In this document: piece after piece, positions 1 to 64,000 of the stretch
Layout: the number at the start of each line of letters is the position of its first letter
Position numbering within the stretch: position 1 is the stretch's first letter
Assembly: GCF_009914755.1 (NCBI RefSeq)
Contig: NC_060944.1
Length of the DNA: 64,000 nt
Origin: the human T2T-CHM13v2.0 reference genome, Homo sapiens
Reading direction: 5' to 3' (one strand)
The notes under the pieces: model-generated
What the model saw: only the letters and a program-made list of their open reading frames with translations
The model's database searches: none
Told to the model about the DNA's origin: nothing
Made by a program: the position numbers and the translations under genes

Positions 1-1113
1 ACATAAAGATGAAACATTTATAACACGCATTTACTTAAATAATAAGGTAGCAATAAATAACATAGCAAAAACAATGACAAAATCGTAAATTTCAAGAAAT
101 GCTAGGAAAAAACAGATACAGATAAGAAAAAATTTGAAATTCTGAACAAAATAATTGAAGCTAAAGTAATAAAAATATATTAAATTCTATAGTCTTATAG
201 AATATACTTCACTTTAATCACTTATATTTATAAAGCAATTGGCTGTATATTAGGGGAAAAGCAGAAATAGTACAGACTACATTCTTGATGCACACAGGAA
301 TACATACAAGACATAAAAAATAATAACAAAAATCAGGGAGAAAATCTACAACCACCTTGAAATTTGCAATTTTCTTCCCATAAATGTCAAAGATCAAACA
401 AGTAATCAAAATTATAATTGCAAAGTATTTAGAAATTATTATAATTAAAACAATAAATATTAGAAATTAAAAGCAGAGAAAAATATATAGCCTTGCATAT
501 CTATATAACTAGTAGGAAAGAATAAAAACAAAAAAATTTAGCTACTCAAGACCAAAAGTTAGAAAATAATAACAAAATAAACCTAAAAAAGGGAAGAAAA
601 TAATAAAAGCAAAATTAATTAGGAAACAGAAAGTGGGTAAATAGATTGAAAATAAGCAACTAAGGGCAGATTAGTAACTATAAGTAACTTGCTAATGAAC
701 CTAGTCACCAAAAGGAGAAAACAGAATATTAAAATTTGAAAATGAAGAGTAACCAAAAACAGAGAGGAACCTGAAACTACCCAAAGAAAGTATGTTGCAC
801 ACTACAAATAAATTGGAAATTTTTCCTAATATTGAGGATTGTATTGAAAAACAGAATTCCCAGGATTGACCCCAGTCACAGAATGTAACACATATTTACA
901 CATTCGCTTCCTAGAAGCAATCACAAGAAATTGATACCACTTACCGCTTTGGGAAAGAAACTTGGCAGGGAAAGGAGCGAAGTTCCTTTTTAGTTTTATT
1001 CCTTTCTGAACTGTCTGTATGTCCAAATTTGATTTTTTTAAAATATAGGCTTATTGGGAAATTAGATTATATATTTATTTGTAGTAAGGCAAATGGAAAA
1101 AAAATAAAGAATA

Positions 1114-1640
<527 letters not shown>

Positions 1641-2177
1641 TCAATATTTATTTAGATTTATTTTGGAAAAATATCCAATATATCCAGCTATTTAACAAAA
1701 TTGAGGATTAAAACTATTTGATTTGGTGCTATTTTTGGACATGCATATTACACCAACAGAATAGCTGCTGATGCAAACCTGTTTGTTCCCTCTAGACAAG
1801 GAGATTAGAAACGGTAGGTAGATTCCTCCTTAAGAAAGAAGCAAATAACTTGAAATACAATTTGTTTTGTTTCTTGTATTTGAAAGTGCAGTTTACACAA
1901 GCCAAATAGACACCATATGGCCTTCAGTAATTTGACATTGAAGAGCAATGCATGATTTGTATTCTATTTCCAGCTACTGCACAGTGAATGTGCTGTGATA
2001 CCATGTTTTTAAATTCCTCTCTGCCTTTGCCCTTGCTGTCTCTTAGAGGCAGGACATTTATTTATTCACTTATTCATTTCTTCTCTTTTTTATCCAGTGA
2101 AGTCTAAAAGAGATTGAAACTAAAAATAAATAAATAAAAAAGTTCAAACTAAAATTTCTCCTTTTTAGTGACCTCAC

Positions 2178-2815
2178 TGAAGCTGTGTCATTATCTGGGG
2201 TAAATACCCAAGGTTTGTCTCTCCGCCAAGAAGATTAAGGACATGGACACACAGGGCAAGGGAGTTTAGGAGTGGAGGTTTACTAGCTAAAAGAAAGAGA
2301 AAGGAGAATAGCTCTCTCTCTCGTGAGAGAGGGGCTCCCGAAAGGGAAAAACCAGCCTGTGGCATACTGCACCAGATTTTATAGGCAGGCTTCAGGAGGC
2401 AGTGTCTGATTTACTAGGGCCCACAGATTGGTTGGACCAGATGTGATGTTTATATAGCGCACAGGGAAGGCTGGCCACCCCACCCTAATCTTATTATGCA
2501 AATGGGTTTTTCACTTGGCCAGGGCCAACTTGTCTGCTCCTTACTGTACACGTAGCTGGCAAAAGAAGGGAACATGGAGTCGCCATTTTGCACATGCCTA
2601 GTCCCAGATAGCCTTTTCCTCTTGGCACAACTGCTGGCATTCACCTGTGCAAGCTTCCAGCTTTCTTGTCTATGTCTGCAGCTCTATTTTACAGGCTGCT
2701 CTTTGTTAGAAAAGAAAATGATTTGGGGGCTGCTTTTCATTAAAAGGAAAACTTTACCAAGGACTCTCATACCCTCACTATCTGCCTAAATAATTTTTTC
2801 TTAACTCCTATGTCA
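2178..2815 (-). mobile_element. ERV1 solo LTR (MER50-like)
   Basis: TG...CA termini, perfect 4-bp TSD TCAC on both sides; subfamily from memory of consensus. Confidence 0.8.
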
Positions 2816-5379
2816 TCACCACCTCTGTGAGTTAATATTGTTTTGTTCATACCCCTAAGTATAGCACTATTGTGTATTGTGATGGTATATATAGCCCTGA
2901 CTCCCCCACTAAACCCCAAGCTTCACAAGGTCAGGGCCATGTTTCATTGTTTTAGAAATCTGTAACACCTAGCATGTCATAGATTATTTTTAAATGTTAA
3001 GAGAATTGCATTAAAAATTAAATACTTAAATATTTTTAGATCAAAGCATCAAGGTTAATATCTTTGTAAAGGGAATAATGTTCTATTATGAGTGGTAATA
3101 AGATTTTCCCATTAAGTTTGATTGAAGAACCCCAGTTTCACAATGCAGAGTACTAACCACTATACGATCACAGCTGAAGGAAGCCAGTTTCAAATACCAC
3201 AGGTCATCCATCATTTTATCTAGCACATGGATATATATGACCACATTCGGGTTCCCAATAAGTAATGAGAGAAACAGAAGCATTTAATGTTGCCAAAAAA
3301 AAGAATCATAACATGGCCATGCTGATCTGTTTGTCTGTCATGATAACTAATGCAGCTTTTTTTGATAACCAATAGAAATAATGAATTCCCTACAAGTACA
3401 TAGTACTTACAATAATATTTTAATAACCTACTTCAACATGAATTTTCAGTCCTCTTGGAAGGCTAACAAAATGATCCCCTCCTCCCCAAAATTGCATCAT
3501 GTATTTGTTCATTTAACTTTTCAATCAATATTCATTTATCAGGTGCATGTCCATTTAGTAGACACTATGCTAGAGACACTTATACAGCATAGGCGAGTGT
3601 TTTAAAAAGTAAAAATACTTTATGCATTCATCTCTTCCTCACTGCACTGCCTTGACCCCACACAAGAAAGTGTGTAGCAGTTTCTCTTGGGTTTTGCTTA
3701 CAGCTTCTCCAACAGATAAGAATATTTTATTTCATTTAATTTCATTTTAAATTTATTACTTCATGAAAGTGAGATAAAATTTGCCTAATTATCATAAGAA
3801 ATATGGAAATGAATACGGGACATTTTCTAAGCACATGCATAGCACAGTGAACTCACTGCTTCCACTCTGTGTTTCTCAGTGATGGAGGAATTAGTGAGTC
3901 CATCAGTGCCTGCCATGGGGAGGGTGAGGGGCAGGGTTCAGGCCTCACATTTATAGCAGGCCTCATCCTGTTCCAGATGTAATCGCCACATACTTTCACA
4001 TGCAGCCACAGTGGGAAGTTGCAGGGTTGAAAGATAATACCACTTGAATCCTTGAAAATAAACACTAAAAATACATCCAAATGTTTAACCCAGTTTGGTC
4101 ATTTTTTCATTCTGTTTTCTTCATTTTGGTTACTTCTTAATTTTGTTCAAGGCTCTCACTAAATTATTTGAATCATGATCCTGGCTCAGTATTCTTATTT
4201 TCTCATTTTTCTCAGTGCCTTATTTCCTAAAACCTTAAAAGTCAAAGATCCCTGGAGGGACAGGTGGGGGTGAGGGGAGAAAGACAATATATAGAGCTCT
4301 CAAATATGTCTTTCAAAAGAGTGCCATAAAAAGCTTTTAAGATGGTATTTATTTACTTACAATTTATGCCCCTCAAATCAAAGAAAACACAGTATGGTGT
4401 CTCTTCCCTCAATGTTATTGCCCCCCTCCCTTCCAAATGGCATTAATTTAAAATGAAAAAATAGGGTAGAATTCCGTGTTCTTCCTTCTTCCCAACTTGG
4501 CACCATAATACGCACGCTCCTCCTCCCCACCAAATTCATGCCTTTTATCAATCTCATTGGCGTAATTACAAGGAGAAAATTTCATTTTAATTGTATTCAT
4601 TTTATTTTAGAAAGGAGACTGAAATTCTGGAGGATTTATAAAAAATATTTACAAAGCTATGAAGTATGTGCTTAAGTAAACTAATTTCACCGGTTCTCTT
4701 TATACTTTTTAAAATTTGAAAGTAGGGAAAATTTAAAAATAAAAACATGCTATATTCTCACATTAAAAAAAAATCCTATGAAAGGGAGAACTCAAAAATT
4801 TGTTCTCTAATCCTTTGCCCTTGAGGTCACCGCTGTTCAGAGCTTGATATTTGTTCTTTCCAAGTTTTTCTTAGACTTATTGTGAAATATGTAAGTGCTT
4901 ATCTTGTAAAAATAGTATTGAGCACAGGGCTTATCCTTCCTTGTCTGGTACCTGGGGAGATTTGGGCAGGTGGAGATACTGGTGTATGAGGAGGACCTGA
5001 TAAGGAAGTGGTTGGGCTCTGAATTGGTTGGTTTGCATTTGAAAGTTTTGCTAGCAGGAGAGTTGTTGACTTACTATTTCTAGGAATTAGTGAACCTTGT
5101 GAGGCAGGAGCAAGGCCCTGGATGTCAAGCCTTTCAGAATACAGAAAATCAAAAGACACAAGGCTAATATAACTTCATACTGCTTTTTTAATTTAAAGAA
5201 ACCCAGAGAATTTGCTTAAGTGTTTCAAGCTAACAAACATTTTATTCGTGTGGCATAAATAATACATGAACAGACTTTTATGAGTAATATAACATCTGCA
5301 GCTCTTAGAAAATAAAACATAGTTAATTAGGGATGGCAGGAATTATGTAATCATTACTTTTATGTTTTGTTCTTTCTAG

Positions 5380-5980
5380 GTCATTCAAACTGTCATCTAC
5401 ACATGAATAACAATGAAATTCTCATAAAGAAGCAGAAATACCCAGGAGGCATGAAGAGTCATCATGCTTCAAAAGTACATGTATTAGGACTTCACGACCT
5501 CAGGAAAAGTAGACTCCGTAACTCTTAAAAGCTCAATCTTGGAGAGGAGAAACATGCTGTTTGATGACATAGCACAGAAACTTGTTGAAATATCCTTGGA
5601 GCTTGAGATGTCGAGAGCGAGCCATCAAAATGTTCTCAAGAATTAAATTGAAAAATGTTGCTTCAAAATGTCTTAGCCAACCAAATACAAACATTTTTGT
5701 CATTGTGACAAAAAAAAAGCTCACCAATTGTCTTTGCTAGTCTCAGCACAGCCCAAGAGGAGCATCCTTCATGAGCCAACTGAAAAACAGTGTGTAGTCT
5801 ATGCTTCTGACCAGATGGGCTTCTCTTGTCACCATAACATTATGTATTAGGACTTCATGTATTATGTATTATGTCAACACTTTATTCATTATGCTGATCA
5901 TACTCTGTATTTCACTTGCTCTGGTTATTTGTAAAGCTTTTCCTATTTCATCATTAAATTATCCTTGTATTTTAGCAACT
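5380..5980 (+). ncRNA. PARAL1: Probable terminal exon of lncRNA PARAL1
   Basis: Strong acceptor ttttatgttttgttctttctag|G at 5379/5380; ATTAAA at 5953-5958. Position about 28 kb upstream of ANKEF1 matches my recollection of PARAL1. Identity is not provable from sequence. Confidence 0.5.
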
Positions 5981-7034
5981 GCATTTTAGTCACTCTATAT
6001 TCTTTATAGTGCCTGCCCAAATGACATATTAATAAGCATTTTTTCTGAATCAATAACCAACCCCCAAAAAATCTGCAGCCATGGTTGTAAATACCGTACA
6101 TTCCAAAGAAAAGTGGAAATGAATGAAGGACCAATTTTGAGGAAGAATTAGGGTTCTCAAAAATTCAACAATTACAATCAGTAAGTTTTTTAAAATTTAA
6201 CAAATTCAACAAGTATGTCAACAAGTATTCAACAAGTTAGAGTTATAAACATTTGTTCAAAATTTTACACGTGGTTAATACCTTCAGAGCAGTTAGCAGC
6301 AAGATTCTCATTTTTAAATCTTTACCCCTTTGTTCATTTTAAGGCAAGATGGAGACCATGTTGATGTCAGAGCAATTGGTCCAGGGTTGTGTGAGGAGCC
6401 ACTAGGAAGGGAGAAACAGGGAAATGTGGACCCAAACAGCATAGTGTTCCCCAGAAACTTGGGTTGGACACAAGAGTGTACATGCAGGAAAAAGTAAAAT
6501 CAAGAAGATGTGTTAATCTAAACAATGCTGTGAGCAAATGAGACACAGGTCTCCAGGGGACACTCTGAGAAACTACACAGAATACACTTCAAAATTGTCC
6601 ACCAGAAAGACAAATGAGAGAAGGGATGATCCATTGACTGTCTTCTACCATTGGTCATGTTGGCCGAAAGGCTGTTCACGACCGTGGACTTCAAAGATTG
6701 CACCTGCTTCAGAATGGCTGAGTAGTTTGCAGAAGGCATCTTAACAGATGGTAACAGAGAAGCAAGAGAAAAGTGCTGCAGCTGATGCAAGGTGCTGGCA
6801 GTGACACTATCACAAAGCTGGTTGCTGTAAAAATGTGGCCAAGAGGATGTGAGCTACAACGCAAGAGTGGTTCGACATCATTTCTCAGAAGCACATGAGT
6901 CTGATGCAAATCTATTGTTCTTGAAATAATGAGCACAGGACCATATTTGTCCCTTCTGGACAATAGTCAGAGAAAGGAGCACCCACAGAGAGAAAAGATC
7001 TGGTAATACTAGTTAGGGAGTGGAAGAAGCCAGG

Positions 7035-7409
7035 TGATATAGTTTGGCTGTGTCCCCACACAAAATCTCATTGTGAATTGTAATCTGAATTGTAATTCCC
7101 ATGTGTTAGAGCTGCGACCTGGTGGGAGGTAATTTAATCATGGGGGTCGTTACCCTCATGCTGTTCTTATGATAGTGAGTTCTCACGGGATCTGATGGTT
7201 TTATAACAGGCTTTTCCCCCTTTTGCGTGGCACTTCTCCTTGCTACTGCCATGTGAACAAGGGCGTGTTTGCTTCCCCTTCTGTCATGATTGTAAGTTTC
7301 CTGAGGCCTACCCAGCCATGTTGAACTGTGAGTCAACTAAACCTCTTTACTTTATAAATTACTCAGTCTCGGGTATGTCCTCATAGCAGAGTGAGAACAG
7401 ACTAATATA
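7035..7409 (+). mobile_element. MaLR LTR (MSTA-like)
   Basis: TGATATAGTTTGGCTGTGTCCCCAC...GACTAATATA; perfect 5-bp TSD CCAGG. Confidence 0.88.
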
Positions 7410-7663
7410 CCAGGGCACAGAAGAAGCCTAAGACTAAACTGCACCTCTCTGTGCTTTAAACACAGACCAACACCTGGATGAGTGTTTTTCTTTTTCTTCT
7501 GTGCATATTTTTTGTATTTGGCTGCTTTTTAACTTGCCAGCTCTGACAGAACAATGCCATCTCTGAGACACTTTTTATCTACACATAAATTAAGTTACTT
7601 TATTGCTTTAGTTTCTCTGAGTTTTGTGCATTTTAGGGAGAGCTCTCAGTGTTTCCTGCTTAC

Positions 7664-8268
7664 AGTCTTAGTTTAGGCTCCTCCAAAAGCCAACCCTGAG
7701 AAAATGATGTAGATACATGTATTTTATTTTATTTTTTAAGAGACAGGAGTCTTGCTATGTTGCCCAGGCTGGACTAGAACTCCTGGGTTCAAGTGATCTT
7801 CTCACCTCAACCTCCTGTGTAGTTGGGACTACAGATGCATGTCACCATGCCCCAGGTAGTTTGACAGGTGATCCCAGGAAGTGCAACAAGGGAGTGAGGA
7901 GTGAAGTAGAAAAGGGAAGACAGCCAATGAAAGGTGTGTGCACAAGGGAGCAGGGAGCAGGTAACCGCAATCTCAAGCTTTCTGAGAGTGTGGCCCAAAG
8001 GGTGATAGGGAATCTGGGCTGTTTATGCACCAGTTCCAGTTTCTCATTGGTTGAAAATTGCTGCTGGGAAATTAAACTCATTACACTTCTAGGCTGCCTT
8101 GCATATAGGCAGAGCAAACTCCTGTACTGCCAAGAAAGCCCCACAGGCAGAGAAGCAAGCAGAGAGGCGTGGATAGTTGAGGTAGAAAGACATGGGTGTG
8201 TCGCGCAGCTGCAGTGAATCCAGACATTTGGCTGACGGACATAGATTGGGGCATCAGTAGCTTCTACA
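7664..8268 (-). mobile_element. Old ERVL-type LTR interrupted by an Alu monomer (FLAM/FRAM-like, about 7718-7853, minus strand)
   Basis: GTCTTAGTTTAGGCTCC..AACCCTGAGA...GGTGATCCCAGGAAG; monomer with T-rich tail inside. Confidence 0.65.
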
Positions 8269-8814
8269 ATACATTCTGAGATTATTTTGCAAAGGACAAA
8301 AATCCTTGAGCATGGAGAAAAACAATAGCAACAGTCTTCTTCTAGCATCTAGAAGGAAAGATGATAAGTTAATTAGTAAAGGGTTAGAGGCAGTTAAAAT
8401 GAACTCTGAAACTGAGACTATTTGTTAAACTTTGCAGACCAAAACTTTAAACTGGAATTGGATCACTTTAATGAAAATCACCTTTGCTATTGCTGCAGAA
8501 CAAATGAGGAAAGAAAAGAAACCAACATGTTTATTGCTTTCACCTATAAACCAAGAACCTCACTGAACTATGTTAAGTAACAACTGTTTGGCTCTGTTTC
8601 TGTGAAGACTACATGGGGACTGATGGATATTTTTAAATTTTCTCTTACTAGTCATTGCTCTGGTTCATTACTAAGATGGAGCCACTCAAATAATGAGTGC
8701 TTTCTGATAGAAAAGCTGGATGACAAGATATGAAAATAGGTCTTAAACACAGTGGATTTCACCAGGGCTAGAAGCATGGGCAGAGCCGAAAGAGTCCAGA
8801 AAGGAAATACTCTC

Positions 8815-9295
8815 AGTGGTATCATAGATTTTAAAAATTCACCCCAATTCTTCATTTCCTCTTAATTAAGTTATAAATTCATACTACTGCCTAGTGGACT
8901 GAGTGAACTGCCCCACCCCTTGATTCTAGATTTGGCCATGTAACTTGCTTTGGAAAAGAAGTTGTTAGCAGACCTGGCATAACCTGTATGCTGGCTTATC
9001 TTCTTGGCAATTGTGATCATCCATGAGACGAACATGTCCCATGGGCTGCTATGTCTTCTCCTTTAGCCTAGGCCCTGGAAGGAAACGTGGAGCAAACTTG
9101 AACCCATCATAGCCAAGAGCTTCAGTCTTGGAACATAAATACGGAAATAGAGCTGCCCAATCAAGCATATTCTAAATGAGTCAATAGCAGTCAACTCAAG
9201 AATCCAAGCATGACAGCAGATGCTTACTTCTGTGACCACTAAATTTGTGGGTGAATCTATGAGGTAACATTATAGCGGCAGTAGTTGACTGATAT
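8815..9295 (+). mobile_element. MLT1 MaLR LTR
   Basis: TTTGGCCATGTAACTTGCTTTGG motif and GCAGTAGTTGACTGATATA 3' end. Confidence 0.7.
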
Positions 9296-9929
9296 AAGTG
9301 GTAGATTATTTTTTTTCTTGCCTGTAGTTAGGGTGATAATTATAACAGGGGAATAAAGACTTTTGTTAAGACCAAAGTTTTACTGAGGAAACCCAAAAAC
9401 ATGAAATTATTAGGAAAGAGCCAATGGGAAGGGCTCCCTGGAGGGAATCTGTAGAGGATTCTGGGTCAAGTGACTGCTGTCCCATTGACAAAATTCTGCC
9501 TCCTCTCCAGTGATTGTGGATGATCTGAGTAGATGAAGACAATGAGGCTCTCCAAAATAATGTTCACCTCTTTTCATTATTTTTTGTTTTTGATAAACAT
9601 TACAGAACGTTTGGAAAGAGTTAACACTCAGGTTTTGAAAAGGTGAGCTTTCCTGAGTATATAGGGGAGGTTCTCAAATGAAAATATATTTTAATACCTT
9701 TTAAAATATTTAAACAAATCAGAGCTCCTTTATGCCGATACATCTCTGAAGAAAAGCTTATTCCAAATAGTTGTGCTACGAAGATAATGTATACATAATA
9801 TTATACTGACCTTTTGGACACAGAAGGATATACCTTCAAATCTTTTCGAGTACAATAGAAAACTATTTAAATAATAAAGATTTAGGAGAGTCATACAAGT
9901 GTTTTTGAATGTTTGCTTATTGACTTTAA

Positions 9930-10292
<363 letters not shown>

Positions 10293-10379
10293 TGAAAGTC
10301 AAAGATCTAGTCTTTGCACCGCCATATTCCCTAATTTGACAGCAAGCCTTACTGGTTTGTGGGGAGGGATTTCTATAAA

Positions 10380-12520
10380 AATTTTAACGAATAAATAATC
10401 CCTTTAACATTTATAATCTATTCCAGAACATTAAAAAGATGAAAACCTTCCTAAATAATTACATGTGGCTTGACGAATGCTAATATTATGCCCAATAAAG
10501 AGAGCACCAGTAAAGAGAATAGACATTAAGCTCGATGCAAATAAAAATAATGAATACAATATTTTCAAATTTACTGCAGCAACATCTTAAAGTATTAACA
10601 ATGCATGGCGATCAAGGAAGGTTTATTTTAGGAATGCAAGAATGTTGTAGTAATAGGAAACGCATGCATGTTTAAAGCACTGGATTAATAGAATAAATGA
10701 GCAGAACATATACTATCTCAACAGTCTTTGGAAAAGTATTTGACAGACTATATTAGCCACCCCTGTCTAAAAAATTAAAAACTCTCAGGGAGTTGGGAAA
10801 AAGAAGACATTTCCTAAATTTGACAGATTGCCTTCAAAAAAACTGTCAAATACCAGTGATAAAATGTTAGACTTATTCTCATTAAAATCACAGGCAAGGC
10901 AATAATTCCACAAATCCCCATTATTCAAAATACTCCTGAGGGTCCTATAAAAAGAGACCAAAACATTGATAAATACTAGAAAAAAATAAATCCTTTCACA
11001 TTAAAATTTAAAATAATGAAATAAAAACACATTAAATAAATAGATTTGCAAGATGTCTAGGGATAGCAAAACATACAAAAACCATCATTTCAATATAGTA
11101 ACAATGAGCCATCAATAAAAAGATCCCATTCAAAATACAGCAAAAGCATAATATCTGTTTCCCCATAAAACCTTAAAGTTACTAAAAACTCATATTTAAA
11201 GTCAGAAAAATAAACCTAAACATCAGAAAGTGAGTAACATGGCTTGAAATGGGAAGCCTCAAATTTATAAGTTTTAAATTTTTTCTTAATCTATTCAGCG
11301 TTATCCCTATTAAAACTCTAAGGGTAATTTTAAATGAAGTTATTCCAGTTGATTCAAAATGCTATCTCTAAGAGTACATGCATAAGAACAGCTGGAAATA
11401 TTATAATAAAGATAGCATTCATATGCGTAGAAAAGGAATAAATAAATGGTATTTAAATATGTGGTGCATACCATTATTATTCCATTTACACTTTACACAG
11501 TTGAGGAAACTGAAATATAGGGAAGTTAAATAGCCTGTCAAAGGTCACACAGCTGCCAAGTGGTGAAACCAAGATGCAAACTCGGAGCCAGTGCTCCTCA
11601 CTTACTTACCAGCGTGCTATTCTGCCTCTGGCAAAAATATGCATGTGTGTATACAAATATTGGACAAAAAGTTGACATCCGTCATATGCAAAGTTCCCAT
11701 CAATCAATATTAAAAACAAACAAGTCAATAGAAATAAAAATGGGAATAGTGTCTATAAGCAATTTTCAAAAGAATAAATAGTAAATGTATGAAAAAAATG
11801 TTCAAACTCACAATTGGGGAAATGCAACTTAAAAATAACAACAAACATTTATAAAGTTTACAAAAATTTTAAAAGAGCTCTGATATCCAGTGTTCAATGA
11901 GGAAGTAGGAAAATAGCTTTCTACTCCACAATGTTGGAAATCAATTTGGCATTACTAGTCAAATTAAAAATCAACTTTAACTTAGCCATTAGCCTACTAA
12001 AATACTCACATATGTGCAAAAATACGTGTAAAAATGATTGTTATTTCTAAAAGTGACCGATGGAAATAACCTCAATCAATAGAATGGACTGGTATGCAGT
12101 CACAAAATTAAATAAATATTGACATGGAAAAAATGTCAATTTGAAGTTGTTAAGTTTTTTAAAAGCACATGGAAAAAAATTGCATACAATGTGATCCTGT
12201 CTTATATTTTATGTATGTGGATGTGTGCACATGTGTGTATCCACTTCTAAATGCATTGTAAAAGTTCTCTATAAATACCAAAGTATTCATTATACTACCC
12301 TCAGTTATTTTTATATGTGTGTGTTTGTGTGTATGTGTATATATATATATATGCTTATTATACCAAAATATTATCCACAGAGAAGAGAAATTAGAAAAGA
12401 GAAAAGGTTTCAATGAAGAATGAAGATGGACTTTTACTTTTACTCTATATATTTCTATAATTTTTGAATTTTTAAAATAACTATATATTGTATAATTTAT
12501 AAAACGAAAATAAATCAACA
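10380..12520 (+). mobile_element. Degraded old L1 (ORF2/3' end remnants) with a MIR at about 11470-11620
   Basis: A-rich L1-like motifs (GGAATGCAAG, AAGATCCCATTCA); MIR core GAGGAAACTGA...AAGGTCACACAGCT. Confidence 0.6.
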
Positions 12521-12639
12521 AAAATTGTTTCCACAAATGAAAAAAGTTCATAAAACAAAAATACTATGTTTGATTAATATTTAACTGTCAAATTACCATT
12601 TATAGATTCTGGTTACTACCATAATCAATTAAAATCTTG

Positions 12640-12800
12640 CCACTCAAAGTGACGTCCTTGGACCAGCAGCAACAGCATTACCTGGGGGCTACTTAGAAAT
12701 GCAGAATGGCAGGCCCCACCTCAGACCAGCAGAATTTGAAATTTAATAAGATCTCCAGGTGATTCTTATGCACATTCAAGTTTGTGAAACATTCCTCTAA
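12640..12800 (+). mobile_element. MER5A (hAT-Charlie)
   Basis: CTCAAAGTG...GGACCAGCAGCA..AGCAT.ACCTGGG...TTAGAAATGCAGA...CAGGTGATTCT.ATGCAC. Confidence 0.8.
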
Positions 12801-14007
12801 GATTTTAAGCATTTTGTCTTCTGCTTCAATCACTGACAAAGAAACTGCTTAAAAAGTAAAATACCTCATTGAATTTATTTTTTAATATATAAAAAAATAC
12901 TGGAAAGTGTCTTCAAATATCAAAGATAATATGTGGAGATAATCCTTTCACAATATTAAACAATATTTTTAAATGTTCAAATGTTAAACACAAAATTAGA
13001 ATTTTTCCATAACTTGGGAAGCAGGACAACTGAGTAAAAAAAAAAAAAAAAAAATTACATATCTTAAAAAGGGCAGGGTGATCTTTGTAGATTGTAATTT
13101 TCCCTCTTGCATCTAAAAATCAATGTGTTTCTGCTTTCTGAATGAAAAGCCAACCAAGCCCCAGATGTCTGGATTTCCCCATCCCCAGGTGAACTTACAC
13201 AGTGCATCAAGAAACAATATGGAGAAGTAGACACATGGTTCATACTCCATTACCAGACACTTTACAGAAGGTTCAGCTTCCTGCTTTCACACAAAAATCA
13301 AATTTATCCCCTTCACACCTTCACAACCTCTCACATAAATCTCACCCAAATTCCTACTTAGCATTCCCCAAAGGAAGACGCTCCCTGGACCAGGTGTGAC
13401 TTCACCTCTAATTATTCTTTACTACATCTGCATGTGATTTTCCTCATTATACTGCGATTACATGAGGAAAGGGCCTCTGTTGCCTGAGCAACCAGAACCA
13501 GCACGTGCACATGCCTACTGACTGCAACCCTACTTGTAGTTTTTCTATTATGCGCTTGGGTCCTCTCACTTTTATGGTCAAAAGAATGCAATTCTTTCCC
13601 CGGTTCTGCCCTTTTTCTTCTTTTGTGGCCCTGTCTACAGTGTCTGGCTGATTTGTCTAATTTCTCTTGAATGTATTGCCTCAAATTCTCTTGTTTCCAT
13701 CAGCTTAGACTGATGCTTTCCATCCTCCTAATCAGACTCTCCCTTTGAATTGCTCCTCTGCTGAAGACTGCCGCCCCAATATTTTGCTTACCTTTTACAT
13801 GTGTCTCTCTACAATATTATATTCACCATAAAAAAAGATTCAATTTGCAAAGATTCCTTGTCTAGCCTTATTTCCTTCCTTTTTCCTCTTGCTGTAGTTA
13901 TTTTGCTACTGAATTACAAGGCTAATAGAAAAATTATGACCTCTATTATTATAATTCCTGGTAGTAAGTCACATAAAAATATTATATGCACAATCTCTTT
14001 TTTTAAA

Positions 14008-14182
14008 GTGGTGGTTCTTAACTGTGGCTGGATGTTGGAATATTATGGGTAGCTCTAATAAATACTGATGCTTGGGTTCCATCCCCAGAGGTTCTGATGT
14101 AATTAGTCTGCGGTGCTGCCTGGGCAGGGAATTTTCAAAACCTCCCTGGATGATTCTAACGTGCAACCAAAGTTGGGAAGCA
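14008..14182 (-). mobile_element. MER5-family hAT element
   Basis: GTGGTTCTTAAC...AATACTGATGC.TGGG.TCCATCCCCAGAG.TTCTGAT.TAATT.GTCTG. Confidence 0.7.
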
Positions 14183-15201
14183 TGAAGGCTGATAGCTTTT
14201 CAAGCTAGCCCTTTTCCATTTTGTTATTCCTTGGCATTTATGATGGTAAATTACAAATGCACCCTATCCTTAAGGGTCTTATGCCAGTGTTGGCCTATTT
14301 GCCCTCCAAACCATTATTCTTTCCTTGCTGTGGGTAGTGCATTTCAGGGGGTAAATATCCATAGGCTCTTTCCCAGGCTCACGAGATAGCTGGTTCCAAA
14401 AGAGCTTCACCCAATACCCAGTGGGAGGCTCTTCCAGGAACCTGGAGGGTGGGAGAAAGGGTGGCTCTTCCCCTCTCTGTGCAGTGCCTCTAGCTGTGTC
14501 CTCCTGTGTCTCCAGCTCCTGCCAGACAGACTCACTGCGGCTTCAATTTCTTAGGCATAACCTGGCCCACAGACTTCCTTAACACAGCACTTTCCTTTGA
14601 TTTCCAATTAAGGGCTATTAGTAGTTTCCTACTGTATGTAAACTCTAGGGTATCTCACCACTCCATTTGGCAACTAACTCAGTTCCTCCATCACCTATAT
14701 GACCAATTCCCAGTAAATTTTCCTCTGTGTAAATACCTTAGAATTCTTTCGTTTTCATGGTAAGGCCCTGCTTGACACAGTTTTCAGCCTACTGTCTAGT
14801 TTCCCAGATGTTGTATATCTCTGATGTTCCCTCCACTAGAGCCCACTCTGATCCTCATGAATCAGATACCACCTTAATGACACCAGGTCTATGTCACATT
14901 GCCAGATACATACATCGCACATTGACCCAAGATCTGTTGTTCAGAGTTACTGCCTTAACAGTGGAGATATAAGAGAAACTTCCCCTTCCAGAAAAATTAC
15001 ATATCACTAATATTATGTTCAGAAGTAGAGTGATATATCCCTCACCAGAGCTTGGAATGGGTTCTCTAAGGCCTTTTTAATCCCAAGGAGCATCAATATC
15101 ACCCCAGAGCTTTCAGAAAACCAGAATCCTGAGCCCCACTCTAGATATGCATTTTTAAAAATTGACATATAAGCTAATTCATACTCTATAAGATTTATCT
15201 A

Positions 15202-16140
15202 CAGTTATGCATTGCTAAACAACAGGGATATTGTATTAGTCCATTCTCACACTGCTAATAAAGACATATCAGAGACTGCGTAATTTATAAAGGAAAGAGG
15301 TTTAATTGACTCACAGTTTCGCATGGCTGGGGAGGCCTCAGGAAACTTACAATCCCGGTGGAAAGGGAAGCAAACACGCCCTTCTTCACATGGTGGCAGG
15401 AGCAAGAATGAGAGCCGAGAGAAGGGGGAAGCCACTTGTAATAAAATCATCAGATCTCATGAGAATTCACTCCCTGTCACAAGAACAGAATAGGGGAAAC
15501 CACCCCCATGATTCAATTATCTTCACCTGGTCCCACCTTTGACATGTGGGGATTATTACAATTCAACATGAGATTTTGGGTGGGGACACAGCCAAACCGT
15601 ATCAGATACATACACAAACCTGGATGGCATAGCCTATATACCTAGGCTATAAGCCTATTGCCTTTAAGCTACAAACCTGTACAACATGTTACTATACTCT
15701 TTACCGTATACTGTAGGCAATTATAACACAATGGTAAGTATTAGTGAATCTAAATATAGAAAAGATACAGTAAAAAGATGGTATAAAAAACAAAACATGG
15801 TACACTTATAAAGGGCACTTACTATGAATGAAGCTTGCAGGACTGGAAGTTTGTCTGAGTGAGTAAACAAGAGAGTGGTGAGTGAATGTGAAGGCCTACA
15901 ACATTCCTGTATATATACCACTGTAGACTTTATAAACACTGAACACCAAGGCTACACTGAACTTATGAAAAATGTTTTTGTTTCTTTAATAATAAATTAA
16001 CCTTAACTTAGTGTAAACTTTATATATTTTAGTTTTTTAAAACTTTTTGACTCTGTCATAATAACACTTAGCTTAAAACAAACACATCATACAAAAATAT
16101 TTTCTTTATACCCTTATTCTATAAGCTTTCTTCTATTTTT
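15202..16140 (-). mobile_element. Tigger3b-like DNA transposon, interrupted by an MST LTR; its other terminus is displaced and inverted at 16433-16483
   Basis: TA|CAGTTATGCATTGCTAAACAACAGGGATA terminus; body TACACAAACCT.GATGG.ATAGCCTA...GCTTGCAGGACTGGAAGTT. Confidence 0.85.
15232..15604 (-). mobile_element. MaLR LTR (MSTA-like) nested in Tigger3b
   Basis: TGTATTAGTCCATTCTCACACTGCT...GGGGACACAGCCAAACCGTATCA; TSD GATAT/GATAC. Confidence 0.88.
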
Positions 16141-16483
16141 AAAATTCATGTAAATTTCATAGAAATATTATTTTAATTGATAAAAGCCAAGTATTATTTC
16201 ACCTATATGAAATTTACATGAATGTATATAAAATGTTCAGAATAGGCAAATCCATAGAGACAGGAGATTGGTGGTTGCCTAGGGATTAGGGAAGGAGCAA
16301 ATGAGGAGTGACTGCTAATGGGTCCAGGATTTCTTTTTTGGAGTGATGAAAATATTCTGGAATTAAGTATAATGATGATCATACAATACGGTGAATATAC
16401 AAGAAACTCCACTACATCGTACACTTTAAATACAGTCATAAGTTGCATAACAAAGTTTTGCTCAATGACAGACTGTATACACA

Positions 16484-17147
16484 ATGCATTTGTTTAATTT
16501 GTTTCATTGTTTCCTAAAACCACATTGCAAGTTAAGAGAATATATTGTCATGACTATAAATGCTTTATTGAATTTGATCGGTTCCTGTAATTATGTATGA
16601 AAAACGAGACTTCACAGCCTTTATTCAGAATCATACTTTATATTGCTTATGTCTGACTCTGTAACAGTTCATAAAATTATATAGCATGTTTGGATATGAT
16701 GAAAATTTAGCATTATCTAATGTAAAGCCAAAAGAGAGAGCTGTTGGAGAAATCTAGTCCAATTCTTTTATTATTCAGTTGAAGTAATTGTAAGTTACAA
16801 ATATTAAGTGGTTTGTCCAAAATCAGAAAGGTAATTGGTGTCAGATCTGGAACCAGAAAGTAGAACAGGGTTTAGGAAACATATTCATTATAAGGTTTAA
16901 CTGTTGTAATTATTGCTATTATTGAAAAAAGAAAAAATTGCATTAAAATGAAATGGATAATTGACAATTATCGAAATAATTGTTTCAAATGACTCACTTA
17001 TCTACATAATTCAGACAAAAGTCAGCATTGTAGTTTCCTCCTAATTAAATAGATATTTAATACTAGTTTTCCACTGCATGAAAATTAAAACAGAAAAGCC
17101 TTTAGAATCTTATTGCTTCCTCTTGTTTAAAAACATTTAATTCATTG
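16484..17147 (-). repeat. Left arm of ~665-bp inverted repeat (reverse complement of 18844-19509)
   Basis: Manual alignment: first ~237 bp identical; about 12 differences overall. Confidence 0.97.
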
Positions 17148-17149
17148 CA

Positions 17150-18652
17150 TTTAGTATTTCTATGATTTATTCATGTTGAGGCATGTATCAGTACTTTAAT
17201 CCTTTTTATAGCTAATATTCTATTTTATGGATATACCACATTTTGTTTGTTTATTCATTAATTGATGGGCATTTGGGTTGTTTCCCTTTTTGACTATTAT
17301 GAATAATGCTGCTATGAACACTCATATAGAAGTTTCTGTGTGAACATATGTTTTCAATTTTCTTGGGTATATATATACCTGGGGGTGGGAATTGCTAGAT
17401 AATATGATAGCTCTATGTTTAAATTTTTGAGAAACTGCAAGACTGTTTTCCAAAACGGGTGCACTATTATACATTCCCATCAGTGATGTCTAAGGGTTCC
17501 ATCCACATCCTCACCAACACCTGGTATTGTCCATGTTTTTGATTCTAGCCATCCTCATGAGTATGAAGTAATATTTCAATGTAACTCTGACTTGCATTTC
17601 CCTCATGACTAATAATGTTGAGATTTTTTTTCATGTGTTATTGGTCATTTATATGTTTCTTTGGATAAGTATTCAACTCTTTTATTTTTTAATTGAGTCA
17701 CTTGTCTTTTATTGATGAGTTGTAAGAGTCCTTTATATATTCTGGATACTATAACTTTATCAGATATATGATTTGCGAATATTTTCTCCCAATCTGTGGG
17801 TTTTTACTTCTTGATAGTATTCTTTATAACACAAAAGTTTTTTTTAATGATGTCCTATTTATCTATTTTCTCTTTGGTTACTTGTATTTAGGTTTTACAT
17901 TTAAGAGGTATTATGCCTAATCCAAGGTCACAAAGACTTACTGCTATGTTTTTGGCTAAGAATTTTATAATTTTACCTTTTATATTTAGGTCTTTGGTCC
18001 ATTTTGAGTTAATTTTTTTGTATAAGATGTGAGGTAGAGGTCCCACTTTATTATTTTGCATGTAGATATCCAGTTGTCCCTGTATCATTTACTGAAAAGA
18101 CTCTTCTTTTCCCCATTAGATGGTCTTGAAACCTTGTTAAAATTCAACTGACCATAGGTGTATTGGTTTATTTCTGTACTCTTAGTAGATTCCATTGACC
18201 TATATCTCTATCCTTATGCCAGTACCACAGTTTTGTTTACTACAGCTTTGTAGTAAATTTTGAACTCTAAAGTGTTAGTTCTCTAACTTTGTTTGTTTTT
18301 CAAGAGTGTTTTGACTCTTCTTACTGCATCCCTTGCATTTCCATATGGACTTTATAATCAGCCATGTCAACTTCTGCAAGAAAGACAGCTAGGATTTTGA
18401 TAAGGATTGTGTTGAATCTGTAGTCCAATTTTGGGAATACTACCATGTTAACATCGTCTTCCCATCCATGCACGTGCAATAGCTTACCATTTATTTGGTC
18501 TTCCTCAATTTCTGTCAACAATGATTTGTAGTTTTCAGTTGCAAGTCTTGCACTTCTTTTGTTAAACTTTTTCCAAATATTTATTCTTCTTAATTACATA
18601 ATTCTCATAATTAATAAAATTCTGAAATTTTCTTAATTTCATTTTTGTGGCC
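17150..18652 (-). mobile_element. L1MB-like LINE (3' UTR and ORF2 C-terminal remnant); most of the inverted-repeat spacer
   Basis: GGATATACCACATTTTGTTT..GATGGGCATTTGGGTTGTTTCC..AATAATGCTGCTATGAACA; ORF2-like peptides INSKWTKDLN and YRFNTILIKI on the minus strand. Confidence 0.88.
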
Positions 18653-18843
18653 ATGCACTTTAAAACTTGCCTTTTAACAAGACTTCCAGATGATTCTTGT
18701 GAACATTAAGTTTGTGAAGTGCTTCTCTATTGACAAACTGAACTCACGTGACATTCCACACAGCACTGGCAAATTCTGTCCCGTAACTCCGCTAGCTCTC
18801 CAACAAGAAGTGACTTGACGCAGCCCAAGGTTACTACTTAACA

Positions 18844-19509
18844 CAATGAATTAAATGTTTTTAAATAAGAGGAAGCAATAAGATTCTAAAGGCTTTTCTG
18901 TTTTAATTTTCATGCAATGGAAAACTGGTATTAAATATCTATTTAATTAGGAGGAAACTACAATGCTGACTTTTGTCTGAATTATGTAGATAAGTGATTC
19001 ATTTGAAACAATTATTTTGATAATTGTCAATTATCCATTTCATTTTAATGCATTTTTTATTCTTTTTTCAAAAATAGCAACAATTACAACAGTTAAACCT
19101 TATAATGAATATGTTTCCTAAACCCTGTTCTACTTTCTGGTTCCAGATCTGACACCAATTACCTTTCTGATTTTGGACAAACCACTTAATATTTGTAACT
19201 TACAATTACTTCAACTGAATAATAAAAGAATTGGACTAGATTTCTCCAACATCTCTCTCTTTTGGCTTTATGTTAGATAATGCTAAATTTTCATCATATC
19301 CAAACATGCTATATAATTTTATGAACTGTTACAGAGTCAGACATAAGCAATATAAAGTATGATTCTGAATAAAGGCTGTGAAGTCTCGTTTTTCATACAT
19401 AATTACAGGAACCGATCAAATTCAATAAAGCATTTATAGTCATGACAATATATTCTCTTAACTTGCAATGTGGTTTTAGGAAACAATGAAACAAATTAAA
19501 CAAATGCAT
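18844..19509 (+). repeat. Right arm of ~665-bp inverted repeat
   Basis: Reverse complement of 16484-17147. Confidence 0.97.
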
Positions 19510-19804
19510 GATTCCTTAAATTTTGTTGACTCGGGATTTAGTTACATATAAGACTCTTTTCCCCCAGCCAGATTAACCCTGCTCTGTATATGTAATACGC
19601 ATCTTCCCCCCAAATTTCACAATAATAATTTTATGAAAATCAGTATGTAAGTTGCTGCATTGGCATGAAAGGCTACTAATGTGATATCTTTCAAAGATAA
19701 AGTGAACGTTTTTGTAAAAAGCCACCACACTGGAGGCATTTAACAATATTCATCTTCCTATGGCATTACTACCCTAGATGTACTTTGCAATATTAATCAA
19801 GCCT

Positions 19805-20533
19805 TGTCTTACTTCAGGCTTCCTAGAAATAGAGCACAAGGCAGGGATTCTTTCTTGCTCGGTGATTTATTGAGGAAGTGCTCTCAGAAGAAATTGGTAA
19901 GATGCTAAGGAGAACAGCAAAGGACAGGAGAAGGGGGCTGAGCAGAGATGGGGATCTAACTGGAATCTGGCCTTTGCTGATTACCAGAGCAGCTCTGGGT
20001 GCGAATGGTGAAGTGCTGTTCTATTGACAAACTCCACTCAAGTGACATTCCATGCAGCACTGCCAAATTCTGTCCCATAACTCTGCTAGCTCTTCAACAA
20101 GAAGTAACTTGAGGCAGCACAGTTACAGAAAACAGCACAAGAACCAAGGATACTAAACAGTGACTTAAATGTTTTTAGATAAGAGGAAGCAATGAGATAC
20201 TATAGGGTTTTAATTTCTGTGCAATGGAAAACTAGTATTAAATATTTATTAATTAGGAGGAAACGACAATGCTGACTTCTGTCTGCATTATAGACAAAAT
20301 TGAGTTCTCCAACCATGAGGCAAGGTGCTGGCTTTTTGTACCCCTGCACTATTCATTTGATGGGTGAGTGCACTGTAACTTCCAGACGTCTCTTGGTAGG
20401 TGGGCCCCACTGGCCAAGGGCATTTCCCGGGAGAGTGAACGGCTGTGAGCTACTAGCAGTAGCAGTCACAGCAGCTGGGAGGAAACACACTGGTCAGGTA
20501 AAGGGCCAGCATCTACCAAGGTCCAGTTCCACA
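19805..20533 (-). mobile_element. ERVL LTR (LTR33-like), split by the 20008-20294 insertion
   Basis: TGTCTT..CAGGCTTCCTAGAA..AGAGC...GATTTATTGAGGAAGTGCTCTCAG; resumes at GAGTT..CCAACC.TGAGGCAAGG; related uninterrupted copy at 60379-60821. Confidence 0.75.
20008..20294 (+). repeat. Diverged direct duplication of 18714-18990 inserted in an ERVL LTR
   Basis: GTGAAGTGCT..CTATTGACAAACT...AAATTCTGTCCC...GCTAGCTCT.CAACAAGAAGT...AAGAGGAAGCAAT...GCAATGGAAAACT...CAATGCTGACTT shared colinearly. Confidence 0.92.
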
Positions 20534-20691
20534 ATTAGTGGAGAAATATTTAATAACATTATTTTTGAAAATAATTAGGCCATATGACTTTGACACTTTT
20601 TCTCTAGCAAAGTGACTAAAGAGAAGCAGGTTTTTAACTGGGTTTTTATTTCTGTTGTGTCTCTAGCCAAAGCCATGCTGATGTTTGATAG

Positions 20692-20813
20692 TTTTTTTTT
20701 TTCTTTTTTTAAGAGATGGGGTTTCACCATGTTGGCCATGCTGGTCGTGAACTCCTGACCTCAATGGCCTCCCAAACTGTTGGGATTACAGACGTGAGCC
20801 ACCACGCCCAGCC
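20692..20813 (-). mobile_element. Alu left monomer / FLAM
   Basis: T-tract + GAGATGGGGTTTCACCATGTTGGCC...GTGAGCCACCACGCCCAGCC. Confidence 0.85.
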
Positions 20814-21429
20814 AGAATTTTTTTTCCTAAAGAATAGAACAACATTATAAAATTTTAGGCATTAAGGACAAATTTTATTTTATGATTTTCATTTCGGTGA
20901 GTCACAAGATATTCAACACAAAATGAAACTTCACAAAATTTCACAAAATGAAAAATTCATTTCAGATTCAATATCCACCTCCATCATCCATATTCATTCT
21001 TCCAATGTCTCAGGCCAGAAATTTGGAGTATGTGGCTTCTCCACCTCACACAATTTGCCCTAACTTTAATATATACTCAGAAATTACTGGCTTTTCACTG
21101 TTTCTATGATTCCCATGTGTAATATACAATACTCACCATGCATACAATAATACAATAATTCTGTGTCACAACCACACCTAAATTGGTAAGTTTATAAGGT
21201 TATAAGCTGAGAGGTTTTGCTGATCTTGGCTGAGCTCAGCTGGGCAGGTCTTCCGGTCTTGGCTGGGGTTCACTGACACACAAGCAGCTGACAGTTGGCT
21301 GATCTAGGATGGCCTCAGCTGGGATGACAGGCTGTTTCCTCACCTTCCAGCAGGCAAGCCAGTCCCAAGAAAGAGAAGGGTGAAACATGGAGGCCATTAA
21401 TTGAGCCCATCGCATGAAACGCATCTGTG

Positions 21430-22110
21430 ACACCATCACCGTCTGATATCAACTCTCACCTGGATGTTTGCAATCGCCTAACTTTTCTCCTTTCATTCAC
21501 TATGCTGCCTTACAAACCTATTCTCCACAAATCAGCTAGAGCAAACCTTTTAAATCCTAAGTAGAATGCTACCATTCCTCTGCTCAAACTACTGGAGAGG
21601 AGATGCCACAGTCTTTACTATGGTCTTCAAGACCCTATGGGAGGTAGCCCTGTCTTACAACCATAGCCTCCTACCACTGCCCCAACATGCACACTGAGTT
21701 CCGGCCACAGCATCTGCTTCCTCTTTATTGATCTGCCAAGGACATGAATGACTCAGAATCTCAAACTTATTCTTCCCTCAGAATCCACTGAGCCTACTCC
21801 CTCTTTTTCTCAAATGGCAACTTCTCAGAGATGCCTTCTCTGGCTAACGTATATGTACTAAAACCTCCATCCAGCACTCTATGTCATCCTTACTATGGTT
21901 TATTTTTCTTCATAGCACCTATCAATTGGTGAAGTATTAAATATGCATTTTTGTTTGTATGCATCTCTCTCCCCGCACCAGTATGTGAACTCCACCAGAC
22001 TGGAGAGCGTGTTTATTTTGTTCACTGCTGTAACTCCAGTGTCTAGAACAGTGCCTGGCACACAGTAGGTGTTTAATAATGATTTGTTAAGCTAAGCCAA
22101 TGAATAAATA
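21430..22110 (+). mobile_element. L2 3' region
   Basis: TTGTTCACTGCTGTA.CTCCAGTG.CTAGAACAGTGCCTGGCACA.AGTAGG 3' end. Confidence 0.8.
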
Positions 22111-22154
22111 TTCTTTTGCCCATGAGATGATGTTAAAAATTTTTCAATTATTCA

Positions 22155-22595
<441 letters not shown>

Positions 22596-22694
22596 TCATA
22601 TTGCCCTATTGTATTACACTATTTGACTCATCTTTCAGTATCACCAGGTGCATAAGGAAAATTTCAAAAGTAAATCAAGAGAAAGAAATATGAT

Positions 22695-25531
22695 CGCAGC
22701 TTAACACAATGTAAATTTATTATTTGTACTTTTTGTCTAAATGGTTTGCCTAAAAGACTGAAAGACATTTTATATTAGTTAGAATACTTGAGGATAATAA
22801 CATAAAAACTTTCCTTTCCAACTTGTTTATAAAAGGAAATCTTCACTGTTTTGAACATCAGTTATTTTAAACTTTTAAGTTGTTAGCACAGCAAAAGCAA
22901 CAAAATTCTAAGTGCAGTAATCACTTTACTGCGTGGTCATATGAAATCAAGGCAATGTTATGAGTATTACTGGAAAGCTGGACAGAGTAACGGGAAAAGT
23001 GACTAAAACTATGCAAAACTATGCAAAACTAAGCAGATTGTGTCTCTAGAGTATTTCCCATCTCAAGTTTAGTTATTTACTAATTTGGCAACATCTGACC
23101 TATCTTTACTTGTGAGAAAATAAACAAACACATAAGCCAACTCTCAGAATATGGTTATACATAGGTGTAGCCTATGACTTTGAATGTATTTGTTTGAATA
23201 GCGTAAAACAAAATAAAAATAAAATCTTGTTACAGTGCAAGAAACGGCAGTCATCAAACTAAGATGAGGCAAGTGTCATGAAGTATGAAAATATGGTACC
23301 TGAATTCTATTTATTAGAAAGTCTTCACTGAGCTGAGCATGTTTTTTTTAACAAATTCAATTACTGATTTGAATATTTATTATACTTAATTATTGCAGCC
23401 ATGAAAAGAGGTGCTGGCTGAGGCTGCATTTAATAAAAACATTTAATCAGCTTGAGGTTAGTAAACCATTTAATTTGTTTTTTCATGAAGATTTAACTTC
23501 TAGAATAATTTCATTTATGTATTTTTAGGTATAGCCCTAGATTCTGGTCTACATAGTATACAAATCATTTTAGAATGACACTAGGTTATTTCAACTGCTT
23601 TTCTACAGAAGTGTTAAATAAGGGAGTAAAGTGTTGGCTTTTTCCATAATTGAAATAAATGCACAATGAGCAGTAACATCCTGATTTCACTGCTATTTTA
23701 TTTAATCAACATAATGATGTAGATTTACTCTGTATATATATGGAAGAGTGAAAGAAGGTTGGGAAGGAATAACTATCAATTAATATAGGTGATATAGTAG
23801 TTATTTTTGCAAATCAACTATAATTTCTGAATGGATATTCAGACCATATTTACATTACATAGAAGAGGCACACACCAAAAGATTTAACAAATGTGCCAAA
23901 TATTGGTGAATATTTAGTTAGGTACCAAAAGGATGTTGTATAAATTAGGATGCTTTCAACCATAAGAGACTCATCTCAAAAATGGCTTGAAAATGTGGGG
24001 AATTTTTATCTCAGTGTGAAGTTAAAGGTAGGGCAAGTCCAAATCAATTCAAGTTAATTAAAGCCCCAAGTTCTTGGAATTTGCTCTGCTAGTCTTAGCT
24101 GGTTAGCCTTTGTCCTGAAGTTTGTAACTTCATGACCAGAAGATGATCGCAATATTTTCTAAGTATAAAGCCTGAAGGTGTAAACCAGGTAGTCTCAGCA
24201 AAACCAATGATGCATGGTCACCTTTCCCTTAGTTGACAAATACTTGCCTTCCAGATACTTTGAATCAGAATGGGCATTTTAACTAAGATCCAGTGCAACT
24301 AAAGGAATAATCAAACAAATGATAAAATAATTATTCTGAGCTGAAAACACAAGTCTGAATATTGGAAGAGGTTCCTGATTTCCAGGCAGAATAGATAAGC
24401 AAAGATATCAACCTAAACACATCCTGGTTATAGTCTAAAATTTAGAGAATAAATGGGAAAAGATTATGAACTTTAAGGAAGAAATAACAACTTACACATA
24501 AAACAAAAAGGAAAAACTATCTGTTGACAGATTTATCACCTGCTAGATAAGAGCAGAATAACCATTCACTAGGAGAAAATGGGAGAAGCTAGAAGATACT
24601 GGAGTAATATTTATAGAGTACTGAAGAAAAAACAAAAAACAGAAATTCAATACACAGCTAAGATATCATTTACCTGTAAATGATACATGGTAAAATAAAG
24701 GGTAAAATAAGGATATTTGCAGATTCACAAGGAGAAGTTAGCCTTCACATACTCAGCTGAGGAAAATCCTAGAGACAAAACTCTAACAAAAACAAACTAG
24801 CCGGGTGCAGTGGTGCAGGCCTGTAGTTCCAGCTACTCAAGAGGCTGAAGTAAGAGGATCACTGGAGCCCAGGGGTTCTGGGCTGTACTGTGCTATGCTG
24901 ATCAGGTGTCCACACTTAGCTCGCCATCAATATGATGACCTCCCAGGTGGGAAATGGAGCAGGTGAAAACTCCCATGCTGATCAGTAGTGGGATCATGTC
25001 TGTGAATAATCACTGCACTCCAACTGGGAAACATAGCAAGACCCCATCTCTAAAAAACAAACAAACAAACAAACAAACAAACAAAAATGTTTCAGACAAA
25101 TGTCAAGATAGAGTAAAAGAAGAAAGTACTGAAGGCCCTTCAACATAAATTGGATCAGATAATAAAAATAATAGCAAAGTTCTTTTCATGCTGTATCCTT
25201 AATTCTTCACCATAATCTTAGGAAGTGAATGTATTAATTATCTTTTGCTATATAACAAATTACTCCCAAAACTTGGCGGCTTAAAACAACAAATATTATT
25301 TCACAATTTCTGTGGGTCAAGAATTTGGAAGTAGTGACTCTGGCTCAGGGTCTCATTTAAGGTGGTAGTTCAGGATGCCAGTCAGGGCTGCAGGCACTGA
25401 GGCTGCTTCCTCAATGGCCCACTCACATGGCTGTTGGCTGGAGGCCTCTCTTTCTCACCACACGGGCCTCTTCATAGGACTGCCCGAGTGTCCTTACAGC
25501 GTGGCAGCTGGCTTCCCCCAGAGTGAACATT
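22695..25531 (-). ncRNA. SNAP25-AS1: Probable terminal exon of antisense lncRNA SNAP25-AS1 (its last intron would span ANKEF1)
   Basis: Minus strand reads TTCTAAC (branch point) + TCTCTCTTTCTCTCTCTCTCAG|AATG, acceptor at 25533-25532; minus-strand AATAAA at 22721-22716. SNAP25-AS1 is known to overlap ANKEF1 antisense and end just upstream of it. Confidence 0.6.
24800..25051 (+). pseudogene. 7SL RNA (RN7SL) processed pseudogene with ~46-nt internal S-domain deletion, followed by A/(AAAC)n tail to about 25087
   Basis: Alu-like ends enclose S-domain sequence absent from Alus (GTTCTGGGCTGTA...GGTGTCC...CATCAATATG..GACCTCCC; GGAGCAGGT.AAAACTCCC.TGCTGATCAGTAGTGGGATC). Confidence 0.92.
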
Positions 25532-25700
25532 CTGAGAGAGAGAGAAAGAGAGAGTTAGAAGGCATGCTGTCACTTCCACTGTATCCCATTCACCAGAAGT
25601 GAGAGACTAAATTCACCAAACAGAAAAGTGAAGGAGAATGAGGCTCCAGTTTTTTGGGTGAGAATTGAAGAATGTATGGATATTTTGAACAACCACAATA
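25230..25700 (-). mobile_element. MLT1 MaLR LTR (contains the minus-strand splice acceptor)
   Basis: TGTATTAATTATC..TTGCTATATAACAAATTACTCCCAAAACTTGGCGGCTTAAAACAAC. Confidence 0.8.
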
Positions 25701-26867
25701 TAATTCTTCTTTTCACAGAAGCACAAAAAAATTTATTTAACTTGTCCAAGTTTACACAGTTAGCAAGCAACACCTTTGAGAAAAAAATCCATGTAGTCTG
25801 ATACAAGCACCCAAACTCATAACCACAATGTGAATCTAACTGCTTTTCAATTAAAAAAGAAAGAAAGATTCCCTTCAAATCTGGCATATGCATTCACATG
25901 GAGCATTCATACTGCCAGTGACAGTACCATAGTTATATGGAATTAGAAGTTCTAACTTATCTTGGCCAAACTAAAGACTTAGGGCTGGGTAGAAGGTTGG
26001 AGGGATGTAAGGTCATTCTCAAGATCTCATCTAGGAGAAGAAAACAAAATGGGGAAGTAGAAGACAAAATGCTTTTTTAGGTTGGGAAAGGACTGGGAGA
26101 ATCAAGCATCTAGAAATGGGCACAAAGAGTTACCTTATTTTATTTAAAAGAAAATAAATGTTTGACTATTAATGCCTGAGAACGGAAGGTGATTATTAAT
26201 GAGATGAAAAAGTTAATCAGATTCTCCAAGTTAGGAGGGACTTGAAGACCAAATTGATAAAAATAAAAAAAAAGATGTCATAGTAGAATAATCTAGATAA
26301 TAAGCAATCAATGAGACTGAAAAAATAAAATCAAGTATATCATTTGTTACACTAAATATTAATATACCAGATTCTCTCATTAAAAAAACAGAGAAAGTCA
26401 AATTGGATTAAATAAGAACAAAAAGTTAGCTATATAGTATTTATCAGAAACATTCTTATAAACAAATTGATAATGAAAGATTAAAAATAAGAGATTTGAG
26501 GCAAGGCAAGCAAAAAGAAATAAATGTTAAACAAGGAGAAATTAAAGGCTACGGACATTACCTAAGGAAAAGGATGACATAGAGTTACAGTGGCAAAAGT
26601 TAGGAAGCAGATGACATAAATCTATATGCACAAACAGTATGGCCACAAAATACATTAATTAAAAATTACTAGAAATATAAGATGACTTTGATTAAAATAC
26701 ACTGATTACAAGGGATTTAACATATAAAAATTAGGCTGATGTGGTAAATTTAAATATAATCAAATATTTAGGAAAATAGAACAACACAACAAAGTTGATT
26801 ACATATATTCATTTTCCAGATAGTATACTTTATGCCTATGAAATAGTTCTTAAAATCAATTATATAT

Positions 26868-27414
<547 letters not shown>

Positions 27415-27929
27415 CTATGAGACACAGATGAAACTGTGTTCAGGGGAGAATGTATAGCCTTAAATGCTTACATTGATAAAGTAAATGAAAGAAAAAAATA
27501 GTTTTTATCCTAGGAAATTAGGAAAAAAGCAAATGAAGTGAAATATACTACTAAGAAATAAAGGCAAAATTACTGAATTTCATGAAATAGAAAACAATAA
27601 AATATATTAGAAAGGATAAAAAGGATTTTAAAAATCTGCTCTTTTAAAGAATCTGTAAAACAGAAAGCCTTATGGTTCAGATTAAAGAAAAAAAGTTTGT
27701 GTACGTGTGTGTGTATGTATTAAGAAAGGAGATATAACTTCACAATCAAAGAAGTTTCAAAGAATTGCAGTTACATGGCAATAAATTTGAAAACTGAGAG
27801 GACACAGAAGATTGTGTAACAAATTACAAATAATGAAAATTGACCTTATTCTGAAGTAGAAAACAGGAATAGATCAAGTTTCATGCAAGAGTTTGGAAAG
27901 ATGATTAAAAATGTACCCTCTAAAGAGCA

Positions 27930-28063
27930 AGCTGGGCATGGTGGCTCATGCCTGTAGCCCTAGCTACATGGGTGGCTGAGGCAGAAAGATCACTTGAGCC
28001 CAGAAGTCCAGAAGTTCAAGGCTACAGTGAGCTATGATTGTGCCAGTGCCCTCCAGAAGAGAG

Positions 28064-28121
<58 letters not shown>

Positions 28122-28140
28122 AGGAAGGAAGGAAGGAAGG
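27930..28140 (+). mobile_element. Alu monomer (FRAM/AluJ-like) followed by (GA)n/(GAAG)n microsatellite
   Basis: GCTGGGCATGGTGGCTCATGCCTGTAG...GTTCAAGGCTACAGTGAGCTATGAT; purine tract 28056-28140. Confidence 0.85.
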
Positions 28141-30378
28141 GCAGAAAGCAGACCAGACCAGATTTCATAGCTGTATTCTGTCTATCCTTAAAGAATAAAT
28201 AGTTCCACTTATATTTTAAATATTCTAGACGACAGAAGAAGGAGGAAAGTTCTTAGGAACCGATAAGAGAATTCAGAAGAACCAAGATTCAGTAGCCTAC
28301 AAAGAATGAAAATATGCTCATAGCAAGACAGCTTTTGAGATATTTATTTCAAATTCACAAAAACTCCCCCATGCAATCTTAAAGAGGCTTTACTTTATTT
28401 AAGCCAAAGAAAAGTGCAGATCCTGATATGAATATATTTATCTACAAAAGGCTCATATTCTGAAGTAATACTATTCAACTCTCATTCATTCAAGAGCTGT
28501 TCTGTAATTGTTCCAATATAAAGGAGTCAAAACAATTTCTTAATGGAAGTATTAAGTAGTGCTCTATGTTGTCAACTAATTTATTTCCCATTTCAAACAT
28601 TAGTTGACATGTTTTCATTTCTCTTTTGGAAGGAAACAACTAAATATGTTATCAATCCATCATTTACTTGTACAATAAATAAAGTTCTAAATCACTGCAC
28701 AGTGTAAAATGGCAAATAGACTTCCCCATAACACAAAGCCATCCTGAAAAGTTTTGTTCATTTTAGAAGAAAAAATTTTAAAACCTGAGCACCATAGGAT
28801 ATGAATTTTGTAAATAATTATGAAAAGAAAACAACAATAATAAAACTCTACTAATCTTAGCTCGATCTTATAAAAAGTTCCATAATGAGTAATCAAATTT
28901 TATTTCCAATTAAATATGTTATCACCCAGTAGTATGCCATACCAGTTTCTAATTCATACTTCAATTATCTTCTAATTTAAATTAATGACTATAATTGCTG
29001 TTATAAAACAACAGCTCTATAGCCTGCTATTCAGACCAGTAAATAAGAGTTTAAGGGCTTGTGATAGCAAATGAAGTTTCTTATTGGATTTTAAGAAAAA
29101 TTTTTATAAAAATATGTGAGGTTATTCAATAGAATCACATTTAATTTGCCAAGCATTTTGCAGAATGCCTAGGACTATGTAAGAAGTATTAAATTTGCAA
29201 GCCCTTTGAATAGTTGTAATTTAAAGATAAAAATTGGTTTAATACCAGACAAAGATAGAAGCACAAGTTAGGTTATTAGAGAATTTAGCCAGTGTATCAG
29301 TTTGTATCGTAAGTCATTGGCAAGAACAACGTGTACTTTTCTGTCACCTCCCAACTAGCTATGTTTTGAGCAGTAGGAATATTTAATACCCCTTCCTCCC
29401 ATTTTTCCTTTGTGTTGTCCAAATTCTGACAACTCTACTGCCAGATAGCTCAGGGCAAAAATGATAAAGTTCAAGTTAAGAAGGCTCTGCAGTGTTCTCA
29501 GTTCTCCTCTGGTGAAAGAGGAGAAAGGTTGTGTTTAATTATGAATCTGGGATTTCCAAAACTTTACCCATGCCCTGCCTGTCCCCTCATTAGCATGAAG
29601 CTGTTATTTAAATAGTTCAGCAATAACGACTTTAGTAGCCTCCCTAGGTTAAAAAGATTGAAATTAAATGTGTTTATCTATTGTTCTACTATTCAGTTAC
29701 CTGATTATAAAATCAAAGATTATTTCATGAAACTCAGTACCCCTTCAGGGAAAAAAAAAAAAATTCCCTAAAACAAAGTTAGGAGAGTGAATCGGACCAC
29801 ATGCTTATCTCCAAGGTCTCAATCAAACAGCAAATGCTTACCCAACTTCTATTCAAAATATTTGCGCCAGTAGTTCTGATATGACCCAAGCAGAGTTCAC
29901 ACATTATTAATCTACTCCTTTCAGTCTTCTAGATGTGTTTCCTCCAAAATCTACCAGATTCTCAAATAATTTCAGGAACTTTCTCCAGAACAGAAACAAG
30001 GTTGTTACTGATACCAACTTTGTCTCCAAACATGGGGAAGATTATCATTGGAAAGATCTATTGATGACCTATAATACATAGTTGGAACTGTTTATCCACA
30101 GAAGTATTCCCCAAGAATCAACCACAGAGCCAAGATGGAGCTTATGTCATTGTTATGCATACTTCTTTTACGGCTTGTGAGGGCAGTTCATACTATTCTG
30201 ATTTTACAACTGAGACCCAAGGAACCTGAGTGACTTCTAGGCTCCATTATGTCAAAAAAAACTCAAATGTGAGGCTTTGCCTACACTGAGAAACAGTAGT
30301 TCAAGAAACGGTGCCCTGGTTCTGTTAAAATAATCTGAGAGTTATGTGGTAAGTAGTTGAGAGTGAATAGGGTAGCTT

Positions 30379-31805
30379 TGAGAGGTGACAGCGTGCTGGC
30401 AGTCCTCACAGCCCTCGCTGGCTCCAGGCGCCTCCTCTGCCTGGGCTCCCACTTTGGCGGCACTTGAGGAGCCCTTCAGCCCACCACTGCACTGTGGGAG
30501 CCCCTTTCTGGGCTGGCCAAGGCCGGAGCCGGCTCCCTCAGCTTGCAGGGAGGTGTGGAGGGAGAGGCGCGAGCGGCAACCGGGGCTGCGCACGGCGTTT
30601 GCGGGCCAGCTGGAGTTCTGGGTGGGCGTGGGCTTGGCGGGCCCCGCACTCGGAGCAGCCGGCCAGCCCTTCCAGCCCCAGGCAATGAGAGGCTTAGCAC
30701 CCGGGCCAGCAGCTGCGGAGGGTGTACTCCGTCCCCCAGCAGTGCCAGCTCACAGGCGCTGCGCTCAATTTCTCACCGGGCCTTAGCTGCCTTCGCGCGG
30801 GGGGTGCTCGGGACCTGCAGCCCGCCATGCCTGAGCTCCCACCCCCTCCATGGGCTCCCGTGCGCCCGAGCCTCCCCGATGAGCACCACCCCCTGCTCCA
30901 CGGCGCCCAGTCCCATCGACCACCCAAGAGCTGAGGAGTGCGGGCGCACGGCGCGGGACTGGCAGGCAGCTCCACCTGCAGCTCTCGTGCGGGATTCACT
31001 GGGGGAAGCCAGCTGGGCTCCTGAGTCTGGTGGGGACGTGGAGAACCTTTATGTCTAGCTCAGGGATTGTAAATACACCAATCGGCACTCCGTATCTAGC
31101 TCAAGGTTTGTAAACACACCAATCAGCACCCTGTGTCTAGCTTAGTGTTTGTGAACGCACCAAGCCACACTCTGTATCTAGCTACTCTGGTGGGGCTTTG
31201 GAGAACCTTTGTGTCCACACTCTGTAGCCAGCTAATCTGGTGGGGACATGGAGAACCTTTGGGTGTAGCTCAGGGATTGTAAACGCACCAATCAGCGCCC
31301 TGTCAAAACAGAGGACTCGGCTCTACCAATCAGCAGGATGTGGGTGGGGCCAGATAAGAGCATAAAAGCAGGCTGCCTGAGCCAGCAGTGGCAACCCGCT
31401 TGGGTTCCCTTCCACACTGTGGAAGGTTTGTTCTTTCACTGTTTGCAATAAATCTTGCTGCTGCTCACTCTTGGGGTCCACACTGCTTTTATGAGCTGTA
31501 ACACTCACTGCGAAGGTCTGCAGCTTCACTCCTGAAGCCAGCGAGACCACGAGCCCACCAGGAGGAACCAACAACTCCAGAAGCGCCGCCTTAAGAGCTG
31601 TAACACTCACCGTGAAGGTCTGCAGCTTCACTCCTGAGCCAGCGAGACCACGAACCCACCAGAAGGAAGAAACTCCGAACACATCCGAACATCAGAAGGA
31701 ACAAACTCCAGATGCGCCACATTAAGAGCTGTAACACTCACCGCGAGGGTCCCTGGCTTCATTCTTGAAGTCAGTGAGACCAAGAACCCACCAATTTTGG
31801 ACACA
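30379..31805 (+). mobile_element. Solo LTR12C (ERV9/HERV9 LTR), full length
   Basis: TGAGAGGTGACAGCGTGCTGGCAGTCCTCACAGCCCTCGCT 5' end; CCAAT-containing tandem repeats; GAGCTGTAACACTCAC repeats; ...CCAATTTTGGACACA 3' end; TSD GCTT/GTTT. Confidence 0.96.
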
Positions 31806-32679
31806 GTTTGACAATAAATTTACACTCAAATATCTCTAAGGAATCAAACTTACAGATTAATAATTAGTAATCAGGTCACGTAAAGTAAATTATAAAAGAG
31901 CATTGATACCAAGATTGGCAGAAAGTTTTTTGTGTGACAAAACCAAGTTTTGGCTAAGATACACACTGCTGATGGGAGTCTAAATTGCTGTATATGTCGG
32001 GAAAACAAGTTGTCTTTATCTTGATGTTATAAATAACCTATGACCCAGAAATTTAACTCCTAGACATATACTCTAGTGAAACTCTTGAACGTGTGCGTCC
32101 AAAGACATTTATAAACATGATCTTAGTAGTATTGCTTTTAGTAGCAAATTCTGGAAACATCCCAAATGTCTATCAATAGTGGAATTGATTTGAAAGGGGT
32201 GTGGAATGGTAATATAATGGAATAGCCTACAGCTGTTTAGATAAAGGAACTCCAATTAAACATACCAACAAAGATACATTTCAAAAACAAGACGTTGAAA
32301 GGAAAAAAGTCATCAAAACAATACACAACATTCTACCACATTTTTATAAATTCTCAAAATATGCAATATTAAACATGCATTATTTAGGGAGGCATTCAAT
32401 GTAGCAATGCATTTTTAAGAGGCTGGGATGATAAATGTAAAATTCAGAACAGGTATTATCTCTGGGAACAGGAAGAGGAGGATGCAGTGTTGGGAAGAAA
32501 TACATATAAGTACAGCAGTAGAGGCAGACTTTTTTTTCCTTTTCCTTTTTCCTTTATTTTTCCTAGCTTTCTTTTTCTTTAGCTATGGTATTTCTTTAGC
32601 TATGGTATGGTATGGTATGTACTTTCCATATATCATACAGTATATTTTGGTGTGCATGAAATAGTCCTTAATAACATTT

Positions 32680-33123
32680 TTATTATTTTTTATTTGACGT
32701 TTAAGTTCAGGGGTACATGTGCAGATTTGTTATATAGGTAAACTTGTGTCATGTGGTTTTGTTGCACAAATTATTTTCTCACCCAGGTATTAAGATTAGT
32801 ACCCATTAGTTATTTCTCTTGATCCTCTCCCTCCTCCCACTCTCCACCTTCTACCCTCCAATAGGCCCCAGTGTGTGCTGTTCCCCTCTATGTGTCCATG
32901 TGTTCTCATCACTTAGCTCTCACTCATAAGTGAGAACATGCAGTATTGGGTTTTCTGTTTCTGCGTTAGCTTGCCAAGGATAATTGCCTCCAGCTCCATA
33001 TTCCTGCAAAAGACATAATTTTGTTCCTTTATATGGTTGCATAGTATTCCATGGTGTATATGTACCGCATTATCTTTAGCCAGTCTATCATTGATGAGCA
33101 CTTAGGTTGATTCCATGTCTTCA
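32680..33123 (-). mobile_element. L1PA/L1PB 3' end fragment
   Basis: GGGTACATGTGCAG.TTTGTTA.ATAGGTAAAC...ATAAGTGAGAACATGC.GTATT.GGTTTTCTGTT. Confidence 0.88.
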
Positions 33124-33755
33124 CTCTTAACATTTTTAAACAGTCTCTGAGTAGAATAGGGTAGGCTGGTGTAAGGAATTACTGTTTTTAATTGGAAGCA
33201 ATTACATACTGCATTAAAAAGCATATATATATAGACACACATATATATGTTTTACATTCACATAATCAAACCAAAGCTTTCAGAATTTTCCGCCAAAAAG
33301 CATGTGTGGAGGGAGAGAGAGGGGTGTTATGGTGCATTTGTAGGCCCTGAAATAAAGTGATCTCCATATTTGCTTCCATTTGTGTATAAATATTTTTTAA
33401 GCATATATGCATCCTAGAGTATGGAAAGAAAATTTCTGGGAAGATTTGCAAGAATCTGTGGCAGTTGAGAGTAGGTTCACTTTCGCTTTATTGTGTAATT
33501 TATTGTATTTTTCATTTAATTGTACTTTGTAAACTAAATATTTATTGTATATTTTACTTCATTTTTTAATTGCCATATGCAGCTTTAATTTTATAACTAA
33601 ATTACGTTCTGACCCAGGGCAGGAGGTGGGAGAAGAGAATGAGAGAAGGGCGGAATCCTCAAGACAGCAGCATTCTGCGCTCCGCCCTGGAACACCCAGC
33701 GCAGCTACCCCATCCCGCCCAGGCCGGCCACCTGGCGTCGAAGCCAGGCGCGAGG

Positions 33756-33831
33756 GGCGGAGGCGGAGGCGGGGGCGGGGGCGGAGGCGGGGGCGGAGGC
33801 GGAGGCGGAGGCGGAGGCGGAGGCGGAGGCG
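33756..33831 (+). repeat. (GGCGGA/GGCGGG)12 hexamer tandem repeat
   Basis: 12 full units counted (9 GGCGGA, 3 GGCGGG) plus GGCG. Confidence 0.97.
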
Positions 33832-33857
33832 AGCACCGCCCCACCGCGCACGCTGCG

Positions 33858-33871
33858 GTTGCCCCGGCAGC
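33858..33871. promoter_or_regulatory. RFX X-box-like palindrome GTTGCC-CC-GGCAGC
   Basis: One mismatch to GTTGCC-NN-GGCAAC; extends to the imperfect palindrome GCGGTTGCCCCGGCAGCCGC (33855-33874). Confidence 0.7.
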
Positions 33872-33879
33872 CGCGCCCT

Positions 33880-34207
33880 GCGTGGCGGAAGCTCACAATC
33901 AGCCCGGTCCCTCCGGCTTCCACCCCGCCCCCTGCGCTCACCTGCCCGCGCGCTAGCCTTCCGGGGACCCGGGGCCCATGGACACACACACCCAGCCCTG
34001 CTGTCCCGCGCGCCAGCTCACCAGCCCTACCCAAGGGACATCATTCACGCCTGGGCGCCTCCGCCGGGCTCCGGGAGCCCAAGGTCGCGGCTGGGCCAGC
34101 GCTGAGCGTCAGAGGACGAGAGCAGGGGCCTCCCCGGTCGCCCCAGCAGGCCCAGGCACATAGGTGCCCAGAGATCCCTGGCTTCTGATCGCCCGGAAGA
34201 CTAAGAG
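33880..34207 (+). other. ANKEF1: ANKEF1 non-coding first exon (TSS approximate)
   Basis: Lies in the CpG island; ends at strong donor GAG|GTGAGC (GT at 34208-34209). Confidence 0.7.
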
Positions 34208-35336
34208 GTGAGCATGACACATGGCTTTTCCTTTGACGTTACATCTCTACCCCCTCCACTCCTCTCTTCTCCAGATTTTTCTGGAGACTAAAAAGTGGAA
34301 AGCACAGTAGAGAACCCCCAACATGTAAACTATCGCTTACACTTGTGGGTGAGCTGAAACCCGCAAAAGTTTGGTGTATTCATAAGGAGCCTATATTGAA
34401 GGACTTTGCTAAATGTTTTACAAGGATCATATGTCATTTCCTTTTCACACAGTCCCATGAAGTGGGCACCATTGCTATTGCCAGTTCACAGATGCAGAAA
34501 CTGAGGTAAAAACTAGGTAGGTAGCATATCCATATTTATATCCAACTAGTTTGTGTAAATAATGATACAGGGAAGGGAGGATCACAACGGATTTCCCCAC
34601 CTCAAACCCTACATTCCACTGTACCAAGCTTGTCTTCCTCCATTCCTCTTTCTAATGATCCTTCCTTGTCGCACAGCCCCCCTTTGAGAGTTAAATGACC
34701 TGAACACACACAGATTCCCACAGATTTTCATGTAATTTCCGAGTATTCAGACCCCGAACATGGACCTCAAGTCAAGACATTCTGCTCTATTCCACTACCT
34801 TGGTAGATGGTTAGATGTGACTAAGGTGGCCCAGGGTCATGCTGGGGAAAAGTACAGGTGTGCTTGTATGTGGAGGATCCTATATGCTGCTCAATTTACA
34901 AGGAACCCAGGACCCAAGGGCTACACTTGTGTGATTTCCTGCAGTGGGGTGAGCTCTTGGTCAGTCTTAGCAGTTGATTGTGAAGGACACTATACAGGGT
35001 GCTGCCCTCTCCCCAGCACTTCAGGGCTTTAGCTGGGAGGGAGGCAGTCCACAGGAAACCGACCCATGGACCTACTGAATTCATCACTGTAGCTGCTAAT
35101 TAATTCTCCGTTAGAGATGGGTGCTAACAGAGGCAACATTGAAGTCCCTGATTGGGAAATCCTTATTTTCACAAATCAAGTGGCATTGATTCAGTCTAAT
35201 CATTACCTATGTAGGAGCATCTTGCCCTATTCCATAGATGACACATATACATATGCAGTATGATGACACCGCACCTAATCGGAATATGGCCGATAATAAT
35301 AAAACAAGCCATAAATAGCAGCTAAGGTGAGTGTCA

Positions 35337-35726
<390 letters not shown>

Positions 35727-37049
35727 TCATGGGATAGGGCGAGACACCAGGGGAGTGTGTGAGGACAGAAAAGAGTCTTGAGGACCTAGCCCTGGGCACC
35801 CAACATAGGCTTCTTGAAATGGGGAGTCAGCAAAGGAGCCTGAGCAGGAGGGGGCATTGGTGTTGGATGGAAGCAGGCGATGGAGATGTTGTGGTGCCTA
35901 GAGAGACACATTTAAAGGAGAGAGAGCTCACTGCCGTAGAGAATGTAGGTGAGGGAGCAGGCTTGCGATGGAGAAAAATGGTGCATAGTTTCAACTTTTG
36001 TAGTAAGATGGAATCTTTTCATTGCAAATGTTGGAAACTTAGCTAACTAGCTTATACCAAAATAAGGTGACGGGGGAGAAGATGTATTTACCCACAAAGT
36101 GGTAGATGGCTTCTGGCACCATGGAATCCATGTTGCAACTAATGCCATCAATCTCAGTCTCTCTCCATCCTCCAAGCATGGACTCTCTCTGTGGCACCCA
36201 AGAGAGCTACCTGCGCCCCAGCCCCACACCATACTGCTTAACAACTTCAGCAGAATAGTCTTCCCTCATAGTTCTGGATGATGGGCTGCTGATTGGTTGA
36301 TGTCTTTTATGCACATATGCTTGAGCTTCAGTGTACCTGGAAAGGGATGGTTCCCTCAAATGGGCCAAGCCTAGGCCACAGACCCTTTCCTCTGGCAGGG
36401 GACAGAAGGGACAGCCCCATCCAAACGACCCGGATAGGATTCCCTATGTGATAATGGAGTTCTTTTCTCATAAGAAATGAAGAAACAACTGGTCATACCT
36501 AGCATGGCCTGCTACTCAATCCAAAAGATTTTCCGTACAAGGAGGTAAAATTACATACTAGAATGCCCATCACAATTTAACAGGGAGATTGTTTATGAAG
36601 ATTTGCAGTTTCCTTGCAGCCATTTAACTACATCTTTTCCACTTAAGATGACATAGGAATCACTCATCACATCTCTGATATGTTACAGAGCCCAGTAGAT
36701 TTGTTTATAATGAACACCTCAAAATTATATGTTTTTATAACACCTTAAAACTATTAAAACCTGCATGATCTCTCTATTTTGCTGGTGTGAAACCATGTAG
36801 ATAGATGGTGGGAACTCAAACCCTTACCATGGCAATTTAGTTAACCTCAGCTTCTTCATGGTAAAATGGTAAAGTGTGATGAGGAGGGAAGGTTAAATGG
36901 ATAATAAGAAAACCACCTGGCAAACTATTTTTAATTATGATGGAAGATTTGTTTGAACTGTTTTAACTTTATGCCCACTCAATATTTTTGATATTTATGT
37001 ATAAATCCTACTTTCTGAACATTTCTTAAAAAACAATCTCTGTTCTTAA

Positions 37050-54534
<17,485 letters not shown>

Positions 54535-54842
54535 GTCATAGCAGTTATTTCTTGGGGTAAATGCTTTGAGGCCCAGGGACCAATCTTTGGAGAAAGTAGA
54601 TATTTCCATCAAAGCCAAAGCAATCCATACACCAAGAACTTGTTACCAAGAATTTCTTTATGCTTTAACAACTATAAATATTCTTAGCTGTCTAGAGAAA
54701 AGATGTATGTTATTTTGAAATGAATGGTATGTCATTCTGGATAAATCCCCAAGCCCCTTTATGAATGTAGTGAAATACATGGCATGTGGGTTATAAACGT
54801 TGCTGTCAAAAGATTTACCAGGTCTACACCATTATGCTTATT

Positions 54843-54998
<156 letters not shown>

Positions 54999-55184
54999 TG
55001 AAGATACATTTCTAGTGGAAATTGATGAAACAATTTAGGTTTTGGAAAAAGAAGTAATATTTAATCTTTTAAGGAAGGAGTTTATTTCTCACATGCCATT
55101 ATAAACTATGTGTATTAGATACCTTGGGTTGAATACACTTTTAACAGCCCTAGATCGATAGCCCTAGCCCTAGATAGATAGCTA

Positions 55185-55267
55185 TTAGGTTGGTGCAAAA
55201 GTAATTGTGGTTTTTGCCATAACCTTTAATTGCAGCAAAAACCGCAATTACTTTTGCTCCAACCTGA
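55185..55267. mobile_element. MADE1 (Hsmar1 MITE)
   Basis: TTAGGTTGGTGCAAAAGTAATTGTGGTTTTTGC ... GCAAAAACCGCAATTACTTTTGCTCCAACCT terminal inverted repeats. Confidence 0.95.
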
Positions 55268-55296
55268 CAGCTAGGTATCTAGCTAGCTAGAAAGGC

Positions 55297-55354
55297 AGAT
55301 AGACAGATATATAGATGATAGATAGATAGATAGATGATAGATAGATAGATAGAT

Positions 55355-55400
<46 letters not shown>
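55297..55400 (+). repeat. (GATA)n compound tetranucleotide STR within an MLT2-like LTR (about 55108-55836, minus)
   Basis: Direct reading; MLT2-like flanks GATTTATT..AA.AATTG and CCTAGCCAAGTTGA..CATAAAA.T.ACCATC. Confidence 0.85.
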
Positions 55401-57587
55401 GATTTATTGCAAATAATTGATTTACATAATTTTGGGCCCCAGATGGTTAAGTGCTAAATTTGTAGGGTAGGCTATCAGGAAGTGCAGGCTGGAAACATGC
55501 AGGAGCTGTCCCTGAAGTCCACAAGTGGAATTTCTTCTTCATCATGGAAACCTCAGTTTTGTTCATACACCTAAATACTTCAGTATGTCTTTCCTAAAAT
55601 AAAAGGCATCCATTTACCTAACCAGATTACGATTGTGAAAATTTCAACTGTTGTTAAAGCGACTGATGGGATCAGTTTCACCTAGATTATCTAAAGCAGT
55701 CTCCTTTACATAAAGTCAATGAATTGTAAATATTGGTTGCATGTACACAATTCCTTCACCACAACACCTAAGATTAGTATTTGATTGAGTTACTGGGTGC
55801 TACAACCTAGCCAAGTTGAGTCATAAAACTGACCATCTCTGGAGGTGTACTCTGCAGTAAAAAGCTAGCTGAGGCATTATTCACACCAAGAAATGCAGTG
55901 GGTACCGAACAGGAGCTCCAAAAATATCCAACGTCTCATTGACAGAAAGAAGCCACTTTAGAATCTGCCTTACCAGAAGGCACCAATTGCAGATTACAGC
56001 TCTGTCAGTCACGTATGGATTAAACCCCTTTCCTCTAACCTCCTCCCTCTCTTTCCAACCTTGGAGGGACCTTCCACAGGAGCCAGTTAGGGAGGAGAAG
56101 GGAAGAGAGAGAATGAAGCAGGTAACCAGGCCCACCCCTCTGGAGGAGACAGACCTGAACAGGGGTTGCTTACAAGCATTGCATTTGGATCCCAAGATTT
56201 GCTATTACAACTAAATTTTGTCTGTTTTGTAAGGTTTTGGTTGGTTTTTTTGTTCTCTCTTTTCTTTTTGTTTTGACATAATTTCATATTTATGGAAAAG
56301 TTGCAATAATTTGACAAAGAATTCTTATATGCCCTTTACCCAGATTACCTAAATGTTAACCACTTACCACATTTGCTCTATCTCTTTCTCCCTCTACATA
56401 TATGCATATGTATGTTTAATTTTTGTCCCCGAACTATCTGTGTGTCCGTTGAAGACATGATGAAGACATGATGTTCTTCACATGATGTTTTCATATTTGT
56501 GTGTCAGTTGAAGACATGATGTTTTAAATATTTCATTGTGTATTTCCTAAAATCACGATGTTCTTTTGCATAACAATATTACCATTGGCAAACTAAGGAA
56601 ATTAACACTTAAGTGAACTATTTAATCTATAGACCTTATTCAGATTTTGCTATTTATCCCAATAATTTCCTTTGTACTCCCAGGTCATGAAATACATTCG
56701 CTTGCCCCATCTCTTTAGTCTCTTTTAGTTTAGAACAACCTGTATTTCTTGTTTGTTTGTTTGTTTGTTTATGACAGTATATAAGAAGAACACAAGCCAC
56801 TTTTATCTTGTAAAATGTCTCTCAACTTTGGTTTGTCTTAAATGTCTTCAAGAATAGATTCAGGTGATGCTTTTGGGGCAGCAGTGCTACAGATGTCATT
56901 GCACCCTTCTCAGTACATCATATCAGGAGGCACATGATGTTGATACCTGATATAAACTTTAACTGCATTTGCAGTTGAGAGAAATGTAAATAAAAGTAAA
57001 GCTGCAGTAATAAATCATAACTGCATAAAATTAACTGTAGTACATACTGTACAACTGTAATAATTTCATAGCCACCTCCTGTTGCTATTGTGTTGAGTTC
57101 AATTGTTGTCTTTTCTCAAGCTTACTTTATTGCACAAATACAGTATTTATAACATACAAAATACGTGTTAATTGATTATGCTATGGGTAAGGCTTTTGGT
57201 CAATAGTAAGTTATTAGTATCTAAGTTTTTTGGGAGGCAAAACTTATACATGGATTTTTTTATTGTAAGGAGAGTTGGTGCCGGTAACTCTCTAGTAGTT
57301 TTCCTTGTACTTAATGAATATCTGATAGATAGATACTTTGAAACTATGGAAATTTCCTTCTACTTTCATACTTTCACCTACTAATTTTAGCATCCATGGA
57401 TGATTCTCGCCTAAAATAATTATTACAGTGACAGTTGCCATAAAATAATTTCTACATTTTATCATTCTTTCCATTTCTTACTTGGCCTTCTGCTGTTGGG
57501 CAGAGCTTTCTTTTCTTCCTTATTAATTTATGTACTCAAATCAGTACAGACTCATGCATTCCCTTTTTATTTAATGCGAATTATATA

Positions 57588-58162
57588 TGTGTGGGGACCA
57601 ACTCAGAACTCCAGAGTTGGTATAAAGATTATTTTAAGCCAAAGACATTTGAGATTTAACATACCATATGCAGGGGAAAAAAAAGTCTTCTCAGACCTTT
57701 GCTTATCTGACTACAAGCAGTAACTTCTAGGAAATAAGGCTGCCATAAATTCCTCTTCAGGTTTGATCTACTTCTAGAACACAAGTAATCCTACCCCAAA
57801 TCCCTTCTCCAGAAGTGTTGTATGGCCCCGAAGGAAATTTAAGGACCATTTATACCTGTATAGATAAACATTATCACGTACTTTTTTATCTCCTGTTTGT
57901 TCACCTGAAAACTCATGTATCTTTGTAAAAAGTCATTGTGTTTACATAAATGTCTTCTCCCCCTCCCCTTTGCTTATCAAGATGATTATAAGCCACCGAT
58001 TTTAACTATCCCTTTCAGTTACTCATCACTGAGTTCTCCCAAGTGTATATGCCTTGCATGCATAAACTTGTTTTCTCCTGTTAAAATGCCTTTTGTCAGT
58101 TTAATTCACAGGCTCCAGGCATTGAACCTAAGAGGGTAGAGGAAAAGTTAATCCTCCCCTAT
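57588..58162 (+). mobile_element. ERV1 LTR (MER34/MER39-like)
   Basis: TGTG.GGGACCA...GG.ATAAAGATTATTTTAAGC.AAAGACATTTGAGA...AGAGGAAAAGTT...CTCCCCTA. Confidence 0.65.
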
Positions 58163-59907
58163 GTGATCCTTTACTCTCATTATTAATTTTGATGCTCAAA
58201 TTGTCCCTGATTTAACTAGGGGAAAACCCTTCAAGTTGGCTCCTGATAAAAAGACATTTTGTTTTCTAAAACAATCAGAGGACTCTTTATTTCTTGAATG
58301 TGAGGGAAAATGCCTACCTTTGGCTTCGTTCAGGAACAAGGAAAATGAATCTGCAACAGCAGATTTTCAGAGGTGATCACTTTCTGTTTTCACTCTAGTG
58401 AGTACATTTTTTAAATGTCAGTTTGATAGATAGTGGTGTCCTGGGATCACCTTCAGCCACTTGCAAATATAAACTGAGAGTAAGCATTAATGTTAGGTCC
58501 TATTAACTCTCTTTCCCCACATACGGAGTGTTTGTATTCATTTTAATGGCTCAACATGTTTAAAGGGGAATTGTGTGAGGGGAACAGTCACACAATTGAC
58601 TGAGTTTATTTGGAGTTTAATGCTAAACCCAAACATAGCATAGCCACAGTTCTAACAATGGCCCATAAGAACATCAGTGCTATTCAAAGAGTGATCCACA
58701 GGCCAGCAGCATCACAGGGAGCTTGCTCCCACTACCTGCCGCCCAAAATTATGGTACTGAAGTCTATATGAGCGTAACGAAAATTTTGTAGAGGAAATCT
58801 TACTGGCATAAAAAGACTGTCAATGTTGCATGTAAAGTACCTACATTATAAGTAGTATAATATCAGACTTGCAAATGCACAACATGTACATAAATAGTAA
58901 TTTTTCTGGGTCTTTATGAGTTATCTGACCTTTATTGTTTTATTTTGGCTTACCTGTATTTTCTGTTTTTCTTTTTCTTTTCTTTTTTTTACAATGTACA
59001 CGTATTACTTTGGAATTAACAATTTTTTTAAAAAAAGAAAAAACACAAGTTAACACCAAAGTCCATAATACCAAAGTGAGTTTATTAGTATTTGCCTCTT
59101 TTATGCCTTTTTGTGCATTGCATTAAGATTCTCTCAGAAGAACGGAGCCAAGAGTTCAGGAGCAAATGATGTGTGAAGGAAGTGCTCCCAGGGGAGAGCA
59201 GTATGGGGTGAGGGGTATGAAACAGGACACGGAAATGAAAGGAGCCAAACAAGGGTGCGCTTTCAGATGAAACCACAGCTTCTGAGTAGCCCGTGGGGAG
59301 CTGTAGCGCACAGGCAAGGAGCTGGGCTTCTGGGTTCCTGTATCAGTGAGCAGCTGCAGGATTGAGGGTGTACTGGCGAGGCTGTTCCAGTGCTCGAGGG
59401 CAAGTCTGCAAAGGTCATGGTGGGAACTATTGGCTAGAAAGCATGCAGAAGCTGTAACTGCGTGCATAGCACAGGAAAGGGAACACATGCACTTATCTTT
59501 AAATTTACACTTTGGTGAACTGGGTAAGACTGTGGGTTTTATATTAGCAGACCTGGATTTGAATCTGCATATTGTTAGTCATCTGCATTTACTGCCTGCT
59601 TGCCTATGGATCAAGTTATGAAGGGTCATGACTCCGAATTTCATCATTTATAAAGTAGGGATAATAATACGTCCCTCAATGAACTCTTATGAGACTCTAG
59701 TGGAATAATGTCTTTAAGGATGCTCAGTCTGTGCCCATGCCTGGTTGGTGGTCAACATATGGTTTGTTTTTAACCATCTTATAGTCTCTATCTGAAAAGT
59801 GAACCAAAAGAAGGCACAGGAAGGAATAAGGACCCAGACCTGAACAGTCAGAACAGAAAAGGCTTCCTGGAGCAGATTCACTTTCAGACCATCGAAGTCA
59901 TTTAAAC

Positions 59908-59940
<33 letters not shown>

Positions 59941-59968
59941 TGTGTGTGTGCGTGTATATATATATATA

Positions 59969-60203
59969 TTTTTTTGAGACAGGGTCTCATGGAGCGCAGT
60001 AGCATGATCTCAGTTCATTGCAACCTCCACCTCCTGGGTTCAAGAGATTCTCCTGCCTCAGCCTACCGATTTTTTGTATTTTTAGTAGAGATGGGGTTTC
60101 ACCATGTTGGCCAGGCTGGTCTCGAACTCCTGACCTCAAGTGATCCTCCTGTTTCTGCCTCCCAAAATACTGGGATTACAGGTGTGAGCCATCGCACCTG
60201 GCC
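59969..60203 (-). mobile_element. Alu with internal deletions; tail expanded to (TG)n/(TA)n at 59909-59968
   Basis: Alu dimer remnants; TSD-like TAAACATATA / TAAACATGTA. Confidence 0.88.
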
Positions 60204-60378
60204 CTAAACATGTAGATATTTTATCTACATATTTATCTACTTTATCCAGTTTCTGATAATCAGAGAAAAATGAAAAATCCCTATTTGCCATGAGATATAC
60301 TTACTAATTTCAGTATAGTTCCTGTGGATAGTGGCCCAAAGGTTATCTAGGTAATTACTAGTTAGGTAGTTAAAATAA

Positions 60379-60821
60379 TGTCTTAGATCAAGCTTCCTAG
60401 AAATAGAAGCTGAGATGGGGACTCTAGTGCAAGTGACTTATTAAGAAGGAACATGTCAGGGAATGAGAGAAGCAGAATAAAGCAGGGAAAGATCTGAGGG
60501 AAGGTTGTGATCTCAGGAGGGCATTAGCACCAGCCTAATTTCCTGGAGAGCTTTGGAGGATGAATGGAACCACAGAGGTTTGTCCTGCCCAGAGGGAAGA
60601 AGCCTGCCTGTTACATCCTGCATCAATCAGTCATTAACCAGCCCCTTGTCAGGAGAGAAACCTTTCAAGTGTCACCTGGCTGATTCGCAAGGTGGCTCTG
60701 ATCAGCCAAAGGCAATCCCCAGAGAAGTGGGTAGCACTTAGCCTCCAACCACAGCAGCTGAGCACTGGGTGGGCCAGCTGGTTAAGGGGATCTGGGCAGC
60801 GTACCAACAGCATCTGCTACA
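60379..60821 (-). mobile_element. ERVL LTR (LTR33-like)
   Basis: TGTCTTAGATCAAGCTTCCTAGAAATAGAAGCTGAGATGGGG..TCT.GTGCAAGTGA.TTATT; similar to 19805-20533. Confidence 0.7.
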
Positions 60822-63800
60822 AATGGCATGCTCTTGTGTGCAAAGTTCAGGTGCAAAATTTCAGATGGTGACTCCTTGAGATCACTTTGCATGACACACT
60901 TTGTTTTTAAAAAGAATATTAACTTCAACAAACTTCTGAACTTGCCTCATTGTTAAGAATAAAGATGAATGAGCAAGAACAGCATTGATAACTGATTTGG
61001 CAGCTAGTTGAAAGGGGAATCACAACTTGAGTGTTACCAACTTTAGTGTTATCAATGGTTAAAAATGATAAACATGAGAGACAGAAAGATGTACTCAGCC
61101 TTATGCTCAGGATAAGGTAATGTCTAATTGGTACAAATCAATCATCCCCAGTGAAGTTAGTTTAGCAACTTTTATTAAAGTCACAATGTAGCCGTGAAAA
61201 GTGCCCAAAAGAACTACTGAGCCTGTACTTTTTTTCAAAACGGGTGGTGTAAAAAGAGAGAAATGGGAAAATTCAAATGCCTTCTCCACACTGGCATAAA
61301 TTTGAAGTAAACAGTCATCTGAACTATGGTATTATTAACTATTTACACAGTATGTATATTTCATTATATGGATTTGTATTTCTGTAACAATGCATCCTAG
61401 GGGAAGTTTACAAATGAAGGTAGATGGGGTGTTTGTGTATATCAAATAACCATGTGCTAATATTCATAGATCCTTAGGTAATTATTACTACATCATGAAT
61501 TTTATCTGAGTAATAAGGAAGAACTGAATATTCTGTTGAGATTCTGGAACTTACTGGAGATTTCTTTTATCCTAGATAAATAATTGAGTATTGTGTGATG
61601 TATGATGTGATACGTGTGTGTAGGTATGTGTTTATTCAGGATTAATGATGGTATTTTCCTTTTATCTTCAGTAAATAAGACTTTGAAGAGGAATTAATAT
61701 GCAAAAAAAGATTTATTTTTCATAGGCTTAATGACTTTTTGTAAGATGGTTTGAAATAGCCATATATTTTTCTAAATGTGGGAGATTGTTATGTTGTTCA
61801 TTATTGAGACTCGCAGGCTGCAGTTCGATGCTTTCCTCTGAAAAGCATTAGAAGTGAGAAAAATAAGTGAGAGAAATAAGTATTCCCTCATAAAAATTAA
61901 ATAATGAAATTAACACATAAAGAATTAAATGAGCAATGAGTATTATTGATGTCTGAATATATCTCACACTAAAGCAACACTTCCCAACACTTCCCAAAGC
62001 TAACAAGTCAGCCAGAAGGAGAATTGATCAGCAATAGAAAATCATGGAATGAGAGTACCTAGGCAGACCTTGTGTGTTCAGACTCTGCAGACCTCTGGTC
62101 CATATAACACATGCGTCTCAGTTAGAGATTGAGACTTTTCATGATGTCCAAGGTTGCTACTGCCAGAATGCTGAATCTATCAGCAGCCCTTGTTCTGCAT
62201 ACAATTTGGTTTTATTCATTCAGCATATATTTATTGAGCACCGATAATGAAAATCCTAGGTCTGTTCCTTGCTCTCTTCATGGTGCATGACAGGAGAGCA
62301 ATTCATCCAGTTTGCATGTCCCAGGTTTCTGCATTATTTGGCTTCCAGTAGGATCCAGACAACAGGAGACAACAAAAGATGAGAGAGGGAGGAGAGGAAA
62401 AGCCAGGTAGTTCCCCCTTTCCATCTTTGCCTTTGTCGGCATCCCCGTCAACAGCTGTGTCTGTCTCCCCCATGACTCCACTCCCCACTGTGTGGGGAGC
62501 TGTGTATCCTGCTGTGGTCCTAGCCTCCCTCATGTGACCCTGGCCCCTAGGCTCTGGTAGTACTACCCACTCCCTCTGTCCCTTAAGCCTCCAAGGGTGG
62601 TACCAGCTTCTTTTGTTGTTAGTCTCAGGGCTGCCTCACTGTGCTCTGGTTGTTTCCTCAGCCTCTTCTATTGCTTGTGCAAACAAATCCTCCCATTAAC
62701 TTCCATTCTGTAGGAACTCAGAGTTGTTTCTGCTTTCCCATGTGGATCCTGATTAATCACGTATCAAGCACAATGGCATGTCTGGATAAAATGGAATGCA
62801 AAACCAGGAATAGCCCCTGCCCTCATGGAGTTTATAGTTTCGTAGGAAAAGCATATTTTCATAGAATAATCCTAAAATACTTATGAGATGATTACACAAG
62901 ATTGAATAATTGAAGATTATCAAAAGACTCACAAGATTTCACAGTGTGTATTTGAGTAAGGTTTTAATACAGGTGAAGGATACATTAGGACACAGAGCAC
63001 AGATGATCACAGAGGGGTCTAGGGCTTCCAGGCACAGCCCCCCAGGGTCCATTTTAATCACTCGGTACAGGACACATTTTATCTTCAGATTATATACGAT
63101 CACCGTAAGTGTGAGTCCAGGTATATAATTTATTGAGGGGTCTTTCATACCCACCAGCCATGTAGCTAAACCCAGGCTGTATACCCTGTTAGACCAGGTA
63201 CAAACTATCAGTCTATACAGTCCTAAACAATGTAGACAAGCTAATACAGGCTGCCTCCAGGGGAATTTCGAGCTTTAAATAGCACATTGCACATTATAAA
63301 GTCCTCAGTAGCACATTTCATTCTTACCTTGACCAGACTTCAAGCATCCCAGGAGACAAACAGAGGGCTACCCCAGGATAGCTGCAAGGTAACGCTACCT
63401 TATACAACATATGAACTTATAGTGGTGCTACAGAATAGGGGAAATTTTCACTAATGAAATGGTATTTTAGCTGAACTCTAAAGAATGAGTGAGGAATTAA
63501 GTTGACCCAGAGGGAAGAGAGGAATTGAGTAGAAGCAGCAGCATTTTGCAGTGCAGACCCATTCCAGCAAGTGAAATAAAAGCAATGTGACAAGAAATAA
63601 ATAAAAAATGGTCAGGGAAAAGAGGCCAAAGCCACATCCTGGAGAGATTTGTAAGACAACCATATGGATTTGGAAAGTGATGGATTTCCATTTGATTCTG
63701 CTGATTCGTCCCTTGTCCTAGAAATTTTCTTGACTTTAGCAACACCACAGTTTCCTGGTGCTTCTCAATATCCTTTGTAGCCATGCTTTTTGCATCAGGA

Positions 63801-64000
63801 CTCTCAACACCAGCAGACACTAACAAGAGAATTATTAAGACTTAGAAAAAGAGAATTCTTAATACAGAATTTCAAGGGGTGGATTGAGCAAGACTGGAGG
63901 CAAAACATCTTCCCTGAAAACCATTTCTCTCTTCCTTGCTTGCTGACATTCTCACTGTCTGGCTCCCTTGCTCTCTCTACTTGGCTTTAGTCTGTGTGAG

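What the first reader, a model, noticed from the sequence alone, without database searches (positions are those of the whole stretch)
16144..16483. Hidden ~280-bp micro-inversion with an 18-bp fold-back repeat, abutting the large inverted arm
Seen: the Tigger3b-like element starts at TA|CAG (15200-15202) on one strand. Its other terminus (TA|CAGTCATAAGTTGCATAAC, 16431-16483) points the same way instead of facing it. The attached L1 3' piece (about 16206-16430) is on + while the rest of that L1 (15150-15200 and 17150-18652) is on -. Flipping 16206-16483 restores ATAAGATTTATC-TA[Tigger]TA-TTTAAAGTGTAC, a continuous L1 3' end with a TA TSD. A perfect 18-bp IR (ATTCATGTAAATTTCATA at 16144-16161; TATGAAATTTACATGAAT at 16206-16223) marks the left junction, and the 664-bp inverted copy begins exactly at the right junction. 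Inference: one replication-based multi-template-switch event (FoSTeS/MMBIR-like) produced the inversion, the loss of part of the Tigger and the inverted duplication.
Basis: partly seen in the sequence, partly recalled or inferred. Interest (0 to 1): 0.72.

Follow-up and report, generated by a model that had tools for sequence, protein, structure and literature searches.

The report
Small inverted block from one repair event
A roughly 330-base piece of old transposon DNA on human chromosome 20 was flipped, about 540 bases were lost and a 664-base inverted copy of nearby DNA was added, most likely in one sloppy DNA-repair event; it is a clear example of a known kind of mutation, with no sign of function.

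Summary
The structure is real, but its left edge is misplaced. The 18-bp perfect inverted repeat (16144-16161 / 16206-16223) is the only one of its class in the 64 kb (0 of 200 shuffles reach 18 bp). The + strand L1 piece runs from 16157, not 16206, to 16430. It continues colinearly, across one TA, into the minus-strand L1 tail at 15199. It meets the minus-strand L1 body (from 17155) with a perfect 11-nt inverted overlap, so all three pieces come from one L1.

The inverted block is about 16144/16157-16483. About 0.53-0.56 kb of the Tigger-like element is missing. The 664-bp arm 16484-17147 is the derived inverted copy of 18844-19509.

The repeat's right arm is L1-native (a private 3x tandem 11-mer). 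The outer 10-13 nt of the left arm lie exactly at the Tigger|L1 junction and are a reverse-complement copy of the right arm. A 5-bp primer (TCATA/TATGA) precedes this copy and ATT is shared with Tigger. That is a snap-back templated insertion.

Best reading: one break or fork repair with serial template switches (MMBIR / SD-MMEJ-like), probably of ape age. No outgroup genome was available, so neither the single event nor its date is shown. It is a new instance of a known kind, of modest interest.

The parts
15150..15199 (-). L1 3' tail (profile nodes about 591 onward); its left limit is approximate
   Evidence: the reverse complement aligns to nodes 595-625 (25 of 30 aligned positions match, plus a 5-nt gap). 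Support is modest: 106 of 2000 shuffles score as well. Extrapolated, its first base is node 591, which is colinear with the + piece ending at node 588 plus one TA.
15200..15201 (.). TA flanking the left Tigger-like terminus
   Evidence: (sequence).
15202..16146 (+). Left part of the Tigger-like DNA transposon. It is interrupted by an LTR-like insertion at 15232-15604. The last 3 nt (ATT, 16144-16146) are shared with the templated insertion.
   Evidence: 39 non-self genome copies align window 15800 to 16129-16157; the Tigger profile alignment matches through 16146; multiple alignment.
16144..16156 (+). Junction insertion. These 13 nt are the exact reverse complement of 16211-16223. 10 nt are a net insertion and 3 nt are possible microhomology with Tigger.
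   Evidence: this 13-mer occurs only here and, as its reverse complement, in the right arm. It matches the L1 body continuation at only 6 of 13 positions, against 13 of 13 with the right arm (read from the sequence).
16144..16161 (+). Left arm of the 18-bp perfect inverted repeat
16157..16430 (+). Inverted L1 3' piece, profile nodes 315-588
   Evidence: Identity to the profile consensus is 82.3% over 16224-16431, within the range 71.6-88.1% of the 19 profile L1 copies.
16204..16235 (+). Private 3x tandem array of an 11-nt L1 unit (nodes 381-391). It holds the right arm of the repeat.
   Evidence: the three units match at 10/11, 9/11 and 10/11. For the middle unit, 8 of 5000 shuffled local 10-mers score as well. 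None of the 28 other L1 copies has adjacent copies of the unit.
16206..16223 (+). Right arm of the 18-bp repeat (the template arm)
16431..16432 (.). TA flanking the right Tigger-like terminus (now inverted)
   Evidence: 4 of the 5 genome copies with a credible right terminus are also followed by TA.
16433..16483 (-). Terminal 51 nt of the right end of the Tigger-like element, inverted relative to the left part
   Evidence: 8 genome hits to query 2-63..
16484..17147 (-). Derived inverted copy (664 nt) of 18844-19509
   Evidence: 97.6% over 675 columns; 11 substitutions plus one 2-nt indel; no other copy in the genome.
17148..17154 (.). 7 nt between the last certain arm base and the first certain L1 base. 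They match the continuation of the source arm at 4 of 7 positions.
   Evidence: alignment and the sequence.
17155..18572 (-). L1 body (profile nodes 325 downwards). The first 11 nt (17155-17165) duplicate 16157-16167 in inverted orientation.
18844..19509 (+). Source arm of the inverted duplication, in its original context
   Evidence: the older paralogue 20008-20303 aligns colinearly with 18714-18997, across the arm boundary at 18844.

Best explanation
One DNA break or collapsed fork inside an old L1/Tigger composite was repaired by error-prone synthesis that changed template several times.

Inferred ancestral order on the + strand: L1 tail, TA, complete Tigger-like element, TA, L1 3' piece, L1 body, 190 bp, segment F. 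All L1 parts were on the minus strand.

Inferred path:
1. The 3' end at the L1 body (17155) folded back on its own strand 1.7 kb away and copied F (18844-19509). This produced the inverted arm 16484-17147.
2. The strand then moved to an intact copy of the Tigger end plus L1 3' piece and copied it in the opposite sense. This produced the flipped block. Copying ran 11 nt past the break coordinate, which left the 11-nt inverted duplicate.
3. The end snapped back on itself at TATGA/TCATA and added 10-13 nt.
4. It annealed through ATT to the other broken end in the Tigger, skipping about 0.54 kb of Tigger.

Shown: the anatomy, the direction of copying for both repeats, and the junction sequences. 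Inferred: the single event, the order of the switches, and the enzymes.
For: - One L1, one Tigger. The + piece covers nodes 315-588 and the body covers nodes up to 325. They share a perfect 11-nt overlap that occurs only twice in the 64 kb. The tail starts at node about 591, after a single TA. Identity to the profile is 87.1% for the body and 82.3% for the + piece. Both lie inside the range of the 19 profile L1 copies.
- Direction of the long copy. The older paralogue 20008-20303 is colinear with 18714-18997 across the arm boundary. The arm exists nowhere else in the genome.
- Abutment. The flipped block and the inverted copy meet at 16483|16484 with no spare base.
- Left junction. The right arm of the 18-bp repeat is L1-native, formed by a 3x tandem 11-mer. 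The inner 5 bp of both arms are L1-native. The outer 13 nt of the left arm sit exactly between Tigger (matching to 16146) and native L1 (from 16157). This is the layout described for snap-back SD-MMEJ, where the repeated motif contains the net insertion plus flanking sequence on both sides (PMC2943611, passages read).
- Short foldback inverted insertions at breaks, and paired inverted insertions made by template switching, are documented in yeast (PMC11724301, abstract).
- The 18-bp repeat is far beyond chance.
- The repeat is perfect and the arms are 98.3% identical. This fits a common, fairly recent date.
Against: - No ancestral or outgroup sequence was available, so a stepwise origin is not excluded.
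- Microhomology is secure only at the left junction (5 bp primer, 3 bp ATT). At 16483|16484 the Tigger side is lost. Other copies read CAT there in 2 of 5 and CGT in 2 of 5, so 0-3 nt are possible.
- At 17147-17155 there are 7 unexplained nt.
- The tail alignment is only weakly significant on its own (106 of 2000 shuffles).
- The tandem 11-mer triplication could itself be part of the event rather than older.
- The arms show no difference in the first 237 bp and 11 substitutions in the other 427 bp. Gene conversion may therefore have reset part of the clock, which weakens the dating.
Confidence: 0.6

Rival explanations
1. Break-and-rejoin. Three double-strand breaks (two in the Tigger, one staggered by 11 nt in the L1) released the ~330-bp fragment and the ~0.54-kb Tigger piece. 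The small fragment was religated upside down by end joining. The 664-nt inverted copy is a captured or templated insertion at one of the joins.
For: A staggered break would give an exact 11-nt duplication at the L1 break. The join at 16483|16484 is blunt. The snap-back insertion at 16144-16156 is an end-joining signature.
Against: The model still needs 664 nt of templated synthesis from 1.7 kb away, so it is not free of template switching. It also needs three breaks within 1.2 kb. The simple staggered-break inversion layout (forward, inverted, inverted, forward order of the duplicated pieces) does not match the observed order (inverted, inverted, forward, forward). This last point is derived from the coordinates.
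Confidence: 0.2
2. Several independent events: insertion of the inverted copy, a later inversion of the neighbouring block, a separate Tigger deletion, and a separate short template switch that made the 18-bp repeat.
For: The arms differ by 1.7% while the 18-bp repeat is perfect, so different dates are possible. Short template switches that create inverted repeats are common in ape genomes (PMC5453318, passages read).
Against: Independent events would have to reuse the same base positions: 16483|16484 for both the copy and the inversion, and 16143/16146 for the deletion, the inversion and the outer edge of the 18-bp repeat. The 18-bp repeat is not embedded in otherwise colinear sequence, as a plain four-point event would be.
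Confidence: 0.13
3. No inversion at all: two unrelated L1 insertions and two Tigger fragments in opposite orientation, or an L1 5' inversion by twin priming.
For: The + and minus L1 pieces overlap by 11 consensus positions. Twin priming also leaves small overlaps.
Against: The overlap is an exact inverted 11-mer. The two pieces otherwise partition the L1 profile without a gap (nodes up to 325 and from 315). The + piece continues, across one TA and the two Tigger ends, into the minus-strand tail. In twin priming (recalled, no call) the inverted part is the 5' portion lying upstream of the 3' part. Here the flipped part is an internal 3' piece, and the Tigger is disrupted as well.
Confidence: 0.04
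4. Assembly artefact in the T2T-CHM13 sequence.
For: Inverted duplications can be assembly errors. Only one assembly was examined.
Against: The arms differ at 11 substitutions and one indel. The junctions carry specific fillers. The whole structure is 3.4 kb, shorter than the long reads used for such assemblies (general knowledge, no call).
Confidence: 0.03

Closest known systems
Snap-back synthesis-dependent microhomology-mediated end joining (SD-MMEJ; Pol theta-type templated insertions)
   Same: An inverted repeat spans the junction. It consists of a short primer repeat (TCATA/TATGA), a net insertion copied from the same end, and a short microhomology with the other end (ATT). This is the layout given in PMC2943611.
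   Different: The template lies about 50 nt from the end, further than the +/-20 bp window used in that study. The join is also part of a larger rearrangement with a 664-nt copy, which is beyond typical end-joining insertions. Enzyme dependence is unknown.
MMBIR / FoSTeS complex rearrangements
   Same: Several junctions lie in cis. There are nearby templates in inverted orientation, a deletion, an inversion and a duplication together, and short or no homology at the joins.
   Different: The scale is very small (3.4 kb). The event is fixed in a reference genome rather than seen de novo. A single event is inferred, not observed. Statements about the mechanism rest on general knowledge and on the abstracts of PMC8755829 and PMC11724301.
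Fold-back inverted duplications with a single-copy spacer (Hermetz et al. 2014, PMC3907307, abstract read)
   Same: An inverted duplicate is separated from its source by a single-copy spacer (here 1.7 kb). This is the expected result of intrastrand pairing of a resected end.
   Different: There is no terminal deletion, dicentric or translocation. Copying stopped after 664 nt and the end was rejoined locally. The sizes are about three orders of magnitude smaller.
Short template switch events of the four-point model (Loytynoja and Goldman 2017, PMC5453318)
   Same: A reverse-complement copy of a neighbouring stretch creates a perfect inverted repeat or hairpin.
   Different: That model covers one switch and return within colinear sequence. 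Here the copied stretch sits at a rearrangement breakpoint. Reading the 21 extra nt in the right arm as such an event would need point 4 before point 1, a type those authors did not observe. The tandem 11-mer explanation is simpler.

Membership tests
Snap-back SD-MMEJ junction | [quoted passage not shown] | tested here: met
   The 18-bp repeat is 5 bp L1-native primer + 10 nt insertion + 3 nt shared with the Tigger profile.
Snap-back SD-MMEJ junction | The template arm pre-exists in the unrepaired sequence | tested here: inconclusive
   The right arm is explained by L1-native tandem units, which favours pre-existence. No ancestral sequence was available to prove it.
Snap-back SD-MMEJ junction | Dependence on DNA polymerase theta | not testable with these tools
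MMBIR/FoSTeS complex rearrangement | Two or more junctions in cis, joining nearby segments with changes of orientation and copy number | tested here: met
   Three junctions (16143|16144, 16483|16484, 17147-17155) with an inversion, a loss of about 0.54 kb and a 664-nt inverted gain.
MMBIR/FoSTeS complex rearrangement | Microhomology at the junctions | tested here: inconclusive
   Secure at the left junction (5 bp and 3 bp). At 16483|16484 it cannot be judged, because the Tigger side is deleted. At 17147-17155 there are 7 filler nt followed by TA shared by both sources.
MMBIR/FoSTeS complex rearrangement | All junctions formed in one event | not testable with these tools
   No primate orthologues or population data are held. 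Shared breakpoints argue for one event but do not prove it.
Fold-back inverted duplication (Hermetz type) | Inverted duplication next to a single-copy spacer | tested here: met
   The arms 16484-17147 and 18844-19509 have a 1696-nt spacer between them.
Fold-back inverted duplication (Hermetz type) | Dicentric intermediate with a terminal deletion, translocation or ring | tested here: not met
   The rearrangement is interstitial. Sequence continues normally on both sides.
L1 5' inversion by twin priming | The inverted segment is the 5' part of the insertion and lies upstream of the 3' part, which keeps the tail (definition recalled, no call) | tested here: not met
   The flipped segment is nodes 315-588, between the tail (minus strand) and the body (minus strand), and it includes a Tigger end.
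Tigger-like (pogo/Tc1-mariner) DNA transposon | Multi-copy element with terminal inverted repeats flanked by a TA duplication | tested here: met
   At least 39 scored genome copies, out of 3319 candidates from the first look. The two ends match at 20 of 32 aligned columns, with CAGT first. TA lies outside both ends here, and in 4 of the 5 other copies with a credible right end. The subfamily name Tigger3b was not tested.

The most novel reading that the evidence does not exclude
A single germline repair event, fixed in the ape lineage, may have recorded two modes of synthesis in one 3.4-kb scar. One is a short snap-back extension (10-13 nt, end-joining style). The other is processive fold-back copying (664 nt across a 1.7-kb loop), followed by a 330-nt copy in the opposite sense. 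That would be natural evidence that one nascent strand passes between Pol theta-like and BIR-like synthesis. The 664-bp inverted arms left behind may still exchange sequence (the first 237 bp are identical) and could flip the 1.7-kb L1 spacer recurrently in human populations.
Probability: 0.3. Interest if true: 0.45.

Novelty: new member of a known kind. Interest (0 to 1): 0.3.

Why it matters
Nothing suggests a function. The site lies between annotated lncRNA genes, has no Rfam match, and consists of decayed transposons.

Its value is as a cleanly readable natural example. The flanking L1 and Tigger sequences give an internal coordinate system, so every base at the three junctions can be assigned to a source. 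The direction of copying can be inferred for both the 18-bp and the 664-bp inverted repeats without an outgroup. Such fixed scars help calibrate how often complex template-switch repair shapes primate genomes. They also matter for aligners and repeat annotators, which would report this locus as unrelated fragments on both strands.

Tried and rejected
- The stretch 16147-16216 on its own gives no nhmmer hit to the L1 profile. Its only hit to the Tigger profile covers the segment up to 16147, at -0.5 bits. Its L1 origin rests on the local alignment with shuffles and on the 11-mer.
- I first read 16144-16185 as a roughly 38-nt inverted duplicate of the start of the L1 body. That pair is only 79% complementary over 24 nt (pair I5) while the long arms are 98%. 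I reduced the duplicate to the perfect 11-mer and reassigned 16144-16156 to the templated insertion.
- I first read the 21 extra nt in the right arm as a four-point template switch returning upstream. I dropped this because that ordering was not observed by the model's authors and the tandem 11-mer explanation fits better. TRF at score 30 did not call the right-hand array; it called only its mirror image at 16140-16166.
- The 8-mer ATTCATGT occurs 3 times in this region (6 times in the 64 kb). I considered an in-place inversion of that 8-mer and left it as probable coincidence, because of the CATG palindrome.
- The simple staggered-break inversion model was rejected on the order of the duplicated pieces.
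- Rfam gave no match.
- No primate, GRCh38 or pangenome sequence, and no Dfam/RepeatMasker, was available. Subfamily names, date and polymorphism were therefore not tested.
- Paper supplements were not consulted.

Full report
**What was checked**

The window is human chr20 (T2T-CHM13), and the whole assembly could be searched. No RepeatMasker/Dfam and no other primate genome were available. I therefore used other copies of the same repeats from the assembly as a ruler. These were 9 L1 3' ends, 11 Tigger-like copies and 19 L1 copies spanning the breakpoint region. From the last two sets I built profile HMMs. The calls show only that these are multi-copy elements with the stated structure.

**The observation**

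- It is the only perfect inverted repeat with arms of 14 or more and a spacer of 3-100 in the 64 kb.
- 200 composition-preserving block shuffles gave a mean of 0.07 such repeats, and none reached 18 bp.
- As single-stranded DNA the 88-nt stretch folds at -17.5 kcal/mol, z -6.4; 0 of 200 shuffles fold as well.

The large inverted repeat is also real. Positions 16484-17156 match 19509-18835 at 97.6% over 675 columns. Its certain limits are 16484-17147 and 18844-19509.

**One L1 in three pieces**

nhmmer with the L1 profile places two pieces:
- 17479-17155 on the minus strand = nodes 1-325, E 1.8e-94.
- 16217-16431 on the plus strand = nodes 369-589, E 7.6e-38.

L1 homology on the minus strand continues to at least 18572.

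- Positions 16163-16189 align to nodes 321-347 with 21 of 27 matches. Only 1 of 2000 shuffles scores as well. The Tigger continuation scores at chance level (863 of 2000).
- The 11-mer at 16157-16167 is the exact reverse complement of 17155-17165. It occurs only at these two places in the 64 kb.

So the plus piece covers nodes 315-588 and the minus body covers nodes up to 325. Together they partition the element, apart from a perfect 11-nt inverted overlap.

The tail at 15199-15150, read on the minus strand, aligns from about node 591. With a single TA as nodes 589-590, the three pieces are colinear without gap or overlap. The tail alignment alone is weak: 106 of 2000 shuffles score as well.

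Identity to the profile consensus is 87.1% for the body and 82.3% for the plus piece. Both lie inside the ranges of the 19 profile L1 copies, 85.5-91.3% and 71.6-88.1%. The profile was built from copies picked by similarity to the body, so this is a permissive test.

**One Tigger-like element, broken**

Both ends read TA|CAG on the plus strand.
- Other copies align to the left part up to window 16129-16157 (39 non-self hits). The profile alignment matches through 16146.
- The 51 nt at 16433-16483 match right ends of other copies.
- In the 5 of 11 copies with a credible right end, the distance between the two homologous points varies. It is 526, 549 and 558 bp in three copies. It is 818 and 966 bp in two others, one of which (L012) holds an Alu-like insertion.
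- About 0.53-0.56 kb of the element is therefore missing here. The other 6 copies gave no credible right end.

**Which long arm is the copy**

An older local paralogue, 20008-20303, aligns colinearly with 18714-18997 at 77% over 304 columns. This crosses the boundary of the right arm at 18844. The right arm therefore sits in its original context, and the left arm is the derived inverted copy. A genome-wide search with 16425-17200 found the arm sequence only at these local places. It was not imported from elsewhere.

**The three junctions**

1. 16143|16144, the left junction.
   - The right arm of the 18-bp repeat is L1-native. This L1 copy carries three adjacent units (10/11, 9/11 and 10/11 matches) of an 11-nt stretch that is single in the profile (nodes 381-391) and in all 28 other copies. 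For the middle unit, 8 of 5000 shuffled local 10-mers score as well.
   - The inner 5 bp of both arms are L1-native: TCATA at 16157-16161 and TATGA at 16206-16210.
   - The outer 13 nt of the left arm (16144-16156) match the right arm 13 of 13 as a reverse complement. They match the expected continuation of the L1 at only 6 of 13, four of which are the palindrome CATG.
   - Their first three bases, ATT, also fit the Tigger profile.
   - The repeat is thus a 5-bp primer repeat, a 10-nt net insertion and a 3-nt microhomology. This is the structure described for snap-back synthesis-dependent end joining (PMC2943611, passages).
2. 16483|16484. The Tigger end meets the inverted copy with no filler. 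Microhomology cannot be judged, because the neighbouring Tigger bases are lost. Other copies read CAT there in 2 of 5 and CGT in 2 of 5, while the arm ends in CAT.
3. 17147-17155. Seven nt lie between the last certain arm base and the first certain L1 base. They match the continuation of the source at 4 of 7 and are followed by TA, which is common to both sources.

**Mechanism**

The simplest path is a single nascent strand starting at the broken L1 body.
- It folds back on its own strand 1.7 kb away and copies 664-666 nt.
- It moves to an intact copy of the Tigger end plus L1 3' piece and copies about 330 nt in the opposite sense. It runs 11 nt past the break coordinate.
- It snaps back at TATGA/TCATA and adds 10-13 nt.
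- It anneals through ATT to the broken Tigger.

This yields every feature at once: the inversion, the 0.54-kb loss, the long inverted duplicate, the 11-nt duplicate and the 18-bp repeat.

Short foldback insertions and paired inverted insertions by template switching at breaks are documented in yeast (PMC11724301, abstract). Fold-back inverted duplications with a single-copy spacer are documented in patients (PMC3907307, abstract). MMBIR has been proposed for human-chimpanzee microinversions (PMC8755829, abstract).

Still inferred are the single event, the order of the steps and the enzymes. A break-and-rejoin variant with a staggered L1 break remains possible. A stepwise origin would require independent events to reuse the same base positions.

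**Age**

The arms differ by 11 substitutions and one 2-nt indel in 664 bp (1.66%). There are no differences in the first 237 bp and 11 in the remaining 427 bp, which is 2.6%.

Set against commonly quoted ape divergences (recalled), this suggests a great-ape to hominoid date. The uneven distribution hints at gene conversion, so this is a lower bound. A perfect 18-bp repeat is compatible with that age.

**Verdict**

The left breakpoint, the block size and the role of the 18-bp repeat needed correction. There is no sign of function: no annotated transcript covers the site and Rfam gives no match. It is a well-resolved new instance of a known mutational class.

Noticed in passing
window 15232-15604: An LTR-like repeat beginning TG and ending CA is inserted in the left part of the Tigger-like element. 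It is flanked by a 5-bp near-duplicate (GATAT at 15227-15231, GATAC at 15605-15609). A related copy lies at 7234-7384 in inverted orientation (83%). From recall it resembles a THE1/MaLR solo LTR; the name was not tested.
   Followed up: partly
window 18714-18997 and 20008-20303: An old local direct duplication (77% over 304 columns). Its sequence has no other copy in the genome apart from the derived left arm. It was used here only to polarise the inverted duplication; its own origin was not studied.
   Followed up: partly
window 16484-16720 / 19273-19509: The outer 237 bp of the 664-bp arms are identical, and all 11 substitutions lie in the inner 427 bp. This suggests gene conversion between the arms. 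Arms of this size, 1.7 kb apart, could also flip the L1 spacer by recombination. Polymorphism could not be checked.
   Followed up: no
window 16204-16235: This L1 copy has a private 3x tandem array of an 11-nt unit that is single in 28 other copies. TRF at score 30 did not report it and called only its mirror image at 16140-16166.
   Followed up: yes
window 49333-49392 and 50758-50817: A 60-nt direct repeat at 90% identity, 1425 bp apart, lies inside ANKEF1, next to the coding exons ending at 49089 and 50761. It was not examined.
   Followed up: no
window 31026-31800: A cluster of short direct repeats (68-72-nt units at 60-85% identity, families D7 and D9) lies in a stretch that NCBI masks as repeat, just upstream of the ANKEF1 start region. 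It was not examined.
   Followed up: no

What the first reader, a model, noticed from the sequence alone, without database searches (positions are those of the whole stretch)
16484..19509. ~665-bp near-perfect inverted repeat around a 1.7-kb spacer, with an identity gradient: candidate recurrent inversion or self-homogenising palindrome
Seen: 16484-17147 is the reverse complement of 18844-19509. The outer ~237 bp are identical, including intact CpGs. The outer ~428 bp have 3 mismatches, two forming a reciprocal TG/CA pair (one ancestral CpG decayed on opposite strands). The inner ~236 bp have about 9-10 differences. I do not recognise the arms as transposon TIRs. Inference: identity is higher than a single old duplication would leave, and the gradient suggests arm-to-arm gene conversion. 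Established: highly identical IRs with short spacers mediate NAHR inversions. The spacer could therefore be orientation-polymorphic, and any read-through transcript would form ~660 bp of dsRNA.
Basis: partly seen in the sequence, partly recalled or inferred. Interest (0 to 1): 0.8.

Follow-up and report, generated by a model that had tools for sequence, protein, structure and literature searches.

The report
Small inverted duplication that broke an L1
Two almost identical 670-base copies of a unique sequence face each other across 1.7 kb on human chromosome 20; the left copy was most likely pasted in by a one-off DNA repair or replication accident that also flipped the tail of an ancient L1 element, which makes this an ordinary kind of structure seen in unusual anatomical detail.

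Summary
The inverted repeat is real. Window 16484-17147 pairs with 18844-19509 at 653/666 identities, and homology extends to 17157/18833. The arms are unique in T2T-CHM13, so they are not transposon ends.

The right arm is the source. An older partial copy at 20008-20305 spans its inner junction. The left arm is derived. It sits between the two halves of one ancient L1: the ORF2 part is antisense in the spacer (17155-18646), and the natural 3' end (about 313 bp, 16158-16472) is flipped and ends 11 bp from the arm's outer edge.

The junctions carry a 3-nt inverted microhomology, an 11-nt overlap of the L1 halves and a perfect 18-nt snap-back copy. This fits a single fold-back or template-switching rearrangement, which is a known kind of event.

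The identity gradient is statistically supported (3/428 outer versus 14/249 inner differences). Derived changes lie in both arms (2 and 2). Later arm-to-arm gene conversion of the outer part is therefore plausible but unproven.

No inversion is listed here in two catalogues. Orientation polymorphism, concerted evolution and dsRNA formation could not be tested, because no ape or pangenome sequence was available. Interest is modest.

The parts
15607..16143 (.). Left flank: an unrelated old dispersed repeat, not named here, ending in a T/A-rich run
   Evidence: 15,876 first-look candidates genome-wide and 40 scored copies at 74-79% identity, covering query 308-847 (window 15607-16146). L1 copies fetched with flanks do not match it.
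16144..16161 (+). 18-nt perfect inverted 'snap-back' copy of 16206-16223, sitting at the left breakpoint
   Evidence: 18 nt, 100% complementary, 44 nt apart; 2 matches in the window against 0.03 expected, and 0 of 100 shuffles reach 2.
16158..16472 (+). L1 3'-terminal piece (about 313 bp, sense on the + strand), inverted relative to the rest of the same L1
   Evidence: in 12 of 15 fetched L1 copies, the sequence directly 3' of the spacer-homologous part matches window 16147-16450 in the opposite orientation; the window sequence aligns with the family's 3' terminus just before the family's poly(A); an 11-nt overlap with the other L1 half.
16473..16483 (+). 11 nt between the L1 3' end and the arm (a decayed tail remnant or filler)
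   Evidence: It is not A-rich and does not match the sequence beyond the right arm.
16484..17157 (+). Left arm: the derived, inverted copy of 18833-19509
   Evidence: It is derived because it separates the two halves of one L1. The older third copy is collinear only with the right arm's inner context.
17155..18646 (-). Main part of the spacer: L1 ORF2 C-terminal half, sense on the minus strand, cut off at both ends
   Evidence: 20,427 candidates, with scored copies at 68-77% identity; minus-strand translations match human LINE-1 ORF2p residues 780-845 (18321-18593; E=2.6e-5) and 955-991 (17888-18088; E=2.2e-7); other copies continue beyond 18646; private branch about 0.17 substitutions per site.
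18647..18832 (+). Unique spacer piece next to the right arm; its right 120 bp are collinear with the arm in the old third copy
   Evidence: (D1), 5 and 37: 18714-18827 matches 20008-20121 at 88%, and the match continues into the arm.
18833..19509 (+). Right arm: the source copy, in its ancestral context
20008..20305 (+). Older direct partial copy (78-88% identity) of 18714-18997, used as the outgroup

Best explanation
The locus is a small inverted duplication of unique DNA. Its arms are about 674 bp and its spacer is 1.68 kb. It was created once, by a break-repair or replication accident with several template switches (fold-back priming, MMBIR-like).

Inferred starting arrangement: left flank, then one contiguous antisense L1 fragment of about 1.8 kb, then 186 bp of unique DNA, then the arm sequence, then the right flank.

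Inferred event: a break or stalled fork inside the L1 let a 3' end fold back about 1.7 kb and anneal at a 3-nt inverted microhomology at the inner edge of the arm. It then copied about 674 nt, which became the left arm. The L1's last 313 bp were rejoined in flipped orientation, and an 18-nt snap-back copy was left at the other junction.

Shown: the anatomy, the derived status of the left arm, and the junction features. Inferred: the order of the switches.

Since the event both arms have accumulated changes; the inner third differs by 4-6%. The outer two thirds (0.7%, and zero in the outermost 237 bp) were probably re-homogenised later by arm-to-arm gene conversion. The repeat could in principle mediate NAHR inversion of the spacer. 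CHM13 carries the orientation in which the structure was built, and no evidence of a flipped allele was found.
For: 1. The arms are real and unique in the genome.
2. The spacer is mostly L1 ORF2 on the minus strand.
3. In 12 of 15 other L1 copies, the stretch directly 3' of that part corresponds to window 16147-16450, but in the window it is inverted and lies on the far side of the left arm. It includes the family's natural 3' terminus.
4. The two L1 halves overlap by an identical 11-mer. This 11-mer differs at 5 positions from the sequence that predominates among the 12 family copies aligned; no copy carries the window's version. The L1 was therefore probably already decayed when it was cut.
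5. The third copy, at 78-88% identity, is collinear across the spacer/right-arm junction but not across the left-arm junction. The right arm is therefore the source.
6. At the inner junction the left copy follows the ancestral arm sequence (it equals the third copy) up to a 3-nt TAT shared with the L1.
7. A perfect 18-nt inverted copy sits at the other breakpoint.
8. Human fold-back inverted duplications have single-copy spacers of 766 bp to 70 kb (median 3.4 kb) and 2-8 bp of inverted microhomology (Hermetz 2014, PMC3907307; passages read).
9. The identity gradient is significant, and the 4 polarisable inner differences are split 2 to 2 between the arms.
Against: There is only one genome, so the pre-event allele is inferred and not observed.

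The event needs at least three or four switches or joins. No single textbook model (a plain staggered-break inversion, or plain fold-back) reproduces the order of the pieces. I worked through these on paper.

The outer junction (16483|16484) has no clear microhomology.

The outer edge of the left arm lies only 11 nt from the L1's natural 3' end. Under random breakage that is a roughly 1-in-100 coincidence. I explain it by a break in the tail and run-off of synthesis there, but it also fits the reverse-transcription rival.

The gene-conversion step rests on 17 differences and 4 polarised sites. The strongest p-values include the ragged inner edge.
Confidence: 0.6

Rival explanations
1. The structure has the same origin but no gene conversion. 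The duplication is simply young, at a few million years, and the clustering of differences near the inner end is due to chance, local mutability, or error-prone synthesis at the start of the fold-back copy.
For: Overall divergence is only 2%. The p-values are moderate when the ragged inner edge is left out (P=0.023; midpoint cut: p=0.012). Two of the inner differences are indels in an A-run. From my own knowledge, repair synthesis is mutagenic near breakpoints.
Against: The outgroup assigns 2 of 4 polarisable inner differences, plus the innermost edge changes, to the right (source) arm. Copying errors in the new arm cannot explain those. The TG/CA pair implies two independent hits at one CpG, which is unlikely in a duplication of very recent date.
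Confidence: 0.22
2. Origin by L1 reverse transcription. Two nicks about 670 bp apart left the arm duplex with two free 3' ends. Both primed cDNA synthesis on one L1 RNA, one at the 3' end and one internally. The repeat would then be as old as the L1 and would have been kept alike by tens of millions of years of gene conversion.
For: Both ends of the left arm look like primer-to-cDNA junctions. The outer end abuts the L1 3' terminus within 11 nt. The inner end joins the antisense L1 at a microhomology. The two L1 pieces together cover the element once, with a short overlap.
Against: The canonical twin-priming layout is not met, because the inverted piece lies on the wrong side. There is no poly(A) at the junction, and the arm end is not T-rich. 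The L1's private branch is about 0.17 substitutions per site, against at most 0.056 differences per site between the arms even in the inner part. The shared 11-mer already differs at 5 positions from the family, which argues that the L1 had decayed before it was cut. The 18-nt snap-back is a DNA-level signature.
Confidence: 0.05
3. The locus is an actively toggling, orientation-polymorphic NAHR inversion in present-day humans. This does not exclude the origin proposed above.
For: Arm identity is 98%, with 237 bp of perfect match, across a short spacer. On the first of 43 parts of the supplementary workbook holding Table S1 of Moreira-Pinhal 2026, regions with 500-800-bp repeats include polymorphic ones: HsInv0061 (654/656-bp repeats, 1,674 bp inverted) and HsInv0040 (755/756 bp). 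Giner-Delgado 2019 (passages read) reports recurrence for most IR-mediated inversions.
Against: Nothing is listed at hg38 chr20:10.013-10.025 Mb in that 612-region catalogue, which merges 1,528 calls from five long-read, Strand-seq and optical-mapping studies. Nothing is listed at T2T chr20:10.059-10.065 Mb in Porubsky 2023. On the same table page, HsInv0062, 0064, 0066 and 0032 have similar repeats and were not polymorphic in 54 people. Absence from the catalogues is weak evidence. The arms are under 1 kb and so fall outside the segmental-duplication track used to seed candidates. My hg38 position also rests on recalled ANKEF1 coordinates.
Confidence: 0.1
4. The structure is a DNA transposon with long terminal inverted repeats, or an assembly artefact.
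For: None beyond the inverted symmetry itself.
Against: The arms have no other copy in the genome. No target-site duplication is visible at the outer ends. The interior is an L1 fragment, not a transposase gene; Pfam found nothing credible in 9 reading frames. The arms differ at 13 to 17 positions and have distinct flanks, which a collapse or false duplication would not produce.
Confidence: 0.02

Closest known systems
Fold-back (intrastrand-priming) inverted duplications with a single-copy spacer (Hermetz et al. 2014, PLoS Genet, PMC3907307)
   Same: An inverted copy lies next to its source across a kb-scale single-copy spacer: 1.68 kb here, against 766 bp to 70 kb in that study. There is a short inverted microhomology at the spacer/duplication junction: 3 nt here, against 2-8 nt. 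Extra small templated pieces occur at the junctions.
   Different: Those cases are megabase duplications with terminal deletions, arising from dicentric chromosomes. Here only about 674 bp were copied before synthesis left the template, the chromosome stayed intact, and a neighbouring 313-bp piece was flipped.
Replicative template-switching rearrangements (FoSTeS/MMBIR) and short fold-back templated insertions at breaks (e.g. PMC11724301; only the abstract lines in a search listing were seen)
   Same: Several junctions lie within 3 kb. Copies of nearby sequence are inverted (18 nt and 674 nt). Junctions carry microhomology.
   Different: This is an old, fixed event or at least a reference allele, not a de novo or experimental one. 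The order of the switches cannot be observed.
IR-mediated (NAHR) polymorphic human inversions of the InvFEST HsInv series (Aguado 2014; Giner-Delgado 2019; Moreira-Pinhal 2026)
   Same: The architecture and size class match. For example, HsInv0061 has 654/656-bp repeats around 1,674 bp.
   Different: No second orientation is known here. The arms are unique sequence of under 1 kb and are made by neither transposable elements nor annotated segmental duplications.
Large sex-chromosome palindromes with arm-to-arm gene conversion (recalled from my own knowledge: Rozen 2003; Warburton 2004)
   Same: Inverted arms are more alike than their likely age suggests, and identity is uneven along the arm.
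   Different: The arms here are 10 to 1000 times shorter, contain no genes, lie on an autosome in intergenic DNA, and reach only 98% identity. Concerted evolution was not shown.
L1 5' inversion by twin priming (recalled from my own knowledge: Ostertag and Kazazian 2001)
   Same: One L1 is present as two pieces in opposite orientation with a short overlap.
   Different: Here the 3' end is the piece that is displaced, it lies on the wrong side, and 674 bp of non-L1 DNA sit between the pieces.

Membership tests
Fold-back / template-switch inverted duplication | An inverted copy adjacent to its source, separated by a single-copy spacer of roughly 0.7-70 kb | tested here: met
   Arms at 16484-17157 and 18833-19509 with a 1,675-bp spacer. 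Comparison range from Hermetz 2014.
Fold-back / template-switch inverted duplication | One copy is demonstrably derived, because it interrupts a pre-existing sequence | tested here: met
   The left arm separates two halves of one L1. The third copy is collinear only with the right arm's context.
Fold-back / template-switch inverted duplication | Inverted microhomology at the spacer/duplication junction | tested here: met
   A 3-nt TAT is shared by the L1 end and the ancestral arm edge, or 4 of 5 nt with one mismatch. A match this short could arise by chance.
Fold-back / template-switch inverted duplication | Absence of the copy in the pre-event allele (outgroup species or other haplotypes) | not testable with these tools
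   No primate or pangenome sequence is held.
IR-mediated polymorphic / recurrent inversion | Highly identical inverted repeats at both breakpoints | tested here: met
   98% identity over 666 columns, with 237 bp perfect.
IR-mediated polymorphic / recurrent inversion | Both orientations observed in a population or between species | tested here: inconclusive
   Not listed in two catalogues. No haplotype data could be examined.
Palindrome under concerted evolution | Arms cluster by species rather than by position | not testable with these tools
   Only within-genome proxies are available: the identity gradient and the 2:2 polarisation.
DNA transposon with long TIRs | Multiple genomic copies sharing the termini | tested here: not met
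   Only the two arms and one local partial copy exist in 3.1 Gb.
DNA transposon with long TIRs | Target-site duplication flanking the outer ends | tested here: not met
   The outer flanks differ when read directly.
L1 twin-priming 5' inversion | The inverted 5' piece lies directly upstream of the sense 3' piece that carries the poly(A) | tested here: not met
   The 3' piece is separated from the rest by the arm and lies on the opposite side.
Segmental duplication (formal definition as given plus my recall: at least 1 kb and at least 90% identity) | Length of at least 1 kb | tested here: not met
   The arms are about 674 bp. This may explain why SD-seeded inversion catalogues would not include the locus.

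The most novel reading that the evidence does not exclude
The repeat may be far older than its 98% identity suggests. On this reading it formed in a catarrhine or earlier ancestor, in the same event that flipped the L1 tail. It has since behaved as a miniature self-homogenising autosomal palindrome, with repeated arm-to-arm conversion of the outer 430 bp and possibly repeated flipping of the spacer in different primate lineages. That would make it a sub-kilobase model of the process known from the giant sex-chromosome palindromes, and the broken L1 would give it a built-in record of its birth.
Probability: 0.3. Interest if true: 0.45.

Novelty: new member of a known kind. Interest (0 to 1): 0.3.

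Why it matters
The locus is intergenic. It lies between the PARAL1 3' end and the SNAP25-AS1 3' end, and nothing found here suggests a function.

Its value is as a worked example. Because the event cut through a datable L1, every junction can be read: the source arm, the derived arm, the microhomology, the snap-back and the flipped fragment. This shows that a short high-identity inverted repeat can be the scar of one template-switching accident and need not be a transposon or a recurrent-inversion engine.

It also shows a blind spot. Unique-sequence repeats under 1 kb fall below the segmental-duplication threshold used to seed inversion catalogues. If apes show species-wise clustering of the arms, the locus would be a compact case for measuring gene conversion between sub-kilobase inverted repeats.

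Tried and rejected
Rejected readings.
- Transposon TIRs: rejected because the arms are unique and no target-site duplication is present.
- Canonical L1 twin priming: I favoured this at first, after misreading the L1 strand. It was rejected once the PDB ORF2p matches and the family 3'-end alignment fixed the polarity.
- Plain staggered-break inversion, a long L1 target-site duplication, and 'NAHR flip of an earlier arrangement': each was worked through on paper, and none reproduces the observed order of the pieces. The long-TSD model is also contradicted by the third copy's collinearity.

Searches that led nowhere.
- Pfam on 9 stop-to-stop frames of the L1 pieces: no credible family; the best hits were sub-threshold at E=0.015 and 0.11.
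- Rfam on 15500-21000: one sub-threshold hit, mir-562 at 23 bits against a cut-off of 100, inside the L1. I treat it as chance.
- Search for an L1 target-site duplication between the left flank end and the start of the unique spacer piece: only a 7-nt T/A-rich match, which is inconclusive.
- Dating the event from the overlap of the two L1 halves: only 11 nt are securely duplicated, and they are identical, so they give no age.

Literature.
- No paper holds 'ANKEF1' together with 'inversion' and 'inverted repeats'.
- The main texts of Aguado 2014 and Giner-Delgado 2019 do not mention chr20.
- Porubsky 2022 (Cell) is not held, so its supplement was not seen.
- Supplements of bioRxiv pangenome papers are closed and may list small inversions here.
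Full report
OBSERVATION

The inverted repeat exists as described. The repeat finder reports two abutting inverted pairs: 16484-16937/19056-19509 (454 nt, 99%) and 16925-17156/18835-19066 (232 nt, 95%). BLAST of the left arm against the reverse complement of the right arm gives one alignment with 653/666 identities and 2 gap columns. No difference occurs in the first 237 columns. A TG/CA pair sits at columns 238-239, a C/A at 258, and everything else lies in the inner third.

A global alignment of the arms extended to 17158/18833 has 677 columns and 17 differences. Three lie in the outer 428 columns and 14 in the inner 249 (Fisher p=1.3e-4). With a midpoint cut the split is 3/333 versus 14/344 (p=0.012). 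A permutation of mean position gives P=2.3e-4. These figures include the ragged innermost 10 columns, where 4 of the differences lie. An earlier hand count listed only 12 of the 13 differences of the 666-column alignment and gave P=0.023. The gradient is therefore real at a moderate level of confidence.

The arms are 28% G+C. The left arm has three CpGs and the right arm has two.

THE ARMS ARE UNIQUE SEQUENCE

A search of the whole 3.1-Gb assembly with the left arm finds three places only: itself, the right arm, and an 82%-identical 156-base piece at window 20158-20305. The right flank search gives the same local set, apart from one 33-bp match (E=4e-5) on another chromosome that lies outside the arm-like part of the query. 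The arms are therefore not ends of a transposon family. I saw no target-site duplication at their outer ends.

WHICH ARM IS THE ORIGINAL

An older local paralogue at 20008-20305 aligns in direct orientation with 18714-18997. That stretch is the last 120 bp of the spacer plus the inner 160 bp of the right arm. Identity is 78% overall, and 88% ungapped over 114 bp. The left arm matches this third copy only up to its own inner edge (16992-17157). The spacer/right-arm contiguity therefore predates the arm duplication. The right arm sits in ancestral context and the left arm is the copy.

WHAT SURROUNDS THE LEFT ARM

The first 1,490 bp of the spacer (about 17155-18646) belong to a very abundant old repeat: 20,427 first-look candidates, with scored copies at 68-77% identity. 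Translations of the minus strand match human LINE-1 ORF2p in solved structures. Window 18321-18593 matches residues 780-845 (E=2.6e-5), and 17888-18088 matches residues 955-991 (E=2.2e-7). This is therefore an L1 in antisense orientation. Other copies continue past the point corresponding to 18646, so the fragment is cut off at its 5' side. Pfam found nothing credible in nine frames.

I fetched 15 other copies of this L1 family with their flanks. In 12 of the 15, the sequence that directly continues the element in the 3' direction matches window 16147-16450. In the window this piece is in the opposite orientation and lies on the other side of the left arm. It runs to the family's natural 3' terminus at about 16472, only 11 nt from the outer edge of the arm at 16484.

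The two L1 halves overlap by an identical 11-mer. That 11-mer differs at 5 positions from the sequence that predominates among the 12 family copies aligned, and none of those copies carries the window's version. This suggests the element had already decayed when it was cut.

By a consensus-free three-point estimate, the L1 fragment's private branch is about 0.17 substitutions per site. That is several times the divergence between the arms.

JUNCTIONS

- Inner junction (about 17155-17157). The left copy follows the ancestral arm sequence, where it agrees with the third copy and the right arm has since changed. This continues up to a TAT shared with the L1, giving a 3-nt inverted microhomology.
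- Left breakpoint. Window 16144-16161 is a perfect 18-nt reverse complement of 16206-16223, which lies 44 nt away inside the flipped L1 piece. The window holds 2 matches against 0.03 expected, and 0 of 100 shuffles reach 2.
- Outer junction (16483|16484). It shows no clear microhomology.

MECHANISM

The simplest starting state is: left flank, one contiguous antisense L1 of about 1.8 kb, a 186-bp unique piece, the arm, then the right flank. The present state differs in three ways:
- The L1's last 313 bp are flipped.
- An inverted 674-bp copy of the arm lies between the two L1 pieces.
- An 18-nt snap-back copy sits at the far junction.

I worked through five alternatives: plain staggered-break inversion, a very long L1 target-site duplication, canonical twin priming, a simple insertion followed by an independent inversion, and NAHR flips of alternative ancestors. 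None gives the observed order without extra coincidences.

What fits is a single break-repair or replication event with serial template switches. A 3' end at the break inside the L1 folded back about 1.7 kb, primed at the microhomology and copied the arm. Synthesis or joining then moved on to the L1 tail fragment in reverse orientation, made the 18-nt snap-back, and rejoined the left flank.

This is the fold-back/MMBIR class. In human fold-back inverted duplications, Hermetz et al. found single-copy spacers of 766 bp to 70,466 bp (median 3,428 bp) in 21 of 21 sequenced junctions, and 2-8 bp of inverted microhomology in 13 of the 18 junctions that did not fall in homologous repeats (PMC3907307; passages read). 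The anatomy and the derived status of the left arm are shown. The order of the switches is inference.

One feature keeps a rival alive. Both ends of the left arm look like places where a DNA 3' end primed L1 cDNA: one end abuts the element's 3' terminus, and the other abuts an internal site. If so, the repeat was born with the L1 insertion and has been kept alike ever since. Four points count against this:
- There is no poly(A) at the junction.
- The arm end is not T-rich.
- The L1 divergence is about 0.17 per site, against at most 0.056 between the arms.
- The shared 11-mer had already decayed.
I give this rival about 5%.

GENE CONVERSION

Four inner differences fall where the third copy aligns reliably. 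Two are derived in the left arm (17125, 17074) and two in the right arm (18927, 18998). The innermost edge has changed in the right arm. The inner third has therefore diverged in both copies, by 4-6%, as ordinary ageing predicts. Errors made while copying the new arm would not give this split.

The outer 428 bp differ at three positions, and the outermost 237 bp at none. The TG/CA pair implies two independent hits at one CpG.

The most economical reading is a duplication roughly 10-40 million years old, on my own rough use of neutral rates, whose outer part was re-homogenised later. A younger duplication with chance clustering cannot be excluded; I give it about 0.2. No outgroup genome was available, so concerted evolution is not demonstrated.

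INVERSION POLYMORPHISM

CHM13 has the spacer in the orientation in which the structure was built. The unique piece abuts the source arm and the L1 break abuts the derived arm.

The 612-region catalogue of IR-flanked candidate inversions (Moreira-Pinhal et al. 2026) merges 1,528 calls from five studies, plus paired-end predictions and inverted segmental duplications of 1-50 kb (sections read). It has no entry with coordinates in hg38 10.013-10.025 Mb (Table S1). The only chr20 entry I saw, on the first of 43 parts of the supplementary workbook that holds Table S1 and the other tables, is HsInv0193 at 10.807 Mb. My hg38 position, about 10,017,600-10,020,650, is derived from recalled ANKEF1 coordinates.

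The T2T-based callset of Porubsky et al. 2023, built on CHM13 v1.0, has nothing at chr20:10.059-10.065 Mb.

Repeats of this size can mediate inversions. HsInv0061 (654/656-bp repeats, 1,674 bp inverted) and HsInv0040 are polymorphic, whereas HsInv0062, 0064, 0066 and 0032 were not polymorphic in 54 people. Absence from the catalogues is weak evidence, because the arms are under 1 kb and thus below the segmental-duplication threshold used for seeding.

Porubsky 2022 is not held, and bioRxiv supplements are closed. Those may bear on this point.

OTHER CHECKS

Rfam on 15500-21000 gave only a sub-threshold mir-562 hit inside the L1, at 23 bits against a cut-off of 100. No transcript is annotated over the repeat in the supplied gene table. 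The 3' end of SNAP25-AS1 lies 3.2 kb to the right on the minus strand, so read-through could in principle produce a hairpin RNA. This could not be tested.

VERDICT

The repeat is not a transposon, and its identity pattern is compatible with gene conversion. Above all, it is the legible scar of one fold-back/template-switch rearrangement that broke an ancient L1. That makes it a new member of a known kind, with no sign of function and no evidence of orientation polymorphism. Interest is about 0.3.

Noticed in passing
window 20008-20305: An old direct partial duplicate (78-88% identity) of 18714-18997 lies 1.3 kb downstream of the right arm. The same short stretch has therefore been copied locally at least twice, once direct and old, once inverted and younger. 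The 88% identity over 114 bp is high for such an old copy and might reflect constraint.
   Followed up: partly
window 16144-16161 and 16206-16223: A perfect 18-nt inverted repeat with a 44-nt loop lies at the left breakpoint. The flipped L1 piece also appears to carry roughly 19 extra bases here relative to the 12 family copies aligned.
   Followed up: partly
window 15607-16146: An abundant old dispersed repeat (15,876 candidates, copies at 74-79% identity) ends beside the left breakpoint. I did not identify its family.
   Followed up: no
window 20692-20889 and 22223-22475: Two mutually inverted stretches are 75-77% alike. They also match several places in the flanks of unrelated L1 loci, so they are probably copies of a common short interspersed repeat.
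   Followed up: no
window 17391-17487: A sub-threshold Rfam match to mir-562 (23.3 bits against a gathering score of 100, E=0.18) lies inside the antisense L1. I treat it as chance.
   Followed up: no
outside the window, hg38 chr20:10,807,399-10,808,852: The only chr20 entry I saw in the part of the supplementary workbook that I read (part 1 of 43, which opens Table S1) is HsInv0193: 418-bp LTR repeats around 618 bp, polymorphic. It lies about 0.8 Mb away.
   Followed up: no
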